Shown here: piece by piece, positions 1 through 42,462 of the stretch
Layout: each line of letters opens with the position of its first letter
Position numbering within the stretch: position 1 is the first letter of the stretch
Sequence record: NC_073320.1
DNA from: Escherichia phage 26
Length of the DNA: 42,462 bases
Direction: 5' to 3' (one strand)
Position numbers and translations under genes: made by a program
Notes under the pieces: generated by a model
What the model was told of the DNA's origin: nothing
What the model saw: the letters and a program-made list of their open reading frames with translations, nothing else
The model's database searches: none

Positions 1-2011
1 CATATGCGAGTAAATCACGGCACAGCGCCTGAACAATGTTTTCGCAGGCTTTGCCGCCGTGGGTGTACAGGGTAGTCCATTGGCGGGTTAACTGGTTTTC
101 ACCCTGATACTTGATTCGCACATTCGTGTTTACTCGTCCGTCTTCGTCTGTTTCCTTTGTCACACTAACGCCGATTCCCGGATACGAGAGGATACGGCCT
201 GACGGCAACTCCACACACAACCACCAACCTGGAACCTTCCTGCCGGATAAATCGGTTTCTACTGTTCTCCAGATTCGGATAGCGCGCTCGCCATTCTTGC
301 GCAGATGCGCCCCCGCCCAAAATTCACGACCCGGATTTCTTACAGCGGCTAAAATACCGTCTTTGAGGTCTCGCCAGAACGCTACTGTTTCCGGGTGTGA
401 CTCACGCCACATACGCTTGATTGCGTCACATGTGCGCCACACTTTCTTGTCCAGAATATACGACGGTCGGTCATCCTTTTCACCTGGATGTGGCGGTCGC
501 TTGGCTTCCTGGATACGCGCCCATTCATACCCTCTCGCAGTGGCCGACCAGATGTGGTCCGGGAATGTACCGTCCATTGTTTTAGCCATCTCAATAAGGT
601 CAAGACCTAGGTTTTTAGCAAACGTAACGAACGCTCCGACACCCCCCTCATAGCCGAGGCCAAGCTCGCATGCTTTGCCTATCTGTCTGATTTCCTTGAA
701 GTTTTTCTTAATATCGTCGGGGTCCATGCCGAACATCTTGCCCGCGGTTACGCAGTAAATATCCAGTCCGGCGCGGAACGTATCGAGCGCGGTTTCTTCG
801 CCCGCCAGCCACGCAAGCCCTCGTCCTTCAACGTTAGAGTAATCAGCAACAACAAACTTATGCCCAGCTTCCGGTATGATGCAACTACGAACCGTCGATG
901 CCGTTAGTTTGGCTACATCGAAACGGCGATGCGCGCGGCCCTTAAGTAACGCAGAAATCCCTTTATCCAGTTCATCATCGTGATAGTACCCGCGCGCCAG
1001 GTTCTGTGGTTGGAAGCCTTTACCCGCCCACCGCAAAGTGCGTTTTGCCCCACCGTACTGTAAACACCCCCGGCGGCGGTCGTCAGAAGAGCGGCCTAAC
1101 AGCAGCGGGTTATATTTCGTTGACGCTGTTGATGCGGCCCCGAGCCGCATTTCGATAATCGTGCGAGCGTCGTCCGGTAAATCATCATCAGCCAACAGGT
1201 CGTTAAGCGTCGATTTCTGTGCGTTGTGGATGCGGTGTGCGGGTGCGAGTTCACGCAGAATCGGAAGGAAGTCTTTACCAGTAAGCGAGCCGCCGTATTT
1301 GCGCTGTGCTTCTTCATGTAACTGTGCCTTGTGTTTCTCCACGGCTTCAATCGCGGATTCCGCCAGTGCAACGTCAACCTTAAACCCACGGTCGTTGATT
1401 AACTGGTCCAGTTCCAGTACACGGTCCTCGAACTCGGAGTTACCCCACCGCGGCAGCTTATGGAAGACTTCACGCATCGCTGTGATGTCGCTAACGGCGT
1501 ACTTGATGAACATCTCCCACTCGTCCGGGTGCGTTTCGGCGGTGTAGCGGCGTATTTTGTAGTTCTTAGGTGTCGGTTTAGAGAAACGCTGAATCAGCGC
1601 CTTACCGCGTTTGTCCTTTGCGTTGTCCGCGGACACGCCCAGCACTTCGCACAACGCATCAAGTGAACCCGGCAGCGCGTGACGAAACGCCCAAATCATC
1701 GTATCAATGGTGTTGCTTACCGGAATATCAAAGCCCCAGCAGTGCTTCATGATGAGCCTATCGAAAAGTCCACCGTTGTGCCACACCATCTTGATGCGGC
1801 TGTTCGGCTTCACCAGGCGGCGTAACGCGCGGTGTAAATCTCCCGGCATGTCGCTGCCGTCGGTGCAATCCCACACCTGCACAGGCTCGTCATCAAAAGC
1901 ATAGGTACAGATTAGCACTTCGGTGGTTGGGTGTTCAGCGTAAGCGTAGGAGCCGACTTTCTTTAAATCGGCTTCGGAGAATGTTTCAAAGTCTAAGAAC
2001 AGGTAACTCAT
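1..2011 (-). CDS. DNA polymerase, family A with 3'-5' exonuclease domain (first 670 codons; gene wraps the window junction and ends at 42272)
   Basis: ATG at 2011-2009; N-terminus MSYLFLDFETFSEADL has a DnaQ-like Exo I (D-x-E) motif; frame stays open to position 2 and joins in-frame with 42462 (..LLAYA/MINVEGGG..). Confidence 0.85.
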   Translation of the reverse strand, partial: MSYLFLDFETFSEADLKKVGSYAYAEHPTTEVLICTYAFDDEPVQVWDCTDGSDMPGDLHRALRRLVKPNSRIKMVWHNGGLFDRLIMKHCWGFDIPVSNTIDTMIWAFRHALPGSLDALCEVLGVSADNAKDKRGKALIQRFSKPTPKNYKIRRYTAETHPDEWEMFIKYAVSDITAMREVFHKLPRWGNSEFEDRVLELDQLINDRGFKVDVALAESAIEAVEKHKAQLHEEAQRKYGGSLTGKDFLPILRELAPAHRIHNAQKSTLNDLLADDDLPDDARTIIEMRLGAASTASTKYNPLLLGRSSDDRRRGCLQYGGAKRTLRWAGKGFQPQNLARGYYHDDELDKGISALLKGRAHRRFDVAKLTASTVRSCIIPEAGHKFVVADYSNVEGRGLAWLAGEETALDTFRAGLDIYCVTAGKMFGMDPDDIKKNFKEIRQIGKACELGLGYEGGVGAFVTFAKNLGLDLIEMAKTMDGTFPDHIWSATARGYEWARIQEAKRPPHPGEKDDRPSYILDKKVWRTCDAIKRMWRESHPETVAFWRDLKDGILAAVRNPGREFWAGAHLRKNGERAIRIWRTVETDLSGRKVPGWWLCVELPSGRILSYPGIGVSVTKETDEDGRVNTNVRIKYQGENQLTRQWTTLYTHGGKACENIVQALCRDLLAY

Positions 2012-2027
2012 TATTTTCGACCCTTAG

Positions 2028-2052
2028 TAAAAAGGCCCAATGAAGGGCCTTA
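2028..2052 (-). terminator. hairpin AAGGCCC-N6-GGGCCTT with U-tract in minus orientation, between SSB-like and polymerase genes (attenuator)
   Basis: 7-bp GC stem, T5 run on minus strand. Confidence 0.4.
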
Positions 2053-2070
2053 GTTAAATTGATTCAGATA

Positions 2071-2697
2071 TTAACGGCGACGACGTTCGCGGCGAGGTGC
2101 TTCGTCTTCTTCGTCGTCTTCCAGGTCATTAACGCTTGCAGCGACTTTAGAACCACCGAATGCTTTACCTTCGCTGACGTATTTAATCGCCAGCAGGTTA
2201 ACACCGAGAACTTTGTATTTCTGGCTGAACCAGATTTCGACGCTTACGTTAGCAACGCAGCCGCTGTAAACCTGTTCACCTTCAATCTGTTCACCGTCTA
2301 CATTGAAGTCCTGTTCTACCTGAGTCTCGCCTTTTTTAGAGGTTACAATCAGCGGTTGTTTCTGTGCCTTCGCTTTGAAGTAGAAACCTTCCGGGAAGTC
2401 TTCAAACGGATTGTCGCGCTCGGCAATGTCTTTAATCGCGCATTTATCCATGTGCTTACCTTCGCCGTAGTTTGACTTCATCCACTTCTCGGCAGCGGCG
2501 GCCCCTAGTGCTTCTTCTACAACCGCGTAAACGGTGTCGTACATTTCGTCGATTTGCGCATGGTCTGACGGCAGGATGATAGTCGCGCTGTACTGACCTT
2601 TAGTGATAGAGCCATCGTCGTTTTCACGGTCTTTTTCGCGTTCGAATACGTTAACCCATGCAGTGTTTACTTTACGCAGATTCAGTTTAATACCCAT
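2071..2697 (-). CDS. ssDNA-binding-like protein (DUF2815-type by context)
   Basis: 208-aa ORF between Cas4-like nuclease and PolA; acidic stretch NDLEDDEEDE near C-terminus; called from position and composition, no diagnostic motif. Confidence 0.45.
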   Translation of the reverse strand: MGIKLNLRKVNTAWVNVFEREKDRENDDGSITKGQYSATIILPSDHAQIDEMYDTVYAVVEEALGAAAAEKWMKSNYGEGKHMDKCAIKDIAERDNPFEDFPEGFYFKAKAQKQPLIVTSKKGETQVEQDFNVDGEQIEGEQVYSGCVANVSVEIWFSQKYKVLGVNLLAIKYVSEGKAFGGSKVAASVNDLEDDEEDEAPRRERRRR

Positions 2698-2765
2698 CGT
2701 GATTTCTCGCTTTTCAGTTTATATTTCAAAGTTTACTCCGGGAAGCTGCCCGGCCAGTGATTAGA

Positions 2766-2794
2766 ACTATAATAGCTAACTATTCAGGTGTCAA
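2766..2794 (-). promoter_or_regulatory. sigma70-type promoter P3 (TTGACA-17-TATAGT) with AATAG-N4-CTATT dyad in the spacer
   Basis: minus-strand reading TTGACAcctgAATAGttagCTATTATAGT just upstream of SSB-like and polymerase genes. Confidence 0.5.
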
Positions 2795-2798
2795 CACT

Positions 2799-4040
2799 TT
2801 ATTCTAAATCTTCTTCACTAACCTGATTCCACTCAGGACGTTTGTCGTCTGCCGTTGCGACACATGGCGCACCGGTCTTGCGGGTAATGAAGTCTTTCAG
2901 TTCTTCTTCCGGTATAACTTTAACGGCCTCGGTCGGCGTCATAAGCACTTCTTTAGTCAGCTTGTCGCCGTACTTCTCGAATACCGCATCGGAATCTTTC
3001 CACGCACGGTTGCCCATCTTACCCTCAACCAGCTTGTACCCCGGCACTTTCTTACCGGAATGCAACGCGGCGGCCATAGCTTTTTCAACCTTATCAATGT
3101 GCTGACGCAACAACGGCAGCTTCTCATACTCAGCGACGAGTTGCTCCGGCGTAAGTTCCGGCGCAAAGTCGTCTTCCAGTTCTTCCGCCAGTACCGCGTT
3201 AACCGTCTTTGTACGCGCGGCGCATTGTTCTGAGAACCGACACCACTGACAACCATCGACCGACGGCCTGAAGTCCGACGCTTTCAGGTTCTTCTTGCCA
3301 CGGAAATACGCATCAAGAGCCAACATCGCACGTTTCTGCGCGAACTTAGCGAACAGTTCCAGACCTTCAACCGAGATGTCCCACTCCGATGCACCGCCAG
3401 CGTATGGCTGAAAGATGACCAGGCGAACAACTGTGATGTTATAACGTCTCTTGAGTCGGCGATAAACACCGAGAGCGTAAAGCATAAGCTGCTTGTTTTC
3501 TTTCGCTTCGACACGATGTCGTCCTGTTTTCAGGTCGCCGATGATTAGCATGTGCTCGTCGGTGTTGGCTAGTTCCTGAACGGCAACAAAGTCAGCGGTT
3601 CCGAACGTCTCTACACCTTCATATCCTGGATGCAATACCTCAGTAAGATTGACACGCATCTCGAGCTTGGCGAAAGTCGCTACATCTATAATCGCTTTGC
3701 AGTAGTCGGTGTACTTTCGCACCTGCTCAATCATGTCAGCCGTAATCAGTACCGCGCCTTTCATCGGACTGATTAGTGCCTTAATCGGGCCTTTACCCCC
3801 ATCCAGCACGTAAGCGCCGACTTCACGCACTAACGGTAACGCAGTGCCCTTGATGTACTGGTTAAGATGGACCTCAGCTATAGTGTGGCCCGCGATTCCT
3901 GTAATGGCGGATTTACCGGATGTGTTAGGAATATCTTTTTCACAGGCCAGTGATGCCGCACAGTAGAGCCACTTCTTGGCGCCTGATGGCGACAGTAGGG
4001 CGTGCACATCGTTATTGCCGCCACGTTCTTTTAAAATCAT
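2799..4040 (-). CDS. PD-(D/E)XK RecB-family nuclease with Cas4-like Cys cluster (DUF2800-type)
   Basis: motifs IIGDLKTG, EAKEN, QLMLYALG; C-terminal CQWCRFSEQC; start placed at ATG 4040 after RBS GGAGAGGG (track ORF begins at upstream TTG 4061). Confidence 0.7.
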   Translation of the reverse strand: MILKERGGNNDVHALLSPSGAKKWLYCAASLACEKDIPNTSGKSAITGIAGHTIAEVHLNQYIKGTALPLVREVGAYVLDGGKGPIKALISPMKGAVLITADMIEQVRKYTDYCKAIIDVATFAKLEMRVNLTEVLHPGYEGVETFGTADFVAVQELANTDEHMLIIGDLKTGRHRVEAKENKQLMLYALGVYRRLKRRYNITVVRLVIFQPYAGGASEWDISVEGLELFAKFAQKRAMLALDAYFRGKKNLKASDFRPSVDGCQWCRFSEQCAARTKTVNAVLAEELEDDFAPELTPEQLVAEYEKLPLLRQHIDKVEKAMAAALHSGKKVPGYKLVEGKMGNRAWKDSDAVFEKYGDKLTKEVLMTPTEAVKVIPEEELKDFITRKTGAPCVATADDKRPEWNQVSEEDLE

Positions 4041-4183
4041 TCTTCTACCCTCTCCACCCAAGCATCGTCAAAAGTATCAAAATCAAGATTATCGTATGCC
4101 GCGTACGCGTCATTTACATCTGAGTATCGGCTGTGCTCTGTAGCCACGCCATTAGTGTAAGTAAATATTGCCCAGTAAATCAT
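4037..4183 (-). CDS. hypothetical protein, 48 aa
   Basis: below track cutoff; RBS GAGGG 9 nt before ATG 4183; stop overlaps nuclease start (ATGA). Confidence 0.4.
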   Translation of the reverse strand: MIYWAIFTYTNGVATEHSRYSDVNDAYAAYDNLDFDTFDDAWVERVEE

Positions 4184-4194
4184 AATTCCGACCC

Positions 4195-4431
4195 TCAATC
4201 CAAACTATCAACGTCAAGTTCGTCCAGCATAGACTCCGCCTCATCTGCTGCGGAAATAAGCGCTTTAGCAAGTTCTCTCGCCATATAAGGCGTATACTCC
4301 ATGAATGAAAGCCCTGTCATATTATCCGCACGGTCGAAATCTAGAGTTACTCTTTTCTGCTTACCCTGTATCGTGTTGCGAACCTCAAGGCTAACTCTGG
4401 TTTCATCGTTGTTAATATCTTTAATAATCAT
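4195..4431 (-). CDS. hypothetical acidic protein, 78 aa
   Basis: start moved to internal ATG 4431, giving ATGA overlap with upstream stop. Confidence 0.5.
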   Translation of the reverse strand: MIIKDINNDETRVSLEVRNTIQGKQKRVTLDFDRADNMTGLSFMEYTPYMARELAKALISAADEAESMLDELDVDSLD

Positions 4432-4700
4432 ACCCTGTTCTCCCACTGGTCAATTAAATGTCGCGTCTTATGGTCACAGTGCATAGCCCATCCATACATT
4501 GACTCGAAGACATAAAAGTCAGGTTTGGCGAAAGTCGTGCGCTTAATCTGCGACACATGACGGCCTATATCTTTAGGCTGTGGTACTTTTCCTAAGTACG
4601 CCATCTCTTCCATCTGGTGCGCACCGGACGTCGCACGCAACAACCACAACGCCTCTGTGTTATCCCGCCGGTCTACGGCTCGGTAGAGTTGGTAAATCAT
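4428..4700 (-). CDS. hypothetical protein, 90 aa
   Basis: start moved to ATG 4700, giving ATGA overlap with upstream stop. Confidence 0.5.
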   Translation of the reverse strand: MIYQLYRAVDRRDNTEALWLLRATSGAHQMEEMAYLGKVPQPKDIGRHVSQIKRTTFAKPDFYVFESMYGWAMHCDHKTRHLIDQWENRV

Positions 4701-5032
4701 TGCGCCTTCTCCTGCATTTTCAGAAAGACAATCATAGCGGCGCGTAGAGGGTTTGTACCGATAACACATGAGTCGTCTACGTAAATCATACTGGTTGCGT
4801 CTCCGGTAATACCGTCAATAACCGCATTATCCGGTAAAGCAATCCATTCTAAATCTGTAGCTACAATCGAGATATTGTTACCGGTGATAACAGGCCACGC
4901 GTCCTGTATCCGATTACAATAATCTACTACTCCAGAAGCTAATGCCATCTGATGTCCTTGTGAGACATCTCCGTATAACGCGCGGCTGACACGTGCATTA
5001 ATTTCTATGTCTGTTAAATTTTCGTATTTCAT
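4697..5032 (-). CDS. hypothetical protein, 111 aa
   Basis: ORF in leftward early operon. Confidence 0.5.
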   Translation of the reverse strand: MKYENLTDIEINARVSRALYGDVSQGHQMALASGVVDYCNRIQDAWPVITGNNISIVATDLEWIALPDNAVIDGITGDATSMIYVDDSCVIGTNPLRAAMIVFLKMQEKAQ

Positions 5033-5075
5033 AATTCCTACCCTCAGTTAAAGCGGCCCGAAGGCCGCCGGATAG

Positions 5076-5546
5076 TTATTCTTCTTCGAAATACTTGTTC
5101 TTGATTGCTGTCAGGCGTTCCAGATATTCAGCCAGGTCTTCGTCTTTAATCGCGGCAATCTTCATCTTCTTACCGGTGAACTCTTCCAGCAGTTCATCGG
5201 AATCATCGCACGCGGCATCGCTCGGACCTTCGTTAATCGCATCGTCGATAGCCTGAATCTGGGCACGCAGAGACTGGTAATCGACTTCTTCTTTCTCTTC
5301 TTCCGGCTCTGGCGTTGGTCCCTCTACTTTAGCTTTACGCGGTTTGCGTTTCGGCTTCTCTTCTTCCGCCGGTTTAGTGTCAACGATGTCTTCACCTTCG
5401 ACCGGGATTTCTTTTGTTGCTTCTTTTGCAACAGTAGGCTCGATTGTTGCGGTTTCAGCAACGGCAACTTGTTTCGCACTGTTCGCAGCAATCAGTTCAT
5501 GCGCGACTACGAAACGTTCCAGTAATTTTAAGAATTGGTCTAACAT
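5076..5546 (-). CDS. hypothetical acidic early protein, 156 aa
   Basis: RBS GAGGAGAG; Lys/Glu/Pro-rich low-complexity middle, acidic tail ..KYFEEE; first gene after promoter P2. Confidence 0.55.
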   Translation of the reverse strand: MLDQFLKLLERFVVAHELIAANSAKQVAVAETATIEPTVAKEATKEIPVEGEDIVDTKPAEEEKPKRKPRKAKVEGPTPEPEEEKEEVDYQSLRAQIQAIDDAINEGPSDAACDDSDELLEEFTGKKMKIAAIKDEDLAEYLERLTAIKNKYFEEE

Positions 5547-5577
5547 TTGTTTCTCTCCTCTCGTTTGGTACGGGCTA

Positions 5578-5607
5578 ACTATAATAGCGAACTATTCATT
5601 ATGTCAA
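5578..5607 (-). promoter_or_regulatory. sigma70-type promoter P2 (TTGACA-18-TATAGT) with AATAG-N4-CTATT dyad; divergent from XRE gene
   Basis: minus-strand reading TTGACAtaatgAATAGttcgCTATTATAGTTAGCC; same block as P1 and P3. Confidence 0.5.
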
Positions 5608-5671
5608 TTGGCTTTCCTAAAATAATTAATATGGTACTATTCACATATAAACTGACTAAGGAGTAATTACT

Positions 5672-5887
5672 ATGCAACCATCTGAACTAGGCATCCGTGT
5701 AGAACAACGCCGTAAAGAACTCGGCATCTCCCAGCGCCGTCTGGCCGTCCTGACTGGCGTTTCCCAGGGCGCGATTAACCAGCTGGCACTCGGGGTAACT
5801 CAGGACGTACGCCCGGCAACGTTGTTTAAACTGGCGGAAGTGCTGCAAGTAGATGCTAAGTGGCTGGCGCTAGGTGAAGGGGCTTAA
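5672..5887 (+). CDS. XRE-family (Cro/CI-like) helix-turn-helix transcriptional regulator
   Basis: 71 aa; HTH LGISQRRLAVLTGVSQGAINQLALG; RBS TAAGGAG; only plus-strand gene in the early arm. Confidence 0.8.
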   Translation: MQPSELGIRVEQRRKELGISQRRLAVLTGVSQGAINQLALGVTQDVRPATLFKLAEVLQVDAKWLALGEGA

Positions 5888-5902
5888 GCCCCTTTCTTTT
5901 TA
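5876..5902 (+). terminator. rho-independent terminator of XRE gene
   Basis: AAGGGGGC-TTAA-GCCCCTT hairpin containing the stop codon, then TTCTTTTT. Confidence 0.45.
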
Positions 5903-6097
5903 TTGCACCTTTATCGGGTATCTTTTGCGAAACTTACCTAACCCGCAGTACACGCTGTAAGCCTCTGTGTAACTGTACACAACATGATACCCACGCCCAT
6001 AAGGAACTACGTTAAGAACTTCTACTATTTCGCCTCTGTGGTTGGTGTATTTATTACCTTTCAGTTCGTCGCTTACTTCTTTAAATTTACCGCTCAT
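5900..6097 (-). CDS. hypothetical protein, 65 aa
   Basis: ATGA overlap with primase-helicase stop. Confidence 0.5.
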   Translation of the reverse strand: MSGKFKEVSDELKGNKYTNHRGEIVEVLNVVPYGRGYHVVYSYTEAYSVYCGLGKFRKRYPIKVQ

Positions 6098-8334
6098 TCC
6101 AAATCCTCCTCTGTCACGGTCAGCATCTCATTCGGTTCGTATATTGTCTTTGGCCTTAATCTGTCACCCATCTTTTCCGGTATCCGGTATGTGCCGGGTA
6201 TAACTTCACCGTTAACATCGCACCCTAACATCAACTCACCGTCTTTCAGCATCTTCTCGAGATGATGGTTGGTGATGGCGTGGTCGCCAGAATTCGCCAC
6301 TATCTGCCGTTGTGTGAAGCCTCGTCCGGTGTCGTCTGACTGTTGCAGGTCTTCCAGCGCTGCAAGTATTGATTCCTTACGCCCTTCATCCTCTCCACGT
6401 TTTACAGCGTTCTTTACGTTTTCTTTACCTTCCTTTGTCAGCCCTTCTTCTCGTTCTTTCTCCTCGTCAGTCTTGAACGGCTCGAAGCCCCACGGCATCA
6501 GTACAAGCGCCTTGTGCGGCTCAGGCAGGTCCAGGTTTACGATTATGCCGTACTCCTCTGTGCTACCCAGGAACTCAACCGCGCGGTATTCTTTCGGCGG
6601 CTGGGCTTCACGGAACTGTACCGACTCAAGCACCATGCCAACCGTTTTCTGTTGGGGCCCGTGCTTAAATTTCGAGTGGTATACGTTTATCTGACGGTCG
6701 GTTGCACGCTCGATTGTCAGTTCCACGTCGACACCTGCATACAGTGCCCCGCTGCCGCGGGCTTTCTTTCCACCCTTCGGTGTATGGTGGACAACGCCTA
6801 CCGCGGCTTTAGTTGCGTCGCGTACTTCTTTCAGAATGGCGATAACTTTACCCATACCGATTGCCGTCGATGAGCTGTTCTCGTCGAACTTATCAATTGT
6901 CAGTGCCAGTGTCTGGTTGAGGGTGTCAAACGCAATCATGCCGATTGGCTCGTCGCCAGCGGTTTCACGCATTATCTTAATCAGGCTTTTCAGTTTTCCG
7001 ACTTCACCCATGTCGATGACGTGTACATAATCTTTACCCTCAACGCCGTATTTAGCCGCGAGTGCATCAATACGTGTACGTGTGGCTGCGCCACCTTCAC
7101 CGTCGATATAGAAGTGGTGGCAACGCTGGGTGTCCGCCCCTGCGAAGCGATAGCCGGCGGCGCTAAGGTACATCATCCCCAGCGTATAAAACGATTTGTA
7201 CGTGCCGGATTCCCCGACGATATCCCAGATACAATCCGACGGCATGTACCCCTCAACGACGAAATCGGCCTTTACCGGTTCCGGTAGCTCGTCCTCCCCT
7301 GAGTCATCCTCGTCTTCCAGGTCGTCGAGGCTGCATGAAACTGACTCACGCGTACCCCAACCGATGGCCTCCGCCACTTCACTGAACGGCAGCCCGGTAG
7401 CATCGCACGCGTATTTCCACACTTCTTTCGGTGACATGCCTTCGGTAGCCGTGATGTCGGTGTCGTGAATCATGGTTACGTTCGGCGCTTCGTACCCTTC
7501 GCGTGGGAAGCACAGCAGGAAGTCGTCTGGGCGCGGCGTCGGGTCGCTGTATTTTCCTGCATGTTCTGGCGTAGCGGGCATTTTCAGTCCGCGTGGTGTC
7601 ATGACGCCGCCGTACTCAAACGCCAGTGCTTCAAACGCGTCAGTAAACGCGGTGCGCAGTTCTTCCGGTATCTGGTAATCCGATGCGCTGCTAACATCAA
7701 CGGCCGGGATGCCTTCCAGTAACTCTTCTTGGTCAATCAGGTCGTTGCGGCGCGACCAGATAACCTGAGAGCCAACTGGTGGCAGGTACATCGGTTGTGA
7801 AAGAGTGAAACCGCTGCGGTCCGCACCCATGCCTTTGAAGAAGTGCTCCAGCAATCCATGACGAACACGGATGATGTCGCCACCTTCGACCGGACGACCC
7901 AATGGCATGACGACACGAAAGCGCGGGGACTCGTCGGTATGTGATGCCGTGGTATATAGACACATCGCCAGGCGGCTGCGCTTAACCAGGCGCACAGCTT
8001 CCTGATACTCTTCCGGTGTTGCGCTGTCGAAGTCCAGATACGCCAGCGACGATTTGCTTACAGATGCATCGCAGCGATAGAAGAACCCTTTACGCGCTTG
8101 CTTAAAGTCACCGGTTTCCGGGTCTTTTACGGTGCTGTGCGTAGCGTCGCACGCGGCAGTGATATAGCCCGGTGCTGTCTTAGGGTTAACCCCATCACGA
8201 ACGGCATCGAGCGGCTGGATCAACTCTTTCAGGTCGTCCAGCGTTGCCGTGTGTGTGGTTCTGACGTTTATATCCTTTTTCTCCGCACGCGCGTTGCGAC
8301 GTGACCACGAGTAGGATAGAATTACATCGGACAT
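6094..8334 (-). CDS. replicative primase-helicase (N-terminal primase-like domain plus RecA/DnaB-like ATPase)
   Basis: 746 aa; Walker A GESGTYKS in C-terminal half; C-terminus ..VTEEDLE. Confidence 0.7.
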   Translation of the reverse strand: MSDVILSYSWSRRNARAEKKDINVRTTHTATLDDLKELIQPLDAVRDGVNPKTAPGYITAACDATHSTVKDPETGDFKQARKGFFYRCDASVSKSSLAYLDFDSATPEEYQEAVRLVKRSRLAMCLYTTASHTDESPRFRVVMPLGRPVEGGDIIRVRHGLLEHFFKGMGADRSGFTLSQPMYLPPVGSQVIWSRRNDLIDQEELLEGIPAVDVSSASDYQIPEELRTAFTDAFEALAFEYGGVMTPRGLKMPATPEHAGKYSDPTPRPDDFLLCFPREGYEAPNVTMIHDTDITATEGMSPKEVWKYACDATGLPFSEVAEAIGWGTRESVSCSLDDLEDEDDSGEDELPEPVKADFVVEGYMPSDCIWDIVGESGTYKSFYTLGMMYLSAAGYRFAGADTQRCHHFYIDGEGGAATRTRIDALAAKYGVEGKDYVHVIDMGEVGKLKSLIKIMRETAGDEPIGMIAFDTLNQTLALTIDKFDENSSSTAIGMGKVIAILKEVRDATKAAVGVVHHTPKGGKKARGSGALYAGVDVELTIERATDRQINVYHSKFKHGPQQKTVGMVLESVQFREAQPPKEYRAVEFLGSTEEYGIIVNLDLPEPHKALVLMPWGFEPFKTDEEKEREEGLTKEGKENVKNAVKRGEDEGRKESILAALEDLQQSDDTGRGFTQRQIVANSGDHAITNHHLEKMLKDGELMLGCDVNGEVIPGTYRIPEKMGDRLRPKTIYEPNEMLTVTEEDLE

Positions 8335-8392
8335 GTTATATTTCCTTCAGCAAGTAATTTGGCCTCGGCGTTCACCGCGTCGGGGCTTTCTT

Positions 8393-8626
8393 TTATTCCA
8401 GGTCTTCTAAAGTAGCTGTCATTCCGCGAACTTCAGCAACAGCACTATATTTCCCACAAACATTTTTCACGACACCGGATTTAACCAACACCTTCAGCGA
8501 CCCTTCAATGATGGCGGAACTATAATACTTAAAATAACTACGTCGCAAGTCGATAACGCTGCACGACCCTTTTTTACGTGTTAATGAAACGACTGCCGTA
8601 AATACGCGTGACTGGAACTCGGTCAT
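8393..8626 (-). CDS. hypothetical protein, 77 aa, C-terminal ..TLEDLE tail
   Basis: ORF upstream of primase-helicase; shares C-terminal EDLE motif with primase-helicase and nuclease. Confidence 0.5.
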   Translation of the reverse strand: MTEFQSRVFTAVVSLTRKKGSCSVIDLRRSYFKYYSSAIIEGSLKVLVKSGVVKNVCGKYSAVAEVRGMTATLEDLE

Positions 8627-8793
8627 TTTACATTCTCCTTAATCCACGATTCCACTTTCTCCGGGTCAAACGTACCTGGCTGGCGGCGGCCCATAATGCG
8701 AATACAACAATCGGGGAACTTCCCACTCTTTAACCAGTTATTCAGTGTGCGGCGAGTAACCCCGATACGCTCGGCTACTTCATTCTGCGTCAT
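8623..8793 (-). CDS. small HTH DNA-binding protein, AlpA/excisionase-like, 56 aa
   Basis: below track cutoff; MTQNEVAERIGVTRRTLNNWLKSGKFP; ATGA overlap with downstream gene; first gene of leftward arm. Confidence 0.55.
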   Translation of the reverse strand: MTQNEVAERIGVTRRTLNNWLKSGKFPDCCIRIMGRRQPGTFDPEKVESWIKENVK

Positions 8794-9262
8794 TCTAAAA
8801 CCCTCATTATCAGTTAACGAAACAGAGTATACATTGCGAATAATGGGAAATCAAACATAATCGCACCTATTGACATTATGAAAATATTCGTTTAAGGTGC
8901 TTCTATATCTTAGTTACTTTGATTCTTGTTCACCTTGTAAGAATGCTTAACCCGTGCGTTAAGCAAAGGGTTAAGCAGCAGGCTTACTGAACACGAGAAT
9001 TATTGTAACTTTCCTTCCTAAGTATCTCCGGTTGCCCTGGGCAAGCTATATTCTCATCGGCAGCATATCTCTTAAGTATCTGATTTTCTTAATGTGCCGT
9101 AGATTCGCAACCGTAAAAATGTAACGATTATTGGGCAGGCTTAAGGCCTGCCCTTTAGTTACCAAGTAATAAGAATAAAGGCACAACCCCTGCATGAAGA
9201 ATCACAACGGCAACGTAACTATCCTCTTGCACACCCCAACATAATAGGATACTATTCACTTA
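8794..9262. other. 469-bp non-coding region between divergent early arms; candidate origin/regulatory hub
   Basis: no ORF over 16 codons on either strand; GTTAAGC x3 (8945-8976), TAAGTATCT x2 (9019-9027, 9073-9081), hairpin GGGCAGGC-TTAAG-GCCTGCCC (9133-9153), dyad copy at 9243. Confidence 0.3.
9243..9256. promoter_or_regulatory. AATAG-N4-CTATT dyad copy upstream of first rightward gene
   Basis: flanks (ccaaCATAATAGGATACTATTCA) match the reverse complement of the 23-bp element at 19486 and 29732. Confidence 0.4.
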
Positions 9263-9289
9263 TTGAAACGAGACAGAGGAGTGAGGGTT

Positions 9290-9478
9290 ATGTTTAAGAA
9301 GGGTCAGTTGGTTAAAATTAAAGAGACCAAAGAACTCTCGGTCATATTCGCGTCCCACAAAGAAAATAGATATTATTTTGCCGCATCTTTAACAGTATCG
9401 TATCTCACCGTTTTATACGCACAGGATATGGAACTCATCGGCAACAATTTTAAATTCAAAGGGCGAAGTGATGTTTAA
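9290..9478 (+). CDS. hypothetical protein, 62 aa
   Basis: ATG after RBS GGAGTGAGGG (track ORF starts at upstream TTG 9263). Confidence 0.5.
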   Translation: MFKKGQLVKIKETKELSVIFASHKENRYYFAASLTVSYLTVLYAQDMELIGNNFKFKGRSDV

Positions 9479-9701
9479 TCATATAATTAAATACGACTAT
9501 CACGATGGGGTTAAACTCGCCAAACATGAGATAGAAACATGGTGCGGCTGTAAGCCTGAATTTAGCGATTGGTTGTTCCAGGATGCACAGCACGCCATGT
9601 TAGTTATGGAGCAGGAAGGGAGAATTGTGCCGTGCAAAAGTTGCCTGAAAAATATAATCAAAACGGCATCGAATCGTGATGCTCGTGCCGACGACTCTTA
9701 G
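9471..9701 (+). CDS. hypothetical Cys-containing protein, 76 aa
   Basis: ORF overlapping upstream stop; CGC..CKSC. Confidence 0.5.
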   Translation: MFNHIIKYDYHDGVKLAKHEIETWCGCKPEFSDWLFQDAQHAMLVMEQEGRIVPCKSCLKNIIKTASNRDARADDS

Positions 9702-9715
9702 GGAGGTTGCCGTTA

Positions 9716-9973
9716 ATGAATAACACTGAACTGAAAACAGTAGCGGAATATAACCGTAAAATACGGGTTATGCGTCGTGGTGCGGGGCTGGAGCAGTTCT
9801 ATAACATGTGGCGCATTGCGACGCGCGACCCTGAGTTTCTTCAGACAGGTTATTATTCCATTAAAGGCATTATACCGATTCGTGCACGTAAGGATTATGG
9901 TTGGGTTCGTGAGACCCCTAATCTTTTGTGGTGCTGGTATTGTGGTGAATTCTGGGTAAGGGTTAAGGACTAA
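9716..9973 (+). CDS. hypothetical protein, 85 aa
   Basis: ATG after RBS GGGAGG; C-terminal CWYCGEFW. Confidence 0.5.
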   Translation: MNNTELKTVAEYNRKIRVMRRGAGLEQFYNMWRIATRDPEFLQTGYYSIKGIIPIRARKDYGWVRETPNLLWCWYCGEFWVRVKD

Positions 9974-9976
9974 GTT

Positions 9977-10120
9977 ATGAGAGAAGCATTCGAACGGTGG
10001 GCTGTCGTCGAGGGTCTGCCGGTTAACAAGGGTTCAAAGAAAGAGTACCTGAACGTTAAGACGCGTCTCGCGTGGCGGGCGTGGAAAGCTGGTGTGCAAG
10101 CTGTGATGAATACGAGGTGA
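9977..10120 (+). CDS. hypothetical protein, 47 aa
   Basis: below track cutoff; tightly packed between neighbours. Confidence 0.35.
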   Translation: MREAFERWAVVEGLPVNKGSKKEYLNVKTRLAWRAWKAGVQAVMNTR

Positions 10121-10123
10121 TTT

Positions 10124-10321
10124 ATGGGTGAGTGGATTAAGTGTAGTGAGCGGATGCCGGGTGATTTTGAAGATGTGCTGGTTACTGATGGGGATAACGT
10201 TGAGGTGATGTGGCGGCATCGCAGTGGTTTATGGGACTATTGGGCCCCGCGTAACCCGAATATCTCTAGTAACGATGTAACCCATTGGATGCCGTTGCCT
10301 GAGCCACCATCGTTGGTATAA
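10124..10321 (+). CDS. DUF551-like phage protein
   Basis: C-terminal VTHWMPLPEPP motif (family recalled from memory). Confidence 0.5.
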   Translation: MGEWIKCSERMPGDFEDVLVTDGDNVEVMWRHRSGLWDYWAPRNPNISSNDVTHWMPLPEPPSLV

Positions 10322-10339
10322 CAGGTGGTGTAACAGGTC

Positions 10340-10353
10340 AATAGGTTACTATT
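10340..10353. promoter_or_regulatory. AATAG-N4-CTATT dyad copy immediately before a terminator
   Basis: caATAGgttaCTATTtgg; no -35/-10 context, so looks like a binding site rather than a promoter. Confidence 0.35.
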
Positions 10354-10367
10354 TGGCTTTGTGACTT

Positions 10368-10400
10368 ACGCTGCTACACAGCAGCGTATCATTTTTCTCA
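10368..10400 (+). terminator. rho-independent terminator
   Basis: ACGCTGCT-ACAC-AGCAGCGT hairpin then ATCATTTTTCTCATTTTT. Confidence 0.55.
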
Positions 10401-10458
10401 TTTTTGTTCTATTTCACCAAACGCAACAATCGAAGCGACTATTGCAGGAGATGCAACA

Positions 10459-10635
10459 ATGAAAACGTTCACAGAGAAACTTATGTGGCTCGTTGCAAAG
10501 CGAGATTCGGCAACCCGAAGCTACCGTAAATGTGCCAACTGCGGCAGCGAGCAGGTGCAGTTAATCCAGTACCTGGGCGACTCGGTTACGCATAAGTGCA
10601 GAAAGTGCCATCACGTGAATACACAACACCAATAA
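10459..10635 (+). CDS. small zinc-ribbon protein, 58 aa
   Basis: below track cutoff; RBS GCAGGAG; CANCGS..CRKCHH (two CxxC pairs). Confidence 0.45.
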   Translation: MKTFTEKLMWLVAKRDSATRSYRKCANCGSEQVQLIQYLGDSVTHKCRKCHHVNTQHQ

Positions 10636-10642
10636 AATTTAC

Positions 10643-10672
10643 TTGCACACTAAGATAGAATAGGCTACTATT
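10643..10672 (+). promoter_or_regulatory. promoter-like element (TTGCAC-17-TACTAT) with AATAG-N4-CTATT dyad in the spacer
   Basis: TTGCACactaagatagAATAGgctaCTATTcat, 30 nt upstream of the 10703 ORF. Confidence 0.4.
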
Positions 10673-10702
10673 CATTTACACAAACGAGAGGAGAGACAGA
10701 AG

Positions 10703-10816
10703 ATGTACAGCGAATTTGATTTGTGGGATGTGGTTCTTATGTGGGCCTCCGGGGAAGATGTTGTTTGCGACGGCGACACATTAAGTATCGTATGCGAGGA
10801 GCCAGAAGATGAGTAA
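10703..10816 (+). CDS. hypothetical acidic peptide, 37 aa
   Basis: strong RBS GAGAGGAGAG; overlaps start of next gene. Confidence 0.3.
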   Translation: MYSEFDLWDVVLMWASGEDVVCDGDTLSIVCEEPEDE

Positions 10817-11447
10817 CAAAAACGAAGTATTCGAGTACCTGATTGACCAGCTACGGCGGCAGGTAAATAAGAAAGATGTCACGTCTTTCAATGTGTCTGT
10901 GCGGATATCCGACCTTGATGAGGTCAAGCAGGTAATCCACAACCTACAGCAGCATATCGCTGGTAAGGACGACGAAATACGTGCGCTGAAAGACAGTTTA
11001 CGGCAGAAGCTACCAGTCGTAGATGTAATGGGTGAAATTAAACGGTGGTGCATAGACCGTAGTATTGCCGGACGGGGTAACTATACCGACGAGGAAAACG
11101 CCATAATCGATGCTTACATCGGCTTGGAGCACAACCCGTACAAGCAACAGTGCGAAGACCTGGCGCACGAGGTGCAGTCACTTAAGAATAAGTTACGAGA
11201 TATGTCGGATCTGGTGGATGAGCTACTGGGGACAATAACGTTAATGAACGGGGAATACGGTTGCCGTAAGGGAAATGCCCGCGAGTGCCACCATAACTGG
11301 CGATTCGTTAATGGTAAAGCTCCCGCGGTATGTATTAATTGCGGGGTGGCTAAATCCAGCGAGTGCGAACATGAGTGGTGTGTCGAAACCTTTTACGGAA
11401 CCCGAGTATCTCCGACGTACTGCCGTAAATGTGGAGCGACCAAATGA
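10809..11447 (+). CDS. hypothetical protein, coiled-coil N-half and Cys/His-rich C-half
   Basis: 212-aa ORF; C-terminal CINCG..CEHEWC..CRKCG. Confidence 0.6.
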   Translation: MSNKNEVFEYLIDQLRRQVNKKDVTSFNVSVRISDLDEVKQVIHNLQQHIAGKDDEIRALKDSLRQKLPVVDVMGEIKRWCIDRSIAGRGNYTDEENAIIDAYIGLEHNPYKQQCEDLAHEVQSLKNKLRDMSDLVDELLGTITLMNGEYGCRKGNARECHHNWRFVNGKAPAVCINCGVAKSSECEHEWCVETFYGTRVSPTYCRKCGATK

Positions 11448-11647
11448 CCAGCATCTTATTTATCTGGGTATTGTCCGCAGGCCAGATGCAACTAGCGGCA
11501 TCAGAAACGTTTTATTCGATGGAGGCGTGCCAGTCAGCGGCACGCGCCGCAGAGAACGCGCACTTCCTGTTTCAGGGGGACAAGCACAACGATTCAGAGG
11601 TACGCGCTATCTGCTCACCTAAGCGACTTGGTAAACAGGAGAAGTGA
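11444..11647 (+). CDS. hypothetical small protein with N-terminal signal-like hydrophobic segment
   Basis: MTSILFIWVLSAGQMQLAA..; ATGA overlap with upstream stop. Confidence 0.45.
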   Translation: MTSILFIWVLSAGQMQLAASETFYSMEACQSAARAAENAHFLFQGDKHNDSEVRAICSPKRLGKQEK

Positions 11648-11649
11648 TT

Positions 11650-11883
11650 ATGGCACTCCAGGAAGAATACACCGTTGTAAAATTCACCACATCACCAGGC
11701 CGCGTTTATGCATTCCCTACTAGCGATTATAGTGACGGAATAATATGTGAGATTGTTGATGGTAAACCTTGCTGCACAACCTGGATGCGTTTCGAACTTC
11801 TTCGCGCAATCAAATATTCGCGTGCAAAAGTAGTAGGAAAGGCTAGCATCGAATTAACTGTTGAGTACGTACAGGAGAAGTGA
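11650..11883 (+). CDS. hypothetical protein, ~77 aa
   Basis: ATG after AGGAGAAG RBS; same 16-nt initiation region repeated at 11866. Confidence 0.5.
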   Translation: MALQEEYTVVKFTTSPGRVYAFPTSDYSDGIICEIVDGKPCCTTWMRFELLRAIKYSRAKVVGKASIELTVEYVQEK

Positions 11884-11885
11884 TT

Positions 11886-12176
11886 ATGGTACAGAGATAC
11901 GAAACATACGGGTACGACTGGGAACTGGAAGTTTACAAATGTGACGCGGGTAATCTTGTAAGTTACGAAGACTACGTGAAACTCGAAGCCGAGTTACAGA
12001 AATACAAAGACCAGTTCCCGGATTACGTCGAGTGCGCGAACTGTGGGTCAATTACACATGTGGAAGGGGCCGAAGACGCTATGGGGCAATCCGGTTGCCA
12101 AATAGGTGAGCATGATTGGGTGCTAGATGCCGACGAGGATTATTTTGTGTGTCGCAGTTGTGGGGAGACGACATGA
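11886..12176 (+). CDS. hypothetical Cys-rich (zinc-ribbon-like) protein, ~96 aa
   Basis: CANCGS and CRSCG pairs. Confidence 0.5.
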   Translation: MVQRYETYGYDWELEVYKCDAGNLVSYEDYVKLEAELQKYKDQFPDYVECANCGSITHVEGAEDAMGQSGCQIGEHDWVLDADEDYFVCRSCGETT

Positions 12177-12466
12177 GACTCGCAACTGACATCCTGAAAC
12201 GAAGCGGCCTTGCGCCGCTGTCACCGAGAGCTAAAACACAGATATACAAGCGCCGCGGCAACGCGCTGTACCCTGAGATTCAGGCCCGGCGCAAAGCTGT
12301 CCGCGCCTGTGGATTCCAGAACGGGAAGGCCGTGAATCTCGGTGAGTTCAAAACGCAGGAACGCGCAGCAATCGCTAACCGGTTATTTAATTACTGGAAA
12401 TCGCTGGGGTACGATGATATTCCGACGAAACCACAGAGACGACAATACATCTGGAGACACAAATAA
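12173..12466 (+). CDS. hypothetical basic protein, 97 aa
   Basis: start ATG 12173 overlaps upstream stop. Confidence 0.5.
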   Translation: MRLATDILKRSGLAPLSPRAKTQIYKRRGNALYPEIQARRKAVRACGFQNGKAVNLGEFKTQERAAIANRLFNYWKSLGYDDIPTKPQRRQYIWRHK

Positions 12467-12497
12467 ACCGTTATTAAGATAATTCCTAAGCGTGGTA

Positions 12498-12535
12498 TCC
12501 TCCAGTTACTGCATACTTAATACGCACCTGGAGGA
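12498..12535 (+). promoter_or_regulatory. stem-loop sequestering the holin Shine-Dalgarno
   Basis: TCCTCCAG-N22-CTGGAGGA; the 3' arm contains the GGAGGA RBS 7 nt before the TTG start. Confidence 0.35.
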
Positions 12536-12541
12536 TTCATC

Positions 12542-12850
12542 TTGGATAAATTTACTGAAACAGTGACAGGCTGGCTTCTCGCTGCAGCACTCGCTGGAGG
12601 GGTAATCGGACTACAACAACATAAGTACGTTATTTCTGGCCCCATCGACGGCTTCTGCTTTATTGCAACTGGCTTCACTTGCGCCGTATTTGGTGCGCCT
12701 CTTGCCGCTCAATGGTTCGGTATCACGGGCGACCGTGAAATCGCTGGTCTGGGCTTCATCATCGCCATTCTCTGGATGCCTATCTATTCCCGCCTTTCCG
12801 GTATCGTAGCCGGAGAATACATCGCACGTCGAGGAGGCCCAGATGAATGA
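12542..12850 (+). CDS. holin (three predicted TM segments)
   Basis: 102-aa membrane protein, TTG start after GGAGGA, directly upstream of endolysin. Confidence 0.55.
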   Translation: MDKFTETVTGWLLAAALAGGVIGLQQHKYVISGPIDGFCFIATGFTCAVFGAPLAAQWFGITGDREIAGLGFIIAILWMPIYSRLSGIVAGEYIARRGGPDE

Positions 12851-13115
12851 GTTATTCTGGTTCGGCGGTATGCTGGCAATAGGCGGCACATCGCTGTTTA
12901 ACGTGTATCACCCCAGCGTGGACGACGGGATATTTGGCCGGGTGCTCTATATCCTGACCACTATTGTCTGCGCCGCCGGATGTATCCACCTGTTACAGGG
13001 CAGCATGTCACCTACGTTGCCTGAGACGTTAATCACATTAGTTGCGCTGCGCCAGATTCGCCAGGCGTGGCTGTCATACGGAGGGTATAAGCGTGTCTCG
13101 AAATATTTCAGATAA
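12843..13115 (+). CDS. small membrane protein (second holin/antiholin-like)
   Basis: 90 aa, two hydrophobic segments; overlaps holin end and endolysin start. Confidence 0.45.
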   Translation: MNELFWFGGMLAIGGTSLFNVYHPSVDDGIFGRVLYILTTIVCAAGCIHLLQGSMSPTLPETLITLVALRQIRQAWLSYGGYKRVSKYFR

Positions 13116-13599
13116 TGGCTTGCAGTTCAAGAAAGCGTGGGAAAAATTTCGCGGAACTGCTTACAAAGCAACAAAGAACGAAAAATACTGGACCATCGGC
13201 TGGGGCCATACCGGGCCGGATGTGTATGAAGGGCAGAAGATTACCGAGGGCCAGGGGTTACTGTTGCTGAACCGCGATATGCAGTGGGCGGTGAAAGCAG
13301 TCGATGAAGTCGCGCACCCATCGCTGACACAGGCACAGTTTGATGCCGTTGTTGACCTGGTGTTTAACGCGGGGACTGGGGTTATCTCGGCGACTACCGG
13401 AACCGGTAAGGCGCTGCGTAGCGGAGACATCCACACCTTACGGCATAAGTTGAGTCAGTTCATCAACCAACGCAACCCGAAAACAGGTAAACTCGAGCCT
13501 GTGCTTGGCCTACGTCGCCGTACTGCGGGACGACTGGCGCTGTTCGACGGTAAACCGTGGCAAGAGGCTGAGGCTATCGGGAGAGCGGTGAAAGGTTGA
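13093..13599 (+). CDS. endolysin, lysozyme (glycoside hydrolase family 24-like)
   Basis: GLQFKKAWEKFRGTAYKATKNEKYWTIGWGHTG signature; GTG start after GGAGGG (track ORF starts upstream at 13042). Confidence 0.85.
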   Translation: MSRNISDNGLQFKKAWEKFRGTAYKATKNEKYWTIGWGHTGPDVYEGQKITEGQGLLLLNRDMQWAVKAVDEVAHPSLTQAQFDAVVDLVFNAGTGVISATTGTGKALRSGDIHTLRHKLSQFINQRNPKTGKLEPVLGLRRRTAGRLALFDGKPWQEAEAIGRAVKG

Positions 13600-13664
13600 C
13601 ACCTAAGACTAATCCGACGATACTTAAATCACCTCCTGTTCCATCCCTCTACTCTCCAGTTTTA

Positions 13665-13695
13665 TCCCGGCCCTGACCCAGCCGGGATTTTTTTT
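13665..13695 (+). terminator. rho-independent terminator after lysis cassette
   Basis: TCCCGGC-N9-GCCGGGA followed by T8. Confidence 0.7.
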
Positions 13696-13717
13696 ATCTA
13701 TTCCCTGCAATGACTAG

Positions 13718-13746
13718 TTGACTATTATCTTCGACCATATTATATT
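13718..13746 (+). promoter_or_regulatory. sigma70-type promoter (TTGACT-17-TATATT) with degenerate dyad ACTAG-N4-CTATT
   Basis: good -35/-10 match 34 nt upstream of the 13780 ORF. Confidence 0.5.
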
Positions 13747-13779
13747 TACTTCATCGACAACGAGAACGGAGTAGAGAAG

Positions 13780-14028
13780 ATGAGTAACGTATCGACGATA
13801 GAAATAACCGAGGAACTTGAAGCTAAATGCATCGCATGGACTATGGATAACGACCTGGTTGCTATGCGTAAATTTCCAATGAAAATCACGGATACCGAGG
13901 CATTCAAAGACGCACAACTGATGGCACGTATCGCCGTTAGTAACCTGAGCAACAGCATTCCGGCGGATGCGTTCTGGTTCTCCGCGATGCAGACACTGAA
14001 AGCAGCTTATGCGGGAGGGAAGAAATGA
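13780..14028 (+). CDS. hypothetical protein, 82 aa
   Basis: RBS GGAGTAGAGAAG; first gene after promoter. Confidence 0.55.
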   Translation: MSNVSTIEITEELEAKCIAWTMDNDLVAMRKFPMKITDTEAFKDAQLMARIAVSNLSNSIPADAFWFSAMQTLKAAYAGGKK

Positions 14029-14219
14029 AAGTTAAAGCAACTAAAGTTACCTGGTTACGCGCCTTGGAATATGTGACAGAGGGTAAAGTGTATGATGTGT
14101 ACAACCCAACAACCAGTGGTCTAGGTTATGTTATAGCCGATGACGGCTGTGATATTTTCATAGATTTTAGTGACGAAGGTGATGGTTTCCACGGTGTTAA
14201 ATGGGAGATTGTAGAATGA
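14025..14219 (+). CDS. hypothetical protein, 64 aa
   Basis: ATGA overlap with upstream gene. Confidence 0.5.
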   Translation: MKVKATKVTWLRALEYVTEGKVYDVYNPTTSGLGYVIADDGCDIFIDFSDEGDGFHGVKWEIVE

Positions 14220-14374
14220 GCGAACAAGGTCCAGCAAGCCAACCATTACGCGTAGGCCGTAAAGTCAGTCACACCCCGTTCCCCACACGCGAGGAACTGA
14301 TGAAACGTAACAGTTTCCCGGGGCCGGACAAGAACAAGTATCTTAATCGCATGTGGGGAGAGCGTAAAGAATGA
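14216..14374 (+). CDS. hypothetical protein, 52 aa
   Basis: below track cutoff; ATGA overlaps at both ends. Confidence 0.4.
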   Translation: MSEQGPASQPLRVGRKVSHTPFPTREELMKRNSFPGPDKNKYLNRMWGERKE

Positions 14375-14595
14375 CTGACCGCGAATACGAAAAGATGATG
14401 GTTGAGGCTGTTAACAGCGGCGCAGACATCAGACACGTGATTCACGTACTGAATACTAAAATCGCGGTTGCCGCGCAAATGGTTGAGTCGCTTTACGAGA
14501 CGCGCCGTGAACTGATTAACCGCTTCAACCTGAACAAAGGTGACACCAATGCCATCGACACCGGCAAAATCTCAGGCGTGAAGCTGGAGGACTAA
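14371..14595 (+). CDS. hypothetical protein, 74 aa
   Basis: ORF in operon context. Confidence 0.5.
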   Translation: MTDREYEKMMVEAVNSGADIRHVIHVLNTKIAVAAQMVESLYETRRELINRFNLNKGDTNAIDTGKISGVKLED

Positions 14596-14600
14596 CAAAA

Positions 14601-14900
14601 ATGAGTAGTAGCACATTAGATAAAATTGAAAAAATGCAGGTCATCCTGCGAAATATGAAATCAGACATTAAGCGGCAGGACAGGTTGAATTCAATAAACA
14701 GAATGGAACTAACTACGAAGCAAGCGCAGAAGCGCAATGCTGACGCAGCATGGATAGCAATGGAACAGATTAAGCGCCGCCATGAATTGCATGCCCTGTC
14801 TGTTGAGTTGGGATTTGCTGAACGAAGGGATGATTATAGCGCAATAGAGTTAACTGACGGATGGCATTGCTTTACCTACAAACCAAGAGAGCCAGATTGA
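14601..14900 (+). CDS. hypothetical protein, 99 aa
   Basis: ORF in operon context. Confidence 0.5.
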   Translation: MSSSTLDKIEKMQVILRNMKSDIKRQDRLNSINRMELTTKQAQKRNADAAWIAMEQIKRRHELHALSVELGFAERRDDYSAIELTDGWHCFTYKPREPD

Positions 14901-15169
14901 GCCACAAGAAATTTGCAATTAGCCGTGAGCACGCCGCCTGTGCGGTAGACGATATACGAGAAACGGCGCGGCTTGGTGATGAGATAGCGGGGGTAAGTAT
15001 GTTCAGTGACATTAACGCAGCAATCGAAGAAGCAATCTGGCGTCGCTACAACGGCGAGCAACAGCGACATTTCTGCCTGGTGCAACGCGGTAACATGATT
15101 GCCGTGGTGCAGGACCGCGATAACAAATACCCGAATGTGATGTGGACAACGAGGAATTTCTTAGGATGA
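14897..15169 (+). CDS. hypothetical protein, ~90 aa (start uncertain)
   Basis: possible TTG start overlapping upstream stop; internal ATG at 14999 is an alternative. Confidence 0.4.
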   Translation: MSHKKFAISREHAACAVDDIRETARLGDEIAGVSMFSDINAAIEEAIWRRYNGEQQRHFCLVQRGNMIAVVQDRDNKYPNVMWTTRNFLG

Positions 15170-15402
15170 TTACCAGCATTCCTAACCTGATTAAAGAATT
15201 TGGCACGATGGCCGAGACATGCCGACAAACCGGCATCAACGAAATGACGATTGCCAAGTACAGCAAAGACGTTAACTGCGAGCGCCACGTAATTTATAAC
15301 AACCGTCTGATGACGCACGTTAAGACAAGCCCGGTGTTATTCACGCGCCGGGGTATCACTAAAACAGAGCAGCGCATTGCTAAAGAGGAGAGCGGGGAAT
15401 GA
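15166..15402 (+). CDS. hypothetical protein with HTH-like segment, 78 aa
   Basis: ATGA overlap; AETCRQTGINEMTIAKYSKD. Confidence 0.45.
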   Translation: MITSIPNLIKEFGTMAETCRQTGINEMTIAKYSKDVNCERHVIYNNRLMTHVKTSPVLFTRRGITKTEQRIAKEESGE

Positions 15403-15548
15403 TTGAATTTGATGATGTTTTATTTGAGGAATACCGAGGAACGGTGTTTTTGACTGTGATGTACGGTGTTTACTCAAAGTCCTTTAACGGGTTTTCGAAA
15501 GCAGATTGCATAAATCAATTACTGCAATGGGTGTCACGCCGAAAATAA
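15399..15548 (+). CDS. hypothetical protein, 49 aa
   Basis: below track cutoff; ATGA overlap with upstream stop. Confidence 0.35.
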   Translation: MIEFDDVLFEEYRGTVFLTVMYGVYSKSFNGFSKADCINQLLQWVSRRK

Positions 15549-15557
15549 CCACACCAC

Positions 15558-15580
15558 AAGCCCTCTACGGAGGGCTTTTC
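15558..15580 (+). terminator. rho-independent terminator
   Basis: AGCCCTC-TACG-GAGGGCT then TTTTC. Confidence 0.5.
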
Positions 15581-15675
15581 TGTACATACCGCCCAATCCC
15601 CTTATATAATCCCTTTAGACGCGTAGGGCGCGTCTAGTGCGCTCTGATGGTCAGACGCATATGCAAGGGGATTCT

Positions 15676-16188
15676 ATGAAGCTGAAACTCAAGCAGCCAT
15701 CGCCAGAGGTGGTGCAAGCTGCACATGAAGAAGCTGTTAGCGCAAACCGTCGCCGTAGACGACCGCGCGGCAAACAGAGCCTTTATCAATCATCCCGTAA
15801 TTCCGCAGCGTTGTGGGACCCGGACTATTGCGATGAGTTAATCGAGTTCTTCGACCGCACGTCGTGGGAGCTTGTGCCTACGTCCAAAGGTGACGAACGC
15901 CCATTAATTCAGGATAAACCGCCATCGCTCGCCCGCTTCGCCTTACACATCGGCGTCACTATCCCGATTATTAAGCTGTGGCTGCGCGAGATTCCCGCAT
16001 TTGCAGAAGCCTATGAAACTGCGCAGGCACTGGAAGAGGCATACTTCACTGAGACAGGGGCTGCGGGCATCTCTGCTACGTTTGCCGCCGCGAAACTGGG
16101 CCTGAATAAGAAAGAAGAATCGACTGGCGAGGGTTCCGAACCTATTGAGATTCGTTTCGTTAAGGCTGTTAAACCGGGGGTTGAGTAA
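15676..16188 (+). CDS. terminase small subunit (by position)
   Basis: 170 aa directly upstream of TerL with shared stop/start (TAATG); basic N-terminus RRRRRPRGK; start ATG 15676 chosen after AAGGGGA. Confidence 0.55.
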   Translation: MKLKLKQPSPEVVQAAHEEAVSANRRRRRPRGKQSLYQSSRNSAALWDPDYCDELIEFFDRTSWELVPTSKGDERPLIQDKPPSLARFALHIGVTIPIIKLWLREIPAFAEAYETAQALEEAYFTETGAAGISATFAAAKLGLNKKEESTGEGSEPIEIRFVKAVKPGVE

Positions 16189-17423
16189 TGGATATTCCAT
16201 TAACAGAACCCCAACAGGACTTTGTATTCAGTACAAAAACACATCCGGCTATTGTCGCAGGACTGGGGGCCGGCAAGTCCCGGGCGGCCACTATGCGTCT
16301 CCTGTATCTCATGTTGCGCGAGCGCGGGATAAATACCCTGTACACCATGCCTACATATGACCTGTTGAAGCTGCGCGCCATCCCCGGTGTGGTTGATGAC
16401 CTGAATATGATGGGGCTTAAGTATGACCTCAACAAATCGGAATACAGTATCCACGTTAAGGGGTACGGCACTATGTTTTTCAGGTCATACGACAACCCGA
16501 ACCGTCTAATCGCTTTTGAAGTAGCCCATTCTGTCGCCGATGAACTTGACGTTCTTACTAAAGAACAGGCATCTCTGGTGTGGCGTAAAATTTCAGAGCG
16601 TACCCGACAGCCTTGCAGAGGGGGTAACAGTATTGCTGCTGTGACCACCCCTGACCAGGGATTCTCTGGATTTGTGTATGACTATTGGGTTACTAACGCC
16701 GATAGTTCTACGGAACTGATTAAGGCTTCTACGTTGTCGAACCCCTATTTACCTGATGGCTACGTCGAACAGATACGCAGGAACTACGACGCGGCTTTAG
16801 CCGATATGTATATCAACGGTGAATTTGTCAGTTTGACGGCCAATAAGGTGTATCACTATTTCAAACGAAGCACCCATGACTCCACTCGCACCTTGCAGAA
16901 CGGGGACGCTCTGCACATAGGGCTGGACTTTAATATCGGTGGATGTTGCGCCACTGTGAGCGTTATCGAAGACGGCAACCCGACGGTGGTTGATGAGTTT
17001 GTTAGCCATAATACCGACGACTTCGTTAATAATGTGAGGATACGGTACCCAGGCCATACGGTTACGGTTTACCCTGACGCCTCGGGCCGCTCAGGCCACA
17101 CTAATGCATCATTATCCGACATAGGTATCATAGAAAAGGCGGGTTTACGTGTTAATGCCCCAAGTAAGAACCCATTCGTTAAAGACAGAATAAACGCGGT
17201 TAACGCTCTTTTGTCGCATAGCCGTTTGAGGGTTAACACTTCAAAATGCCCTAAATTAACGCAGTCACTGGAGACGCAGGGGTATAACGATAATGGTGAA
17301 CCGGAGAAGTTCAAAACACACCCGGCTATTGACGACTGGAACGACAGTTTAGGTTATTGTATGCATAGGCTGTTCCCTGTTGTTCGCCCTGTTATCAATA
17401 CACCAGTTCGTTTCGCAATTTAA
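16188..17423 (+). CDS. terminase large subunit
   Basis: 411 aa; Walker A GLGAGKS; upstream of portal. Confidence 0.8.
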   Translation: MDIPLTEPQQDFVFSTKTHPAIVAGLGAGKSRAATMRLLYLMLRERGINTLYTMPTYDLLKLRAIPGVVDDLNMMGLKYDLNKSEYSIHVKGYGTMFFRSYDNPNRLIAFEVAHSVADELDVLTKEQASLVWRKISERTRQPCRGGNSIAAVTTPDQGFSGFVYDYWVTNADSSTELIKASTLSNPYLPDGYVEQIRRNYDAALADMYINGEFVSLTANKVYHYFKRSTHDSTRTLQNGDALHIGLDFNIGGCCATVSVIEDGNPTVVDEFVSHNTDDFVNNVRIRYPGHTVTVYPDASGRSGHTNASLSDIGIIEKAGLRVNAPSKNPFVKDRINAVNALLSHSRLRVNTSKCPKLTQSLETQGYNDNGEPEKFKTHPAIDDWNDSLGYCMHRLFPVVRPVINTPVRFAI

Positions 17424-17435
17424 GAGGATTATTCA

Positions 17436-18908
17436 ATGTTAACTATGAACGGTCAGAATCAGGGTGTTAAGACTAAACACCGGGAATGGCTGCACCACTT
17501 TAGTAAATGGCAGAAGGTGCGTCATGCCTTAGAGGGCGACCTTATTCGCTATCTGCGCAACGTCGGGAAGAACGAACCAGACCAGACCTACGCAGCCCAG
17601 CGCCAGGAAGAATACGAGAACGGCGCTATCTGCTACAACTTCACCAAGAGAACGCTGGCTGGGATGGTCGGCAGTGTCATGCGCAAAGACCCTGAACAGA
17701 TTATCCCGCCTGAGATGGAATATCTGCTACGTAATGCCGACGGTTCCGGTGTCGGACTGTGGCAGCACGCGCAGGACACGTTGATGGAGATTGACTCGGT
17801 AGGCCGCGGCGGGTTGCTGGTTGATGCACCAGAGACCGCCGCGGCAACGGCAGCCGAACAGAACGCGGGATTATTAAACCCGGTCATCGCATTCTACACC
17901 ACAGAGAACATCATCAACTGGCGACTGACACGAGTCGGTTCAGTTAACCGCGTGACAATGGTCGTGTTGCGTGAGGCGTGGGAATACTCAGAACCGGGCG
18001 CTGAGTTCGAAACAAAGTTCGGCGAACAATACCGCGTCCTTGACTTGATTGACGGTCGCTACCGCCAGCGCATTTATCGCTTCGATGCCGAAGGTGGCGC
18101 TCAGGACGAAGTAATCGAAATATTTCCGGAACTCGGCGAACAGTTACGCGGCAAAATCCCGTTCACGTTCATCGGGGCGAGCAACAACGATGCGACCATC
18201 GACGACGCACCTTTGCTGCCGTTAGCCGAGCTTAATATCGGACATTTCCGCAACAGCGCAGACAACGAGGAGTCCAGCTTCGTCGTAGGTCAGCCAACTC
18301 TGTTCATCGCCCCCGGTGAGAACATGAGCATGGAACAGTGGGCGGAAGCCAACCCCCACGGCGTGCGCATGGGGTCGCGTTCGGGCCATAACATCGGTTA
18401 CGGCGGCAACGCGTTTCTTGTCCAGGCGGGAGAGAACAACCTTGCCAAACAGAACATGCTGGATAAAGAGAATCAGGCCATCCAGATTGGTGCGCAGCTT
18501 ATCACCCCGACACAGCAAATCACCGCCGAATCGGCCCGTCTGCAACGCGGCGCTGATACGTCCGTTATGGCGACAATCGCACGTAACGTAAGCATGGCGT
18601 ATACCGATGCGTTGCGCTGGGTAGCTGCGATGCTGGGGCTGCGCGAAGACACAGAGATTGAATTCAAGCTGAACATGGAGTTCTTCCTGCAACCGATGAC
18701 CTCTCAGGACCGTGCACAGTGGATGGCAGACATTAACGCCGGTTTGCTGCCAACAACTGCTTACTATGCGGCTTTGCGTAAAGCGGGCGTAACTGACTGG
18801 ACTGATGAGGACATCCAGAACGCTATCGAGGATGCGCCGCTGCCGTTAGGTGCTGTCACTCAGGTAGCGGGAGAAATTCCGCAGTCGGCGCAACAACAAC
18901 AGGAGTAA
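17436..18908 (+). CDS. portal protein
   Basis: 490-aa ORF between TerL and head-morphogenesis gene. Confidence 0.65.
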   Translation: MLTMNGQNQGVKTKHREWLHHFSKWQKVRHALEGDLIRYLRNVGKNEPDQTYAAQRQEEYENGAICYNFTKRTLAGMVGSVMRKDPEQIIPPEMEYLLRNADGSGVGLWQHAQDTLMEIDSVGRGGLLVDAPETAAATAAEQNAGLLNPVIAFYTTENIINWRLTRVGSVNRVTMVVLREAWEYSEPGAEFETKFGEQYRVLDLIDGRYRQRIYRFDAEGGAQDEVIEIFPELGEQLRGKIPFTFIGASNNDATIDDAPLLPLAELNIGHFRNSADNEESSFVVGQPTLFIAPGENMSMEQWAEANPHGVRMGSRSGHNIGYGGNAFLVQAGENNLAKQNMLDKENQAIQIGAQLITPTQQITAESARLQRGADTSVMATIARNVSMAYTDALRWVAAMLGLREDTEIEFKLNMEFFLQPMTSQDRAQWMADINAGLLPTTAYYAALRKAGVTDWTDEDIQNAIEDAPLPLGAVTQVAGEIPQSAQQQQE

Positions 18909-18910
18909 AG

Positions 18911-18940
18911 AAAAAGGCCCCATAGCGGGGCCTTAGTTTT
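18911..18940. terminator. bidirectional terminator AAGGCCCC-ATAGC-GGGGCCTT
   Basis: 8-bp GC stem flanked by A-run upstream and T-run downstream; sits between convergent portal (+) and DnaN-like (-) genes. Confidence 0.6.
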
Positions 18941-19460
18941 ATTTAAATCTTGCGGGCATTAGCACCATATATGCAGTGTTTGAAAATGATATTTTGCATC
19001 CTCTGGTTTGGTCCTGGAAATCGAAACGAGCAATTTCATTTTTGTATGCCTTAGAAATCTTGTGCGCGTCCGCCAAGTAGGGCATGGTGAATCCTATGCT
19101 ATCAACCGCCCCAGGCGTGATGTGCGCCACACGCCGCCAGTCAGGAAATTTTCCGTCTACAACATCCACCGGAAGTGTACATATAAGCGAACGACTATCG
19201 TCATAGAAAGAAACACTGCTGTAGTCGTGGTCTACTTCCGCGTAGTTAAATTTATAAGGCTCTCTCCCTTTGATGTCTATGAGAACCCCATTCTCGACGT
19301 TTGTCTTAACATTGTCGCAGAACAATCTATGGCCGTCCGTAGACACTATCAACCCTTCCGGGTCTATGTAAAAAGCATTCAGATAGTAGCGCACATCATT
19401 TTTAGCTCTGCATATTTTTGCCCCTATATACGCAGGGAAAGTAATTACTGTAGTAATCAT
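18939..19460 (-). CDS. truncated beta sliding clamp (DnaN) homolog, 173 aa
   Basis: motifs DVRYYLN, STDGHRL, VDGKFPDWRRV, IGFTMPYL, AYMVLMPARF match domain II and the C-terminal end of domain III of bacterial DnaN (recalled E. coli DnaN); RBS GAGGAGGAG; opposite strand to flanking late genes. Confidence 0.7.
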   Translation of the reverse strand: MITTVITFPAYIGAKICRAKNDVRYYLNAFYIDPEGLIVSTDGHRLFCDNVKTNVENGVLIDIKGREPYKFNYAEVDHDYSSVSFYDDSRSLICTLPVDVVDGKFPDWRRVAHITPGAVDSIGFTMPYLADAHKISKAYKNEIARFDFQDQTRGCKISFSNTAYMVLMPARFK

Positions 19461-19485
19461 TTTAACTCCTCCTCGTTTCGATAAC

Positions 19486-19508
19486 TGAATAGTACCCTAT
19501 TATATTGG
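19486..19508. promoter_or_regulatory. 23-bp promoter-like element TGAATAGTACCCTATTATATTGG, copy 1
   Basis: identical 23-mer at 29732-29754; contains the dyad; reverse complement gives a perfect TATAAT positioned before the DnaN-like gene. Confidence 0.5.
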
Positions 19509-19561
19509 TGTCTGCAAATATTATTTTTATGCGTTACACTGGCGATACTACAGGAGGGCAC

Positions 19562-20605
19562 ATGAGCTTACTTACATCCCTAATCAGCCACCAGATTTGG
19601 CTGCAACGCACCGCATCCGGTGAAGTGAAAGACCTCGCACCGTTCATTGAGGAAATGCGGGACGAAATCAAACGGCAGGTGCTATTATTCGGCGACGACG
19701 GGCGAAGCACCGCGCGACTGAATAAACTGTTACGCGACCTGGAAGAAGCATTAACCGGGCTTACAGGAGACTGGCAAACAAAGCTGACAGAAGACCTTAA
19801 GGAACTGGCGGCGTATGAGGCAGAGTGGAACGTAAAGACACTGGCCGCCAACGTTAACGCGGAATTTGTTACACCTACCGCCGAACAGGTGTGGGCCGCT
19901 GCCGAGTTTCAGCCCTTATCATTAAGCGACAAGCCTGCCGACTTCACTAAGCTGATGTCGGGTTGGGGTGAAACGGAAGTAGCACGTCTCGTAACAGGCG
20001 TTAAGATGGGCTTTGTTCAGGGCCAAACCACGCGGCATATCGTTAAGAATGTCGTAGGCGCTGGTGGACTGGCTGACATCTCTGAACGCAACGCCGCTAC
20101 GGTAATACGTACTGCGCTGTCCCACGTATCCAACGAAGCCCGTAACGAGACATACCGACAGAACGACGACATCATTGAGAAGTACGAAATCGTCGCCACA
20201 CTCGACAGCCGTACATCAACAATATGCCGTAGCCTGGACGGGCAGGAATACGAAATCGGCAAAGGGCCGAGACCCCCTTTCCACCCTAACTGCAGAACGA
20301 CCACTGCGCCCGTAATCAGTTCAGAGTTCGACTTCCTGGATAAAGGCGCAAAACGAGCAGCTAAAGGTGCGGACGGCGGCACTCAAGTGAGCGCGGATAC
20401 CACATACTACGAGTTCCTGAAACAACAGCCGGCGTGGTTCCAGGACCAGGCGCTCGGCCCTGTTCGCGGTAAGATTTTCCGTAACAGCGGTATATCGCCG
20501 GAAGAGTTTCGCGTAATATCTGTAGATGGTTTCGGGAATCCGCTGACGCTTAAGCAGATGGCGGAACTCGATAAACGTGTTGCTGATTATCTGAAAGAGG
20601 AATAA
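19562..20605 (+). CDS. head morphogenesis / minor head protein (by position)
   Basis: 347 aa after portal; ATG 19562 after RBS AGGAGGG (track ORF starts at upstream TTG 19505). Confidence 0.5.
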   Translation: MSLLTSLISHQIWLQRTASGEVKDLAPFIEEMRDEIKRQVLLFGDDGRSTARLNKLLRDLEEALTGLTGDWQTKLTEDLKELAAYEAEWNVKTLAANVNAEFVTPTAEQVWAAAEFQPLSLSDKPADFTKLMSGWGETEVARLVTGVKMGFVQGQTTRHIVKNVVGAGGLADISERNAATVIRTALSHVSNEARNETYRQNDDIIEKYEIVATLDSRTSTICRSLDGQEYEIGKGPRPPFHPNCRTTTAPVISSEFDFLDKGAKRAAKGADGGTQVSADTTYYEFLKQQPAWFQDQALGPVRGKIFRNSGISPEEFRVISVDGFGNPLTLKQMAELDKRVADYLKEE

Positions 20606-21066
20606 TGATGGGCTTTTTCAAAGTAACTGATGCGCCGTCGCGTCGCGTAGTCCAGTACGCCCGCGTGGCTGGCTCTGGTGAGAACGTGGTGTTTATTGAA
20701 GATGAAAGTGTACTTGGTACACCAGTAGACGATATGCCGTTTGCAGATAAAACCGGCATCGCACTACCAGCGGCTGGGATGCTTTACGAGATTCCGTATC
20801 TGGCTGACGCTGGCGATGTGTATTTCTCAGTGCAACCGAAAGACACTGAACTGGTGGACGGAAGCGCAACTATCACTGTCGAAGTTAAGGCGGGCAAAGC
20901 ACCATACGCTCTGACCTGGTACAAAGACGGAAAAGAAGTGGTAAACGCCCCGGAAGAGGCTTTGTCCCTGACGGTTAACGCGGCCGGAGAATACTTCGTT
21001 AAAGTTACTGACGCCGATGGTGTAGAGGCGGTAAGCAAGGCGGCGAAGGTTACTAAGCCCGAATAA
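20605..21066 (+). CDS. Ig-like domain protein (possible decoration protein)
   Basis: LTWYKDGKEV motif shared with the 24065 ORF (QWYKDNNAI). Confidence 0.45.
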   Translation: MMGFFKVTDAPSRRVVQYARVAGSGENVVFIEDESVLGTPVDDMPFADKTGIALPAAGMLYEIPYLADAGDVYFSVQPKDTELVDGSATITVEVKAGKAPYALTWYKDGKEVVNAPEEALSLTVNAAGEYFVKVTDADGVEAVSKAAKVTKPE

Positions 21067-21141
21067 ACTGAAGCCCAGAAAGGGGCTTTTTAGTGTCTGT
21101 GATTATTCCAGTTATTCCACTCAATTGTAAATGTCGGAATA

Positions 21142-21157
21142 AACTATTCGAATAGTT
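21142..21157. repeat. perfect 16-bp palindrome AACTATTCGAATAGTT (everted copy of the dyad half-sites)
   Basis: self-complementary; overlaps a TTGACT -35-like hexamer. Confidence 0.6.
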
Positions 21158-21268
21158 GACTTTTCACTGAAAATGTGCTAAGCTCCACCTGAGCTTGTGA
21201 AGTATGAACAAGCGACCGCGGCGCGGGCAGGTAACGGAGCGGGACGTAAGTCCTGAGTGTAGTTACGC

Positions 21269-21297
21269 TGACGCGTTCGGAAGGGCCATACTATATT
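21269..21297 (+). promoter_or_regulatory. promoter-like element (TGACGC-17-TATATT) upstream of spanin genes
   Basis: -35/-10-like hexamers with 17-bp spacing. Confidence 0.35.
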
Positions 21298-21364
21298 GCT
21301 TGTATAAAAAGTAACTGGTTTACTGAGATTACGCCGTTTCTATGTTTAAATGATAAGCACTAGC

Positions 21365-21391
21365 GCCCCGCTTTAAGGCGGGGCTTTACTT
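21365..21391 (+). terminator. rho-independent terminator/attenuator
   Basis: GCCCCGC-TTTAAG-GCGGGGC then TTTACTT. Confidence 0.5.
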
Positions 21392-21408
21392 ATCGAGAAA
21401 GGGGAAAC

Positions 21409-21795
21409 ATGAATCTTAAAGCAACTGTCGTAGCGGGAGCATGTTTCATAGTCCTGGCTTACGCGCACGGCATCTACCAATACCGCGGCGGCTGGAACGA
21501 AGGCCGGGCGAATCTCGTTTCGCAGCAACAGCAGAAAGCACAGGCTGAGTTAGCGAAGAAAACACAACGGCAGCAGCAGGATGAATCGAAGGCCGCAGCC
21601 GCCGACAACGAAGGCAAGACGAAATCAGAGGTGATTACCCGTGAAGTCGTTAAGTACATTAAAACGCCTGGTCGCAGCGTGTGCACTTTCGACGATACTC
21701 GCGTCCTGCTCAAGTCCCGCGCCGTCGCAAACGCCAATTCCATCCCCGGATACGACAATGATGCAGCCGCCGTGCAAGCTGGCACCCCCAAGTAG
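21409..21795 (+). CDS. i-spanin (Rz-like)
   Basis: N-terminal TM LKATVVAGACFIVLAYAHGIY, Gln/Lys-rich coiled-coil, periplasmic C-terminus; contains embedded lipoprotein gene. Confidence 0.6.
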   Translation: MNLKATVVAGACFIVLAYAHGIYQYRGGWNEGRANLVSQQQQKAQAELAKKTQRQQQDESKAAAADNEGKTKSEVITREVVKYIKTPGRSVCTFDDTRVLLKSRAVANANSIPGYDNDAAAVQAGTPK

Positions 21796-21904
21796 CGACG
21801 CTGACGAGGATTTAGCTATCGACGCCCAGAACGCCGAATGTGTACGGCAACTGAGGCTGAAAGTGTTCATGTTGCAGGATTACGTGAGGAATATTCTGGA
21901 ATAG
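21641..21904 (+). CDS. o-spanin (Rz1-like lipoprotein), out of frame within and extending past the i-spanin gene
   Basis: signal peptide with lipobox ILASC, Pro-rich mature region, GTG start after GAGGTG. Confidence 0.55.
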   Translation: MKSLSTLKRLVAACALSTILASCSSPAPSQTPIPSPDTTMMQPPCKLAPPSSDADEDLAIDAQNAECVRQLRLKVFMLQDYVRNILE

Positions 21905-21986
21905 TTGCCTTGCATGTTGGAATAATTTATTCTTGACATGTAAATCCGGGTGGCCCGGGTTCCAACGTCCAGGGGACATACTGACT

Positions 21987-22688
21987 ATGAATCGTTTTTT
22001 ACGTTATCCGTTCCAGGAAGAAGCTGGGGCAGAAGATAAAGCTGGCGGCGGTGACGCGCCGAAAATGTTCACTGTTGAAGAAGTTCAGGCGCTGATTGAG
22101 AAAGAAGTTGCCGGGCTTAAGGCCAATCAGGAAGCGTTGCTGGCGGAGAAGAAAGAAGCCGCACGTAAAGCAAAAGAGGCTGAAGAAGAACGGCAGCGCG
22201 CACACCAGGAGGCGTTAAAAGCCGCTGGTAAGATGGATGAGTTCGAAAAGACGATTCGTAGCCAGTATGACCCGGTGTTAGCCGAGAAAGATGGGCGCAT
22301 CTCCAAAATGGCGGAGCGCATCCTCGGCAGCGAACGTAAAGCGGTGTTAGGCTCTTTCGCGGGTGACTTTATTACCCCGGAAGCAGTAGACATTCTTGCA
22401 CCGTTCGTTAAGACTGAGTTCGAAGGCGATGATGTGGTTACTAAGTTTGTCGGCGCAGATGGCAACGTAATCACGACTGACCCGGAACAGTTCCGCAAAT
22501 ACCTGCGCGAACACAAAGCGTTTTCGCATTTGATTAAAGCAAATGCAGCTTCCGGCGGCGGGGCTTCCGGTAGCAAAGGCGGCGGGGCCGCACCAGCGTT
22601 TAAAGACATGAGTGAAGCGGAGCGTTTAGCTCTGTATAAATCGAACCCTGCCGAATTTGAACGGCAACTTAAAGCCCTGAGGAAATAA
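21987..22688 (+). CDS. scaffolding protein (by position and composition)
   Basis: 233 aa, Ala/Glu/Lys-rich helical, directly upstream of major capsid gene. Confidence 0.55.
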   Translation: MNRFLRYPFQEEAGAEDKAGGGDAPKMFTVEEVQALIEKEVAGLKANQEALLAEKKEAARKAKEAEEERQRAHQEALKAAGKMDEFEKTIRSQYDPVLAEKDGRISKMAERILGSERKAVLGSFAGDFITPEAVDILAPFVKTEFEGDDVVTKFVGADGNVITTDPEQFRKYLREHKAFSHLIKANAASGGGASGSKGGGAAPAFKDMSEAERLALYKSNPAEFERQLKALRK

Positions 22689-22690
22689 TA

Positions 22691-23740
22691 ATGGCAATTA
22701 CCACTATCGGCGATATCGTAACTGGCAACATCCCGGTCCTGGCGTCTTATATGACTGAGGACCCGGTAGAAAAAACCGCGTTCTTCCAGTCTGGTATTCT
22801 GACCCCGACCCCATACGCTGCCGAGATTGCCCGCGGCCCGTCCAACATCGCTAATATTCCGTTCTGGAAAGCGATTGATACCTCTATCGAGCCGAACTAC
22901 TCGAACGACGTATACCATGACATCGCAACCCCGCGTAACGTGCAGACCGGTGAGATGATGGCGCGCGTTGCATACCTGAACGAAGGTTTTGGCCAGGCCG
23001 ACCTGACTGTCGAACTGACCAGCCAGAACCCGCTGCAATCCGTAGCGTCCCGTCTGGATAACTTCTGGCAGCGTCAGGCGCAACGCCGTCTTATTGCTAC
23101 CGCACTCGGTCTGTACAACGACAACGTAGCCGCTACTGATGCTTACCACGAGCAGAACGACATGGTTATCGACGTGTCCGCTACTCTGGGTTTCGACGCA
23201 GGCGCGTTCATCGACGCTACCCAGACTATGGGTGATGCACTGATTGGCAACGGTGGTGAAGTGCTGGGCGCTATCGCGATGCATAGCTTCGTTTATGCGC
23301 AGGCCCGTAAGCAGCAGCTTATTGACTTCATCAAAGACGCTGACAACGACACCCTGTTCGCCACCTACCAGGGCTACCGCGTGGTTGTTGACGACAGCAT
23401 GACCGTAGTAGGTAGTGGCGGCAGCCGTAAGTTCATCTCCATCATCTTCGGCAACGGCGCTATCGGTTACGGCGAAGGTTCTCCGTCCAACCCGCTGGAG
23501 TACGAGCGCGAAGCGTCCCGCGGCAACGGCGGTGGCGTAGAAACCCTGTGGACCCGTAAGACCTGGTTGCTGCACCCGCTGGGCTACAGCTTCACCAGCG
23601 CAGTAATCACCGGCAACGGCACCGAGACCGTCGCACGTTCTGCTTCCTGGCAGGACCTGGCGAACGCTTCCAACTGGAACCGTGTTGTCGAACGTAAGCA
23701 CGTACCGATCGCCTTCCTGGTAACTGGTGTAGGGGCTTAA
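22691..23740 (+). CDS. major capsid protein
   Basis: 349 aa after scaffold gene, followed by a terminator. Confidence 0.7.
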   Translation: MAITTIGDIVTGNIPVLASYMTEDPVEKTAFFQSGILTPTPYAAEIARGPSNIANIPFWKAIDTSIEPNYSNDVYHDIATPRNVQTGEMMARVAYLNEGFGQADLTVELTSQNPLQSVASRLDNFWQRQAQRRLIATALGLYNDNVAATDAYHEQNDMVIDVSATLGFDAGAFIDATQTMGDALIGNGGEVLGAIAMHSFVYAQARKQQLIDFIKDADNDTLFATYQGYRVVVDDSMTVVGSGGSRKFISIIFGNGAIGYGEGSPSNPLEYEREASRGNGGGVETLWTRKTWLLHPLGYSFTSAVITGNGTETVARSASWQDLANASNWNRVVERKHVPIAFLVTGVGA

Positions 23741-23755
23741 GGTTAAGCTATAATC

Positions 23756-23784
23756 GAGAGGGACTTCTGTCCCTCTTTTCATTT
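23756..23784 (+). terminator. rho-independent terminator after capsid gene
   Basis: AGAGGGA-CTTCTG-TCCCTCT then TTTCATTT. Confidence 0.5.
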
Positions 23785-23799
23785 ACTAAGAGGTAAATT

Positions 23800-24054
23800 A
23801 TGGCCAAGACCGGAAAAGGCTTGCCGCGCAGCCTTGAGAATACCGATTTCAGTAGTGTTGTGCCCGAAGCAACGGCAGAAACCGCTGGACTGGTTAAGAA
23901 AGGAGCCGCAGTAACGAACATCGGTTCGCAAACCGTTACGGGTGAAGACGCCACCGCGGTTGCTACGTCCGCACAGACTGCGGTTAACGCCGTAGGCACT
24001 AAACTAAACGAACTTCTGGCGCAACTCCGCGCCGCTGGCGTAATAGAATCATAA
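23800..24054 (+). CDS. hypothetical structural protein, 84 aa
   Basis: Ala/Thr-rich ORF in head module. Confidence 0.45.
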   Translation: MAKTGKGLPRSLENTDFSSVVPEATAETAGLVKKGAAVTNIGSQTVTGEDATAVATSAQTAVNAVGTKLNELLAQLRAAGVIES

Positions 24055-24064
24055 GGGGATTAAA

Positions 24065-24406
24065 ATGGTTGATGTAATTAAACGTCGTATTACCGGGGTG
24101 TCCGCCGATACAGTAGGTGCTAAAATCGATATGGCAAATATCGCCCCAGCGTCTTTTTCTACCGCACTGAACGCTACCACAGCAGTTACAGCCGGGCAGA
24201 CTATGACACTGACCGTAGTTGTTACCGGTGGCCTAGCTCCGTACACCTACCAGTGGTACAAGGATAACAACGCCATCGCCGGGGCTACCGCAGCTACATA
24301 TGCTAAAGCGTCGACCACTACCGCCGATTCAGGCACGTATAAAGTGGTTGTTCACGATGTGTATGGTAATATTATCTCCAGCAGCACTGTAGCAACTGTG
24401 TCTTAA
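24065..24406 (+). CDS. Ig-like domain protein
   Basis: YTYQWYKDNNAIAG..GTYKVVV Ig-like signature. Confidence 0.5.
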   Translation: MVDVIKRRITGVSADTVGAKIDMANIAPASFSTALNATTAVTAGQTMTLTVVVTGGLAPYTYQWYKDNNAIAGATAATYAKASTTTADSGTYKVVVHDVYGNIISSSTVATVS

Positions 24407-24442
24407 TACAACGGCCCTTCTGGGCCGTAATAAGGAAAGGTC

Positions 24443-24622
24443 ATGGCAGATAATTACGTAATCCGCGAAAAGTACACCCACGTTGACGTTGTTGACGGTC
24501 AGGTGATGCCTGTTCGCGGTGTTGTAGAAGCGGATGAACTGGTTGTGACGCAACCAGACAACGAAGAAGCGCACAACAACGGCGGCGGTACTAAGCGTCG
24601 TCGCCGTAAGTCAGAGGAATAA
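24443..24622 (+). CDS. hypothetical protein, 59 aa
   Basis: below track cutoff; RBS AAGGAAAGG. Confidence 0.35.
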   Translation: MADNYVIREKYTHVDVVDGQVMPVRGVVEADELVVTQPDNEEAHNNGGGTKRRRRKSEE

Positions 24623-24625
24623 TTT

Positions 24626-25138
24626 ATGCCGCTAATCGTGGAAGATGGGTCAATAGTACCCGGCGCTGACAGTTACATTAGTCTGGCTGACGCCCGCGCG
24701 TTAGCGGCTAATTATGGTCTGGAGTTGCCCGCGGATGATACAGCCGCAGAGGTGGCCTTGCGCAATGGTGCTACTTATGTCGGGCTGGCGGAGCCGCAGA
24801 TGTGCGGTCGTCGTGTGTCCGCTGAACAGTCTCTGGCGTATCCTCGCACTGGTGTAACATTGAATGGGTTCCCCGTCGCGAACAACGTTATTCCGGCGCA
24901 GTTAATCCTGGCGCAAGTAATCGCCGCGGTTACGTATGGCGCAGGCACTGATGTTCGGGCTAACTCTGATGGGCGTTCCGTGCAGACTGAGCGTGTTGAT
25001 GGTGTGGTGACAGTGACGTACTTCAACAACGGCAACAGTGGAGCTACAACTGCGATTACCGCTGCGGACGACGCCATACGCCCGTTATTGTGTGGTGGGC
25101 ATAACAATGGCTTCTCGTTTAACGTGTACCGGGGTTAA
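24626..25138 (+). CDS. head-tail joining protein (by position)
   Basis: 170-aa ORF in connector region. Confidence 0.4.
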   Translation: MPLIVEDGSIVPGADSYISLADARALAANYGLELPADDTAAEVALRNGATYVGLAEPQMCGRRVSAEQSLAYPRTGVTLNGFPVANNVIPAQLILAQVIAAVTYGAGTDVRANSDGRSVQTERVDGVVTVTYFNNGNSGATTAITAADDAIRPLLCGGHNNGFSFNVYRG

Positions 25139-25140
25139 AA

Positions 25141-25755
25141 ATGGCGAAGACTAAAACAGAGATGTTTACCCTTATCGGTGAGAACCTCCCCGATAACACC
25201 ACCGGACTTATTACCCCCGAGAAATTACGAGAAGTAATGACGCAGATGGCAGACTCGCCTATTTACGCCACTCCTGGTGTTAAAGAGGTTGAAGTTCTCC
25301 GTGCCGCGTCGACCGCGATACAAGCGCCTACCGCCGCAGACACAGCATTGCAGTTATCGTTTGGCTCCGCCCAGGGGAGCGCATCTGACCCGGTAATGAT
25401 TAATGCAGCGGGGCTGGTTACGTTCAACACCGCAGGTAACTACGCCGTTCGCATCAAGTTACAGGCTGGCCGCACCGGCGCTAGTGGGACGTCCATCCTG
25501 TTATCACGCATTCTCCTGAACGGCGCTCAGTACGGTTCTCCCGCAGCCACAAAACTGGTAAGCGCCGATACTACAATCCCGATTGAATCCCGCGTTGTCA
25601 TTAACCCTACCGCAGGCCAGACGTTTGCCGTTCAGATTATGCGGGACAGCGCCGGGAGTAACTTCGGTGGCGTATACCCTCAAGCGGCTACCGTAACTGC
25701 ATGGGGTACAGCACCGTCCGCTCTACTGGTTATCTCGAGACTGGAGGCAGCCTGA
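25141..25755 (+). CDS. hypothetical structural protein, 204 aa
   Basis: ORF in connector region. Confidence 0.45.
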   Translation: MAKTKTEMFTLIGENLPDNTTGLITPEKLREVMTQMADSPIYATPGVKEVEVLRAASTAIQAPTAADTALQLSFGSAQGSASDPVMINAAGLVTFNTAGNYAVRIKLQAGRTGASGTSILLSRILLNGAQYGSPAATKLVSADTTIPIESRVVINPTAGQTFAVQIMRDSAGSNFGGVYPQAATVTAWGTAPSALLVISRLEAA

Positions 25756-26114
25756 TGAGCACCGCTTTCAGTAAACGTATGCAAGGTGTAGGTACGCGCC
25801 TGCTAACCAAATTCGGCAGCACGGCATCCCTTGTTCGCACTGGCTCGAAAGTATGGGATGAGGTTCTCGGTGAGTTCGTCTGGTCTGACGATGAAGTGTT
25901 GCCGTTGAAGGCTGTTCCGGTTCCGGTTAACGCAGGACTGGTAAACGGTACGACGATTCAGGCGGGCGACATGATTGTTAAAGCAGATTGCAGCGTCGTT
26001 CCGAAGATGGAAGACAAGGTGCAATTCGGCGGCGAGCAATGGTCTGTCGAAGCCATCGAGAAGAAGATGGTTAACGATGATGTCGTGGCCTACTTTATCC
26101 AGGTGAGAAAATGA
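25755..26114 (+). CDS. hypothetical structural protein, 119 aa
   Basis: start at ATG 25755 overlapping upstream stop. Confidence 0.45.
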   Translation: MSTAFSKRMQGVGTRLLTKFGSTASLVRTGSKVWDEVLGEFVWSDDEVLPLKAVPVPVNAGLVNGTTIQAGDMIVKADCSVVPKMEDKVQFGGEQWSVEAIEKKMVNDDVVAYFIQVRK

Positions 26115-26506
26115 GTTTCGCGCTTGATGTCTCTAAGTTCGTGGAAAAGGCGAAGAAGAACCCTGAGAAGGTAATGCGTCAGGTGTCTATCAAGCTATTT
26201 TCCGCTATTATAAAGGCGAGTCCGGTGGATACTGGCCGCTTTCGTATGAACTGGATGGCATCTGGTGGTACTCCTGCCGCCGGAACTACAGACGCTACGG
26301 ATAAATCAGGAAACACGGCAGCCGGAAACGCTACAAGTTTTGTTCTGAACGCCGCTGACTGGCGCGATTTCACGCTGACGAACAACCTGCCGTATGCACA
26401 ACGGCTGGAGTACGGCTGGTCGCAACAGGCCCCGCAAGGATTTGTCAGGGTAAATGTGTCCCGCTTCCAGCAACTCATTAACGAAGAAGCCAACAAGGTG
26501 AAATAA
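26111..26506 (+). CDS. head-tail/tail completion protein (by position)
   Basis: ATGA overlap; connector region. Confidence 0.45.
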   Translation: MSFALDVSKFVEKAKKNPEKVMRQVSIKLFSAIIKASPVDTGRFRMNWMASGGTPAAGTTDATDKSGNTAAGNATSFVLNAADWRDFTLTNNLPYAQRLEYGWSQQAPQGFVRVNVSRFQQLINEEANKVK

Positions 26507-26919
26507 TGGGCTACTTTGAGGACTTAACCAAAGCGTTCGATGTGCCGCTGGTAACATTCGGAACAACCAACGGCATCAAGGTCGCGCTTGAAAATATCGA
26601 CGCGCCGACGTCAACCAATACCCCGTATCTGGCAAGTTACATGTTGCTGGCGAATACGGAACAGGCGGATTTGTTCTTCACGGAACAACGCGCCGGTGTT
26701 TATCAGGTAGACATTAACTACGCATCGGTGAAAGGTAGCGCGCCAATCAATAAAATGGCAGACTTACTTAACACGGCGTTTAAAGCAGGTAAGTCATTTT
26801 CGCGTAACGACATCTGCGCCGAGGTTCAATCGGTTAGCCTGGGGCCGCTGATTGTAGAAAACGGATGGGCCAAACGACCATTGTCTATTAACTTTATTGC
26901 ATTCACCAAGAGGCTGTGA
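26506..26919 (+). CDS. tail terminator-like protein (by position)
   Basis: 137-aa ORF directly before tail tube gene. Confidence 0.45.
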   Translation: MGYFEDLTKAFDVPLVTFGTTNGIKVALENIDAPTSTNTPYLASYMLLANTEQADLFFTEQRAGVYQVDINYASVKGSAPINKMADLLNTAFKAGKSFSRNDICAEVQSVSLGPLIVENGWAKRPLSINFIAFTKRL

Positions 26920-28088
26920 ATATGGCTACAACTCCTTTTAAGGGCGCGACTACCGCGCAATTCTATGTGGCGGAAGTCACCCCGGGCGTAACACCGACTA
27001 ACCCAGTATGGTCGCCGTTGCGTAACACAGGTGGCGTCCCCGCCATTACCCGCGACACACTGACCTCCAACGAACTGGACGGCAGCCGTGAAACTACATC
27101 CATCCGCACGGGCAACAAACAGGTTAGCGGGGAGTACGCCATTGAGCTTAGCTCGAAAAGCCAGGATGACTGGTTAGCGGGTGCTTTAGGCTCTACGTGG
27201 CAATCCGGTGTATCCTTGGCTGACCTGTCAATTACCGTAGCACCGGCTGGCAAGACGTTCACCCGTGCTGATGGCAGCTTCATTACTGACGGCGTTGAAG
27301 TAGGCGACCTGATTGCGTTTACCGACTTAACCGGTGACAACGCAAAACCATTTATCGTCACTGCGGTAGAGGCACTGGTATTGACCGGTGCGGGCATCCA
27401 GCACACTCTCACCACAGAGACCGCTACTACTGCGGCTAAGACCGGCGACAAACTGGAAACCGGTAGCCAGTGTAAGACGTTCTCTATTCTCACATGGTAC
27501 AAAGGCCAGTGCGGCGGGACTGACGCGTACACGCTTACCAAAGGCGTGGAAGTTTCAGGTTTTACCGTCGAGCAGGCTGTTAACGCGATGGTAACGGGCA
27601 GCTTCCCGTTCATCGGGCGCAGCCAGGAGATTCTCACTACGCCACCGTCTGGTTCTGATTTCTCCTCTGTTACGTTTGGTGATGAGCCGTTCTCCTCGGT
27701 TGACGTTTCTGTGTTCGACGGTTCTACGCCGTTGCGTTGTGATAGCCTGACCATCACCAACGATAACAGCGCGTCCGCGCAGTTCGAACTCGGCAACACT
27801 AACGTAGCGTTTGTGGAACGTAGCCGCGCGGCTAACACCTTCTCCATCTCCGGTAAGCTGTACGACATGGCGATGATTCAGAAGTTTATCAACGAGCAGC
27901 AGGTAGAGATTAACTCTATTCTGGCGGGGGTAAACGGGGCTATGTCTTTCAGTCTGAAACGCGCAGAACTCACGGCGGTTACACCAGAGATTGGCGGACC
28001 TGAGTCAATCACTCAGTCCATTGAAGGCCAGGCTACCGGCAACCAGTATCAGTCGTCTATCGTTATCCAGCGTATTAGCTACGCATAA
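26916..28088 (+). CDS. major tail (tube) protein
   Basis: 390 aa upstream of chaperone/tape-measure genes; followed by strong terminator. Confidence 0.6.
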   Translation: MNMATTPFKGATTAQFYVAEVTPGVTPTNPVWSPLRNTGGVPAITRDTLTSNELDGSRETTSIRTGNKQVSGEYAIELSSKSQDDWLAGALGSTWQSGVSLADLSITVAPAGKTFTRADGSFITDGVEVGDLIAFTDLTGDNAKPFIVTAVEALVLTGAGIQHTLTTETATTAAKTGDKLETGSQCKTFSILTWYKGQCGGTDAYTLTKGVEVSGFTVEQAVNAMVTGSFPFIGRSQEILTTPPSGSDFSSVTFGDEPFSSVDVSVFDGSTPLRCDSLTITNDNSASAQFELGNTNVAFVERSRAANTFSISGKLYDMAMIQKFINEQQVEINSILAGVNGAMSFSLKRAELTAVTPEIGGPESITQSIEGQATGNQYQSSIVIQRISYA

Positions 28089-28116
28089 AACTAAGGCCCC
28101 TTTCGGGGCCTTTTTC
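28089..28116. terminator. bidirectional terminator AAGGCCCC-TTTC-GGGGCCTT
   Basis: 8-bp GC stem then T-run; between convergent tail tube (+) and moron cassette (-). Confidence 0.65.
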
Positions 28117-28347
28117 TTACTCGTCGATATTGCTTCGATACTCCCGTAACTTCTCCAGACTTTCAATTGCTTCCGCTAAGTCGGTTCCGGTGTCCTTGTG
28201 CCCACGAAGACCCATACACAGCAGCTTCTTCAATGCGTGCTGTAGCGCCGGGTCGCGTATATCGAAGGCGCGTAGCACATCGTAAACGTCTACTGTCATT
28301 GTGCTGCCGTGAGTATTTGTCATTGTGCGGTTGTATTTTGAAGTCAT
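28117..28347 (-). CDS. hypothetical protein, 76 aa (moron cassette gene 3)
   Basis: ATGA overlap with phosphoesterase stop. Confidence 0.5.
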   Translation of the reverse strand: MTSKYNRTMTNTHGSTMTVDVYDVLRAFDIRDPALQHALKKLLCMGLRGHKDTGTDLAEAIESLEKLREYRSNIDE

Positions 28348-29474
28348 CCCAGCATCTCCGGTGAAATAGTTAAACGTGCGACCTCTCCATATTCTGCGCT
28401 ATATGTTATCACGTTAGCGCTACGACCAGACATCCATCCACCGCGGGAGGCGTATGCGTCTTTCGCGGCTAAGGTGCGGTGTTGCTCAACAATCATGTTA
28501 CGGCTTTCTACAATCTTCTGATGGTGCAGGTGGCCTACGTGGGCGTAGCTATAAACACTCTCGCCAAACGCTTTGCGGAACTTAGCTATCATAATGGGCT
28601 CGACCACCTCAAACCGGCATTTATGCCCGTGGGTAAAGAACAGCGTCGTTTTGCCGTGTCGCACCATCTTGTAAACATCCGGCGACGTATCGACGAACAC
28701 ACGCGGCTCGTTGTCGTACAGCGTACTGAACATCTCGGCCAGCCAAATCATTCCGCTTTCATCGTGGTTCCCTTGCACTATAAGCAAGCGAACATTTTTA
28801 TGCTTAACCAGCGCCATATCTACAACACGGCGCACCATACGAATCATGTAGCGAACAAGTTTTTGGTAGCGAGTGTCCGCGTCAAGGGCGTGACCGCTTG
28901 CCGGCGTAACGGCAACCAGACTATCGAAGTGCGCGAAGTCACCTAACAGGTTAATAACTCCGGTTCCAGCGTCCGGCGCTTTCTGAAACGCCGCGTCGAA
29001 CCATCGGGAGAACAGGCCTTCCGCAATCTTCATATCCCAGTCGTCGCCGCTCTCGTCGGCCCAGGCCAGCATGCCGAGATGGAAATCTGATACCGTGTAA
29101 AGATTGAGTAGTTTATCGTCTCGTTTAGCGCGAACGGCTTTAACAGGCGCAACTGGAGTAATCTCTGACTTCATGCCTTCGATTACGGCTTTCATTAACT
29201 CGACCTGACGTTCGGCGTCAGTGTCGGTCTTAACCCATTGCAATTTAGTGTTGCCGAACTCGTCCACCAGTGACGACGTTCCTTTAATCTTGTAGCCGTC
29301 TGGTACAAGATGACTGACGTCGCGGCCGTGTCCCACGCCTTTCTTAGCCAGCTTTGCTTTACGGATACGAATTACGCGGTCTGAGATGCCATATTTACGG
29401 GCTATATAGATAGTTTTAACTCCGGCGTTCAATTCTTCCTGTAACTGTTCGTCGGTTATTTTCTTCCGGGCCAT
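28344..29474 (-). CDS. HTH domain - calcineurin-like metallophosphoesterase fusion (moron cassette gene 2)
   Basis: N-terminal MARKKITDEQLQEELNAGVKTIYIARKYGISDR; phosphoesterase motifs SDFHLG, GDFAHFD, GNHD, THGH, GHLHH. Confidence 0.7.
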   Translation of the reverse strand: MARKKITDEQLQEELNAGVKTIYIARKYGISDRVIRIRKAKLAKKGVGHGRDVSHLVPDGYKIKGTSSLVDEFGNTKLQWVKTDTDAERQVELMKAVIEGMKSEITPVAPVKAVRAKRDDKLLNLYTVSDFHLGMLAWADESGDDWDMKIAEGLFSRWFDAAFQKAPDAGTGVINLLGDFAHFDSLVAVTPASGHALDADTRYQKLVRYMIRMVRRVVDMALVKHKNVRLLIVQGNHDESGMIWLAEMFSTLYDNEPRVFVDTSPDVYKMVRHGKTTLFFTHGHKCRFEVVEPIMIAKFRKAFGESVYSYAHVGHLHHQKIVESRNMIVEQHRTLAAKDAYASRGGWMSGRSANVITYSAEYGEVARLTISPEMLG

Positions 29475-29512
29475 GCTTACTTCCTCGTGTTTAGGATTTG
29501 TCCTATGCTAGC

Positions 29513-29704
29513 TCACTTCTCGTTAACATTCGAGTTGCAAGCCCAGATTAAAATAAATACCCACGGCAACAGAACCCAACCAAGAAATAGATTAGCCATG
29601 AATATCGCCAACTTCGCTTTATGGTTGCGGAAATACGCAACCAGGAAAGGCGCGAAATAAGCGAGCAGTGCAAACAGAATTAAGGAAACTGGTAAACTTG
29701 ACAT
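29513..29704 (-). CDS. small two-TM membrane protein, superinfection-immunity (Imm)-like (moron cassette gene 1)
   Basis: FAPFLVAYFRNHK..FLGWVLLPW; start ATG 29704 after GGAGGG (track ORF begins at 29719); family match from memory. Confidence 0.5.
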   Translation of the reverse strand: MSSLPVSLILFALLAYFAPFLVAYFRNHKAKLAIFMANLFLGWVLLPWVFILIWACNSNVNEK

Positions 29705-29731
29705 TTTAAATCCCTCCATTGTTGGTGTGGG

Positions 29732-29754
29732 TGAATAGTACCCTATTATATTGG
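29732..29754. promoter_or_regulatory. 23-bp promoter-like element TGAATAGTACCCTATTATATTGG, copy 2
   Basis: identical to 19486-19508; reverse complement supplies TATAAT about 40 nt upstream of the Imm-like gene start. Confidence 0.5.
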
Positions 29755-29871
29755 GGTGCGCAAGTAGTGTGCTAGAATAATTTTGCGCCTAGTGTCGCAC
29801 ACGAAAAGCGGGTGGTTCCCGTCTGGCGCATTTATCGTTAACCAGTAACCTCTTAACCAAAGGATTAAAGA

Positions 29872-30288
29872 ATGAAACTTTCTGATTTTTATTTCGAAGA
29901 GAAAGCACTGGTAGGCAAGAAGATGCCTATTCTCCTGCCAAATGGTGAAGACTCAGGGGAATGGCTTAATGTTGTAAATCCGGATGCGGATGCCGCCGTT
30001 AAAGCGGGGCGTGCTTTCATTATCGCGTACCGCCGCGGGCTAGCGCGTTTTGAAGAACTGGAAAAAGCCGCCAAAGATTCCGGCGACTATACTGAATATA
30101 ACCTGGCGGTTAACGAACTGGCGGAAGACCTCAACCGGCAACTTGCGGCAGAAGTCGTAAACGGGTGGAGCTTTGATGAGCCTTTCTCTAAGGAAGAATT
30201 TAATAATCTCCTCTGCCAGTTCAAGGCATTAGGCACACAGGTTGCAGCGTTCCATAACGCCGAGCGCAAAGCATTACAGGAAAAGTAG
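29872..30288 (+). CDS. tail assembly chaperone (G-like)
   Basis: 138-aa ORF before tape measure; overlapping -1 frame ORF downstream. Confidence 0.6.
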   Translation: MKLSDFYFEEKALVGKKMPILLPNGEDSGEWLNVVNPDADAAVKAGRAFIIAYRRGLARFEELEKAAKDSGDYTEYNLAVNELAEDLNRQLAAEVVNGWSFDEPFSKEEFNNLLCQFKALGTQVAAFHNAERKALQEK

Positions 30289-30653
30289 ACGCGCTGTACA
30301 GGTTCGCCACCTATGAGTTTGTGGATAAGCATAAAATCAGAGAGTTTGATTCTATAGCTGACGGACACGAACAGGCGCTTATCGCGATGGGTGTAATCGA
30401 TAAGAAAAAACGTGCAGCGCGACGGGGTGGGCCAGAATGCCCGCCCCTTTTTATATCCACCTTTGAGACGTATTGCGACATTAAGTTTACGCGACACGTG
30501 CGCGAGGACGCTGTAGTATTGTTTGCAAGAGAATCCGTTACATGGCAAGACCTGAAAGCCTATCTCGGTGTTACGCAAAAGCAGCTTAGTCTGTTCGAGA
30601 TAGACATTATCATGGGCTTAGAAGCAATCTTTGAAGGTAGAAATCATGGCTGA
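30258..30653 (+). CDS. tail assembly chaperone -1 frameshift extension (GT-like)
   Basis: -1 frame open from 30258 to 30653, overlapping the last 10 codons of the chaperone; candidate slip site G GAA AAG / A AAA G at 30279-30285 just before the TAG stop. Confidence 0.45.
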   Translation, partial: RRAQSITGKVDALYRFATYEFVDKHKIREFDSIADGHEQALIAMGVIDKKKRAARRGGPECPPLFISTFETYCDIKFTRHVREDAVVLFARESVTWQDLKAYLGVTQKQLSLFEIDIIMGLEAIFEGRNHG

Positions 30654-32916
30654 TACCGCTAGTTTGATAGTACGAGTATCATCGACCGGCGTCGATAAAA
30701 CCACATCACAACTGAACGGGCTTACCAAAGCCGCAGGTGCTGCCGCGGCTGCCGTTGTCAGTCTGGAAACCGCAAAACAGGTGTTCAGTGCGCTGGTGGA
30801 CTCCCAGCGCAACTTCGATAAACTGAACTCCGGCCTCATCACAATGACCGGGAGTGCTGAGAACGCGGCAAAGGCTTTCAGTGTCCTGCAACAGTTCGCT
30901 AAAGAAACTCCATACGGCCTTAACCAGGCGGTAGAGGGTTTTACCAAGCTAGTAGCGCTCGGGCTTAACCCCAGCAAAGAGGCATTAATCTCCTACGGCA
31001 ACACCGCGGCGGCTATGGGTAAAGACCTTAATCAGATGATTGAGGCCGTGGCGGACGCCAGTACCTTTGAGTTTGAGCGACTGAAAGAGTTTGGCATCAA
31101 GTCGTCGCAGCAGGCGGATACGGTTTCGTTCACGTTCCGTGGCGTAACGACTACTGTTAAGAAGAACTCCGAAGAGATTCAGAAATACCTGTTAAACATC
31201 GGTAACACTGATTTCGCCGGGGCGATGGAGACGCGCTCGAAGACCTTAGACGGTCAGTTGTCGAGCCTGGCGGACTCTTTCGACGGCCTTGTACTTGCCG
31301 TAGCGCAGTCTGGTTTCGGTGATGCGGTAGGCGAACAAGCCGCGACAGCAGAAGATGCCATCACGGCACTCACCGACGCAATCGCGTCTAACGAGATAGC
31401 CGCTACGCTCCAGGATTGGGTGACGCTGTTCAATGAGTCGTTCAAGTTTATTTCTGATGCTTTGAACGACCTTGCGTATGACACAGAAGACAAATCGGCG
31501 GACATGTCGGATTCGCTTGGCACAATCCCTGACGCTATCCGTGAGTGGTTGCCGGATATCCAGCAGACTTTCCACGAGGTTATTGCATGGTTCCAGCGCA
31601 TCGACGACTATGCTGTGGCGTTAGGGCAGACACTTGCCGATGTGTTCGACCCAAGCAAAACGGCAGCGCTCACATTTAAAAACCTGACCGCGGAGGCCGA
31701 CGCCGCGTATGCCGCCAGCATAAAACGCGCTGAGGCGGAATCCCAGGCTATTACTGACAGGTCGAAACAGCGTAAAAAAGAAATTGAGGAACAGCGCAAA
31801 CAGTATGACGAGCGCAAGAAACAAGAAATTGACTTAGCCAGCCTTGTTAATAAAAAAAGCGGGACTGGCGGGGCGGGAGCTACCGACGATAAAGCTGCGA
31901 AAGCCGCCGCTAAGAAAGCAGAGCAATTGCGGAATCAGGCGCAAGATTACCTCGACACTTTGGCCCGTCAGAACAATGACGAGCTAAAAGCCATTGACGC
32001 ACAGGAACAGCAGAAACTGGCTAAAGCGAAAGAGTTCTACAGTCAGGGCGCGCTGTCGTTAAAAGAGTACGAACAGGCTAAAACTGCCATTGTTCTTGAG
32101 GCAGGGCAAAAACGACAAGATGAACTTGATAAACGCCAGAAAGAAGCCCAGGAGAAGCAGCAGAAAGGTGATGATTTCATGGCTCAGATTATGGGTCAGA
32201 ACGCTACTGAGCTTGAGCTTCTCGACATCCAGGAACAGCAGAAACTGGCTGTCGCCGATAAGTATCGAGAACAGGGGCTTATTAACGAGGAACAGTATCA
32301 GGCGGCGCTTAACGCCATCAATGAGCAGTATGCCACGAAACGTGCAGATGCTTTAGGTAGTTCTTTCGGTGACATGGCGGCTAATGCTAAAACGGCATTT
32401 GGCGAGGCGTCCACAGCGTATAAAGCGTTCGCTATTGCACAGGCCACTATCGCAACATACACGTCGGCTATCGAAGCATATAAGTCTACCGCAGCGATAC
32501 CGGTTGTCGGCCCATTCCTGGCGCCGGTTGCCGCGGCTACTGCCGTTGCCGCGGGGCTGGCTAATATAGCCAAAATCCGCTCGGCGCGTGAGCAGGGTGG
32601 CCAGTTATCGGCAGGCCAGATGTCTACCATCGCGGAACGTGGTAAGCCAGAAGTTATCATGCCTGCGGGCGCGTCACGCGTGCGCACCGCGCAGCAGATG
32701 AAAGAGATTATGGGACAAAATGGTGGCAACTCGGGCGGCGATAACGTCACCATAGTCAACAATACCACAGGGCGTGTGGATTCTGCCGTAACAGAACGTG
32801 ATGACGAAGGGCGTTTACGTATTATAATCAGTGAAACAGTAGCGTCGCAGTTACAGGATAACAACTCACCAATTTCTAAAGCTCGCCGCTCTACTCGCGG
32901 TCAGCCGGGGTATTAA
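30646..32916 (+). CDS. tape measure protein
   Basis: 756 aa, long coiled-coil with internal repeats, Ala/Gly-rich hydrophobic segment; start ATG 30646. Confidence 0.8.
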   Translation: MADTASLIVRVSSTGVDKTTSQLNGLTKAAGAAAAAVVSLETAKQVFSALVDSQRNFDKLNSGLITMTGSAENAAKAFSVLQQFAKETPYGLNQAVEGFTKLVALGLNPSKEALISYGNTAAAMGKDLNQMIEAVADASTFEFERLKEFGIKSSQQADTVSFTFRGVTTTVKKNSEEIQKYLLNIGNTDFAGAMETRSKTLDGQLSSLADSFDGLVLAVAQSGFGDAVGEQAATAEDAITALTDAIASNEIAATLQDWVTLFNESFKFISDALNDLAYDTEDKSADMSDSLGTIPDAIREWLPDIQQTFHEVIAWFQRIDDYAVALGQTLADVFDPSKTAALTFKNLTAEADAAYAASIKRAEAESQAITDRSKQRKKEIEEQRKQYDERKKQEIDLASLVNKKSGTGGAGATDDKAAKAAAKKAEQLRNQAQDYLDTLARQNNDELKAIDAQEQQKLAKAKEFYSQGALSLKEYEQAKTAIVLEAGQKRQDELDKRQKEAQEKQQKGDDFMAQIMGQNATELELLDIQEQQKLAVADKYREQGLINEEQYQAALNAINEQYATKRADALGSSFGDMAANAKTAFGEASTAYKAFAIAQATIATYTSAIEAYKSTAAIPVVGPFLAPVAAATAVAAGLANIAKIRSAREQGGQLSAGQMSTIAERGKPEVIMPAGASRVRTAQQMKEIMGQNGGNSGGDNVTIVNNTTGRVDSAVTERDDEGRLRIIISETVASQLQDNNSPISKARRSTRGQPGY

Positions 32917-32919
32917 TTA

Positions 32920-33414
32920 ATGAGCGATTTGAGGTTCCCTATGTCCCTTCGGCCTATAGTGTCGAAGGGGTACTCCCAGACCAGAGGGAGTAATATCTGG
33001 CGCACCGAGGTTCAGGGCGGATTACCTCGTCAGGGGCGAGACACGTACTTCGAACCGGTCCCCATTAGTGTAACGCTTGTCGTGTCTTCTCTCGGGCGTC
33101 AGGCGTTCTATAGCTTTCTTAATAACATAGACGGTGGCGCGTCTTCGTTTATCATGCCGCATGACACCGGTTTAGGTATTGAAGACCACCAGGTGCTTAT
33201 CACGTCGGACATTAGTGACAGCACCGACGATGGCAAGAACTGGGTAATCTCGTTCACTGCTACGGCGGAGAGAACAGCGATTCAGGAAGACACATGTCTT
33301 ACGAAGAATCTGCCCGATTTGTTCGGTTGTTATGGCGATTGCTTAGGCGGTTTCCTTAAAGCATACGGATCTGCACAATCAACGTTTCCACGAATTTGGG
33401 GCCCAATGCAATGA
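32920..33414 (+). CDS. minor tail protein (distal tail)
   Basis: 164-aa ORF directly after tape measure. Confidence 0.5.
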   Translation: MSDLRFPMSLRPIVSKGYSQTRGSNIWRTEVQGGLPRQGRDTYFEPVPISVTLVVSSLGRQAFYSFLNNIDGGASSFIMPHDTGLGIEDHQVLITSDISDSTDDGKNWVISFTATAERTAIQEDTCLTKNLPDLFGCYGDCLGGFLKAYGSAQSTFPRIWGPMQ

Positions 33415-33926
33415 GTCAGGAATCAGTAGAAGCCGCTTATCGCCGTAAACTGGCATCTAACCCAGACGGCGAACTGGATTACATTACTCTTGAAATAACG
33501 CACCCGCTTCTCTCGAAGCGGTGGCTGCTTGTGCGCGGTACGTCTGACCTTACCGCTACGCTTGAGACTGGCGAAACTGTTACGTTTGAAGCCACCCCTA
33601 TGGACGCCAAGAACGCCGCGAACAATAATGACATGGACCAGACAGCATCATTCTCGCTGCCAGATGTTCTTAACATTCTCGATGAAGAGATGGACCGCAT
33701 CCCCTACAGCAATACGGAGATGCCTAAATTCATATTCCGTCGCTACGTAAGCACCGACCTGTCGTACCCGTGCGACGGCCCTGTAGTGTACGAGTTGCAG
33801 ACTTTGACGCAAGAAAAAGGCGTGTTCACCGCAGAGACCGGAACGCCTATGCTCAACCAACGGCAGACAGGAATCCTGATGACGCCGGAAGAGATACCGC
33901 TGTTGCGTGGGGTGCTTTTGTCATGA
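33411..33926 (+). CDS. minor tail protein
   Basis: 171 aa, ATGA overlap. Confidence 0.5.
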   Translation: MSQESVEAAYRRKLASNPDGELDYITLEITHPLLSKRWLLVRGTSDLTATLETGETVTFEATPMDAKNAANNNDMDQTASFSLPDVLNILDEEMDRIPYSNTEMPKFIFRRYVSTDLSYPCDGPVVYELQTLTQEKGVFTAETGTPMLNQRQTGILMTPEEIPLLRGVLLS

Positions 33927-34288
33927 GTATAACTGAATATACGGGCCTCCCTTATGATTTCCGTCGTTACAATTGTTGGCATCACGTGCGCAGGGTGCGC
34001 GGTGATGTTGGACTATCTACCCCGACTTTCGACGTAACCTCCCCGACGGCGATAGACGCGGCGTTTGACGCAGGTCACTCCAACCCTAAAGGTCTGGAAC
34101 GTGCCGCCAGTCCGCAGAACTATGACGCCGTGTTGCTAGGCAGCTACCACAGAGGGCGTGTAGTGTGGCATGCAGGCGTGTATTATGACGGTATGGTAAG
34201 CCACTGTGAGTTAGCGTCCAGACAAGTGCGCCTCGACCGCCTGGACGATTTACGCGACACATATCAGGAGATTGAATTTTGGCGATAG
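33923..34288 (+). CDS. minor tail protein with Cys/His motif (gpK-like?)
   Basis: 121 aa; YNCWHHVRRV; ATGA overlap. Confidence 0.4.
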   Translation: MSITEYTGLPYDFRRYNCWHHVRRVRGDVGLSTPTFDVTSPTAIDAAFDAGHSNPKGLERAASPQNYDAVLLGSYHRGRVVWHAGVYYDGMVSHCELASRQVRLDRLDDLRDTYQEIEFWR

Positions 34289-36828
34289 TCATCCACTACA
34301 CCCGCAACGAAGACGGGACGTTCTCACAAAAACGGCATAACGACTCGCCGCTGAATTTCGTCGTAAACCATATCCCTGACGGTGTGCCGTTTCGCGTTTT
34401 CCTCGAAGAGATAGGAGAGGATAGCGACGTAACAGAAGATTTTGACGCGTTAAAACAGGATGCTGTTTTCCACGTCCTGGAGGGCGCTGGCGGCGGTGCT
34501 ATCAAGGGTGTGATGAAAGTGTTCAGCATAATCCTTAAACCACTAGCTAAATTACTCACACCATCAACAAAAGGCGCGTCTAACAATCTCGCTAACCAGC
34601 AAGCAGACTCTCCGAACAACAGCCTGACAGACCGGAATAACAAGGCCCGCCCATACGAGCGAACTTATGACATCTGCGGCCGGGTGCAGACGATACCTAA
34701 TAACCTTATGACCACTTATAAGGTTTTCGATAATGCAGGCCGTATCATCGAGTACGGCTACTATGACGCCGGGCGTGGGTATCTCGACGTTAAAGCAGAA
34801 GACATCACGGACGGTGACACCAAAGTCCAGGAGATAACCGGAACTTCTGTCGCTGTGTATGCTCCGTACACATCACCCAATAACACAAGCTCACCGCAAC
34901 TTCTTGTCGGCGAACCTATCGACCAAAAGTTGTATATCACCATCGCATCTAATGAAGTAGACGGTGTGGTACTGAAAGCTCAAAACGGCATAAGAGTAAA
35001 CCCAAGCGATACCGGCGAGATATCGCTGCAAGGGACAACGGGTATTGTACGTGACGCAACCGGTGATTCCGCGTTTACAGAGATTTTGTCAGTTGGGGAC
35101 GTGGCGGTTTTCAATCTCATTCTGGTAAAAGATGTCGCTAACGTAAGCGGTAATTACACGGTCACTTACGTCGATGATTTCGAGGTTAGAGTCTCTGTAG
35201 GCGGTATGCTCGCCGAATGGCAGAAGCTACCGTCTGGTTTTACCCGGCTTACACAGGGCAATGAGGCGTGGATTTCACCCTCAAACACATACGATAAATC
35301 ATTAACCGACTGGACAACGCTTAACCGTCTGCCAGTAGAGCGCATCGTTGCAAATATTGCCGCCGCTAATGGCATGTATAAAGACAATGGCAGTAAACTA
35401 AGGGCCTCTGTCACCGTCGAGTTGCAGTATCAGTTACTTGATGACACAGGAACGCCTTACGGTCCTGTATACAGTAAACAAGGCACTATCTCCGGGCGCT
35501 CATCGGATTACACTGGCGTGACAATATATGCTGACCTGCCGTCGGCGTATAATGTTCGTGTACGGGCGCGAAGGGTGACAAACCTGGACCTTGCTTTCGA
35601 GGGTACCGTAGTTGATGAGGTTTCGTACATAAACCTGTACGGGCAAATACGCGACACCACACCTAACTACGGCAACAGAACCACCGTACATTCCGCACGT
35701 AAACAGACACCCAGGGCCGCAGAGGTTAAACAGCCACAATTGCGAATGGTGGTAACTGAGATGGTGCACAAGTACCTCGGTAACGGTGTTTTCGACTCCG
35801 TAAGAACACCAAACACGCAAGCGGTACAGTCGCTGATTCGTCTTGCACGTGACCCGGATGTTGGTGCGTTGAATCTGACAACGGCAAATATGGACAAACT
35901 GCTGGCGGTACAAAGCGAAATTGAGAGTTATTTCGGTAACGCATCAGCAGGAGAGTTTTGCTATACGTTTGACGATTACAAAACTACGATGCAGGACATA
36001 GTAACTACGATAGCGGAAGCGATTTTCTGCACTCCATATCGGAGAGGCGCCGACATTCTTCTTGACTTTGAACGCCCACGGATTGGCCCTGAGATGGTAT
36101 TCACCCACCGCAGCAAAACTACCGCTTCGGAAAAGTGGACGCGCACATTCAACGACGCTCAGGTATACGATAGTCTTAAGTTCTCCTACATCGACCCAGA
36201 TACTAACGTAAAAGAGACCATCAGCATTCCCGCCGAGGGCGGTGTTAACACAGAAACGTATGACTCTAAAGGTATCCGTAACTATCGACAGGCATACTGG
36301 GCCGCATACCGCCGATATCAGAAAAACCTGTTGAAAAAGGTCACGGTATCTTTCACGGCGACAGAAGAAGGGGTTTTTGCGATGCCAGGACGTGCCGTAA
36401 GTGTGGTGAAAGGTTCTCGCATGGCCCCTCAGGATGGCTATATAGTCGCCGTTAACGGCCTGACGCTTACGCTATCGCAACCAGTTACGTTTACCCCAGG
36501 GGATGACCACTCACTGATTCTCAAGAAGCGGGACGGAGGTGTTCAGAGTGTTACCGTTGTTCCGGGAAGTCATGACCGTGAAGTGATTATGTTATCCGCA
36601 CCGCAGGAAGCAATTTACACAGGTAATAGTGCACTAAAAACTGAGTTTTCATTCGGCAACGAAGCAAGGCATAATGCTCAGAAGATAGTTGTTTCTTCAA
36701 TCGACCCGGGCGACGACCGCACGGTCAAGATTACAGGCTACAACTATGACGACGGATTCTATAAATACGACGGCGTCGCACCTTTCGGTCGCGGTTTCTC
36801 CGACGGATTCAGCAATGGTTTTAGTTAA
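34279..36828 (+). CDS. tail tip / central fibre protein (J-like)
   Basis: 849 aa after minor tail proteins; TTG start after AGGAG. Confidence 0.6.
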   Translation: MAIVIHYTRNEDGTFSQKRHNDSPLNFVVNHIPDGVPFRVFLEEIGEDSDVTEDFDALKQDAVFHVLEGAGGGAIKGVMKVFSIILKPLAKLLTPSTKGASNNLANQQADSPNNSLTDRNNKARPYERTYDICGRVQTIPNNLMTTYKVFDNAGRIIEYGYYDAGRGYLDVKAEDITDGDTKVQEITGTSVAVYAPYTSPNNTSSPQLLVGEPIDQKLYITIASNEVDGVVLKAQNGIRVNPSDTGEISLQGTTGIVRDATGDSAFTEILSVGDVAVFNLILVKDVANVSGNYTVTYVDDFEVRVSVGGMLAEWQKLPSGFTRLTQGNEAWISPSNTYDKSLTDWTTLNRLPVERIVANIAAANGMYKDNGSKLRASVTVELQYQLLDDTGTPYGPVYSKQGTISGRSSDYTGVTIYADLPSAYNVRVRARRVTNLDLAFEGTVVDEVSYINLYGQIRDTTPNYGNRTTVHSARKQTPRAAEVKQPQLRMVVTEMVHKYLGNGVFDSVRTPNTQAVQSLIRLARDPDVGALNLTTANMDKLLAVQSEIESYFGNASAGEFCYTFDDYKTTMQDIVTTIAEAIFCTPYRRGADILLDFERPRIGPEMVFTHRSKTTASEKWTRTFNDAQVYDSLKFSYIDPDTNVKETISIPAEGGVNTETYDSKGIRNYRQAYWAAYRRYQKNLLKKVTVSFTATEEGVFAMPGRAVSVVKGSRMAPQDGYIVAVNGLTLTLSQPVTFTPGDDHSLILKKRDGGVQSVTVVPGSHDREVIMLSAPQEAIYTGNSALKTEFSFGNEARHNAQKIVVSSIDPGDDRTVKITGYNYDDGFYKYDGVAPFGRGFSDGFSNGFS

Positions 36829-36840
36829 AGAGGACTCTAT

Positions 36841-38817
36841 ATGTCAAGCGGATGTGGTGATGTTGTAAGTCTGGAGTCGATGCAAATCGCACGTAAACAC
36901 CAGATTTTCGAAATCGAGGTTATCACCGGTAAATCCGGCGGTGTTTCCGGTGGTGCGGATATTGATTACGCGACCAACGCAGTTACTGGCCAGACCCAAA
37001 AGACGCTCCCGGCCGTGTTGCGCGACGTTGGGTTTCTTCCTGCTGGCTTTGATTTTTCCACAGGTGGCACCTTATCTATAAATGATAGAAATAAATCAGT
37101 TTTGTGGCCTTCTTCCTCAGGCGGCGATGACCAGTACTACACATGGCAGGGGGTTCTACCTAAAGTTATTCCCGCTTCCAGTTCTCCTAGTGCATCAGGA
37201 GGAGTAGCACCAGGTGCTTGGGTTCAGGTATCGTATTTAGCGTTAAAAACCGATTTAGCCTCTGTTTTAGGGGCTTCCATGATAGGGCTGCCTGCTGGTG
37301 GCTCTCTTGATATGGCCTTAAAATACACGACGCCAGAGCAATTTCTTGCTTCAGCAACTGATATGACTGAAGCCATCCAGATGGCCTTTGATTACGGGGA
37401 CGTAGTAGACTTGTCAGGGTCGAACTATACAATAGCTCGCACGATAAATATTCCGGACGGTCGTGTGCTGCGCATGCAAGGCTCCAACATTACGGCGGCT
37501 ACGGGGGTCACACCCCTATTCTCTTTCTCAGGAAAGAACTTAGGTCTAACAATCATTGGCGGCAGTGGTGTAGTGACAGGGTCAGCTAGTGCCTTTTTGT
37601 ACTGCGAGGGCGCGAGCGACACCCCGGTAAACGCGGACTATGTTAAGCAAGTACGTATTTATGGGGTAAACGTATCTTCTGCTACGTTTGAACGGGCTAT
37701 ACTGTTCGACAAAGCGGTACGTCAAGTGTTTATAGATAGCTGCATGTTCTATACACGCAACGGCATTGAGTCTACTGGTAAATGCGTAGAAGTAATGATT
37801 AATAAATCCATTATTTATGGCGCTACCTCTGATACCGATACATTCGGCGTTAAATTGTCCAGCACGGGAGGTACAAACTTCTACAATGAAGGGTGGCGTC
37901 TAACCGACTGCACAGTTGATAACTTTGCTAATTCAATTGACCTAGCTGATGTGTTTGTATTTACATTCAAGAACGGATATGTGGCTTGTAATGCAACAAC
38001 AGCTTTTGCCGTTACTGTTCGCGGGGTTACCACAACAACGCATTGTCGAGAAATTAACTTTGATGGGGTTATTGGCGGTAAGGTGCGTTTCTTAGATAAT
38101 GCGTCCGGCTCATTGACCATGCATACTCTTATTACAGGAGAGATTACGAACTGTAAACCTGGAACGTGTATAGCTATCGGGGCAAACTTGGCAGGTATTG
38201 ATATCCGCAATATCAAAATCACTTCAAGTCCATCTTGCATACTGGCTTCTGTAGCTAACAACAGTGGTAATATCCATTTTGCAGGCGTTTCTACCGACAG
38301 CACCCTAACCGCGGGCATTATCTTCAACGGAACAAACGGCGGAAACTGTAGCATCTCTGATTTTATATACGCTGGCTCTGGCGAGGCTCTTTCTCTCGCG
38401 CGGGCGGTTCTGCTGTCCAATGTGCCGGTTGTTGGGGCGACGACACCAATTTGGTCTGTGCGTCACGGCTATCAATCTACAACAACGACGGTTACTACAG
38501 GTAATTATATTTCTAGCACTCAATTCACTGCTGCGAAAGGCTCTAAACTACTGTTTAATATTAACATGTCGTACACTGGGGCGGCCGGGTCTAACGGGCA
38601 GTCAATCGGGATAAATGTACCGGCGAATGTATCGCTGCCGAATGGTGCGAAAAGTATGACATTAATACTTCCTGCGGCATCCGGAACAGTTGGATTGACA
38701 CTAGTATGTACTGTTACTGATGATTTTATAAATAATTTATTCAGCGTGACAAATAACACAGGCAACACCTTATCAATACTACCCGGTGCGCACGTTTCAG
38801 TATCGCTATGTAATTAA
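36841..38817 (+). CDS. tailspike / receptor-binding depolymerase with beta-helix
   Basis: 658 aa; N-terminal anchor MSSGCGDVVSLESMQ..; Gly/Ser/Thr/Asn-rich repetitive region typical of right-handed beta-helix. Confidence 0.65.
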   Translation: MSSGCGDVVSLESMQIARKHQIFEIEVITGKSGGVSGGADIDYATNAVTGQTQKTLPAVLRDVGFLPAGFDFSTGGTLSINDRNKSVLWPSSSGGDDQYYTWQGVLPKVIPASSSPSASGGVAPGAWVQVSYLALKTDLASVLGASMIGLPAGGSLDMALKYTTPEQFLASATDMTEAIQMAFDYGDVVDLSGSNYTIARTINIPDGRVLRMQGSNITAATGVTPLFSFSGKNLGLTIIGGSGVVTGSASAFLYCEGASDTPVNADYVKQVRIYGVNVSSATFERAILFDKAVRQVFIDSCMFYTRNGIESTGKCVEVMINKSIIYGATSDTDTFGVKLSSTGGTNFYNEGWRLTDCTVDNFANSIDLADVFVFTFKNGYVACNATTAFAVTVRGVTTTTHCREINFDGVIGGKVRFLDNASGSLTMHTLITGEITNCKPGTCIAIGANLAGIDIRNIKITSSPSCILASVANNSGNIHFAGVSTDSTLTAGIIFNGTNGGNCSISDFIYAGSGEALSLARAVLLSNVPVVGATTPIWSVRHGYQSTTTTVTTGNYISSTQFTAAKGSKLLFNINMSYTGAAGSNGQSIGINVPANVSLPNGAKSMTLILPAASGTVGLTLVCTVTDDFINNLFSVTNNTGNTLSILPGAHVSVSLCN

Positions 38818-38847
38818 AACTAAGGCCCCAAACGGGGCCTTTTCTCT
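38818..38847. terminator. terminator AAGGCCCC-AAAC-GGGGCCTT at end of late arm (likely bidirectional)
   Basis: 8-bp GC stem then TTCTCT; between convergent tailspike (+) and HNH remnant (-). Confidence 0.65.
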
Positions 38848-38979
38848 ACTCTTCGGATAACTTCTCCAGTACAAACGCCAGTTGTGCATTAGCAGCGTCT
38901 CTCTGTTGCCGTAGGCGTATAACCTCCTCTTCGAGTTCCTTGATACGTTTTTGCAATGCGGGAATCGGGGCTATGATGT

Positions 38980-39465
38980 TCACGCGGTTTCTCCGTGTTT
39001 TTCATGAAATCCGTAAGCAGCCTCCGCAGCTTTACGTGCGGCAACAGCTTCGTCAAAATTATCAAACTGTCCTAGATGTATTTTTCTTCTGTCGACTTTT
39101 ATCTATGCCACCCATTTGTTTCTTCTCTTTTCCCGCCATACGCCAAGAGCGCCACTAGTATTGTTTACCCCTATTGATGCGTTGCGGCTATTTCCGGTGT
39201 TGGTAACTTTCCGTAGGTTGCATATTCGGTTATCAGTTCGAATATGATTGATGTGGTCTATCTGTTCCTGTGGCGTAAGTGGGTTATCTGGGTTGCAGAT
39301 ATTCCACGCTAACCGGTGCGCCAGTTATAATTTTCCGTTTACTCGGATACGAATGTACCCATCCCGTGGGCAAAAACATCCTGCTTTCTTTCCGATAAAA
39401 CCCATACGTTTTGTTTCTACCCATGTAAAAATACCGGTTTCTGGGTCGTAAGATATCTTGCTCAT
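38980..39465 (-). pseudogene. HNH-AP2 homing endonuclease gene disrupted by two in-frame stop codons
   Basis: frame from ATG 39465 reads MSKISYDPETGIFTW..GYIRIRVNGKL-TAA-LAHRLAWN..IDHINHIRTDNRICNLR..NKWVA-TAG-IKVDRRKIHLGQFDNFDEAVAARKAAEAAYGF..-TGA; no frameshift, stops at 39325-39327 and 39103-39105. Confidence 0.7.
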
Positions 39466-40886
39466 TTCTTACTCCTACGTTTCATATACTCAAGGAGGAT
39501 ATCCTGCACCTGTTTTTTCTCGTCTGTACGAGCGGCGACAACTTCATCAAGAGTATCTCGGGCTATTATTTTATAAATGAATACAGACCGTTTGTATCCG
39601 GATTGCATCTGCCTTACCGGGCCTATGCGCTCGATAACCTGCAAATAGTGTTCCAGGTTCCACCCCTGACTCATAAAGGCCATGTGATGCCCGCCGTGTT
39701 GTAGCGACAGCCCGTGACCTGCGGACGCTGGGTGTATCAGGAGCATAGGTATTTCACCACGGTTCCACGCTTCCATCTGCTTATTACCCTTAGCCCCTTT
39801 GGCGAACGCCTGTGCTTGCGGGAATCGCTTAAGGATACGCTCCAGTTCGTGCTTAAACTGATATGCCACCAGTAGCGGCGCGCCATGTAACTCCTCAACA
39901 ATGGACTCCAGCGCATCCAGTTTCGTGTCGTGCACTTTCTCCCAGTCTTTTGTTGCTTCGCCGTCTGGCCCTGACACATATACGGCACCAGATGCAATCT
40001 GCAAACACTTCGACGTCTTCGCTGCGGCGTTAGCGGCTTCAACTTCCCCGCTCTCCAGTTCCGCAAATAACTTCTCCTCCATATCTATGTACGCCTGACG
40101 CGCCTTCTTCGGAAGGTCTATTTCAACCGGCACAATAATCGGCGATTCACATCCGAACCACTCGGCGGCGTCAATCGTGAGACTAATGTCCTTCATCTTC
40201 TGGTGAATTTCATTATCCGCCCCCGGGCGGGCATGATACTCCCGTGCCATAGCCGATTTGCCTTTTTGCACCGAGTTAAACCAGCGGTCGGTGAACGCTG
40301 TGTACGAAGAACCGAGGCGCTCGCCTGCGTCGATAAACCAGTTCTGACCCCACAAGTCTTTTAGGCCGTTTGGCGATGGCGTACCAGTCAGGTTGATAAA
40401 ACGCTTAACCTTACCGAACGCAACCTTACTGAGCGCCTTCGCCCTCTTGCTGCCACCTGAACGACTACGGAACGATTTCAGCTTAGTGCTTTCATCCGCA
40501 ACAATAACCGTAAAAGGCCAGTCGTCTTTGCCGTAGTAGTCAATCAGCCACTCGATAACTTCGTAGTTCGTGCACACCACGTTGGCATCGGACTCCAGCG
40601 CCGCGATGCGGCGCTTCTCTGAACCGGTCGCATCTACAACACTCAGGCATGGGAATTGCCATTTCTCTTGTTCTGCGGGCCACGTACCAGACGCAACACG
40701 TAAAGGAGCCAGAATTAACACTCGGTCATCGTCATTAAGTTGCCCATTACGGAACAGTCTGTTGAGAACCCACAACGTTGACCCTGACTTACCACTGCCC
40801 ATCGAAGCCCATATGTTACATCGAGGGTGCCGCAACATGAACGAAGTCATGAGCTTCTGATATTCGCGCCTTTGAAACTTAGACAT
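39462..40886 (-). CDS. SNF2/DEAD-like superfamily 2 helicase
   Basis: Walker A MGSGKS, motif II IVADEST, motif VI QVIERIGPVRQ. Confidence 0.8.
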   Translation of the reverse strand: MSKFQRREYQKLMTSFMLRHPRCNIWASMGSGKSGSTLWVLNRLFRNGQLNDDDRVLILAPLRVASGTWPAEQEKWQFPCLSVVDATGSEKRRIAALESDANVVCTNYEVIEWLIDYYGKDDWPFTVIVADESTKLKSFRSRSGGSKRAKALSKVAFGKVKRFINLTGTPSPNGLKDLWGQNWFIDAGERLGSSYTAFTDRWFNSVQKGKSAMAREYHARPGADNEIHQKMKDISLTIDAAEWFGCESPIIVPVEIDLPKKARQAYIDMEEKLFAELESGEVEAANAAAKTSKCLQIASGAVYVSGPDGEATKDWEKVHDTKLDALESIVEELHGAPLLVAYQFKHELERILKRFPQAQAFAKGAKGNKQMEAWNRGEIPMLLIHPASAGHGLSLQHGGHHMAFMSQGWNLEHYLQVIERIGPVRQMQSGYKRSVFIYKIIARDTLDEVVAARTDEKKQVQDILLEYMKRRSKK

Positions 40887-41562
40887 GATTAGCCTCGTAA
40901 ACTGCTTTTGCGAAACCCCGCGGAGTAAGGCTGCGTATTGTTTTTGTCCCCACCGATTTACCGCCTAATTTATTGTGTTGGTCAGAGTAACCGCCAACCA
41001 CGGCGACACATGATTTAACAGGCATCACAAAACCGTTACCCGCCCAAATACATGTCTTCTTAGGGTACGCGTCCCGCGGTTTTATGTATTCGGGGAACAT
41101 TGGGTGCGTGTCGTCTTCGGGTAAATAGCCGCCGTATTCGTATGGATTGAACGCGTAGTCAGGCTTACGCCATAAAGACGAAAGAACGCTAACAGGGTTC
41201 TCAATCATATAAGGTACGTTGTACTTTTTAGCCAGACGCGCCGCCACTTTGCATGTAATTACGGCCTCTACCTGAAACGTGGGGTTCTTCTTCCGCTTCG
41301 TTTCAAAATGCGCCGCGCCGCTAACGGCTAAATCTGTGCACGGAGGGAACGCAAAAATAATATCCGGCGCAACCCCGAAGTCGAATTTATTGTCAATCCA
41401 AGCGTTTATATAGTGGATGTTTTCGTGTTCAACTTTTGCACCCAATCGTGCGTAGTCTCCGTGGTCGGCGCCATCGTAGTTGAAACAATAGCAAGTATGG
41501 CCTGCTTCCGCCCACGGTTGGGCCATAAGGCCCGAACCGTCAAACAATGACCAGACAATCAT
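40879..41562 (-). CDS. C5-cytosine DNA methyltransferase-like protein (short, no obvious target-recognition domain)
   Basis: motif I-like LFDGSG, motif IV-like FPPCT, motif VI-like ENP; 227 aa. Confidence 0.5.
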   Translation of the reverse strand: MIVWSLFDGSGLMAQPWAEAGHTCYCFNYDGADHGDYARLGAKVEHENIHYINAWIDNKFDFGVAPDIIFAFPPCTDLAVSGAAHFETKRKKNPTFQVEAVITCKVAARLAKKYNVPYMIENPVSVLSSLWRKPDYAFNPYEYGGYLPEDDTHPMFPEYIKPRDAYPKKTCIWAGNGFVMPVKSCVAVVGGYSDQHNKLGGKSVGTKTIRSLTPRGFAKAVYEANHV

Positions 41563-41750
41563 TTCAGCACCAGAACTAACTCTTTACGCCCGAACGCCGT
41601 AACGTTACCGGTTACATCTTCGATAACCAGTTTACCGTTCGACTCGACGTACACCGTATCAACGGCAACAGGACTACGGGTCTTAACGTTGAAAATCATG
41701 TCGCCTGGTACGATGTCACGTGCGGGTTTGCGGTCATATTCGTGTTTCAT
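41559..41750 (-). CDS. hypothetical protein, 63 aa
   Basis: ATGA overlap with methyltransferase-like gene. Confidence 0.5.
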   Translation of the reverse strand: MKHEYDRKPARDIVPGDMIFNVKTRSPVAVDTVYVESNGKLVIEDVTGNVTAFGRKELVLVLK

Positions 41751-41780
41751 TTCTCAATTCCTTATATTGTTGGTGTAAGG

Positions 41781-42068
41781 CTAACTATAATAGTTCGCTA
41801 TTAGGTCGTCAACCTGTTTAAACGAACCGACGACAAAAACATTCGCACCACGTTTCCGGAATCTCTCATGTTCCCGTAGCTGGTGCGGGTCTGGCTTCGT
41901 GTTTTCGTCTTTCTTTATCTCAACGAACCAGATGATGCCGCCGGGGAGAATTACCAGGAGGTCCATGGCGGCTCGCCGACCTTCAAATGCCATCTTGCGA
42001 ACGAGGCCACCAATGGCCTCGAATCGGTATTTTGCGTATTTCTGGATTCGCCCTTCAGGCGTACTCAT
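41781..42068 (-). CDS. VRR-NUC domain nuclease
   Basis: DLLVILPGGIIWFVEIKKDENTKPDPHQLREHERF; start ATG 42068 (track ORF begins at 42077). Confidence 0.65.
   Translation of the reverse strand: MSTPEGRIQKYAKYRFEAIGGLVRKMAFEGRRAAMDLLVILPGGIIWFVEIKKDENTKPDPHQLREHERFRKRGANVFVVGSFKQVDDLIANYYS
41784..41812 (-). promoter_or_regulatory. sigma70-type promoter P1 (TTGACG-17-TATAGT) with dyad, embedded in the 3' coding end of the VRR-NUC gene
   Basis: minus-strand TTGACGacctAATAGcgaaCTATTATAGT-TAG; the TAG is the VRR-NUC stop. Confidence 0.45.
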
Positions 42069-42154
42069 AATACGCACCCCTCACGTTTCGTATGCTCAAT
42101 CCCGCAGCGTGGACAGATTCGACAGTCTTCTTCGTATAGCCAGTAAATTTTCAT
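42065..42154 (-). CDS. possible 29-aa Cys-rich peptide
   Basis: MKIYWLYEEDCRICPRCG..; ATGA overlaps at both ends; very short. Confidence 0.2.
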   Translation of the reverse strand: MKIYWLYEEDCRICPRCGIEHTKREGCVL

Positions 42155-42282
42155 TCCAGCACCCACAGATAAATTGCGATGAACATACCTAATACGGCGA
42201 CAATCATGCCGTATTGGCCTTCGTGACAGTAGACCCCAGCGGCGAATCCCGCCAGTACCGCGATAATCAGTTTACTTAGCAT
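42151..42282 (-). CDS. possible 43-aa membrane peptide
   Basis: MLSKLIIAVLAGFAAGVYC..MIVAVLGMFIAIYLWVLE, two hydrophobic segments; start overlaps polymerase end. Confidence 0.3.
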   Translation of the reverse strand: MLSKLIIAVLAGFAAGVYCHEGQYGMIVAVLGMFIAIYLWVLE

Positions 42283-42462
42283 AACGCTTCATCTCCGCAC
42301 CTTCCGCTACAAGAGGGAAACCCTCAGCCCATTCCGGCAGCGAGCACATTAATTTTTCCAGTTCGCCCACCGTGTACTCTGTGGTATCCGGAGTTTCACA
42401 TACCAATTCATCGTGTACCGAAAGCACGATGGGATACCCGCCACCCTCAACATTAATCATCG
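42272..42462 (-). CDS. DNA polymerase, family A, C-terminal 63 codons (continuation of 1..2011 across the window junction)
   Basis: contains motif C LSVHDELV; stop TAA 42274-42272; frame contiguous with position 1. Confidence 0.85.
   Translation of the reverse strand, partial: MINVEGGGYPIVLSVHDELVCETPDTTEYTVGELEKLMCSLPEWAEGFPLVAEGAEMKRYAK

What the first reader, a model, noticed from the sequence alone, without database searches (positions are those of the whole stretch)
19486..19508. Identical 23-bp promoter-like element precedes both reverse-oriented morons
TGAATAGTACCCTATTATATTGG occurs at 19486-19508 and again, base for base, at 29732-29754. Each copy lies in the divergent junction between a minus-strand moron (DnaN-like gene; Imm/phosphoesterase cassette) and the next plus-strand late gene. 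Read on the minus strand each gives a perfect TATAAT about 30-40 nt upstream of the moron start; neither has a good -35. A third near-identical copy in the same orientation sits at 9233-9256. This implies the two morons are co-regulated, and may have arrived with, or recruited, the same promoter cassette.
Basis: seen in the sequence. Interest (0 to 1): 0.6.

Follow-up and report, generated by a model that had tools for sequence, protein, structure and literature searches.

The report
Shared promoter-operator for swappable phage genes
The repeated 23-bp sequence is real, but it is one form of a genome-wide family of bacterial-type promoters carrying a built-in palindromic protein-binding site, which this virulent E. 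coli phage uses for its early genes and for exchangeable accessory-gene cassettes; the motif had already been listed in a related phage, so this refines known biology rather than adding a new kind of element.

Summary
The window is a near-complete Kagunavirus genome (Guernseyvirinae, virulent siphovirus). The 23-mer is exact at 19486-19508 and 29732-29754. The third copy is at 9236-9258 on the opposite strand, with 2 mismatches. The 23-mers belong to a larger family built on the palindrome AATAG-N4-CTATT: 8 exact copies against 0.04 expected. The same palindrome is the top gapped palindrome in a Kagunavirus relative and in a Jerseyvirus. Each core lies inside a sigma-70-type promoter. Class A is TTGACA-N17/18-TATAGT and drives the replication operons. 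Class B is TTGCNN-N17-TACTAT and drives the small early genes, the Cro-like gene and both reverse-oriented cassettes. Among relatives the arms and hexamers are fixed, while the N4 centre and the core's offset from the -35 vary, which is the pattern expected of an operator. The likeliest binder is the adjacent 71-aa 434-Cro-like protein, but this is not settled. The promoter-leader-gene-terminator unit is portable: the DnaN-like gene sits in two different slots in different phages, and 44 exact 23-mers precede 16 unrelated gene families. The fBC-Eco01 paper already listed the motif and attributed it to a phage RNA polymerase that these genomes do not encode. Verdict: an ordinary kind of element, now described more accurately.

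The parts
19486..19508 (-). 23-mer copy 1, part of the class-B promoter-operator for the DnaN-like cassette
   Evidence: Exact match. The palindrome core is at 19488-19501.
19481..19517 (-). Full inferred promoter P(J1): -35 TTGCAG 19512-19517, 17-nt spacer, -10 TACTAT 19489-19494, predicted start site near 19481-19483.
   Evidence: Coordinates. The layout is shared by all class-B copies and by 44 of 44 exact 23-mers. The start site is inferred, not mapped.
29732..29754 (-). 23-mer copy 2, part of the class-B promoter-operator for the Imm/exonuclease cassette
   Evidence: Exact match. The core is at 29734-29747.
29727..29763 (-). Full inferred promoter P(J2): -35 TTGCGC 29758-29763, -10 TACTAT 29735-29740, predicted start site near 29727-29729
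   Evidence: It is conserved at -137/-138 from the chaperone start codon in 15 of 15 Kagunavirus loci.
9227..9258 (+). Class-B promoter-operator of the rightward small early genes: -35 TTGCAC 9227-9232, core 9243-9256, -10 TACTAT 9250-9255.
10643..10672 (+). Class-B promoter-operator: TTGCAC 10643-10648, core 10659-10672, TACTAT 10666-10671
5628..5641 (+). Degenerate core (AATATGGTACTATT, 1 mismatch) in the promoter of the Cro-like gene itself; -10 TACTAT 5635-5640
   Evidence: The Jerseyvirus ortholog reads TTGCAC-N17-TACTAT.
5578..5607 (-). Class-A promoter-operator: -35 TTGACA 5602-5607, core 5583-5596 in the 18-nt spacer, -10 TATAGT 5578-5583. It is divergent from the Cro-like gene and its core lies 45 bp from the 5628 core.
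2766..2794 (-). Class-A promoter-operator of the ssb-like gene: TTGACA 2789-2794, core 2771-2784, TATAGT 2766-2771
41784..41812 (-). Class-A promoter-operator of the helicase operon: TTGACG 41807-41812, core 41789-41802, TATAGT 41784-41789
   Evidence: The ortholog in PVP-SE2 is at 15056.
10340..10353 (.). Orphan exact core with no -35, lying 10 nt before a terminator-like hairpin
   Evidence: Its function is unknown.
5672..5887 (+). 71-aa Cro/C1-type HTH protein, the favoured candidate binder of the core
   Evidence: Pfam HTH_3 E 1.1e-12. Best solved-structure matches are 434 Cro and 434 repressor, E about 1e-5. Its recognition helix is invariant in 30 of 31 Kagunavirus loci.
8623..8793 (-). 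56-aa HTH_17 (excisionase/MerR-like) protein, the rival candidate binder; its own promoter at 8826-8854(-) has no core
18939..19460 (-). Cargo of slot J1: the DnaN-like/'RusA-like' 173-aa gene
   Evidence: It is portable between J1 and J3. GC 43.5%.
18909..18943 (.). Bidirectional terminator closing the J1 cassette; one of 4 near-identical terminators
28117..29704 (-). Cargo of slot J2: Imm (29513-29704), metallophosphoesterase/exonuclease (28344-29474) and a 76-aa protein (28117-28347)
28086..28126 (.). Bidirectional terminator closing the J2 cassette
29770..29778 (+). Rightward extended -10 promoter TGCTAGAAT for the tail operon, back-to-back with P(J2)
   Evidence: It is conserved as TGnTAGAAT in relatives and as TGTTATTCT in Jerseyvirus.

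Best explanation
Each 23-mer is the central part of a host-RNA-polymerase (sigma-70-type) promoter that fires on the minus strand into its cassette. The promoter reads -35 TTGCAG/TTGCGC, a 17-bp spacer, then -10 TACTAT. Embedded in it is a 14-bp palindromic operator, AATAG-N4-CTATT, whose right arm overlaps the -10. The same operator sits in the spacer of three strong leftward promoters (TTGACA-N17/18-TATAGT) that drive the replication genes. It also sits in the promoters of the rightward small early genes and of a 71-aa 434-Cro-like protein. The two cassettes therefore belong to one phage-wide early regulon rather than to a private moron circuit. The most likely mechanism is that a phage-encoded HTH dimer occupies the operator and blocks RNA polymerase. 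This would shut off early transcription and silence the antisense cassettes, so that the late head and tail operons they sit in can be read. The best candidate binder is the Cro-like protein encoded at 5672-5887, next to two cores placed 45 bp apart between divergent promoters. The unit of promoter-operator, short conserved leader with RBS, gene(s) and a conserved terminator behaves as a portable cassette. It occupies three antisense slots in the late region: portal|head-morphogenesis (J1), tail tube|chaperone (J2) and fibritin-like|spanin (J3). Shown here: the repeat family, its layout, its conservation pattern and the cassette's portability. Inferred: promoter activity and start sites, protein binding, the identity of the binder, and the direction of regulation (repression).
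For: Repeat family. There are 8 exact cores against 0.04 expected. The core is the top gapped palindrome in the window (8 copies), in fBC-Eco01 (7) and in Jerseyvirus PVP-SE2 (3 exact, 10 within one mismatch). Promoter layout and consistent distance to RBS and start codon. Persistence. TTGCNN-N17-TA(C/G)TAT survives in Jerseyvirus and in more distant clades where TATAAT does not. Direction. The 9243 and 10659 copies have no gene on the opposite side, and 9243 would run straight into a terminator. Operator signature. In upstream regions chosen only by their downstream gene, the arms and hexamers are invariant. Variation concentrates in the N4 centre and in the linker to the -35. The core's offset from the -35 is +4/+5 in class A, +7 in the Jerseyvirus Imm promoter and +10 in class B. 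So the palindrome is not a by-product of the hexamers. Binder. The Cro-like protein is HTH_3, and its nearest solved relatives are 434 Cro and 434 repressor. Its helix is invariant within Kagunavirus and changes in Jerseyvirus, where the base flanking the arm also changes from G/T to T. Genomes with a more diverged Cro-like protein (STP-1, VSiA, TS33) have no exact AATAG-N4-CTATT cores. STP-1 and VSiA carry TATTA-N6-TAATA at the equivalent promoters. Portability. Expression. In the only RNA-seq study of a relative, Imm is classed with DNA polymerase and the methyltransferases rather than with the structural genes around it (PMC12645636).
Against: No transcription start site or binding data exist for any member. 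By consensus class B is a weak promoter: -35 matches 3 of 6 and -10 matches 4 of 6. A generic sigma-70 scan does not call it, and instead calls the opposite-strand reading TCGATA-N17-TATATT at 19478-19506. The identity of the binder is unresolved. The recognition helices of the Jerseyvirus and Cornellvirus Cro-like proteins resemble each other more than either resembles the Kagunavirus one, yet Jerseyvirus shares the Kagunavirus core. The HTH_17 protein is present in Kagunavirus and Jerseyvirus and absent from the genomes that lack the core. The asymmetric 19-mer TATAATAGnnnACTATTCA has opposite orientation relative to transcription in class A and class B, and a simple symmetric dimer does not explain this. 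The RNA-seq study is coarse and unsynchronised. It labels Imm 'late', which does not show early expression followed by shut-off.
Confidence: 0.6

Rival explanations
1. The element is a -35-less promoter whose -10 is the perfect TATAAT. It is private to the two morons and has no operator function.
For: A perfect TATAAT lies at 19499-19504 and 29745-29750 on the minus strand. An A/T-rich -10-like hexamer occupies this position in most copies.
Against: There is no -35 and no TGn extension upstream of it. At orthologous sites it reads CATAAT (most 9243 orthologs), AATAAT, or is absent (the Jerseyvirus promoter of the Cro-like gene), while TTGCNN-N17-TACTAT persists. The same core occurs in at least 7 other promoters, including those of core replication genes.
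Confidence: 0.12
2. The core is the binding site of the 56-aa HTH_17 (excisionase/AlpA/MerR-like) protein encoded at 8623-8793. This immediate-early factor acts on these promoters as a repressor, an activator, or a factor loaded onto RNA polymerase at the promoter.
For: HTH_17 is 84% identical between Kagunavirus and Jerseyvirus, with an identical GVTRRTLNNWL segment. It is absent from STP-1, VSiA and TS33, which lack exact copies of the core. Its own promoter has no core. Its ortholog is one of only four 'early' genes in the K1B4 RNA-seq study.
Against: Among Kagunaviruses that all carry the same cores, its helix has five variants. Locus L144 has 6 cores in 14 kb but no HTH_17 at the syntenic place, nor in about 24 kb of that contig. 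The presence/absence pattern could reflect a single ancestral event. A 14-bp palindrome fits a Cro-type dimer better than an excisionase-type monomer (own knowledge).
Confidence: 0.15
3. These are promoters for a phage-encoded RNA polymerase, as stated for the PHIRE motif in the fBC-Eco01 paper.
For: A conserved motif of about 20 bp is repeated in intergenic regions, which is what PHIRE detects. The consensus tgAATAGTa-ccTATTat-T was published with that attribution (PMC9825357).
Against: No RNA polymerase gene is annotated in fBC-Eco01, PVP-SE2 or STP-1. No unassigned ORF in the window is long enough. The motif is flanked by sigma-70 hexamers at canonical spacing. Its orientation relative to transcription is opposite in class A and class B.
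Confidence: 0.01
4. The repeats are maintained only as recombination substrates, as regulatory-cassette homology in the manner of T4 PeSLs, with no dedicated DNA-binding protein. The palindrome is incidental.
For: Indel and replacement breakpoints coincide with the promoter-leader and terminator repeats. Two cargo families occur in two different slots.
Against: The 5-bp arms are held constant at orthologous, non-mobile promoters of core genes across two genera, while the centre varies. The core shifts relative to the -35 while keeping its sequence. Homology-driven recombination would not select for a palindrome.
Confidence: 0.07
5. The element is a bidirectional promoter that also drives the plus-strand late gene next to it, through TATATT on the plus strand.
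For: TCGATA-N17-TATATT at 19478-19506(+) scores 9 of 12 in a generic scan. Both focal copies sit in divergent junctions.
Against: The plus-strand -35 position is not conserved: it is GGTGTG at 29734 and AAGTTA in most J1 variants. The generic scan finds such sites at background frequency, 9 found against 9.0 expected. The tail operon has its own conserved extended -10, TGnTAGAAT. Relatives with empty J1 junctions express the head gene without this element.
Confidence: 0.1

Closest known systems
Phage 434 (lambdoid) Cro/cI repressor with 14-bp operators overlapping promoters
   Same: There is a small HTH_3 protein, 71 aa like 434 Cro, whose best solved-structure matches are 434 Cro and 434 repressor. 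The operator is a 14-bp palindrome with conserved outer bases and a variable centre. Operators overlap the -35/-10 regions. Two sites lie between divergent promoters next to the regulator gene.
   Different: The phage is virulent, and no integrase or cI-like repressor is annotated. Operators are scattered at 9 or more promoters around the genome instead of clustered as OR and OL. Binding is untested, and the match between helix and operator across genera is not clean.
PHIRE 'phage promoter' motif tgAATAGTa-ccTATTat-T of Escherichia phage fBC-Eco01 (PMC9825357); 7 PHIRE promoters are also reported in vB_EcoS-Golestan (PMC7203180)
   Same: For fBC-Eco01 it is the same motif at the same relative places in a Kagunavirus about 90% identical to the window. 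The Golestan sequences were not inspected here.
   Different: The fBC-Eco01 paper attributes the motif to a phage-encoded RNA polymerase, which these genomes lack. It did not note the palindrome, the two promoter classes or the cassette portability.
PeSL regulatory cassettes of T4-type phages (PMC2839356, PMC4122927)
   Same: Repeated sigma-70-type early promoters and stem-loop terminators flank non-essential genes and coincide with insertion, deletion and replacement breakpoints.
   Different: In PeSLs the terminator and promoter form one composite unit inside hyperplastic regions of myoviruses. Here the promoter and terminator sit at opposite ends of an antisense cassette inside siphovirus late operons, and the promoter also carries a palindromic core. 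Mini-circles could not be tested.
Morons of lambdoid and HK97-like phages (reviewed in PMC3594210)
   Same: The J1 unit is an independent transcription unit inserted between two genes that are adjacent in relatives: 24 loci have an empty 69-bp junction. Its base composition is atypical.
   Different: Classical morons are expressed from the prophage, whereas this phage is virulent. The Imm/exonuclease cassette is a conserved core feature of two genera rather than an add-on.

Membership tests
Sigma-70-type bacterial promoter | -35-like and -10-like hexamers separated by 16-18 bp, with A at -11 and T at -7 | tested here: met
   Class B reads TTGCAG/TTGCGC/TTGCAC-N17-TACTAT. Class A reads TTGACA/G-N17/18-TATAGT. 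Class B is weak, matching 7 of 12 positions, and is not called by a generic scan.
Sigma-70-type bacterial promoter | Lies upstream of a gene in the right orientation and at a consistent distance | tested here: met
   There are 27-33 nt from the core to the start codon in the 5 class-B copies of the window. For the 44 exact 23-mers the distance is 22-41 nt, with 41 of 44 at 22-28 nt.
Sigma-70-type bacterial promoter | Transcripts start about 7 nt downstream of the -10 | not testable with these tools
   No start-site data exist. The only RNA-seq paper on a relative gives temporal classes only.
Phage single-subunit RNA polymerase promoter | The genome encodes a phage RNA polymerase | tested here: not met
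   None is annotated in three relatives, and no unassigned ORF in the window is of sufficient length.
Phage single-subunit RNA polymerase promoter | The motif has a single orientation relative to the transcribed genes | tested here: not met
   The 19-mer is oriented oppositely in class A and class B.
434/lambda-type Cro/CI operator system | A Cro/C1-type HTH protein is encoded next to the operators | tested here: met
   HTH_3 E 1.1e-12. 434 Cro E 7e-6. Cores at 5583 and 5628 flank the gene's promoter region.
434/lambda-type Cro/CI operator system | A palindromic operator of about 14-17 bp overlaps promoter elements, with conserved arms and a variable centre | tested here: met
434/lambda-type Cro/CI operator system | The operator sequence co-varies with the recognition helix | tested here: inconclusive
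   Between Kagunavirus and Jerseyvirus the helix and the flanking base change together. Cornellvirus has a different palindrome. However, the Jerseyvirus helix resembles the Cornellvirus helix.
434/lambda-type Cro/CI operator system | The protein binds the operator as a dimer | not testable with these tools
   This needs a gel-shift or footprinting experiment.
434/lambda-type Cro/CI operator system | Part of a lysis-lysogeny switch with a cI repressor and an integrase | tested here: not met
   No integrase or cI is annotated in fBC-Eco01, PVP-SE2 or STP-1. The fBC-Eco01 paper reports no lysogeny genes.
Moron | Own promoter and terminator flank the gene(s) | tested here: met
   The promoters are as above. 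The terminators lie at 18914-18934 and 28093-28112.
Moron | Inserted between genes that are adjacent in close relatives | tested here: met
   For J1, 24 loci have an empty 69-bp junction and 11 loci carry diverse cargo. For J2 the feature is not met within Kagunavirus and Jerseyvirus, where the cassette is always present.
Moron | Atypical base composition | tested here: met
   The DnaN-like gene has GC 43.5%, the 3rd percentile. Imm is at 42.2%. The exonuclease and the 76-aa gene are typical.
PeSL-type mobile regulatory cassette | Near-identical promoter and terminator repeats occur many times per genome | tested here: met
   There are 9 or more promoter copies and 4 near-identical terminators.
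PeSL-type mobile regulatory cassette | Indel and replacement breakpoints coincide with the repeats | tested here: met
PeSL-type mobile regulatory cassette | A composite unit of terminator stem-loop immediately followed by the promoter | tested here: inconclusive
   The two are adjacent only in the empty J1 junction, where a terminator abuts a degenerate core, TATAGTATGCTATT. Elsewhere they sit at opposite ends of the cassette.

The most novel reading that the evidence does not exclude
Kagunaviruses, and possibly other Guernseyvirinae, maintain three fixed antisense 'expression sockets' inside their late operons. Each socket is a portable promoter-operator-leader plus terminator unit. Unrelated accessory genes (superinfection exclusion, DNA methyltransferase, a clamp-like protein, many orphans) are shuffled between sockets and between phages. 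All of them are wired into one early shut-off circuit run by a 434-Cro-like repressor in a strictly virulent phage. Operator occupancy at the back-to-back promoters at 29735-29778 would also act as the switch that hands the DNA from the antisense early cassette to the late tail promoter.
Probability: 0.3. Interest if true: 0.55.

Novelty: new member of a known kind. Interest (0 to 1): 0.4.

Why it matters
It corrects a published attribution for a therapy-relevant phage group: these are host-polymerase promoters with an operator, not promoters for a phage RNA polymerase. It gives a testable regulatory map of the early promoters, two candidate regulators and the predicted start sites. It also identifies three hot spots where Kagunaviruses swap accessory genes behind a standard promoter. 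Those slots are natural places to look for anti-defence or exclusion genes, and natural places to insert payloads when engineering these phages. None of this is conceptually new, because operator-controlled early promoters, morons and promoter/terminator-mediated shuffling are all known.

Tried and rejected
(1) Generic sigma-70 consensus scan. It finds sites at background frequency and cannot decide the direction of transcription, so the comparative data were used instead. (2) A motif-selected information profile. It was discarded as circular and replaced by upstream regions chosen by their downstream gene. (3) A simple test of co-variation between the regulator's helix and the operator across three genera. 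The result was not clean and prompted the test of HTH_17. (4) HTH_17 as the binder, judged from its presence/absence pattern. This was weakened by helix variation within Kagunavirus and by L144, which lacks the gene. (5) A phage RNA polymerase promoter was rejected because no polymerase gene is present. (6) The hairpin at 29729-29743 that the scan flagged as terminator-like was dismissed because it is not shared by the other copies. (7) A loosely constrained literature query returned nothing relevant. (8) The ApeA preprint mentions Guernseyvirinae only as sensitive phages and says nothing on promoters. (9) An Rfam scan of the window found no known RNA family. (10) The supplements of the K1B4 RNA-seq paper hold annotation but no per-gene expression values.
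Full report
**What the window is**

A 5-kb stretch around the finding matches 440 phage records. The best matches are about 90% identical and are Escherichia phages of the genus Kagunavirus, subfamily Guernseyvirinae. Weaker matches are Salmonella Jerseyviruses. Gene order follows the annotated relative fBC-Eco01: a leftward replication arm, a rightward block of small early genes with the lysis genes, then terminase, head and tail genes. The window is therefore a nearly complete genome of a virulent siphovirus.

**Checking the observation**

The 23-mer TGAATAGTACCCTATTATATTGG is exact at 19486-19508 and 29732-29754. No match is expected in shuffled sequence. Both copies lie in divergent junctions. 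One is between the DnaN-like gene 18939-19460(-) and the Mu-F head-morphogenesis gene 19562-20605(+). The other is between Imm (-) and the tail assembly chaperone 29872-30288(+). Imm most likely starts at the second in-frame ATG, 29704, which follows a GGAGGG ribosome-binding site and agrees with the 63-aa annotation in fBC-Eco01. The minus-strand TATAAT boxes are real, at 19499-19504 and 29745-29750. The 'third copy' is at 9236-9258, has two mismatches, and is on the other strand. It faces its own downstream gene at 9290(+), so only its orientation relative to that gene matches the other two.

**The element is part of a larger family**

The repeat finder linked the 23-mers to further copies (families D1 and D2, pairs I2 and I22). 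The shared core is the palindrome AATAG-N4-CTATT. It has 8 exact copies, with core starts at 2771, 5583, 9243, 10340, 10659, 19488, 29734 and 41789, plus a 1-mismatch promoter copy at 5628. The expectation is 0.04, and none of 100 shuffles reaches 8. An unbiased count of all 5-bp-arm palindromes with gaps of 0-8 puts this one first in the window (8), in fBC-Eco01 (7) and in the Jerseyvirus PVP-SE2 (3 exact, 10 within one mismatch).

**Anatomy: two promoter classes share one core**

- Class A comprises the copies at 2771, 5583 and 41789, all leftward. It reads TTGACA/G, a 17-18 nt spacer, then TATAGT, with the core inside the spacer. An RBS and the start codon of a replication-arm gene follow.
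- Class B comprises 9243(+), 10659(+), 5628(+), 19488(-) and 29734(-). Except at 5628, where no -35-like hexamer sits 17 nt upstream in the window, it reads TTGCAC/TTGCAG/TTGCGC, exactly 17 nt, then TACTAT. The right arm of the core overlaps the -10 (CTAT lies within TACTAT). An RBS and start codon lie 27-33 nt beyond the core.

That is too close for it to pair with this hexamer, and it has no -35 or TGn of its own. The core's offset from the -35 is +4/+5 in class A and +10 in class B.

**Direction of transcription**

A generic consensus scan cannot settle this. It reports the opposite-strand reading TCGATA-N17-TATATT at 19478-19506, but it finds such sites at background frequency, 9 found against 9.0 expected. 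It rejects class B because TTGCAG matches only 3 of 6 positions. Three comparative observations favour the minus-strand reading for the two focal copies.

- The distance from the core to the RBS and start codon is constant. This holds for all 44 exact 23-mers in public viral contigs and the window.
- TTGCNN lies at the same offset in 44 of 44 copies. TTGCNN-N17-TA(C/G)TAT also persists where the palindrome drifts: TTGCAC-N17-TACTAT in a clade whose chaperone is 59% identical, and TTGCAT-N17-TAGTAT in a clade at 48%. The Jerseyvirus orthologs also keep it.
- The 9243 and 10659 copies have nothing to transcribe on the other side, and 9243 would run straight into the terminator at about 9133-9155.

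At the orthologous 9243 site most relatives read CATAAT. The Jerseyvirus promoter of the Cro-like gene has no TATAAT at all.

**Why the palindrome looks like an operator**

Upstream regions were collected from 40-odd loci by the identity of their downstream gene, not by the motif. In them the arms, the -35 and the -10 are invariant or nearly so. The variable columns cluster in the first positions of N4 and in the linker between the core and the -35, which also varies in length. The core keeps its sequence while its position relative to the -35 differs: +4/+5, +7 in the Jerseyvirus Imm promoter, and +10. So the promoter hexamers do not explain it. A core centred near -18 (class A) or near -12 (class B) would block RNA polymerase if occupied. 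This is the basis for proposing repression, and it is an inference.

**Who binds it**

Two small HTH proteins are encoded nearby.

The first is the 71-aa product of 5672-5887. It is a Cro/C1-type HTH (Pfam HTH_3, E 1e-12). Its closest solved relatives are 434 Cro, also 71 aa, and the 434 repressor (E about 1e-5). From my own knowledge, 434 operators are 14-bp palindromes with conserved outer bases and a variable centre. The gene sits between divergent promoters that carry cores 45 bp apart, at 5583 and 5628. The core in its own promoter is the degenerate one, as expected for autoregulation.

The second is the 56-aa product of 8623-8793. It is an HTH_17 (excisionase/MerR-like) protein, and its own promoter, TTGATT-N17-TATACT, has no core.

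The evidence pulls both ways.

- For HTH_17: it is 84% identical between Kagunavirus and Jerseyvirus with an identical helix. It is missing from STP-1, VSiA (both Cornellvirus-type) and Hafnia phage TS33, which have no exact cores. The Cro-like recognition helix differs between Kagunavirus (SQGAINQ) and Jerseyvirus (SQSLITH), which share the core, and the Jerseyvirus helix resembles that of STP-1 (TQSAISH).
- For the Cro-like protein: its helix is invariant in 30 of 31 Kagunavirus loci and in 9 of 10 Jerseyvirus loci. HTH_17 has five helix variants among Kagunaviruses that all carry the same cores. Locus L144 has six cores in 14 kb but no HTH_17 at the syntenic place, nor in about 24 kb of that contig. 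The base just outside the arm is G on one half and T on the other in Kagunavirus but T on both halves in Jerseyvirus, which tracks the Cro-like helix. The Cornellvirus-type genomes carry a different palindrome, TATTA-N6-TAATA, at the equivalent class-B-type promoters.

My estimates are about 0.5 for the Cro-like protein, about 0.2 for HTH_17, and the remainder for another factor or none.

**The cassettes and their mobility**

*Junction 1 (portal | head morphogenesis), 77 loci.*
- In 24 Kagunavirus loci the junction is an empty 69-bp segment, made of a terminator followed by a degenerate core, TATAGTATGCTATT.
- In 11 loci the exact core lies at -74/-75 from the head-gene start codon, and a minus-strand ORF starts 27-28 nt beyond it (in 9 of the 11).
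- Those first ORFs fall into 11 families with no detectable similarity to each other. Only L018 shares the window's DnaN-like gene.
- One of the others is a 250-aa DNA methyltransferase.
- The promoter, the leader and the flank up to the head gene are nearly identical across these loci, while the coding sequence behind them changes.

*The DnaN-like gene.* It is at junction 1 only in the window and in L018. In eight other loci it lies at a third junction, after the fibritin-like gene and before the spanins. It always carries the same 5' flank (TTTGCNNNCNCCAAYATAATAGGGTACTATTCA, then the leader and RBS) and the same 3' terminator (TAAAACTAAGGCCCC-N4/5-GGGGCCTTTT). Similarity stops just outside these flanks. 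The window's own third junction, 21066-21409, is empty.

*Survey of all exact 23-mers.* Of the 44 copies, 23 are at junction 2, 10 at junction 3 and 8 at junction 1, and 3 could not be assigned. They precede 16 unrelated gene families. Two families, the DnaN-like gene and a 57-aa protein, each occur at both junctions 1 and 3.

*How far the 'moron' label applies.* The DnaN-like gene has GC 43.5% against 50.4% for the genome, the 3rd percentile. The idea that it arrived with its promoter cassette is therefore supported. In contrast, the Imm/exonuclease cassette and its promoter are present in 15 of 15 Kagunavirus loci and in Jerseyvirus. It is a conserved feature of these genera, not a recent moron.

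**Literature**

[quoted passage not shown] The annotated positions match the cores found here. vB_EcoS-Golestan likewise has seven PHIRE promoters (PMC7203180). No RNA polymerase gene is annotated in three relatives, and no unassigned ORF in the window is long enough to encode one. That attribution should be dropped.

One RNA-seq study of a close relative, vB_Eco_K1B4, is coarse. It samples from 5 to 120 min although the latent period is 30 min. It places the HTH_17 ortholog among four early genes and the Cro-like ortholog among the middle genes. It groups Imm with DNA polymerase and the methyltransferases rather than with the structural genes around it (PMC12645636). This is compatible with Imm sharing regulation with the replication arm, but it says nothing about the direction of that regulation.

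PeSL cassettes of T4-type phages (PMC2839356, PMC4122927) and classical morons (PMC3594210) are the closest described analogues for the mobility.

**Verdict**

The elements are probably promoters for the reverse-oriented cassettes, the cassettes are probably co-regulated, and the DnaN-like cassette does travel with its promoter and terminator. The element is not moron-specific, however. It is the standard early promoter-operator of this phage group, and its -10 was probably misassigned. The kind of system is known: operator-controlled sigma-70 promoters, morons, and shuffling mediated by promoter and terminator repeats. The motif itself was already published. I rate interest as moderate to low (0.4) and novelty as a new member of a known kind.

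Noticed in passing
window 29783-29831 (+): A conserved structured RNA lies in the leader of the tail operon, just downstream of the rightward extended -10 promoter (29770-29778). An outer stem (GCGCC/GGCGC) encloses two hairpins. A consensus fold on 10 distinct relatives, reaching clades with 47% chaperone identity, gives 13 pairs. Five pairs carry compensatory double changes, and none is broken in the outer stem or the first hairpin. The whole window has no Rfam match. A covariance model finds exactly one copy per genome, always at this place. Its function is unknown. It could be an antitermination, processing or translational control element.
   Followed up: partly
window 2731-2759 (minus strand): A conserved hairpin, CACTGGCCGGGCAGCTTCCCGGAGTAAAC, lies in the 5' leader of the ssb-like gene right after the class-A promoter. 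It is retained in Jerseyvirus and in STP-1. It may be an autoregulatory translational operator.
   Followed up: no
window 2026-2060, 18909-18943, 28086-28126, 38815-38855: Four near-identical bidirectional terminators (TAAAACTAAGGCCCC-N4-GGGGCCTTTT) stand at every point where leftward and rightward transcription converge. The same terminator travels with the DnaN-like cassette.
   Followed up: partly
window 13713-13746 and 21151-21184 (+): Two rightward promoters have the -35 TTGACT embedded in a 1-mismatch version of the core: ACTAGTTGACTATT with TTGACT-N17-TATATT, and AATAGTTGACTTTT with TTGACT-N17-TAAGCT. The first has an ortholog in Jerseyvirus. They may form a third class in which the core overlaps the -35.
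   Followed up: no
window 21160-21408 (+): About 250 nt of non-coding sequence lies between the 21156-21184 promoter and the terminator at 21365-21384, in the empty third junction. It is a possible small RNA.
   Followed up: no
window 10340-10353: An orphan exact core with a TACTAT but no -35 lies 10 nt before a terminator-like hairpin. The Jerseyvirus ortholog keeps the hairpin, but its core is degenerate.
   Followed up: no
window class-B leaders, e.g. 19463-19487(-), 9257-9285(+), 10673-10700(+): The short leaders share TTATCGAAACGAG(A/G)GGAG or GTTAACTTAAACAGGAG. The same DnaN-like gene occurs with either leader type in different phages. The first type is also found in Hafnia phage TS33.
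   Followed up: no
L144:5358-5943 (IMG/VR contig 3300045988_014597): In this Kagunavirus the HTH_17 gene and its neighbour upstream of the primase are replaced by a 47-aa CxxC...CxxC zinc-ribbon-like ORF and a 149-aa ORF.
   Followed up: partly
window 29513-29719: The ORF finder starts Imm at 29719. The RBS, the relatives and the fBC-Eco01 annotation point to the second ATG at 29704, giving 63 aa.
   Followed up: yes

What the first reader, a model, noticed from the sequence alone, without database searches (positions are those of the whole stretch)
21067..21408. 342-bp non-coding island inside the head module with a perfect 16-bp palindrome
Between the Ig-like gene and the spanin genes there is no credible ORF; the best is a 36-codon basic peptide with a weak RBS. 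The region contains a perfect palindrome AACTATTCGAATAGTT (21142-21157) built from the dyad half-sites in everted arrangement, overlapping a TTGACT -35-like hexamer. It also has a second promoter-like element (21269-21297), a GC-rich hairpin, and ends in a terminator (21365-21391) just before the spanin start. It could be a late promoter/attenuator, a small RNA gene, or a packaging or replication cis-element.
Basis: seen in the sequence. Interest (0 to 1): 0.5.

Follow-up and report, generated by a model that had tools for sequence, protein, structure and literature searches.

The report
Late-operon promoter and structured leader RNA
The 342-bp gap in this Kagunavirus phage is most likely the control region of the spanin, scaffold and capsid operon, made of a terminator, a promoter region built on repeated TATTCC motifs, and a roughly 195-nt folded non-coding RNA that matches no catalogued RNA family and has no known role.

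Summary

The emphasis needs to shift:
- **Palindrome:** it is specific to Kagunavirus, and a palindrome this long is expected by chance in about half of random 42-kb sequences.
- **What is conserved across Guernseyvirinae:**
  - an array of TATTCC/GGAATA half-sites (21102-21150);
  - an extended -10 promoter whose invariant bases are exactly T-GACT, TG and TA--CT at 17-bp spacing, with a predicted start near 21191;
  - a 65-nt irregular RNA hairpin (21216-21280) with compensatory changes, followed by an invariant CGGAAGGGCC;
  - a covarying GC hairpin (21365-21384) 24 nt before the spanin ATG.
- **36-codon ORF:** not coding. It has a stop in K1ind1, and a 42-nt deletion in SLMP1-type phages that removes the Jerseyvirus start codon.
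- **Second "promoter":** specific to this window.
- **Database matches:** none in Rfam, none from the tRNA scan, none in E. coli genomes.

Best reading: this is a promoter, a structured leader and a leaky terminator for the late operon. A stand-alone sRNA or a cis-antiterminator RNA remains possible. Transcription itself is inferred, not shown.

The half-site and promoter module also recurs in unrelated enterobacterial phages.

The parts
21071..21091 (.). Intrinsic terminator that closes the upstream morphogenesis and Ig-like gene operon. The stem is AAGCCC/GGGCTT, followed by a T-run. The scan also calls it terminator-like on the minus strand.
   Evidence: Sequence. The scan lists the minus-strand version at 21088..21071. 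It folds at -11.1 kcal/mol. The Shashou and PVP-SE2 records annotate a terminator at the same place.
21102..21118 (.). 17-mer ATTATTCCAGTTATTCC, made of two direct TTATTCC half-sites 9 bp apart. On the minus strand it reads GGAATAAC-TGGAATAAT, an extended -10.
   Evidence: Identical in the Kagunavirus (K), Jerseyvirus (J) and phiEap-2 (E) representatives first aligned. A few relatives differ by one or two bases while keeping the TATTCC cores: SenTO17, SGPC and BPS11T2, and some metagenomic contigs. The scan gives a minus-strand promoter TTTACA-18-AATAAT with TG at 21131..21102.
21136..21150 (.). Conserved dyad GGAATA-N3-TATTC(G/C). Its centre, 21143, lies about 48 bp from both predicted transcription starts.
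   Evidence: Alignments. Pattern search found 5 matches against 1.15 expected. The distances to the starts are inferred from the predicted starts.
21142..21157 (.). It consists of the right arm of the conserved dyad plus one extra GAATAG half-site found only in Kagunavirus-type islands.
   Evidence: Absent in the J and E groups. A palindrome of this length is not rare by chance.
21156..21184 (+). Predicted rightward sigma-70 promoter: -35 TTGACT (21156-61), 17-bp spacer, TG (21176-77), -10 TAAGCT (21179-84). Predicted start at G21191 or A21192.
   Evidence: The invariant columns across K, J and E fall exactly on T-GACT, TG and TA--CT, while the spacers differ. The scan did not call it, because the -10 matches TATAAT at only 3 of 6 positions. 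The start site is inferred.
21193..21213 (+). 5' hairpin P1 (GCUUGU / ACAAGC). Doubtful.
   Evidence: A stem is present in K. One variant changes U-A to U-G. J and E have different small stems, but these would begin upstream of the predicted +1. It is therefore not counted as a conserved RNA feature.
21216..21280 (+). Domain I, a 65-nt irregular hairpin. P2 pairs 21216-25 with 21272-80, P3 pairs 21228-35 with 21262-70, and P4 pairs 21240-45 with 21250-55. The loop is GUAA (21246-49).
   Evidence: Minimum-free-energy fold with z = -2.6, against -19 kcal/mol for the minus strand. J and E fold on their own into the same architecture. A covariance model built from K alone finds J, the deleted J type and E. 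On that alignment 95.4% of cells pair against 83.5% in shuffles, 9 pairs change on both sides, and slid controls give 25-44%.
21278..21287 (+). Conserved CGGAAGGG(C/U)C. It is CGGAAGGGCC in nearly all sequences. The first 3 nt close P2 and the rest is predicted to be single-stranded.
   Evidence: Alignments. L019 and SenTO17 have U at the ninth position. The motif is retained in SLMP1-type phages that have lost P3 and P4.
21288..21363 (+). A/U-rich linker with no consistently supported structure. This is the least conserved part between groups.
   Evidence: 40.8-43.4% identity to Jerseyvirus. Group-wise alifold structures disagree, and the variants break the predicted small stems.
21365..21393 (+). 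Terminal GC hairpin (21365-84) plus the tail UUUACUUAU. Probably a leaky terminator or attenuator, 24 nt before the i-spanin ATG (21409).
   Evidence: Scan. Compensatory variants occur: GCCCCGC/GCGGGGC, GCCCAGC/GCUGGGC, GCCCGGC/GCCGGGC and GCCCGAC/GUCGGGC. The tail is UUAGCGUAU in J, and E has no U-tract.
21204..21314 (+). 36-codon ORF, annotated as a hypothetical protein in some records. Not a gene.
   Evidence: K1ind1 has a stop at codon 10. Of 9 substitution events, 7 are non-synonymous, and they fall 6/2/1 on codon positions 1/2/3. phiEap-2 has no start codon in this frame (read from the sequences). SLMP1 has a 42-nt deletion that removes the J-type start codon. No Pfam family matched.
21268..21297 (+). 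Second promoter-like element (CTGACG-18-TATATT). A chance match.
   Evidence: Listed by the scan. The -10 reads TCTATT in the other Kagunavirus sequences, and the site lies inside Domain I and the conserved motif.

Best explanation
The island is the transcription-control region of the spanin, scaffold, capsid and tail-tube operon.

**Layout, in order:**
1. The intrinsic terminator of the upstream operon (21071-21091).
2. A compact back-to-back promoter region built on an array of TATTCC/GGAATA half-sites (21102-21157). The 16-bp palindrome is its Kagunavirus-specific inner end.
3. A rightward extended -10 sigma-70 promoter (TTGACT, 17 bp, TGcTAAGCT), with a predicted start near 21191.
4. A non-coding leader RNA of about 195 nt.

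**The leader contains:**
- a 65-nt irregular hairpin (Domain I, 21216-21280);
- the conserved sequence CGGAAGGGCC;
- an A/U-rich linker;
- a GC hairpin (21365-21384) with a moderately U-rich tail.

**How it probably works:**
- Host RNA polymerase starts at the promoter. An unidentified protein bound to the half-sites probably modulates this.
- Part of the transcripts stop at the hairpin and give a small RNA of about 195 nt.
- The rest read through and carry the folded leader at the 5' end of the late mRNA. There it most likely affects stability, processing or read-through.

**Shown:** the sequence elements, their conservation, covariation in the hairpins, and the absence of coding signal.

**Inferred:** the transcription start, the extent of termination, protein binding to the half-sites, and the role of the leader.
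For: **Genome context**
- The window is a Kagunavirus. The gene order is Ig-like gene, terminator, island, i-spanin and o-spanin, scaffold, major capsid protein, terminator, then on to the tail tube.
- The only plus-strand promoter-like site the scan finds in 20500-22000 is the unconserved 21268-97 match, and only 24 nt separate the terminal hairpin from the spanin start.

**Promoter**
- The invariant columns in the K, J and E alignment are exactly T-GACT (21156-61), TG (21176-77) and TA--CT (21179-84), at a fixed 17-bp spacing. The spacers themselves differ.
- PVP-SE2's depositors annotated a promoter overlapping the homologous spot.

**Half-sites**
- The window has only two clusters of at least 3 relaxed half-sites. 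One is here and the other is at 21887-21933.

**RNA**
- Domain I is the minimum-free-energy fold in K (z = -2.6) and in J (z = -2.0). E folds into the same architecture.
- A model built from K alone recovers J at 35-43 bits, the natural deletion variant at 26 bits and E at 24 bits.
- On that alignment 95.4% of cells pair, against 83.5% in shuffles (0 of 500 shuffles reach it). Nine pairs change on both sides. Slid controls give 25-44%.
- G-U pairs and a 12 kcal/mol strand asymmetry point to the plus strand.
- Within-genus compensatory changes occur: G-U to C-G in K1ind1, and U-A to C-G in Jerseyvirus.
- SLMP1-type phages lack exactly P3 and P4 (42 nt) but keep P2 and CGGAAGGGCC.

**Conservation relative to the flanks**
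- Between this window and Shashou, the promoter and RNA are 96-100% identical. The flanking Ig-like and morphogenesis genes are 80-85% identical and the spanin is 93%.

**Terminal hairpin**
- It covaries at two stem positions.
Against: - **No transcript data.** The one Kagunavirus RNA-seq paper reports gene-level classes only.
- **Weak -10.** It matches TATAAT at 3 of 6 positions, and the consensus scan did not call the promoter.
- **Weak whole-RNA fold signal.** The whole 208-nt RNA is not clearly more stable than shuffles (z = -1.56).
- **Unclear 3' half.** No consistent structure was found there.
- **Biased covariation alignment.** It was fitted to the model, which favours the structure. 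Most of the double changes also trace to the single split between K and J.
- **One counter-example.** The metagenomic variant L186 breaks a P4 pair.
- **P3 and P4 are dispensable.** A natural lineage lacks them.
- **Weak terminators in relatives.** The U-tract is poor in Jerseyvirus and absent in the phiEap-2 type. "Attenuator" may therefore apply only to Kagunavirus.
- **Possible hitch-hiking.** High within-genus identity could partly reflect recent recombination.
Confidence: 0.55

Rival explanations
1. The island holds a stand-alone, trans-acting small RNA gene. The promoter makes an RNA of about 195 nt that ends at the terminal hairpin and acts on host or phage mRNAs or proteins. Spanin and capsid expression would come mainly from elsewhere or from minor read-through.
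For: - The region has its own conserved promoter, a folded 5' domain, an A/U-rich single-stranded stretch and a GC hairpin with UUUACUU in Kagunavirus.
- The whole RNA is 96-100% identical within the genus, more than the flanking genes.
- Similar half-site and promoter modules in SRT8 and Faunus lie among small genes of unknown function rather than in structural modules, so the promoter need not be late.
Against: - The U-tail is short in K, poor in J and absent in E, although the hairpin is conserved.
- No other promoter-like site precedes the spanin gene, so the operon seems to need read-through.
- No single-stranded seed is conserved across all groups other than CGGAAGGGCC.
- Its complement, and that of the CUAUAUUGCUU stretch conserved between K and J, have no convincing match in the phage.
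- The island has no homologue in 5,426 E. coli genomes.
Confidence: 0.2
2. The leader is a cis-acting processive antiterminator RNA that works like HK022 put or Bacillus EAR. Domain I and CGGAAGGGCC would bind the transcribing polymerase. The polymerase would then ignore the terminal hairpin, the terminator after the capsid gene and other stops in the late operon.
For: - A conserved structured RNA sits immediately after the promoter and before at least two terminator-like hairpins within one operon.
- No Q-like or N-like protein is annotated in a carefully annotated relative.
- The sequence next to the helix is nearly invariant, as expected for a contact surface.
Against: - No similarity to any Rfam family.
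- P3 and P4 are deleted in viable SLMP1-type phages.
- Loop sequences are not conserved: GUAA, CACA and UCC.
- Internal leaky terminators are common in phage late operons and need no dedicated antitermination (established knowledge).
- No experiment bears on this.
Confidence: 0.1
3. The 36-codon ORF (21204-21314) encodes a small basic protein or a leader peptide.
For: - It is annotated as a hypothetical protein in several records.
- The Jerseyvirus ORF of 39 codons shares the frame through FGRA..LYC.
Against: - K1ind1, an isolated phage, has a stop at codon 10.
- phiEap-2 has no start codon in this frame (read from the sequences).
- SLMP1-type phages delete the Jerseyvirus start codon.
- Seven of 9 substitutions are non-synonymous, with 6, 2 and 1 on codon positions 1, 2 and 3.
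- The start codons of K and J are not homologous. The K ATG lies in a 13-nt insertion.
- The changes that alter the peptide keep the RNA pairs intact.
- No Pfam family matched.
Confidence: 0.02
4. The half-site array and palindrome form a DNA-level cis element for packaging or replication rather than for transcription.
For: - The region has short repeated motifs in mixed orientation in an AT-rich stretch.
- The array is duplicated 790 bp downstream.
Against: - The invariant bases match promoter elements on both strands.
- In four other phage contexts the same 17-mer faces a downstream gene as an extended -10 would: phiEap-2, SRT8, Faunus and P2-like ogr.
- The terminase genes lie about 5 kb away.
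- There are no long iterons.
Confidence: 0.04

Closest known systems
Lambdoid late control cassette: PR' promoter, 6S RNA and tR' terminator ahead of the lysis and morphogenesis genes (established knowledge). StxS is an sRNA derived from that short transcript (my recollection, not checked here).
   Same: A host-type promoter follows the end of the previous operon. It gives a leader of about 200 nt that ends in a hairpin just before lysis genes (the spanins) and head genes. The short transcript could double as an sRNA.
   Different: - No Q gene is annotated.
- No conserved -10-like pause element lies in the initial transcribed region.
- Here the leader has a covarying structured domain.
- The terminator is weak or absent in sister genera.
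- The phage is virulent.
Cis-acting antiterminator RNAs: HK022 putL and putR, and Bacillus EAR (established knowledge).
   Same: A folded RNA is encoded just downstream of a promoter and upstream of terminators in a long operon.
   Different: - No sequence or structure match to anything in Rfam.
- It is a single long irregular hairpin rather than put's two stem-loops.
- Part of it is naturally dispensable.
- The function is untested.
5' stem-loop stabilisers and RNase III processing hairpins of phage mRNAs, such as the T7 R sites and the lambda N leader (established knowledge).
   Same: Domain I has about 23 bp of interrupted helix in a 5' leader, the size and shape of an RNase III substrate.
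   Different: No cleavage data exist. In SLMP1-type phages the hairpin is cut down to about 9 bp, too short for RNase III.
The junction between gene D and ogr in P2-like prophages, and intergenic promoter regions of Erwinia phage Faunus and E. coli phage SRT8.
   Same: - All share the exact 17-mer ATTATTCCAGTTATTCC plus GGAATA-type repeats.
- In the P2-like prophages a GGAAT-N5-ATTCC dyad lies 18 nt from the 17-mer, against 17 nt here.
- In each case the complement, TGGAATAAT, faces a downstream gene.
   Different: - Only the DNA module of about 55 bp is shared.
- None of those loci carries the Domain I RNA. The covariance model found no match in the Faunus, SRT8 and rV5-like loci that were searched.
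- No protein is shared between this window and Faunus.
- In P2-like prophages part of the module is coding sequence.

Membership tests
Lambdoid PR'-6S-tR'/Q late cassette | A host-type promoter directly upstream of the lysis and morphogenesis genes, after the terminator of the previous operon. | tested here: met
   Met by prediction only. The -35, TG and -10 positions are conserved, and there is a terminator at 21071-91.
Lambdoid PR'-6S-tR'/Q late cassette | A short leader that ends at an efficient intrinsic terminator before the first late gene. | tested here: inconclusive
   The hairpin is conserved and covaries. The tail is UUUACUUAU in K, UUAGCGUAU in J and absent in E.
Lambdoid PR'-6S-tR'/Q late cassette | A Q-family antiterminator gene, with a Q-binding element and a sigma-dependent promoter-proximal pause. 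| tested here: not met
   The Shashou annotation lists no antiterminator. This relies on annotation only, since the ORFs were not all scanned. The first 25 nt of the transcript are not conserved between K and J.
put/EAR-type cis antiterminator RNA | Homology in sequence or structure to a described antiterminator RNA. | tested here: not met
   Rfam 15 gave nothing at gathering score over the whole window. Only chance-level hits (E of at least 0.036, far below the gathering scores) appeared in this island and in relatives. I did not verify whether put itself is in the library.
put/EAR-type cis antiterminator RNA | Terminator read-through that depends on the RNA in cis. | not testable with these tools
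   This needs in vitro transcription or reporter assays.
Hfq-type trans-acting sRNA gene | A Rho-independent terminator with a long U-tail. | tested here: not met
   At most 3 consecutive U residues in K, 2 in J and none in E.
Hfq-type trans-acting sRNA gene | A conserved single-stranded seed complementary to a target. | tested here: inconclusive
   The complement of UUCGGAAGGGCC, and that of the CUAUAUUGCUU stretch conserved between K and J, have no convincing match in the phage. Host targets were not searched for short complementarity.
Small protein gene | An ORF kept intact in relatives, with mainly synonymous change. | tested here: not met
   The ORF has a stop in K1ind1 and loses its start codon in SLMP1. 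Seven of 9 changes are non-synonymous. phiEap-2 has no start codon in this frame (read from the sequences).
Any Rfam 15 family; tRNA or tmRNA | A score at or above the family's gathering threshold, or an ARAGORN call. | tested here: not met
Replication origin or pac site | Iterons or terminase-binding repeats at a mapped initiation or cleavage site. | tested here: inconclusive
   Short half-site repeats are present. However, they coincide with promoter elements and recur in promoter contexts elsewhere. No end or origin mapping is available.

The most novel reading that the evidence does not exclude
Two readings that the evidence does not exclude, taken together:

1. Domain I plus CGGAAGGGCC defines a new class of phage RNA, conserved across Guernseyvirinae. 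It would act either in cis on the transcribing polymerase, giving protein-independent processive antitermination of the late operon, or as an sRNA against a host function.
2. The TATTCC/GGAATA array with its 17-mer is the target of an unrecognised enterobacterial host factor, or a special promoter class. At least five unrelated phage lineages would exploit it: Guernseyvirinae, P2-like prophages, Sertoctavirus, Faunusvirus and an rV5-like contig.
Probability: 0.2. Interest if true: 0.7.

Novelty: new variant of a known kind. Interest (0 to 1): 0.42.

Why it matters
Guernseyvirinae (Kagunavirus and Jerseyvirus) are among the phages most often isolated and proposed for use against E. coli K1/UTI strains and Salmonella. 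Their gene regulation is essentially unstudied, and I found no paper on this element.

- **Annotation.** The island is currently annotated as nothing, as a 36-aa hypothetical protein, or in one record as a spurious tRNA. Showing that it is a conserved promoter plus a structured RNA corrects this in several hundred genomes.
- **A control point.** It locates the probable control point of capsid and lysis-gene expression, which is useful for engineering or attenuating these phages.
- **A new RNA family.** It adds a candidate RNA family for Rfam.
- **A testable lead.** The same 17-mer and dyad module in unrelated enterobacterial phages suggests a shared host factor or promoter class.

If the RNA proves to be only a stabilising leader, the finding is ordinary regulatory architecture.

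Tried and rejected
**Searches that found nothing**
- Rfam at gathering score on the whole window, and at permissive E-values on the island and on five other island types, gave only chance-level hits.
- ARAGORN found no tRNA. The tRNA-Ser in the "demigod" record lies on the minus strand over the end of the Ig gene and its terminator, and looks spurious.
- The island has no second copy in the window and no match in 5,426 E. coli genomes.
- Target complementarity for the two conserved single-stranded stretches turned up nothing in the phage.

**Hypotheses rejected**
- The 36-codon ORF is not coding.
- The second promoter-like site at 21268-97 is specific to this window.
- A Q-like mechanism is rejected. 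No Q gene is annotated, and the initial transcribed region is not conserved.

**Structure work that did not hold up**
- P1 is dropped as a conserved RNA hairpin, because in J and E it would start upstream of +1.
- The 3' half (21288-21363) gave inconsistent structures between groups, and the variants break the predicted stems.
- Plain MAFFT followed by RNAalifold on the full RNA misaligned P4 by one column. It was replaced by a covariance-model alignment.

**Scans and literature**
It returned mostly chance hits and no new island type.
- Literature searches, and the supplements of the one Kagunavirus RNA-seq paper, gave nothing on this region.

**Identity of the half-site binder**
- I compared the dyad from memory with the known E. 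coli sites of ArgR, MetR, Fis, Lrp, IHF, RcsAB, DnaA, HipB and the IclR family.
- None fits the GGAAT-N5-ATTCC spacing. These comparisons are recollections, not tests.
- tblastn of all window ORFs against Faunus found no shared protein.
Full report
**Context.** The window is a Kagunavirus (Guernseyvirinae siphophage of the K1G type). The 342-bp query is 90-98% identical over its full length in 177 phage records from Escherichia and Salmonella. It lies between the 153-aa Ig-like gene (20605-21066) and the i-spanin gene (21409-21795). In the carefully annotated relative Shashou the order is:
- small and large terminase, portal;
- a sliding-clamp-like gene on the other strand;
- morphogenesis gene, Ig-like gene, terminator;
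- this gap;
- i-spanin and o-spanin, scaffold, major capsid protein, terminator;
- decoration protein and onward to the tail tube, then a terminator.

No Q-like or N-like antiterminator is annotated in Shashou.

**Checking the observation.**
- The perfect palindrome AACTATTCGAATAGTT lies at 21142-21157 and overlaps TTGACT (21156-21161).
- The 36-codon ORF is at 21204-21314.
- The scan finds CTGACG-18-TATATT at 21268-21297, and a terminator-like hairpin at 21365-21384 followed by TTTACTTATC.

The palindrome is not remarkable in itself. A perfect palindrome with a half-length of at least 8 occurs in 48% of 300 Markov sequences of this length, and the window has a longer one elsewhere. What is non-random is the setting. 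Half-sites of the form GAATA(A/G) or (C/T)TATTC form only two clusters of at least three per 60 bp in the whole window, at 21103-21150 and at 21899-21927. Three exact hexamers within 60 bp occurred in 3 of 500 shuffles.

**Comparative anatomy.** Relatives fall into five groups:
- **K:** Kagunavirus plus some Salmonella phages, at least 90% identical.
- **J:** most Jerseyviruses, about 60-70% identical.
- **J-del:** SLMP1, and by the extent of their matches SS6, wksl3 and the Kenya phages.
- **E:** phiEap-2 and SenTO17.
- **A:** St162, SE1 and Pantoea phage AH01. These have a different promoter and a longer RNA.

E shares its 5' half with K and J and its 3' half with A. The locus is therefore a mosaic of RNA modules, always placed just upstream of the spanin gene.

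**Promoter region.** The 16-bp palindrome exists only in K. The conserved features are:
- the 17-mer ATTATTCCAGTTATTCC (21102-21118), with a few one- or two-base variants that keep the TATTCC cores;
- the dyad GGAATA-N3-TATTC(G/C) (21136-21150);
- a set of invariant columns that fall exactly on T-GACT (21156-61), TG (21176-77) and TA--CT (21179-84), at a fixed 17-bp spacing, while the spacer sequences differ completely between groups.

I read this as an extended -10 sigma-70 promoter, with a start near G21191 or A21192. The start is inferred. The consensus scan missed the promoter because TAAGCT matches TATAAT at only 3 of 6 positions. PVP-SE2's depositors annotated a promoter overlapping the homologous spot.

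On the other strand the 17-mer reads GGAATAAC-TGGAATAAT, itself an extended -10. The scan reports TTTACA-18-AATAAT at 21131..21102. The dyad centre (21143) is then about 48 bp from both predicted starts, which gives a back-to-back promoter pair.
- In phiEap-2 and SenTO17 the leftward promoter faces a real minus-strand gene.
- In K and J it runs straight into the terminator at 21071-21091, which the scan also calls terminator-like on the minus strand. There it is probably vestigial or makes only a stub of about 30 nt.
- Some metagenomic K variants change its -10 but keep the TATTCC cores. The half-site reading and the -10 reading may therefore both apply.

The second promoter-like site (21268-97) is a chance match. 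The other K sequences read TCTATT there.

**The RNA.** The stretch 21216-21280 folds on its own into a long irregular hairpin:
- P2, 9 bp;
- P3, 8 bp with a bulge;
- P4, 6 bp;
- a GUAA loop.

The fold has -31.1 kcal/mol, z = -2.6, and takes half of the ensemble. The complementary strand reaches only -19 kcal/mol. The J and E sequences, folded independently, give the same architecture.

A covariance model built only from K sequences finds J at 35-43 bits, J-del at 26 bits and E at 24 bits. On the resulting alignment:
- 95.4% of cells pair, against 83.5% in column shuffles (0 of 500 shuffles reach the observed value);
- nine pairs change on both sides;
- sliding the partners by 1-3 columns drops pairing to 25-44%.

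Two cautions apply. The alignment is fitted to the model, and most double changes date to the single split between K and J. However, independent compensatory events also occur within genera:
- K1ind1 turns a G-U into C-G while carrying a -1 and a +1 indel.
- Several Jerseyviruses turn U-A into C-G at the top of P4.

SLMP1-type phages have lost exactly P3 and P4 (42 nt). They keep P2 and the following CGGAAGGGCC, which is nearly invariant across all groups.

The terminal hairpin also covaries, with four arm combinations. Its tail weakens from UUUACUUAU in K to UUAGCGUAU in J, and E has no U-tract.

The 76 nt between the motif and the hairpin are A/U-rich and poorly conserved between groups (41-43%). 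I could not find a consistent structure for them.

Between this window and Shashou, the promoter and RNA are 96-100% identical. The flanking morphogenesis and Ig-like genes are 80-85% identical and the spanin is 93%. The non-coding island is therefore under stronger constraint than its coding neighbours.

**Not coding.** Several lines reject the 36-codon ORF.
- It has a stop at codon 10 in K1ind1.
- Seven of nine substitution events are non-synonymous, spread 6/2/1 over codon positions 1/2/3.
- The K start codon lies in a 13-nt insertion that J and E lack.
- phiEap-2 has no start codon in that frame (read from the sequences).
- The SLMP1 deletion removes the J-type start.
- No Pfam family matches.

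**Not a known family.** Several searches found nothing.
- Rfam 15 gives nothing at gathering score for the window, and only chance-level hits for this island and five relatives.
- There is no tRNA.
- The island is absent from 5,426 E. coli genomes.
- I found no paper that mentions it. The one Kagunavirus RNA-seq study reports only gene-level classes.

**Mechanism.** The upstream operon ends at a good terminator. No other conserved promoter-like site precedes the spanin gene, and the terminal hairpin sits only 24 nt before the spanin ATG. On this basis the best-supported reading has three steps:
1. The rightward promoter feeds the spanin, scaffold, capsid and tail-tube operon.
2. The RNA is that operon's leader.
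3. In Kagunavirus the terminal hairpin acts as a leaky terminator, so that a small RNA of about 195 nt and the read-through mRNA are both made.

My confidence in this is about 0.55. The role of Domain I is open. It could be a stabilising or RNase III-type processing hairpin, a cis-antiterminator in the manner of put or EAR, or the body of a trans-acting sRNA. The natural loss of P3 and P4 argues that they are accessory, and that P2 plus CGGAAGGGCC is the core. None of this has been tested.

**The module elsewhere.** The exact 17-mer with GGAATA repeats also occurs in four other settings:
- Erwinia phage Faunus (Chaseviridae), in a 1.1-kb gap next to a consensus TTGACA-17-TATAAT promoter;
- E. 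coli phage SRT8 and its relatives (Drexlerviridae), in a divergent intergenic region upstream of a TGgTATAGT promoter;
- an rV5-like contig;
- P2-like prophages, between the gene D stop codon and ogr, with a GGAAT-N5-ATTCC dyad 18 nt away (17 nt here).

In each case TGGAATAAT faces a downstream gene. This window and Faunus share no protein by tblastn. That hints at a host factor, a particular promoter class, or horizontal spread of a promoter cassette of about 55 bp. I could not identify a binding protein.

**Verdict.** The palindrome itself is secondary. The element is an ordinary kind of thing, a promoter, leader and terminator cassette. It carries a conserved structured RNA that matches no Rfam family and a promoter module shared across phage families, so it is moderately interesting.

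Noticed in passing
window 21887-21958: A second GGAATA/TATTC array lies between the o-spanin and scaffold genes: AGGAATATTCTGGAATAG ... GGAATAATTTATTC, abutting TTGACA. It is conserved in K and J, and phiEap-2 has two N3 dyads in its place. A conserved hairpin CCGGG-TGG-CCCGG (21946-58) follows, just before the scaffold ribosome-binding site. Its stem lengthens through compensatory flanking bases in Jerseyvirus. No -10 could be placed. This might be a translational operator for the scaffold gene, as in P22 scaffold autoregulation (my recollection), or a second site for the same DNA-binding factor.
   Followed up: partly
window 2785(-), 5597(-), 9257(-), 10658(+)/10673(-), 19487(+), 29733(+): GAATAG-N4-CTATT dyads. 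Two sit in the spacer of strong sigma-70 promoters (TTGACA ... TATAGT). Three (9257, 19487, 29733) are followed by ATATTGG or ATGTTGG and have no -35. They look like operator-bearing early or middle promoters. Their half-site core, GAATA, is the same as in the island array but at a different spacing.
   Followed up: partly
L221 (Erwinia phage Faunus NC_047978) 7892-8992; L049/L222 (E. coli phage SRT8) about 36500-36700; L035 4320-4360; L064 13100-13230 (P2-like prophage): The exact 17-mer ATTATTCCAGTTATTCC with flanking GGAATA repeats recurs in unrelated enterobacterial phages. Its complement, TGGAATAAT, is always oriented towards a downstream gene. In the P2-like prophages it spans the gene D stop codon and the region upstream of ogr. 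Faunus shares no protein with this window by tblastn.
   Followed up: partly
L215 (Salmonella phage SLMP1) about 697-729. SS6, wksl3, Kenya-K26 and Kenya-K63 are inferred from the extent of their matches.: A natural 42-nt deletion excises exactly hairpins P3 and P4 of the leader and keeps P2 and CGGAAGGGCC. It is a ready-made mutant for testing what the hairpin does.
   Followed up: yes
L090 (Pantoea phage AH01), L094 (St162), L217 (SE1), upstream of the spanin gene: A third island type has a different promoter region (TTGACAC.TATTTGTATAATGCC). Its RNA is longer and rich in hairpins with GNRA loops (GGCC-GUAA-GGCC nested in CAGGGAC...GUCCCUG). It shares its 3' module with phiEap-2. The Domain I model does not hit it.
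   Followed up: partly
L092 (Salmonella phage demigod) 635-712, minus strand: The GenBank record annotates a tRNA-Ser overlapping the 3' end of the Ig-like gene and its terminator. ARAGORN finds no tRNA at the homologous place in this window, so it is probably an annotation artefact.
   Followed up: partly
window 18939-19460 (-): A 173-aa gene on the opposite strand sits inside the head module. It is annotated in Shashou as a DNA polymerase III sliding clamp. Here it gives only a sub-threshold Pfam hit to DNA_pol3_beta_2 (E = 0.005). This is an odd location for a clamp-like protein.
   Followed up: no
window 21179-21184 and homologous positions: The -10 hexamer has C at position 5 in all groups (TAAGCT, TACGCT, TAACCT). 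This is reminiscent of the sigma-38-type TATACT (my recollection). It was not tested.
   Followed up: no

What the first reader, a model, noticed from the sequence alone, without database searches (positions are those of the whole stretch)
21409..21904. Spanin pair lies about 8 kb away from holin/endolysin, inside the head module
Holin, a second small membrane protein and the lysozyme are at 12542-13599. The Rz-like i-spanin with an embedded, out-of-frame Rz1-like lipoprotein (lipobox ILASC, GTG start) is at 21409-21904, between the Ig-like gene and the scaffold gene, with its own promoter-like element and attenuator upstream. A split lysis module implies separate transcriptional timing for spanins.
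Basis: partly seen in the sequence, partly recalled or inferred. Interest (0 to 1): 0.4.

Follow-up and report, generated by a model that had tools for sequence, protein, structure and literature searches.

The report
Known spanin pair with structured leader
The two overlapping genes are the already catalogued outer-membrane-disrupting "spanin" pair of K1G/Jersey-like phages, sitting where they sit in hundreds of sequenced relatives, so the finding is ordinary; the one unreported thing nearby is a conserved folded RNA leader just upstream.

Summary
The window is a near-complete Kagunavirus (Guernseyvirinae) genome, about 94% identical to K1G, K1ind1 and Sciku.

- **i-spanin:** 21409-21795 encodes a 128-aa protein with an N-terminal membrane helix.
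- **o-spanin:** 21641-21904 (GTG start, +1 frame) encodes an 87-aa lipoprotein with lipobox LASC, Cys23 and Ser at +2.
- **Correction:** the pair is overlapped (155 nt shared, 109 nt beyond the Rz stop), not embedded.
- **Lysis cassette:** holin, holin and endolysin at 12542-13599 are confirmed, 7.8 kb upstream.

This pair, its 155-nt overlap and its conserved Cys45/Cys67 are described for the "Jersey" spanin family (Kongari 2018). GenBank records annotate it. A genome announcement states that it is separate from the holin and endolysin. Every relative I examined keeps the same position. The spanin finding is therefore already known. The inference of separate transcriptional timing is untested and not required, since T4 lysis genes are also unlinked.

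One thing appears new. The 340-nt "intergenic" stretch upstream holds a strictly conserved extended -10 promoter, a roughly 100-nt RNA domain supported by covariation, and a hairpin before the spanin ribosome-binding site. It has no Rfam match. It is unannotated, or covered by ORFs that are not conserved.

The parts
21409..21795 (+). i-spanin (Rz-like) gene: 128 aa, N-terminal TMD, one conserved periplasmic Cys (C92)
   Evidence: ORF. phrog_2536 'Rz-like spanin' at 9e-55. Hydropathy. AF2 single-sequence model has a helix at residues 3-63 with pLDDT 72-84. 89.8-95.3% aa identity to the listed Kagunavirus-type hits and 61-76% to Salmonella Jersey-like phages.
21641..21904 (+). o-spanin (Rz1-like) gene: 87 aa, GTG start, +1 frame, lipobox LASC with Cys23, periplasmic Cys45 and Cys67. 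It overlaps Rz by 155 nt and extends 109 nt beyond it.
   Evidence: phrog_5672 at 1e-28 and phrog_1267 at 3e-17. Codon-position entropy shows selection in this frame. A lipobox and both Cys are kept in all relatives. It is the only credible lipoprotein ORF in the window.
21628..21635 (+). Shine-Dalgarno GAGGTGAT for the o-spanin GTG, lying inside the Rz reading frame
   Evidence: Read from the sequence. Annotated as an RBS in Sciku.
21156..21184 (+). sigma-70-type extended -10 promoter candidate: -35 TTGACT (21156-21161), 17-nt spacer ending in TGc, -10 TAAGCT (21179-21184). Predicted start near 21191.
   Evidence: Read from the sequence. The geometry is identical in all 36 distinct homologous elements of three clades, while the spacer sequence varies. 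It is below the threshold of the generic scan.
21103..21149 (.). Operator-like repeats: TTATTCC-AG-TTATTCC (21103-21118) and the palindrome GGAATAAACTATTC (21136-21149), which ends 6 nt before the -35
   Evidence: Invariant across clades. The 6-nt distance to the -35 is fixed in 36 of 36 elements.
21188..21289 (+). Structured RNA domain of the leader: hairpin H1 (21193-21198 with 21208-21213), a long irregular hairpin P1-P2-P3 capped by GUAA (P3 at 21240-21255), and the invariant CGGAAGG (21278-21284)
   Evidence: Covariance model R1 scores 131 bits here and finds the Jersey clade at E 1e-4 to 1e-5, with one copy per genome. 95.6% of cells pair against 28-39% in slid controls, and 14 pairs show double-sided changes. 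No Rfam family matches.
21365..21392 (+). GC-rich hairpin GCCCCGC-UUUAAG-GCGGGGC followed by UUUACUUA: a terminator-like attenuator 17 nt before the spanin SD
   Evidence: dG -17.2. One stem pair shows four pair types: CG, GC, UA, AU. The U-tract is weaker in the Jersey clade and absent in the phiEap-2 clade.
21919..21937 (+). Second copy of the palindrome (GGAATAATTTATTC) followed directly by TTGAC, between the o-spanin stop and the scaffold gene
   Evidence: Conserved as far as phiEap-2. No usable -10 was found, so promoter status is open.
12542..13599 (+). Separate lysis cassette: holin (12542-12850), second holin/antiholin-like protein (12843-13115) and soluble lysozyme-type endolysin (probable start GTG 13093, ending 13599)
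   Evidence: phrog_2359, phrog_2508 and PF00959. TM segments, and the absence of an N-terminal hydrophobic segment in the endolysin.

Best explanation
Positions 21409-21904 encode the two-component spanin of a Kagunavirus. This is the 'Jersey' family with overlapped gene architecture.

**Shown here.**
- One gene gives a small protein with an N-terminal membrane anchor.
- The other gene, read in the +1 frame from an internal GTG with its own strong ribosome-binding site, gives a lipoprotein precursor whose mature form is short, proline-rich and has no Asp at +2.
- Both frames are under purifying selection.
- The periplasmic cysteines (one in the i-spanin, two in the o-spanin) are conserved.
- The pair sits at the same place, between the Hoc-like/head-morphogenesis genes and the scaffold gene, in every relative examined. 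The holin-holin-endolysin cassette lies elsewhere on the same strand.

**Inferred from the lambda Rz/Rz1 paradigm, not tested for this family.** The i-spanin in the inner membrane and the lipid-anchored o-spanin in the outer membrane bind through their C-termini and form disulfide-linked complexes that span the periplasm. The peptidoglycan mesh keeps them inactive. Once the holin releases the endolysin and the wall is degraded, they fuse the two membranes, which is the last step of lysis. Because control is post-translational, the genes need not be linked to, or co-timed with, the holin and endolysin.

**Expression (inferred).** The pair appears to be a small transcription unit of its own: a conserved extended -10 promoter at 21156-21184, a roughly 215-nt leader containing a covariation-supported RNA domain, and a GC-rich hairpin just before the Rz ribosome-binding site. 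I read this as a leaky terminator or attenuator that keeps spanin dosage low compared with the flanking head genes.
For: **Identity**
- PHROG spanin families match at 9e-55, 1e-28 and 3e-17.
- 89.8-95.3% aa identity to the listed Kagunavirus-type genes, several annotated 'spanin', 'putative spanin' or 'o-spanin'; K1ind1, K1G and Sciku annotate the pair as spanins or i-spanin/o-spanin.
- Kongari 2018 lists K1G, K1ind1-3 and Jersey in one overlapped family with a 155-bp overlap and constant Cys45/Cys67. Both are exactly as found here.

**Features**
- TMD, lipobox and Pro content.
- A long N-terminal helix.
- Selection in both frames.
- Conserved lipobox and Cys in all clades.
- The only lipoprotein candidate in the window.

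**Synteny**
- 47 IMG/VR loci, plus K1G, Jersey, phiEap-2, St162 and SO-1.

**Published separation**
- Schulenberg announcement.
- SeF1 gene numbers, with the same PHROGs.

**Regulatory unit**
-.
Against: No member of the Jersey spanin family has, to my knowledge, been tested by complementation or knockout, so function rests on features and homology-by-annotation. There is no match to the lambda Rz (PF03245) or Rz1 (PF06085) Pfam models or to any NCBIfam model. The C-terminal half of the i-spanin is not confidently modelled. Many Jersey-clade o-spanins have Asn at lipobox position -2 (LLNGC), which is atypical. For the regulatory part, no transcript data exist, the -10 hexamer is weak (TAAGCT), and the hairpin has a good U-tract only in the Kagunavirus clade.
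Confidence: 0.9

Rival explanations
1. The pair is not a spanin but another envelope-directed pair. One example would be a superinfection-exclusion or receptor-blocking lipoprotein (of the T5 Llp or Cor type) with a membrane partner. Another would be a membrane-associated head-assembly factor, given its place in the head module.
For: It lies between head genes and is unlinked to the holin and endolysin. There is no experimental test for this family and no Pfam or NCBIfam spanin model hit.
Against: It has the full spanin feature set: a type-II membrane protein plus an overlapping +1 lipoprotein with Pro-rich mature part, and conserved periplasmic Cys in both. It is the only spanin candidate in an otherwise complete lysis system for a Gram-negative host. 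Specialists curated it as a spanin family.
Confidence: 0.05
2. The +1 ORF (21641-21904) is a chance open frame in a GC-rich gene and is not expressed. Only the 128-aa protein would be real.
For: Other long spurious ORFs overlap the same stretch on the minus strand (21474-21791 and 21625-21870). The start codon is GTG.
Against: Codon-position periodicity in the +1 frame beyond the Rz stop. A strong SD at the right spacing. The frame, the lipobox and two Cys are kept in clades with 36-75% i-spanin identity, including genomes where the two genes barely overlap.
Confidence: 0.02
3. Regulatory rival A. The promoter, structured RNA and hairpin unit is the control point of the whole downstream late operon (spanins, scaffold, capsid, tail). 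It would work by processive antitermination. One model is lambda pR'-6S RNA-tR' with Q. Another is a cis-acting RNA such as HK022 put that makes RNA polymerase terminator-resistant.
For: A promoter is followed about 200 nt later by a terminator-like hairpin, and lysis genes come first downstream, as in lambda. No convincing sigma-70 promoter lies between the hairpin and the highly expressed scaffold and capsid genes. The RNA has two adjacent stem-loops directly after the start site, supported by covariation. Short pR'-terminated transcripts are known by-products in Stx phages (PMC7547250, abstract listed).
Against: No Q-like gene or qut-like site was identified. No similarity to any Rfam family. 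The hairpin lacks a U-tract in the Jersey and phiEap-2 clades, so there may be little termination to overcome. The second palindrome plus TTGAC before the scaffold gene could mark a separate activator-dependent promoter.
Confidence: 0.2
4. Regulatory rival B. The region encodes a free-standing small RNA of about 200 nt, with its own promoter and terminator, that acts in trans. It would have nothing specific to do with the spanins.
For: In this window a promoter, a structured domain, an AU-rich stretch and a terminator with UUUACUU resemble an sRNA gene. Conservation is in places higher than that of the neighbouring CDS.
Against: The terminator tail degenerates in the Jersey clade (3 U in 8) and in the phiEap-2 clade (0-2 U in 8), while the hairpin and its position 15-25 nt before the spanin RBS are kept. 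No other promoter exists for the spanin genes between the hairpin and the ATG. The element is always directly upstream of the spanins in all three clades.
Confidence: 0.15
5. Regulatory rival C. The 36-aa ORF (21204-21314), annotated as a hypothetical protein in Sciku, is a real small protein, and this explains the conservation.
For: It is annotated in MK931439 with an RBS and is intact in most Kagunavirus-clade copies.
Against: It is truncated to 9-17 aa or frameshifted in K1ind1, L007, L009, L011 and L020. The ATG is lost in L026, L027 and the whole Jersey and phiEap-2 clades, although the nucleotide element is kept. Jersey annotates a different, non-homologous ORF (gp08) over the same region. 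The substitutions are compensatory in RNA helices.
Confidence: 0.03

Closest known systems
'Jersey' i-spanin/o-spanin family (Kongari et al. 2018, BMC Bioinformatics 19:326; members include Jersey, SETP3, K1G, K1H, K1ind1-3, HK578 and SO-1)
   Same: Same family by sequence (PHROG 2536/5672; 89.8-95.3% aa to the Kagunavirus-type hits, and about 93-94% nt to K1G/K1ind1). Same overlapped architecture with a 155-nt overlap. Same conserved o-spanin Cys45 and Cys67. Same genome position.
   Different: Nothing material. About 5-10% amino-acid divergence from named isolates.
Lambda Rz/Rz1, the prototype two-component spanin
   Same: A type-II inner-membrane protein plus an outer-membrane lipoprotein encoded in the +1 frame of the same DNA. 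Periplasmic cysteines are present. The presumed membrane-fusion mechanism is gated by peptidoglycan.
   Different: No detectable sequence similarity (no PF03245 or PF06085 hit). Rz1 is fully embedded in lambda but overlapped here. In lambda the genes are the last genes of the S-R-Rz lysis cassette, whereas here they lie 7.8 kb away in the head module.
T4 PseT.3/PseT.2 spanins
   Same: [quoted passage not shown] This shows that unlinked lysis genes work (Kongari 2018, Fig. 8 legend).
   Different: T4 has the separated architecture and a different sequence family. In T4 all the lysis genes are scattered, whereas here holin and endolysin remain a cassette.
Lambda/Stx-phage pR'-short transcript-tR' unit (6S RNA, StxS) and HK022 put RNA
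   Same: A constitutive-looking promoter, a short structured transcript and a terminator-like hairpin lie directly upstream of lysis and late genes.
   Different: No Q-like antiterminator or qut site was identified. There is no sequence or Rfam similarity. The terminator is weak or absent in sister clades. The function is untested.
Morons (promoter-gene-terminator units inserted in late operons of lambdoid phages)
   Same: A self-contained unit with its own promoter sits between two head genes, in an interval that is a hot spot for extra genes in relatives.
   Different: The cargo is an essential lysis function, and its position is fixed across two phage groups rather than sporadic.

Membership tests
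Two-component spanin (functional class; criteria of Summer 2007 and Kongari 2018) | i-spanin: small protein with a single N-terminal TMD and a mostly helical periplasmic domain | tested here: met
   Hydrophobic segment at residues 1-19. AF2 helix at residues 3-63 with pLDDT 72-84; the C-terminal half is low confidence.
Two-component spanin (functional class; criteria of Summer 2007 and Kongari 2018) | o-spanin: signal peptidase II signal with a lipobox Cys, no inner-membrane retention residue (Asp) at +2, and a short proline-rich mature protein | tested here: met
   Positively charged n-region (K2, K8, R9). The PS51257-type pattern ACALSTILASC matches, with Cys23 followed by Ser-Ser. The mature protein is 65 aa with 9 Pro.
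Two-component spanin (functional class; criteria of Summer 2007 and Kongari 2018) | The o-spanin gene is embedded in, overlapping with or immediately following the i-spanin gene | tested here: met
   +1 frame, 155-nt overlap, 109 nt beyond the Rz stop: the overlapped class.
Two-component spanin (functional class; criteria of Summer 2007 and Kongari 2018) | Periplasmic cysteines available for intermolecular disulfides | tested here: met
   i-spanin C92; o-spanin C45 and C67. All are conserved in relatives and noted by Kongari 2018.
Two-component spanin (functional class; criteria of Summer 2007 and Kongari 2018) | Required for outer-membrane disruption, or complements a lambda Rz/Rz1 defect | not testable with these tools
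   I found no experimental report for this family in the literature searches.
Jersey spanin family (sequence family) | Significant sequence similarity to the Jersey/K1G i- and o-spanins over the periplasmic domains | tested here: met
   phrog_2536 at 9e-55 and phrog_5672 at 1e-28. tblastn gives 89.8-95.3% to the listed Kagunavirus-type hits and 61-76% to Salmonella Jersey-like phages. About 93-94% nt to K1G and K1ind1.
Lambda Rz (Pfam PF03245) and Rz1 (PF06085) sequence families | Match to the Pfam model above its gathering score | tested here: not met
   No hit even at E <= 0.1. Only sub-threshold DUF2514 and DUF4148 hits appear.
   The o-spanin stop at 21904 is 109 nt beyond the i-spanin stop at 21795.
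Canonical contiguous lysis cassette (holin-endolysin-spanin) | Spanin genes adjacent to the holin and endolysin | tested here: not met
   A 7,810-nt gap holds the terminase, portal, head-morphogenesis and Hoc-like genes. The layout is the same in K1G and Jersey.
Any described RNA family (Rfam 15), for the upstream leader | Covariance-model match | tested here: not met
   No match at E <= 1 over 1.2 kb. Only noise (at most 14 bits) at E <= 10 over 231 nt.
Intrinsic (Rho-independent) terminator, for the hairpin at 21365-21392 | A GC-rich stem-loop immediately followed by a U-tract | tested here: inconclusive
   The stem has dG -17.2. The tail UUUACUUA has 5 U in 8 but only 3 consecutive. Tails are poorer in the Jersey clade (3 of 8) and the phiEap-2 clade (0-2 of 8).
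Sigma-70 extended -10 promoter, for 21156-21184 | A -35-like hexamer, a 17-nt spacer, TG at -15/-14, and a -10 with T1, A2 and T6 | tested here: met
   TTGACT-17-TGc-TAAGCT. All four features are kept in 36 of 36 distinct elements of three clades. Activity was not tested.

The most novel reading that the evidence does not exclude
The roughly 215-nt stretch between the conserved promoter (21156-21184) and the spanin start codon would be a previously undescribed cis-regulatory RNA of Guernseyvirinae. It consists of a two-hairpin domain (21188-21289) plus a hairpin next to the ribosome-binding site. It would control how much transcription enters the spanin genes and possibly the scaffold and capsid genes behind them. 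The mechanism could be a protein- or polymerase-binding attenuator or antiterminator. A palindromic operator (GGAATAA-N-TTATTCC), shared with the scaffold upstream region, would tie it to a phage regulator.
Probability: 0.45. Interest if true: 0.5.

Novelty: already known. Interest (0 to 1): 0.15.

Why it matters
The spanin pair itself adds nothing new. It confirms that a tool-free reader can recognise an overlapped Rz/Rz1 pair, and it documents that unlinked spanins are the rule in K1G/Jersey-like and Dhillonvirus phages, many of which are used in therapy and biocontrol work.

The practical points are about annotation. The o-spanin is still missing or called 'hypothetical' in many deposited genomes. 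The upstream 'intergenic' region is repeatedly given spurious, mutually non-homologous ORFs.

If the conserved leader RNA proves to be regulatory, it would give a compact, host-polymerase-driven control element for late and lysis gene dosage. It would also offer a handle for studying how these phages time late expression, for which the literature searches here found nothing.

Tried and rejected
- **Pfam and NCBIfam scans of both proteins:** no spanin model hit. This was uninformative rather than contradictory, because spanin families are many and poorly covered.
- **Rfam at gathering-like and at permissive thresholds:** nothing.
- **Generic promoter scan:** it missed the conserved promoter because the -10 has only 3 of 6 matches. 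I relied on comparative conservation instead.
- **A second promoter before the scaffold gene (TTGACA at 21933):** rejected as unproven. No -10 lies at a usable distance in any clade, and the spacer would contain a conserved GC hairpin.
- **MAFFT plus RNAalifold on all clades:** this gave a partly spurious long-range helix and misregistered the Jersey and phiEap-2 helices. I replaced it with a covariance model built on the Kagunavirus clade and CM-guided realignment.
- **Model R2 on the phiEap-2 clade:** it reached only 16.8 bits, E 0.14. Homology there rests on synteny and inspection by eye.
- **Viral-contig scan with the operator motif:** mostly chance hits in AT-rich contigs, plus T1-like phages that carry the motif without the RNA.
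- **Alternative terminator/antiterminator pairing between the P3 5' arm and the hairpin 5' arm:** a good match in the Jersey clade (7 bp) and the Kagunavirus clade (6 bp), but none in the phiEap-2 clade, so I dropped it as unsupported.
- **AF2 without an alignment:** it gave confident structure only for residues 1-63 of the i-spanin.
- **Literature searches for transcript data on these phages:** no transcriptome or promoter-mapping paper for them turned up. The three other CPT genome announcements checked (Sciku, Shashou, Shemara) do not mention lysis genes.
Full report
**What the window is.** A megablast of 20600-22700 finds 482 phage records. The best are Kagunavirus genomes (K1G, K1ind1/2, ST20, Sciku, JSSK01) at 93-95% identity over the full query. 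Under the match they annotate 'Hoc-like head decoration / Rz-like spanin (x2) / head scaffolding protein'. The 42.5-kb window is therefore an almost complete Guernseyvirinae siphophage genome.

**Check of the observation.**
- ORF 21409-21795 (ATG, 128 aa) and ORF 21641-21904 (GTG, 87 aa, +1 frame) are both present.
- The first protein begins with a hydrophobic segment, MNLKATVVAGACFIVLAYA. AF2 without an alignment models residues 3-63 as one long helix with pLDDT 72-84; the rest is low confidence.
- The second protein has a charged n-region and the string ACALSTILASC, which matches a PROSITE PS51257-type lipobox pattern. Cys is at position 23, followed by Ser-Ser. The mature part is 65 residues with 14% proline and two further cysteines, C45 and C67.
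- Its GTG is preceded by GAGGTGAT with a 5-nt spacing.
- It is the only credible lipoprotein ORF in the window.
- The two genes share 155 nt, and the second runs 109 nt past the stop of the first. The architecture is therefore 'overlapped', not 'embedded'.

**Is the overlap more than chance?** In 42 distinct gapless homologues (pairwise identity down to 68%), per-site entropy in the Rz-only part peaks at Rz codon position 3 (0.59 against 0.27 and 0.21). In the 109 nt after the Rz stop it peaks at the third position of the +1 frame (0.58 against 0.19 and 0.09). Every relative inspected keeps an open +1 frame with a lipobox (LASC, LSGC, LNGC, ITGC, CSC or SAC) and the motif PPCK...DEDL...AEC..LRL. 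This includes phiEap-2, St162, Kp4885-1 and Sodalis phage SO-1, with i-spanin identity down to 36%.

**Surroundings.**
- Hoc-like Ig-domain protein, 20605-21066: phrog_3945 at 4e-85.
- Scaffold, 21933/21987-22688: phrog_206 at 1e-55.
- Major head protein, 22691-23740.
- Head-morphogenesis protein, portal and terminase lie upstream.
- Positions 12542-13599 encode two holin-family membrane proteins (phrog_2359, phrog_2508) and a lysozyme (PF00959 at 1.8e-24).
- The endolysin probably starts at GTG 13093, behind GGAGG, and has no hydrophobic N-terminus.
- The gap from the endolysin stop to the Rz start is 7,810 nt, all on the + strand. Terminator-like hairpins lie in between, at 18914-18934 and 21071-21088.

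**Identity.**
- The i-spanin matches phrog_2536 'Rz-like spanin' (9e-55). The o-spanin matches phrog_5672 (1e-28) and phrog_1267 (3e-17).
- There is no hit to the lambda Rz or Rz1 Pfam families or to any NCBIfam model. The pair is a spanin by class and by the Jersey sequence family, not a lambda Rz homologue detectable by sequence.
- Sciku's record calls the two genes i-spanin and o-spanin 'similar to phage K1g overlapping inner/outer membrane spanin'. K1ind1, K1G and Jersey records call them 'Rz-like spanin'.

**What is published.**
- Kongari et al. 2018 (PMC6139136) list Jersey, SETP3, K1G, K1H, K1ind1-3, HK578 and SO-1 as one 'Jersey' family in the overlapped class.
- They state that the Jersey spanins overlap by 155 bp and that o-spanin Cys45 and Cys67 are constant.
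- They describe relatives (FSL_SP-031) with only 8 bp of overlap. I see the same variant in St162 and L039.
- For Jerseyvirus SeF1, the spanins are Gp_009/010 and the holins and endolysin are Gp_063-065, with the same PHROGs as here (PMC9409062).
- Kongari's Fig. 8 legend notes that the T4 spanin genes are likewise not near t and e.

**Synteny.** All 47 IMG/VR loci retrieved with the i-spanin keep the pair. In K1G, Jersey, phiEap-2, St162 and SO-1 the pair lies between the head-morphogenesis/Hoc-like genes and the scaffold gene. In K1G and Jersey, where I read the whole genome annotation, the holin-holin-endolysin cassette lies upstream of the terminase genes. The interval between Hoc-like and scaffold is a hot spot for extra genes: two reverse-strand genes in St162, three small genes in phiEap-2, and a clamp-like 'moron' in SO-1. 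The spanins stay put throughout.

**Mechanism.** The lambda paradigm, taken from general knowledge and Kongari 2018, gives the following picture. The i-spanin anchors in the inner membrane. The o-spanin is lipid-anchored in the outer membrane. Their C-termini bind, disulfide-linked complexes span the periplasm, and they are held inactive by the peptidoglycan mesh. After holin triggering and wall degradation they fuse the two membranes. None of this has been tested for the Jersey family, so it is inference from class features. Because control is post-translational, a split from the holin and endolysin does not by itself imply separate timing.

**The upstream 'promoter and attenuator'.** The 340 nt between the Hoc-like stop and the Rz ATG are highly conserved. 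In L036, L037, L039 and L050 they are 91-94% identical to the window, although the i-spanin is only 66-73% identical.

The anatomy is as follows.
- TTATTCC-AG-TTATTCC at 21103-21118.
- The palindrome GGAATAAACTATTC at 21136-21149.
- A promoter: -35 TTGACT, a 17-nt spacer ending in TGc, and -10 TAAGCT, at 21156-21184.
- A structured domain at 21188-21289.
- An AU-rich stretch.
- The hairpin GCCCCGC-UUUAAG-GCGGGGC plus UUUACUUA at 21365-21392.
- The spanin SD.

Evidence for the promoter: all 36 distinct elements from the Kagunavirus, Jersey and phiEap-2 clades keep TnGAyT, exactly 17 nt, TG, TAnnCT, and a 6-nt gap from the palindrome.

Evidence for the RNA domain:
- A covariance model built from 14 Kagunavirus-clade sequences, using a hand-derived structure, finds the Jersey-clade elements at E of about 1e-4 to 1e-5. 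There is one copy per genome.
- On the CM alignment, 95.6% of cells pair against 28-39% when partners are slid. Fourteen of 27 pairs show changes on both sides. The covariation score is 0.386 against 0.134 in shuffles (0 of 500).
- Two caveats apply. The alignment is fitted to the model, and much of the signal is between two clades. However, L007, L027, L002, L044 and L046 add compensatory changes within clades.
- G-U pairs fit the + strand.
- phiEap-2 matches only weakly (16.8 bits) but shows the same helices. Its relatives L073 and L074 replace P2/P3 with different, still complementary sequences.
- Rfam has no match.

Evidence against a coding explanation: the 36-aa ORF annotated here in Sciku is truncated, frameshifted or missing in many copies. 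Jersey annotates a different ORF over the same region.

The hairpin before the RBS is kept in all clades (dG -14 to -18). One of its pairs shows four pair types. Its U-tract weakens from 5 of 8 in the Kagunavirus clade to 3 of 8 in the Jersey clade and 0-2 of 8 in the phiEap-2 clade. It is therefore at best a leaky terminator.

My preferred reading is a dedicated spanin transcription unit with a structured 5' leader that limits dosage. The rivals are a lambda pR'/tR'-like or put-like antitermination hub for the late operon, a free sRNA, and a small protein. All are unresolved without transcript data.

A second copy of the palindrome plus TTGAC lies between the o-spanin stop and the scaffold gene (21919-21937) and is conserved as far as phiEap-2. 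No usable -10 follows it.

**Verdict.** The identification is correct. The arrangement is the standard, annotated and published layout of this phage group, so the finding is already known and of low interest. The conserved leader RNA and its operator-like repeats are the only apparently unreported features, and they deserve a transcript-mapping experiment.

Noticed in passing
window 21188-21289 (with promoter 21156-21184 and hairpin 21365-21392): A conserved structured RNA domain, supported by covariation, lies in the 5' leader of the spanin genes. It has no Rfam match and one copy per genome. It is present in the Kagunavirus and Jersey clades and, weakly, in the phiEap-2 clade.
   Followed up: yes
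window 21103-21149 and 21919-21932; also L081, L099, L125, L131: TTATTCC/GGAATAA repeats form an operator-like palindrome (GGAATAA-N-TTATTCC) a fixed 6 nt upstream of the -35, and again before the scaffold gene. A similar cluster (TTATTCC-N2-TTATTCC-N8-GGAATA-N3-GGAATAA) occurs upstream of small unknown genes on contigs matching the roughly 50-kb coliphages and salmophages PGN590, herni and slyngel, which I take to be T1-like. No RNA element accompanies it there. The binding protein is unknown.
   Followed up: partly
window 21204-21314: The 36-aa ORF annotated as a hypothetical protein in Sciku (CPT_Sciku_007) is not conserved. It is truncated, frameshifted or lacks its ATG in many relatives. 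Jersey annotates a different ORF (gp08) over the same region. Both are probably spurious calls on an RNA element.
   Followed up: yes
window 18939-19460 (minus strand), with the bidirectional hairpin 18914-18934: A reverse-strand 173-aa gene sits between the portal and head-morphogenesis genes. It matches phrog_3007, labelled 'RusA-like', and Sciku annotates it as DNA polymerase III sliding clamp-like. It is absent at this position in K1G. In SO-1 the similarly annotated gene sits immediately after the spanins and is noted as a 'possible moron'.
   Followed up: no
window 13042-13599: The mechanical ORF starts at TTG 13042, overlapping the second holin gene. The endolysin more likely starts at GTG 13093, behind GGAGG. 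The protein has no N-terminal hydrophobic (SAR) segment, so it is a canonical soluble endolysin that needs a large-hole holin.
   Followed up: partly
window 21067-21408 versus L051, L053, L054 and two-piece hits: The interval between the Hoc-like and scaffold genes is an insertion hot spot in relatives. St162 has two reverse-strand genes there, phiEap-2 has three small genes, SO-1 has a clamp-like gene, and NRG857CP3, phiWAO78-1 and SZH-1 carry inserts of about 0.3-0.6 kb. The spanin pair is always retained.
   Followed up: partly
L036, L037, L039, L050 (IMG/VR Salmonella-phage-like contigs): The leader is 91-94% identical to the window, while the adjacent i-spanin is only 66-73% identical, and in L036, L037 and L050 the scaffold upstream region is of the Jersey type. 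This points to a recombination boundary at the spanin start, or unusually strong constraint on the leader.
   Followed up: no
window 21946-21958 and 21968-21978: The scaffold 5' region has a conserved hairpin CCGGG-NGG-CCCGG whose first loop base is free to vary (T, A, C or G in relatives). A small hairpin GTCC-AGG-GGAC overlaps the scaffold Shine-Dalgarno. This may be translational or stability control of the scaffold and capsid mRNA.
   Followed up: no
L054 (St162), L039: In these relatives the spanin genes overlap by only 8-14 nt (St162 by its annotated ATG start), and the o-spanin has a different signal peptide (…ITGC). This is the 'separated' variant of the same family that Kongari 2018 described for FSL_SP-031.
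   Followed up: partly

What the first reader, a model, noticed from the sequence alone, without database searches (positions are those of the whole stretch)
28117..29704. Three-gene reverse-oriented moron cassette splitting the tail module
Between the tail tube gene and the tail chaperone/tape measure genes lie three minus-strand genes with their own promoter-like element and a bidirectional terminator. They encode a two-TM Imm-like membrane protein, a 376-aa HTH plus calcineurin-like metallophosphoesterase fusion, and a 76-aa protein, with an ATGA overlap between genes 2 and 3. Tail modules are normally uninterrupted, so this is accessory cargo. The combination fits superinfection exclusion or anti-defence; a DNA-binding phosphoesterase could act as a nuclease or as a phosphodiesterase degrading host immune signalling nucleotides, but that is speculation.
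Basis: partly seen in the sequence, partly recalled or inferred. Interest (0 to 1): 0.7.

Follow-up and report, generated by a model that had tools for sequence, protein, structure and literature searches.

The report
Swappable accessory genes splitting tail genes
Between the tail-tube and tail-chaperone genes, this Kagunavirus phage carries a backward-facing three-gene insert: a T4 Imm-like membrane protein, a probable DNA-cutting metallophosphoesterase and a small unknown protein. The insert is real and under selection, but hundreds of related sequenced phages have the same slot, so it is ordinary for this group.

Summary
Three minus-strand genes (76 aa, 376 aa, 63 aa) lie between the tail tube and tail chaperone genes. 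They have an ATGA overlap, a shared hairpin terminator and only a weak promoter-like site. The window is a Kagunavirus genome, about 90% identical to Bas74 and K1G, and Bas74 has the same cassette.

In the comparison set, all 33 close relatives carry the phosphoesterase in this slot. Its neighbours swap: Imm or a signal-peptide protein on one side, and the 76-aa protein or a PNKP-type 3'-phosphatase plus P-loop kinase pair on the other. More distant relatives have a 94-480 bp gap or a single small gene there. Two of them, read as whole genomes, have no phosphoesterase anywhere. The slot is therefore an old cargo site, not a tail-assembly requirement.

The phosphoesterase belongs to a very large, uncharacterised phage family (phrog_704, found in 2,039 phage records). 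All metal-binding motifs are invariant. Its model most resembles the PolD DP1 exonuclease and Mre11, and T4 gp47 is the nearest phage enzyme tested. In other phages it heads operons with a 3'-phosphatase, a kinase and a DNA ligase. A DNA nuclease or end-processing role is most likely, and nothing supports a role in degrading signalling nucleotides.

In passing, I found a covarying structured RNA (Rfam int-alpA-like) just upstream of the chaperone gene.

The parts
26916..28088 (+). Tail tube gene, which forms the left border of the slot
   Evidence: PF18906 Phage_tube_2, E 5.6e-39; phrog_290
28093..28112 (.). G+C-rich hairpin (8 pairs, 4-nt loop) with T-runs on both strands. It is a shared terminator for the tube gene and for the leftward cassette.
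   Evidence: Scored as terminator-like on both strands. RNA fold -17.4 kcal/mol, z = -4.45, with 0 of 200 shuffles as stable. Serratia phage Eta has an annotated bidirectional terminator at the same position.
28117..28347 (-). p76, a 76-aa soluble protein of unknown function (phrog_2452). It occupies the swappable 3' position of the cassette.
   Evidence: phrog_2452, E 2e-36. No Pfam match for any of the 24 aligned family members (the window protein plus 23 homologues). The AF2 model (pLDDT 87.8) is a beta-hairpin plus three helices with no PDB fold match. 19 synonymous and 0 non-synonymous changes against Bas74. Mutually exclusive with the PNKP-phosphatase plus P-loop pair in 33 relatives, 17 to 16.
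28344..29474 (-). HTH-metallophosphoesterase, 376 aa (phrog_704). The HTH covers residues 8-44 (about 29340-29474), a beta-hairpin plus helix covers residues 61-102, and the phosphoesterase core covers residues 119-376 (28347-29120).
   Evidence: phrog_704, E 2.6e-163 over the full length. D130, H132, G178, D179, N236, H237, H282, G314 and H317 are invariant, and H182 and H315 are nearly invariant. AF2 pLDDT 92.5. Best Foldseek PDB matches are PolD DP1 and Mre11. hhalign against T4 gp47 gives 49% probability over 185 columns.
29513..29704 (-). T4 Imm-like two-TM inner-membrane protein, 63 aa. An alternative upstream ATG at 29719 would give 68 aa.
   Evidence: PF14373, E 9.3e-13, 48.3 bits against a cut-off of 27.9. 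phrog_1039 'immunity to superinfection'. BLASTP against T4 Imm gives E 8e-10. Two hydrophobic segments, roughly residues 4-26 and 32-58.
29745..29750 (-). Perfect -10 hexamer (TATAAT) for leftward transcription, with only a weak -35
   Evidence: Found by the relaxed scan but not by the consensus scan. Eta has annotated divergent promoters at the equivalent place.
29751..29778 (+). Promoter-like site (TTGGGG, 16-nt spacer, extended TG, TAGAAT) pointing rightward at the chaperone and tape-measure genes
   Evidence: Relaxed scan. The sequence is conserved across Kagunavirus loci.
29782..29846 (+). Structured RNA element resembling Rfam int-alpA. It forms the right border of the slot and the 5' leader of the chaperone gene.
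   Evidence: RF02996, 34.1 bits against a gathering score of 35.8, E 1.2e-4, full-length match. It recurs at the same place in K1G, L010 and L013. 11 of 17 pairs change on both sides; the covariation score is 0.398 against 0.149 for shuffles, 0 of 500.
29872..30653 (+). Tail assembly chaperone gene (29872-30288) with its -1 frameshift extension (30321-30653), which forms the right flank
   Evidence: The two halves match positions 1-138 and 152-259 of phrog_15027. PF23812. K1G annotates a joined product.

Best explanation
The interval between the tail-tube and tail-chaperone genes is an old cargo slot in this phage lineage. It holds a leftward transcription unit that runs from a divergent promoter region beside the chaperone gene to a hairpin terminator shared with the tube gene. 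In this phage the slot holds three separately exchangeable genes.

1. **Imm-like protein.** A T4 Imm-type two-TM inner-membrane protein. It most likely makes the infected cell refractory to DNA entry by later-arriving phages.
2. **HTH-metallophosphoesterase (phrog_704).** This is the one element present in every close relative examined. It most likely is a two-metal, probably Mn2+-dependent, phosphodiesterase acting on DNA, held on DNA by its N-terminal HTH. That would make it a stand-alone nuclease in the manner of Mre11/SbcD/gp47, PolD DP1 or P. putida MPE. I favour a role in trimming or cleaning DNA ends during phage DNA metabolism.
3. **p76.** A 76-aa soluble protein of unknown fold. It sits in a position that sister phages fill with a PNKP-type 3'-phosphatase plus a P-loop kinase.

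**Shown here:** the gene structure, purifying selection, family memberships, intact catalytic motifs, fold class, presence and absence among relatives, and gene neighbourhoods.

**Inferred:** the substrate (DNA), the biological role, the exclusion function of Imm, and the time of expression.
For: **Slot and cargo swapping.**
- 33 of 33 IMG/VR relatives with tube identity of at least 88% have the phosphoesterase in a 1,785-2,937 bp gap.
- At the 3' position, 17 have p76 and 16 have the phosphatase plus P-loop pair.
- At the 5' position, 23 have Imm, 9 have a signal-peptide protein and 1 has neither.
- 22 relatives with 64-77% tube identity show no phosphoesterase within about 7 kb of the tube gene, and most have short tube-chaperone gaps, down to 94 bp.
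- Eta and VLCpiS11a lack the gene genome-wide.

**Imm.** PF14373 above its cut-off; BLASTP against T4 Imm, E 8e-10; two TM segments.

**Phosphoesterase as a nuclease-type enzyme.**
- All metal ligands are invariant, and the motif I (TDxHxGM) and motif II (GDFxH, with H182 nearly invariant) signatures are of the Mre11/SbcD kind.
- The best PDB folds are the PolD DP1 3'-5' exonuclease (2.5e-8) and Mre11 (5e-8).
- The best sub-threshold sequence hits are T. maritima Mre11/SbcD and P. putida 'Nuclease MPE'.
- T4 gp47 aligns over 185 columns (49% probability). T5 A1 aligns over only 23 columns and Bxb1 gp47 over 86.
- The N-terminal HTH is seen in the model and gives a weak GerE-type match.

**Gene neighbours.**
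- In K1G-type phages a HAD_PNKP phosphatase follows directly. It matches PF25109 at E 7e-20, and its PDB hits are Pnkp1 and T4 Pnkp. A P-loop protein comes next.
- In PP99, ECBP5 and MR4-type phages the order is endonuclease VII, phosphoesterase, PNKP phosphatase, P-loop kinase, ATP-dependent DNA ligase.
- In Campylobacter phage Los1 a DNA ligase lies immediately upstream. In a Vibrio phage an SSB gene lies upstream.

**Precedent from the literature.** P. putida MPE cuts ssDNA and leaves a mixture of 3'-PO4 and 3'-OH ends (PMC7826289). That would explain pairing such an enzyme with a 3'-phosphatase.
Against: - No sequence match to a characterised nuclease is significant (PDB profile E 0.15-0.23; PdeM 9.2 bits against a cut-off of 150).
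- Foldseek does not separate nucleases sharply from the cyclic-nucleotide phosphodiesterase Rv0805 (1.3e-7) or from YfcE.
- The window has no Rad50/SbcC-type partner. It also lacks the phosphatase and kinase pair; a DNA ligase was not searched for.
- PHROGs calls the P-loop neighbour a dNMP kinase (phrog_139). An N4-like phage has the gene next to thymidylate synthase. Both fit nucleotide salvage as well as end repair.
- The only expression data I found place the Imm gene of a related phage in a loosely defined 'late' class (PMC12645636).
- Nothing here is biochemical.
Confidence: 0.5

Rival explanations
1. The phosphoesterase is a host-takeover nuclease. It degrades the bacterial chromosome, shutting off host and defence gene expression and feeding nucleotide salvage. 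The neighbouring HAD phosphatase and dNMP-kinase-like protein in sister phages would then process the released nucleotides rather than heal DNA ends.
For: There are two experimental precedents for phage metallophosphoesterases that destroy host DNA. Mycobacteriophage A10ZJ24 gp48 does so (PMC12287305). T5 A1 is a predicted metallophosphatase that is sufficient for DNA loss (bioRxiv 10.64898/2026.04.02.716235). Some A1 homologues also carry N-terminal HTH domains, and T5 has a two-TM membrane protein gene right next to A1. The P-loop neighbour matches phrog_139, dNMP kinase. In other phages the neighbours include a dATP/dGTP diphosphohydrolase domain, thymidylate synthase and dCMP deaminase.
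Against: The family is not demonstrably homologous to T5 A1 (23 aligned columns, 22% probability) or to the cluster-A mycobacteriophage enzyme (Bxb1 gp47, 18%). The HAD neighbour matches the polynucleotide 3'-phosphatase domain of Pnkp, not a nucleotidase. A DNA ligase in the same operon fits repair better than destruction. No Guernseyvirinae data I found show host DNA degradation.
Confidence: 0.22
2. The phosphoesterase is an anti-defence enzyme that hydrolyses immune signalling nucleotides (CBASS, Pycsar, Thoeris or type III CRISPR messengers) or Ap4A.
For: The metallophosphoesterase superfamily contains cyclic-nucleotide phosphodiesterases. Rv0805 is among the Foldseek hits at 1.3e-7. The gene sits in a cargo slot next to a superinfection-exclusion-type gene.
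Against: An N-terminal HTH has no obvious use for a small-molecule hydrolase. The conserved neighbours are nucleic-acid enzymes: PNKP phosphatase, ligase, endonuclease VII, SSB and exonuclease. The closest folds and motif signatures are nuclease-type. BASEL phenotyping reports Kagunavirus as broadly sensitive to the tested defences.
Confidence: 0.07
3. The 376-aa protein is mainly a regulator. Either it is an HTH transcription factor at the early/late boundary whose phosphoesterase domain is secondary, or it is a lambda-phosphatase-like protein phosphatase.
For: In several unrelated phages the gene sits at the junction between replication genes and lysis or structural genes. The HTH gives a weak GerE/LuxR-type match (E 0.015).
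Against: All catalytic metal ligands are invariant over 61 sequences at 31-48% identity to the window protein, so catalysis is under selection. HTH-less homologues exist, for example the 317-aa Campylobacter phage protein. The motifs are not of the PPP type (GDxHG, GDxVDRG) (read directly). Lambda phosphatase and CthPnkp are not among the top 50 fold matches.
Confidence: 0.05
4. The cassette is required for tail assembly and is therefore a genuine part of the tail module.
For: It has a fixed position inside the tail module in every Kagunavirus and Jerseyvirus examined.
Against: Relatives with homologous tube, chaperone and tape-measure genes have no cassette (94 bp gap in L048 and L049). Eta and VLCpiS11a have no phosphoesterase at all. 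Other phage families encode the same protein far from their tail genes.
Confidence: 0.02

Closest known systems
The same cassette in Escherichia phage SonjaBuckley_Bas74 (PQ850627), and the variant in Kagunavirus K1G (NC_027993)
   Same: Bas74 has an identical gene order and lengths. Its p76 and the shared 63 residues of its Imm are 100% identical at the protein level, and its phosphoesterase is 96% identical. K1G has the same slot, terminator, Imm and phosphoesterase.
   Different: DNA identity is about 91%. K1G carries a PNKP-type phosphatase plus a P-loop protein where this phage has p76.
T4 Imm (superinfection immunity, PF14373)
   Same: It is a small two-TM inner-membrane protein with significant sequence similarity.
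   Different: It has 63 aa against 83 aa, 26% identity, and sits in a tail-module slot of a siphovirus. The exclusion function is untested.
Mre11/SbcD/T4 gp47 nucleases and the PolD DP1 exonuclease
   Same: Binuclear metallophosphoesterase fold, motif I DxHxG and motif II GDxxH signatures, best structural matches, and the longest profile alignment among the phage enzymes tested.
   Different: No Rad50/SbcC/gp46 partner is encoded. There is an extra N-terminal HTH and beta-hairpin. Sequence similarity is not significant.
P. putida MPE / PdeM, the ligase- and Lhr-associated ssDNA endonuclease (PDB 6NVO; PMC7826289)
   Same: It is a stand-alone metallophosphoesterase encoded beside nucleic-acid repair enzymes, including an ATP-dependent ligase. 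Relatives of the window phage show the same association. One public record names a 96%-identical homologue after this PDB entry (P0038).
   Different: The TIGR04123 score is 9.2 bits against a cut-off of 150. The PDB profile hit has E 0.23 over 23 residues. There is no Lhr helicase. The phage protein is larger and has an HTH.
T5 A1 and mycobacteriophage A10ZJ24 gp48 (phage metallophosphoesterases linked to host DNA degradation)
   Same: They are phage-encoded enzymes of the same superfamily. Some A1 homologues also carry an N-terminal HTH, and a two-TM membrane protein gene lies beside A1.
   Different: They are not the same family. hhalign probability is 22% (A1 family) and 18% (Bxb1 gp47).

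Membership tests
Pfam PF14373 Imm_superinfect (T4 Imm) | Profile match above the curated cut-off | tested here: met
   48.3 bits against 27.9, E 9.3e-13
Pfam PF14373 Imm_superinfect (T4 Imm) | Two transmembrane helices and direct similarity to T4 Imm | tested here: met
   Two Kyte-Doolittle segments above 1.6; BLASTP against T4 Imm, E 8e-10
Pfam PF14373 Imm_superinfect (T4 Imm) | Blocks DNA entry by superinfecting phage | not testable with these tools
   Needs an expression and challenge experiment
Calcineurin-like metallophosphoesterase superfamily | Five metal-binding motifs (DxH, GD, GNH[DE], H, GHxH) | tested here: met
   D130, H132, G178, D179, N236, H237, H282, G314 and H317 are invariant, and H315 is nearly invariant, in 61 sequences
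Calcineurin-like metallophosphoesterase superfamily | Pfam model match above the gathering score | tested here: not met
   Metallophos_2 scores 23.9 against 27, and Metallophos scores 18.7 against 21.5. The family is divergent, so superfamily membership rests on motifs and fold.
Calcineurin-like metallophosphoesterase superfamily | Alpha/beta sandwich fold | tested here: met
   Model pLDDT 92.5. 123 PDB matches at E <= 0.001, and the top 50 are metallophosphoesterases.
phrog_704 (annotated 'DNA repair exonuclease') | Full-length profile match | tested here: met
   E 2.6e-163, residues 4-375 against profile positions 2-389 of 390. The family name is an annotation, not a tested function.
Mre11/SbcD/gp47 nucleases | Significant sequence or profile similarity | tested here: inconclusive
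   PDB profile E 0.15; hhalign against T4 gp47 gives 49% probability, E 1.7e-4 for the single comparison; Foldseek 5e-8
Mre11/SbcD/gp47 nucleases | Rad50/SbcC/gp46-type ATPase partner encoded nearby | tested here: not met
   None among the ORFs of at least 100 aa in the window. The large ones are helicase-primase, helicase, exonuclease phrog_69 and structural proteins.
PdeM / 'Nuclease MPE' (TIGR04123) | NCBIfam match above the cut-off | tested here: not met
   9.2 bits against 150
PdeM / 'Nuclease MPE' (TIGR04123) | Operon with an ATP-dependent ligase and an Lhr helicase | tested here: not met
   No ligase or Lhr helicase lies within the slot in this window, which holds only three genes, none of them either; a genome-wide ligase search was not run. 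A ligase is adjacent in PP99/ECBP5-type phages and in Los1. No Lhr was seen anywhere.
Moron (independently transcribed accessory gene within a late operon) | Absent from otherwise syntenic relatives | tested here: met
   94-480 bp gaps in L037-L040, L047-L049, L054, L055 and L065; Eta and VLCpiS11a
Moron (independently transcribed accessory gene within a late operon) | Own terminator | tested here: met
   Hairpin at 28093-28112 on both strands
Moron (independently transcribed accessory gene within a late operon) | Own promoter | tested here: inconclusive
   Perfect -10 with a weak -35; missed by the consensus scan; no transcript data
Known anti-CBASS/Pycsar nucleotide hydrolases (Acb1, Apyc1) | 2H or MBL fold and sequence family | tested here: not met
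   The model has a calcineurin-like fold, not a 2H or metallo-beta-lactamase fold. No dedicated anti-defence profile library was available.
Rfam RF02996 int-alpA RNA (incidental element) | Score at or above gathering | tested here: not met
   34.1 bits against 35.8 in the window, and 31.8-33.1 in relatives. The matches are full length and the structure covaries.

The most novel reading that the evidence does not exclude
The HTH-metallophosphoesterase family (phrog_704) is the lead enzyme of a widespread phage-encoded break-processing pathway. It would trim damaged or blocked DNA or RNA ends, and the PNKP-type 3'-phosphatase, P-loop kinase and ligase would then heal and seal them. Phages would use this as a counter-measure against host defence nucleases. 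On this reading the tube-chaperone slot of Guernseyvirinae is a small exclusion and counter-defence island, and p76 is an alternative, so far unrecognised, partner or effector.
Probability: 0.2. Interest if true: 0.6.

Novelty: new member of a known kind. Interest (0 to 1): 0.3.

Why it matters
For this window it matters little. The cassette is the normal architecture of a well-sampled phage subfamily and is already annotated in hundreds of records.

The wider point is that its core gene belongs to one of the larger uncharacterised enzyme families of tailed phages. It is found in 2,039 phage records, and 4,621 representative clusters match at E <= 0.001. Annotations for it are inconsistent ('DNA repair exonuclease', 'DNA polymerase II small subunit', 'oxidoreductase'). 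Its recurrent operon partners (PNKP phosphatase, kinase, ligase, endonuclease VII) make its function directly testable in tractable E. coli phages such as Bas74 and K1G.

The slot also shows modular cargo exchange inside a structural operon.

Tried and rejected
- **p76 as a truncated remnant of the K1G P-loop protein.** I suspected this from the PHROG profile coordinates (150-220 of 235). I rejected it because identity to the K1G ATPase is 17%, and p76 is a family of its own.
- **p76 as an obligatory partner or inhibitor of the phosphoesterase.** I rejected this. Phages with 95%-identical phosphoesterases lack p76. p76 homologues in other phages sit among small early genes with no phosphoesterase within the surrounding 10 kb.
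- **p76 as a member of a known family or fold.** I recalled a resemblance to DUF3310, but there is no Pfam hit for any of the 24 aligned members, no PDB fold match, and nothing in NCBIfam or PADLOC.
- **Single-sequence PDB search for the phosphoesterase.** It returned nothing useful.
- **The search for related loci with the 61-sequence alignment.** It failed because no stretch was conserved enough. A 9-sequence alignment worked but returned mostly close relatives.
- **Homology to T5 A1 or Bxb1 gp47.** Not supported.
- **Literature searches.** Searches for functional work on the cassette in Kagunavirus or Guernseyvirinae found only annotation-level mentions.
- **Rfam at gathering threshold on relatives.** It found nothing.
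Full report
**What the window is.** The 42.5-kb window is essentially a whole siphovirus genome of the genus Kagunavirus (subfamily Guernseyvirinae).
- The queried region is about 91% identical over its full length to Escherichia phages SonjaBuckley_Bas74 and DUEC01, and about 91% identical over 94% of its length to K1G.
- The first 25 kb match NTEC3 and relatives at about 90% over 70-74% of their length.
- The non-structural genes include a helicase-primase, a second helicase, a Gp2.5-like SSB/annealing protein, a phrog_69 exonuclease and a DNA methyltransferase.

**Checking the observation.**
- Three minus-strand ORFs lie at 28117-28347 (76 aa), 28344-29474 (376 aa) and 29513-29719. The first two overlap by ATGA.
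- For the third gene, the ATG at 29704 has a GGAGGG Shine-Dalgarno sequence 8 nt upstream. The likely product is therefore 63 aa, as annotated in K1G.
- The flanking genes are the tail tube (PF18906, E 6e-39) and the tail assembly chaperone, whose two frames match the two halves of phrog_15027.
- A G+C-rich hairpin at 28093-28112 scores as a terminator on both strands and is far more stable than shuffled sequence (z = -4.45).
- The promoter claim is the weakest. The consensus scan found nothing on the minus strand. A relaxed scan finds a perfect TATAAT at 29750-29745 with a poor -35, back to back with a plus-strand TTGGGG-16-TGcTAGAAT.
- All three ORFs are real genes. Against Bas74 the synonymous to non-synonymous codon changes are 19:0 (p76), 10:0 (Imm) and 70:15 (phosphoesterase), with differences concentrated at third codon positions.

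**The Imm-like gene.** It matches PF14373 above the curated cut-off (48.3 against 27.9 bits) and phrog_1039. It aligns with T4 Imm at E 8e-10. It has two hydrophobic segments separated by a basic loop. Calling it a T4 Imm-family protein is justified. Its exclusion function is inferred from T4.

**The phosphoesterase: family and motifs.**
- It matches phrog_704 over its full length (E 2.6e-163), but it matches the Pfam Metallophos models only below their cut-offs.
- The family is very large. tblastn finds it in 2,039 phage records: Guernseyvirinae, Dhillonvirus, Drexlerviridae, Vibrio and Klebsiella siphoviruses, N4-like roseophages, and Campylobacter myoviruses, where it lacks the HTH.
- An exhaustive search of 50%-identity cluster representatives gives 4,621 clusters at E <= 0.001.
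- In an alignment of 61 members at 31-48% identity to the window protein, all classical metal ligands are invariant, and H182 in motif II (GDFxH) is nearly so.

**The phosphoesterase: structure and comparisons.**
- The AlphaFold model is confident (pLDDT 92.5). It shows a three-helix HTH, a beta-hairpin plus helix, and the phosphoesterase core.
- The best solved-structure matches are the PolD DP1 proofreading exonuclease (2.5e-8) and Mre11 (5e-8). Rv0805, YfcE and purple acid phosphatases follow within about one order of magnitude. The fold therefore points to nucleases but does not prove it.
- A profile search of PDB sequences gives only sub-threshold hits. They are a GerE-type HTH (0.015), T. 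maritima Mre11/SbcD (0.15, with a convincing motif I/II alignment) and P. putida 'Nuclease MPE' (0.23).
- Among the phage enzymes compared, T4 gp47 aligns best (185 columns, 49% probability). T5 A1 and Bxb1 gp47 share only one or a few motifs.
- The viral structure library returns many homologues, none of them characterised.

**Gene neighbourhood of the family.** I clustered the ORFs around 88 homologues and annotated the recurrent neighbours.
- In K1G-type Kagunavirus, the gene is followed by a translationally coupled HAD phosphatase of the Pnkp type. It matches PF25109 at E 7e-20, and its PDB hits are Pnkp1 and T4 polynucleotide kinase. A P-loop protein (phrog_139, annotated as dNMP kinase) comes next.
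- The same phosphoesterase, phosphatase, P-loop order recurs in unrelated phages (PP99, ECBP5, MR4 and several Klebsiella phages). There an ATP-dependent DNA ligase follows, and endonuclease VII and an exonuclease precede.
- J8-65-type phages have phosphoesterase, a small ORF, the phosphatase, and then a dATP/dGTP-diphosphohydrolase domain protein.
- In Campylobacter phage Los1 a DNA ligase is immediately upstream. In a Vibrio phage an SSB gene is upstream. In an N4-like roseophage thymidylate synthase is upstream.
- In T1-like, Dhillonvirus and a Pseudomonas lambdoid phage, the gene borders the lysis genes.
- Every informative neighbour acts on nucleic acids or nucleotides.
- P. putida MPE, a stand-alone enzyme of this superfamily encoded in a ligase-containing repair operon, cuts ssDNA and leaves mixed 3'-PO4 and 3'-OH ends (PMC7826289). 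This gives a rationale for pairing such an enzyme with a 3'-phosphatase.

**The 76-aa protein.** It belongs to phrog_2452 (unknown function). I found 35 homologue clusters, with a strongly conserved core (KY...VDVYDVL.AF...PA.QHALKKLLC.GLRGHKD). It has no Pfam, NCBIfam or PADLOC match. Its confident model (a beta-hairpin plus three helices) has no PDB counterpart. Elsewhere its homologues sit among small early genes, with no phosphoesterase nearby. It is therefore independent cargo and its function is unknown.

**The slot compared across relatives.** I fetched 60 IMG/VR loci by tail-tube homology and scored them for each gene.
- All 33 loci with at least 88% tube identity and an intact interval have the phosphoesterase. 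The gap ranges from 1,785 to 2,937 bp.
- At the 3' position, 17 have p76 and 16 have the phosphatase plus P-loop pair. None has both.
- At the 5' position, 23 have Imm, 9 have a 108-aa signal-peptide protein (phrog_14165) and 1 has neither.
- HNH endonucleases and a KilAC/Ant-domain protein appear sporadically.
- The 22 loci with 64-77% tube identity have no phosphoesterase nearby. Their gaps go down to 94 bp (L048, L049) or hold one small gene.
- Read as whole genomes, Serratia phage Eta and the Guernseyvirinae member Klebsiella phage VLCpiS11a have no homologue anywhere.
- In both, the slot holds a single small minus-strand gene encoding a membrane or secreted protein.
- In Eta the annotators marked a bidirectional terminator and divergent promoters at the equivalent positions.
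- The slot is thus older than its present cargo. The cargo is exchangeable, and the phosphoesterase is dispensable for the tail and replication modules over evolutionary time, although every close Kagunavirus relative and the two Jerseyvirus genomes examined retain it.

**Interpretation.** The most likely account is a leftward cargo unit holding three independent genes: an exclusion-type membrane protein, a DNA-directed two-metal phosphodiesterase used in phage DNA metabolism, and an unknown small protein.
- I favour end trimming or cleaning, because of the Pnkp-type phosphatase and ligase partners.
- Host-DNA degradation with nucleotide salvage is the main rival. It is supported by the T5 A1 and mycobacteriophage gp48 precedents and by the dNMP-kinase-like neighbour.
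- The signalling-nucleotide hydrolase idea has no specific support. It is disfavoured by the HTH and by the neighbours.
- A tail-assembly role is contradicted by the comparative data.

**Novelty.** The cassette, including this exact version, is already present and annotated in public genomes (Bas74). This is a further member of a known arrangement, and I found no paper that studies its function. The open question is what the phrog_704 family does.

**Seen in passing.**
- Immediately right of the cassette, at 29782-29846 on the plus strand, is a structured RNA. It matches Rfam int-alpA (RF02996) over the full model, just below gathering (34.1 against 35.8 bits). The match recurs at the same place in relatives.
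- Twelve distinct versions from diverse lineages show clear covariation. 11 of 17 pairs change on both sides, and the score is 0.398 against 0.149 for shuffles and at most 0.188 for slid controls.
- The RNA is also present in relatives with no cassette, where it fills the 94-nt tube-chaperone gap.
- The cassette therefore sits between the tube terminator and this leader RNA.

Noticed in passing
window 29782-29846 (+); also L002 5091-5155, L010 10058-10122, L013 10505-10569: A structured RNA lies in the leader of the tail chaperone gene. It is a full-length, just sub-threshold match to Rfam int-alpA (RF02996, 34.1 against 35.8 bits). It consists of an outer stem enclosing two hairpins, with a conserved UGGUU loop and GAAAAG linker, followed by AACC repeats. 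Covariation is strong across 12 distinct sequences (11 of 17 pairs change on both sides). It is also present in relatives without any cassette (L048, L049), where it fills the 94-nt tube-chaperone gap. By eye it is absent from VLCpiS11a-like and Eta-like loci. Its function is unknown; a leader, attenuator or antitermination role is untested.
   Followed up: partly
window 28117-28347 compared with K1G L002 2618-3657; IMG/VR loci L007-L063: p76 and the PNKP-phosphatase plus P-loop pair are strictly either/or at the same position downstream of near-identical phosphoesterase genes (17 against 16 of 33 loci, never both). Imm and a 108-aa signal-peptide protein (phrog_14165) alternate in the same way upstream. 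Every locus carrying the signal-peptide allele has a divergent chaperone allele (about 50% identity), although that chaperone allele also occurs in some Imm-carrying loci, so the recombination boundary may reach into the chaperone gene.
   Followed up: partly
L150 1300-5100 (matches Pectobacterium phage PP99, Escherichia phage ECBP5, Pseudomonas phage MR4): A conserved operon runs exonuclease (phrog_107), endonuclease VII, phosphoesterase (phrog_704), Pnkp-type 3'-phosphatase, P-loop/dNMP-kinase-like protein, ATP-dependent DNA ligase. This looks like a complete cut, heal and seal set in unrelated phages.
   Followed up: partly
L159 (phage T5) 1706-4134: The T5 pre-early region has a 65-aa two-TM membrane protein gene (T5.005) directly beside A1, the predicted metallophosphatase needed for host DNA degradation. 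Several A1 homologues carry N-terminal HTH Pfam domains. The arrangement parallels Imm plus HTH-phosphoesterase here, but profile comparison shows no family-level homology (22% probability).
   Followed up: partly
window 29872-30288 and 30321-30653 (+); also 25141-25755 and 25701-26114 (+): The chaperone gene has the usual two-frame arrangement. The second ORF is in the -1 frame, the two halves match one PHROG, and K1G annotates a joined product. K1G also annotates a joined product for a neck or tail-completion gene upstream of the tail tube gene; I did not locate the equivalent site in the window, though the overlapping ORFs at 25141-25755 and 25701-26114 could be checked.
   Followed up: no
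L061 (IMG/VR contig 3300020047_004187): In one relative the chaperone homologue lies 4.2 kb from the tube gene and on the opposite strand. This suggests a rearrangement or an assembly artefact at the slot.
   Followed up: no
window 36841-38817 (+): The N-terminal ~140 residues of the tailspike match many tailspike and tail-fibre PHROGs, while the rest matches few. This is the usual conserved anchor plus exchangeable receptor-binding domain.
   Followed up: no
whole window: The nearest public genomes are only about 90% identical over 70-100% of the compared stretches. By the usual 95% criterion this phage would be a new Kagunavirus species. I did not compute whole-genome identity.
   Followed up: no

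What the first reader, a model, noticed from the sequence alone, without database searches (positions are those of the whole stretch)
31980..32330. Internal tandem repeat within the tape measure gene
Two ~35-aa segments (..AIDAQEQQKLAKAKEFYSQGALSLKEYEQAKTAI.. and ..LLDIQEQQKLAVADKYREQGLINEEQYQAALNAI..) share a 21-nt identical core (CAGGAACAGCAGAAACTGGCT) about 230 bp apart. Repeat expansion or contraction in tape measure genes changes tail length. Coordinates are approximate.
Basis: seen in the sequence. Interest (0 to 1): 0.2.

Follow-up and report, generated by a model that had tools for sequence, protein, structure and literature searches.

The report
Old two-copy repeat in tape measure
The tail tape measure gene of this Kagunavirus-type E. 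coli phage carries a real but ancient, fixed two-copy duplication of a 76-residue helical module, which is an ordinary feature of such genes rather than an actively expanding repeat.

Summary
CAGGAACAGCAGAAACTGGCT occurs exactly twice (32002-32022 and 32230-32250), 228 nt or 76 codons apart, inside the tape measure gene (30646-32916, 756 aa). A protein self dot-plot shows one outstanding diagonal: aa 423-494 against 499-570, score 123, against at most 53 in shuffles.

It is an old tandem duplication, not a young or unstable repeat. The two units share 36% of residues and 49% of bases. Copy 1 and copy 2 form separate subfamilies across phage lineages. Every complete Guernseyvirinae-type tape measure examined has exactly two copies. 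More distant relatives have one. None has three strong copies.

The 21-nt identity comes from a conserved heptapeptide (QEQQKLA) written in common codons. Close relatives differ at wobble positions.

The unit's core is SHOCT-like, a helix-Gly-helix motif that scores below the Pfam cut-off but gives 97.7% hhalign probability. Recombination junctions between tape measure modules fall at the unit border or at the first core.

The repeat probably adds ruler length, about 11 nm per unit. That figure is inferred, not shown. Interest is low.

The parts
30646..32916 (+). Tail length tape measure protein gene, 756 aa. The ATG is at 30646 (MADTASL...). The mechanical ORF begins at a TTG at 30631.
   Evidence: phrog_1538 'tail length tape measure protein' matches at E 4.5e-193 over aa 1-751. 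Pfam TMP_3 scores 38.7 bits on aa 51-218, just under its cut-off of 41. The protein matches P0001 'putative tape measure protein [Escherichia phage 26]' at 100% identity and coverage, same length. It is annotated as tape measure in dozens of Kagunavirus records.
31912..32139 (+). Repeat unit 1 (aa 423-498). The conserved part is aa 429-494, nt 31930-32127.
   Evidence: Self dot-plot diagonal at offset 76, score 123. The unit HMM scores 89.1 bits, E 8e-30.
32140..32367 (+). Repeat unit 2 (aa 499-574). The conserved part is aa 505-570, nt 32158-32355.
   Evidence: Same diagonal. The unit HMM scores 99.7 bits, E 4e-33. The two units share 36% of residues.
32002..32022 (+). 21-nt identical core, copy 1, encoding QEQQKLA (aa 453-459).
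   Evidence: Exact match. The codons are CAG GAA CAG CAG AAA CTG GCT.
32230..32250 (+). 21-nt identical core, copy 2, encoding QEQQKLA (aa 529-535).
   Evidence: Exact match. In 14 close relatives this core is identical to the first core at 17-21 of 21 bases. Most differences are third-position (GCT/GCG, AAA/AAG); one locus, L012, also carries a replacement.
31999..32094 (+). SHOCT-like helix-Gly-helix core of unit 1 (aa 452-483).
   Evidence: Pfam SHOCT PF09851 is the top sub-threshold hit: 19.2 bits, E 0.001, profile positions 2-26 of 28. hhalign aligns unit positions 24-55. The AF2 model breaks the helix at aa 467-471, QGALS.
32227..32322 (+). SHOCT-like helix-Gly-helix core of unit 2 (aa 528-559).
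   Evidence: Pfam SHOCT is the top sub-threshold hit: 15.9 bits, E 0.011. The AF2 model breaks the helix at aa 543-547, QGLIN, 76 residues after the first break.
29872..30653 (+). Tail assembly chaperone pair (G-like ORF 29872-30288, and a T-like extension in the -1 frame up to 30653) directly upstream. This is context that identifies the tape measure gene.
   Evidence: phrog_15027 'tail assembly chaperone' (259 positions) is matched by the first ORF at positions 1-138 and by the second at 152-259. The -1 frame is open from about 30279, read from the sequence.

Best explanation
The feature is an ancient, fixed, two-copy tandem duplication of a 76-residue alpha-helical module in the central to C-terminal part of the tape measure protein of a Kagunavirus-type siphophage. 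Each unit has three parts: an N-terminal helix (F/Y-L-x-x-L-x-x-x-N-x-x-E-L-x-x-I-D), a SHOCT-like helix-Gly-helix core (Q-E-x-x-K-L-x-K-x-x-E-F-x-x-x-G-L-I-S-x-x-x-Y-x-x-A-K-x-x-I), and a charged helical tail. The duplication happened before the two-copy lineages (Kagunavirus, Jerseyvirus, phiEap-2-like) diverged. The two copies have since evolved as distinct paralogous subfamilies under purifying selection. The exact 21-nt match is a by-product of a conserved heptapeptide written in frequent codons, possibly helped by an old short gene-conversion patch. Mechanistically the second unit adds ruler length to the protein. One 76-residue unit is about 11 nm at roughly 0.15 nm per residue of extended helix. 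The net gain over one-copy relatives is about 40 residues, or about 6 nm. The duplication and its age are shown here. The contribution to tail length, and any specific role of the SHOCT-like hairpin, are inferred.
For: Reality of the repeat. The score is 123 against a shuffled maximum of 53, and it is the only off-diagonal signal.

Age: the units share 36% of residues and 49% of bases, with 41% identity at third positions. TRF finds nothing.

Fixed copy number: the 120 best-scoring homologues are 753-759 aa. Golestan, SS3e, SZH-1 and phiEap-2 each have 2 units at a period of about 76 aa. Among the 77 viral loci, every complete Guernseyvirinae-type protein has 2 units. One-unit results come from loci cut short or from distant relatives of about 41% identity (704-729 aa) that lack about 40 residues where unit 2 sits. 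Of 1.84 billion representative proteins only 64 match the unit. The tape-measure-like ones among them carry 1 or 2 units.

Paralogous subfamilies: copy-1 units score 97.5 bits against the copy-1 profile and 45.6 against the copy-2 profile. Copy-2 units score 90.1 against their own profile and 41.2 against the other. One-copy units are intermediate, 19 to 18.

The 21-mer: relatives show 17-21 of 21 identical bases between the two cores, most differences at wobble positions.

SHOCT-like core: 31 of 78 units hit SHOCT, the next family 7; hhalign 97.7%, E 2.4e-12.

Helical structure with breaks only at the two QG turns.

Ruler ratio: the related Kagunavirus JSSK01 has a tail of 124 +/- 6 nm (PMC11641727). 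Set against the window's 756 aa, which assumes JSSK01's own tape measure is of similar length (not checked), this gives 0.164 nm per residue.

Gene length proportional to tail length: Belcaid et al. 2011.
Against: No experiment links this particular unit to tail length. The length difference between one-copy and two-copy relatives is about 40 residues, not 76, so the history is not a clean gain or loss of one unit.

Seven of seven identical codons in the core has P of about 0.004 given the local codon usage. In the first 26 codons of the unit, 12 of 13 identical residues use the same codon, where 6.3 are expected. Some homogenisation at DNA level therefore cannot be excluded.

The AF2 model rests on a single sequence (pLDDT 73.6, pTM 0.45). 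It folds the region back on itself, which would conflict with a fully extended ruler if it held inside the tail tube.

The SHOCT matches are below Pfam's gathering score. The SHOCT sequences used for hhalign were picked from hits of the unit profile itself.
Confidence: 0.85

Rival explanations
1. It is a young or unstable tandem repeat. The two 21-nt cores mediate unequal recombination, so the array expands and contracts and tunes tail length between strains.
For: A 21-nt exact direct repeat in frame, 228 nt apart, could in principle support rare unequal exchange. The unit number is 1 in distant relatives and 2 here. Tape measure length sets tail length in other phages.
Against: No length polymorphism of +/-76 aa appears among the 120 best-scoring homologues, all 753-759 aa. 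None appears among the 77 viral loci or the 64 representative clusters. The units are 49% identical in DNA. Copies 1 and 2 are separate subfamilies. Most relatives lack the exact 21-nt identity.
Confidence: 0.04
2. The two units are specific docking or folding modules rather than a mere spacer. The paired SHOCT-like hairpins would bind the G/GT assembly chaperones, or drive self-association of the tape measure trimer, or refold after ejection. The copy number of two would then be kept for that function. This is compatible with the best explanation.
For: A distinct motif is strongly conserved in each copy across lineages whose flanks differ at 20-50% identity. The SHOCT-like core is consistently recovered. 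AF2 gives its highest confidence (pLDDT 90-96) around the two turns. The copy number is invariant.
Against: There are no binding data. The function of SHOCT itself is unknown, and the one oligomerisation test published was negative (PMC3581485). No solved structure matches the unit by sequence. The fold search of a model spanning both units gave nothing significant. One-copy relatives evidently function.
Confidence: 0.3
3. The similarity is a chance or compositional effect of a Q/E/K/A-rich coiled-coil region, not a true duplication.
For: The region is rich in charged, helix-forming residues. Weaker diagonals, with scores of 45-48, exist in the neighbouring K/E/R-rich stretch at aa 356-407.
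Against: The score of 123 compares with a maximum of 53 in 100 composition-preserving shuffles, and z is 12.3. The register is conserved at 24 identical positions, including G, Y, N and D residues. The same two units are recovered in all lineages.
Confidence: 0.01
4. The 5' third of the two units was homogenised by a short gene-conversion patch in the K1G-like lineage. The repeat region also serves as a preferred site of homologous exchange between tape measure modules of co-infecting phages.
For: Twelve of 13 identical residues in the first 26 codons share the same codon, where 6.3 are expected. In the remainder it is 4 of 11. The 56-nt stretch is 71% identical. Module junctions map to nt ~32116-32146 in SZH-1 and Golestan, and to ~31996-32026 in L020 and L021.
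Against: The excess was found post hoc, and few independent junctions were mapped. QEQQKL-like motifs also occur in copy 1 of other lineages and in one-copy relatives, so the motif is ancestral. The wobble differences in relatives argue against ongoing conversion.
Confidence: 0.15

Closest known systems
Internal repeat units of siphophage tape measure proteins (for example the 11-residue units of Belcaid, Bergeron and Poisson 2011, PMC3271669; tandem repeats in TMPs surveyed in PMC13585406)
   Same: The repeat is an in-frame tandem duplication inside the ruler protein. Unit number differs between related phages, and protein length changes with it.
   Different: The period is 76 residues, not 11. 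There are only two copies, which are old and diverged (36% identity). No variation in copy number is seen among close relatives.
SHOCT domain (Pfam PF09851; Eberhardt et al. 2013, PMC3581485)
   Same: The unit core shares the pattern of about 28 residues, L-x-x-L-x-x-x-x-x-G-(L/I)-(L/I)-(S/T)-x-x-E-(Y/F)-x-x-x-K-x-x-(L/I). It is predicted as two helices separated by a Gly turn. SHOCT is the top Pfam hit for both copies and for 31 of 78 units. hhalign gives 97.7%.
   Different: All scores are below the Pfam gathering score: the two window copies reach 19.2 and 15.9 bits against 27, and the best E among the 78 units is 3e-5. The position is internal rather than C-terminal. The core is embedded in a longer 66-aa conserved unit. 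The SHOCT paper (PMC3581485) contains no occurrence of 'tape measure', and none of the three phage papers checked that cite SHOCT places it in a tape measure.
Lambda gpH-type tape measure with G/GT chaperones
   Same: The gene order is chaperone pair, then tape measure, then tail tip genes. The protein is a long helical ruler with a C-terminal hydrophobic, Gly/Ala-rich segment. The ratio is about 0.16 nm of tail per residue.
   Different: No significant match to lambda-family models was obtained: Pfam gives only sub-threshold TMP_3, and NCBIfam gives no hit. gpH itself was not compared here.

Membership tests
Tail length tape measure protein | Sequence homology to curated tape measure families | tested here: met
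   phrog_1538 matches at E 4.5e-193 over the full length. Homologues are annotated as tape measure in many phage records. Pfam TMP_3 reaches only 38.7 bits against a cut-off of 41. NCBIfam gives no hit.
Tail length tape measure protein | Gene lies directly after a G/GT-type chaperone pair and before the distal tail and tail tip genes | tested here: met
   Upstream ORFs 29872-30288 and 30321-30653 match phrog_15027, tail assembly chaperone. Downstream ORFs match phrog_396 and phrog_329 (minor tail) and phrog_469 (tail protein).
Tail length tape measure protein | Protein length proportional to tail length, about 0.15 nm per residue | tested here: inconclusive
   The tail of the related Kagunavirus JSSK01 measures 124 +/- 6 nm. 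Set against 756 aa this gives 0.164 nm per residue, which is consistent. However, the measure includes the tail tip, comes from another isolate, and JSSK01's own tape measure length was not checked.
Tail length tape measure protein | Deletions or duplications in the gene change tail length | not testable with these tools
   This needs phage genetics and electron microscopy.
Protein tandem repeat | Two or more adjacent copies with similarity beyond chance | tested here: met
   Offset 76, score 123 against a shuffled maximum of 53. The units abut at aa 498/499.
Variable-number (expanding and contracting) repeat | Copy number differs among closely related genomes, and copies are near-identical in DNA | tested here: not met
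   The 120 best-scoring homologues are 753-759 aa. Two copies are present in all Guernseyvirinae-type loci. DNA identity between the units is 49%. TRF finds nothing.
SHOCT domain (PF09851) | Score at or above Pfam's gathering threshold of 27 bits | tested here: not met
   The window copies score 19.2 and 15.9 bits. The best of the 78 units has E 3e-5.
SHOCT domain (PF09851) | Profile-level similarity and a helix-Gly-helix architecture | tested here: met
   hhalign gives 97.7% probability, E 2.4e-12, over 32 columns, with a selection caveat. The AF2 helix breaks fall exactly at the QG of each unit.
SHOCT domain (PF09851) | Predominantly C-terminal location in the host protein | tested here: not met
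   The units lie at aa 452-483 and 528-559 of 756.
11-residue tape measure units (Belcaid et al. 2011) | Variable numbers of an 11-aa repeat | tested here: not met
   The only significant period is 76 aa.

The most novel reading that the evidence does not exclude
The 66-aa unit may define a so far undescribed module of siphophage tape measure proteins, present in 1-2 copies in a narrow set of about 60 clusters at 50% identity, whose core is a true homologue of the enigmatic SHOCT domain. In that case tape measures would offer a tractable setting in which to learn what SHOCT does, for example hairpin formation, self-association or chaperone docking. The unit borders would act as preferred crossover points for swapping N- and C-terminal tape measure modules.
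Probability: 0.35. Interest if true: 0.35.

Novelty: new member of a known kind. Interest (0 to 1): 0.15.

Why it matters
It matters little on its own. Internal duplications are a known way in which tape measure genes, and hence tails, change length, and this one is old and fixed. It is useful as an annotation point: the units and their SHOCT-like core mark the boundary between exchangeable N- and C-terminal tape measure modules in Guernseyvirinae. The exact 228-nt in-frame period also gives a clean design for a one-unit deletion or triplication to test the ruler rule in a phage group used for therapy and biocontrol.

Tried and rejected
- Tandem Repeats Finder on the gene gave no array, because the copies are too diverged in DNA.
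- A blastp self-comparison printed no off-diagonal alignment. I replaced it with a direct diagonal scan.
- NCBIfam gave no hit for the tape measure protein.
- A PDB sequence search with the unit profile gave only chance-level hits, E >= 0.23.
- A Foldseek search of the PDB with the AF2 model gave only generic long-helix bundles, E >= 0.49, which is uninformative.
- I looked for a third copy in the window protein. The best candidate, aa 350-386, scores -0.4 bits and was rejected.
- Multi-stretch hits in the representative search (P0139, P0162) are unrelated repetitive proteins. P0150, P0155 and P0160 are bona fide SHOCT-repeat proteins, not tape measures.
- I considered a nucleotide-level function for the 21-mer, such as a site or an RNA element. 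I rejected it because close relatives vary at its wobble positions.
- The tail length published for phage Golestan, 28 nm, was not used. It is incompatible with a 779-aa tape measure and with the 124 nm reported for JSSK01.

Full report
**Observation.** The 21-mer CAGGAACAGCAGAAACTGGCT occurs exactly twice in the 42.5-kb window, at 32002-32022 and 32230-32250 on the + strand. There are no further matches at up to three mismatches, and none in 100 shuffles. The spacing is 228 nt, or 76 codons. The repeat finder extends the DNA match to 56 nt at 71% identity. Tandem Repeats Finder reports nothing.

At protein level I scanned every diagonal of the 756-aa protein. One diagonal stands out: offset 76, aa 423-494 against 499-570, BLOSUM62 score 123. 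The best diagonal in 100 shuffled sequences averages 41.4 +/- 4.8 and reaches at most 53. A 66-aa local alignment gives z = 12.3. The two units abut head to tail, so calling it a tandem repeat is fair for the protein.

**What the gene is.** The protein matches PHROG 1538 ('tail length tape measure protein') over its full length at E 4.5e-193. The two ORFs upstream (29872-30288 and 30321-30653) together cover PHROG 15027, a 259-position tail assembly chaperone. The ORFs downstream match minor tail and tail tip families. Pfam gives only TMP_3, just under its cut-off (38.7 against 41 bits), and NCBIfam gives nothing. The protein matches the 'putative tape measure protein' of Escherichia phage 26 at 100% identity and coverage. 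The window is about 90% identical in DNA to Kagunavirus genomes of the Guernseyvirinae.

**Age and copy number.**
- The two units share 36% of residues and 49% of bases, with 41% at third codon positions, which is saturation.
- The 120 best-scoring of 3,723 homologues are all 753-759 aa.
- Tape measures of Golestan (779 aa), SS3e/Jerseyvirus (777), SZH-1 (769) and phiEap-2 (744) each contain exactly two units at a period of about 76 residues.
- I scanned 77 viral-contig loci with an iterated unit profile. Every complete Guernseyvirinae-type protein has two units.
- A group of environmental relatives at about 41% identity (L039, L048, L049, L051-L053, L055; 704-729 aa) has one unit. These lack about 40 residues where unit 2 sits.
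- A profile search of 1.84 billion representative proteins found only 64 matches. The tape-measure-like ones have one or two units. One 906-aa protein has two units plus a weak third.
- Copy-1 and copy-2 units form separate subfamilies across lineages: 97.5 against 45.6 bits for copy 1, and 90.1 against 41.2 for copy 2. One-copy units are intermediate.

The duplication therefore predates the divergence of the two-copy lineages and has been fixed since. I found no sign of recent expansion or contraction.

**The 21-nt identity.** The core encodes QEQQKLA in both units, using CAG, GAA, AAA and CTG. In 14 close relatives the two cores are identical at 17-21 of 21 positions. Most differences are at wobble positions (GCT/GCG, AAA/AAG). 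Other lineages carry different residues in one copy or the other. There is therefore no constraint at nucleotide level.

Given the local codon usage, seven of seven identical codons has a probability of about 0.004. In the first 26 codons of the unit, 12 of 13 identical residues share their codon, against 6.3 expected. In the rest of the unit it is 4 of 11. This post hoc excess leaves room for an old short conversion patch, but it is not needed to explain the observation.

**Anatomy of the unit.** An alignment of 78 non-redundant units gives the consensus ...A..FL......N..EL..ID.QE..KL.KL.EF...GLIS.Q.Y..AKT.I...A...R. Scanned one at a time, both window units have the SHOCT domain (PF09851) as their best Pfam match: 19.2 bits at E 0.001, and 15.9 bits at E 0.011. 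Both are below the gathering score of 27.

Thirty-one of the 78 units hit SHOCT at E <= 0.1, with a best E of 3e-5. The next family is hit by seven units. hhalign of the unit alignment against 13 bona fide SHOCT repeats gives 97.7% probability and E 2.4e-12 over 32 columns. The caveat is that those SHOCT proteins surfaced as hits of the unit profile.

A single-sequence AlphaFold2 model of aa 404-610 is entirely helical. Its only breaks are at QGALS (aa 467-471) and QGLIN (aa 543-547), 76 residues apart, and confidence is highest around them. Overall pLDDT is 73.6 and pTM 0.45. Neither a PDB sequence search nor a fold search gave a meaningful match. The SHOCT paper contains no occurrence of 'tape measure', and none of the three phage papers checked places SHOCT in a tape measure.

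**Mechanism.** It is established knowledge that tape measure length sets tail length, shown by copying or removing parts of the gene in model phages (abstract of Belcaid et al. 2011; see also PMC13585406). The related Kagunavirus JSSK01 has a tail of 124 +/- 6 nm. Set against the window's 756 aa this gives 0.164 nm per residue, assuming JSSK01's own tape measure is of similar length, which I did not check. This is consistent with a mostly extended helical ruler.

I infer that unit 2 contributes roughly 6-11 nm of tail relative to one-copy relatives. It is open whether the conserved SHOCT-like hairpins also dock the G/GT chaperones or mediate self-association. I give that about 0.3 as a non-exclusive addition.

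**Mosaicism seen on the way.** Sliding-window identity shows that these tape measure genes are modular. SZH-1 is about 20% identical to the window protein up to about aa 480 and about 100% identical afterwards. L020 and L021 show the reverse pattern. In DNA the switch falls at nt ~32116-32146, the border between unit 1 and unit 2, for SZH-1 and Golestan. It falls at ~31996-32026, the first core, for L020 and L021. The number of junctions mapped is small, so this remains a lead.

**Verdict.** This is a real, statistically solid, but old and fixed two-copy repeat in a tape measure gene. It is a new example of a known kind of feature. There is no evidence of dynamic expansion or contraction, and the 21-nt identity is not a sign of recency. 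Interest is low. The SHOCT-like core and the junction pattern are the only mildly new points.

Noticed in passing
window 29872-30653, especially 30279-30288: The tail assembly chaperone pair looks like a lambda G/GT-type programmed -1 frameshift. 'GGAAAAG' lies at 30279-30285, immediately before the TAG stop at 30286-30288 (lambda uses GGGAAAG). The -1 frame is open from there to 30653. PHROG 15027 (259 positions) spans both ORFs.
   Followed up: partly
window ~31996-32146; loci L001, L003, L020, L021: Tape measure genes of Guernseyvirinae are mosaic. DNA identity to SZH-1 and Golestan jumps from about 60% to over 90% at the border of unit 1 and unit 2. Identity to L020 and L021 drops from about 85% to about 65% at the first 21-nt core. 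The repeat region may be a preferred crossover point between N- and C-terminal modules.
   Followed up: partly
window 32186-32201 and 32705-32720: A 16-nt direct repeat at 88% identity encodes (A/E)IMGQN in 'FMAQIMGQN' (aa 511-519) and 'QMKEIMGQN' (aa 684-692). It also appears as a weak extra hit of the unit profile in several relatives. It is probably chance.
   Followed up: no
window 30631-30653: The mechanical ORF starts at a TTG at 30631, but homologues start at MADTASL, the ATG at 30646. The tape measure start therefore overlaps the end of the T-frame chaperone ORF by 8 nt.
   Followed up: partly
literature on locus L001 (phage Golestan, NC_042084): The Golestan paper reports a 28 +/- 0.9 nm tail (PMC7203180). 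That is incompatible with its 779-aa tape measure and with the 124 nm measured for the related JSSK01. It is probably a scale error in that paper.
   Followed up: no
window 32470-32590 (aa ~610-648): A hydrophobic, Gly/Ala-rich segment, AIPVVGPFLAPVAAATAVAAGLANIAKIRSARE, is the most conserved part of the C-terminal module. It is shared even with one-copy relatives at 41% identity. It resembles the membrane-active C-terminal segments described for other tape measures, which is my own knowledge and was not tested here.
   Followed up: no
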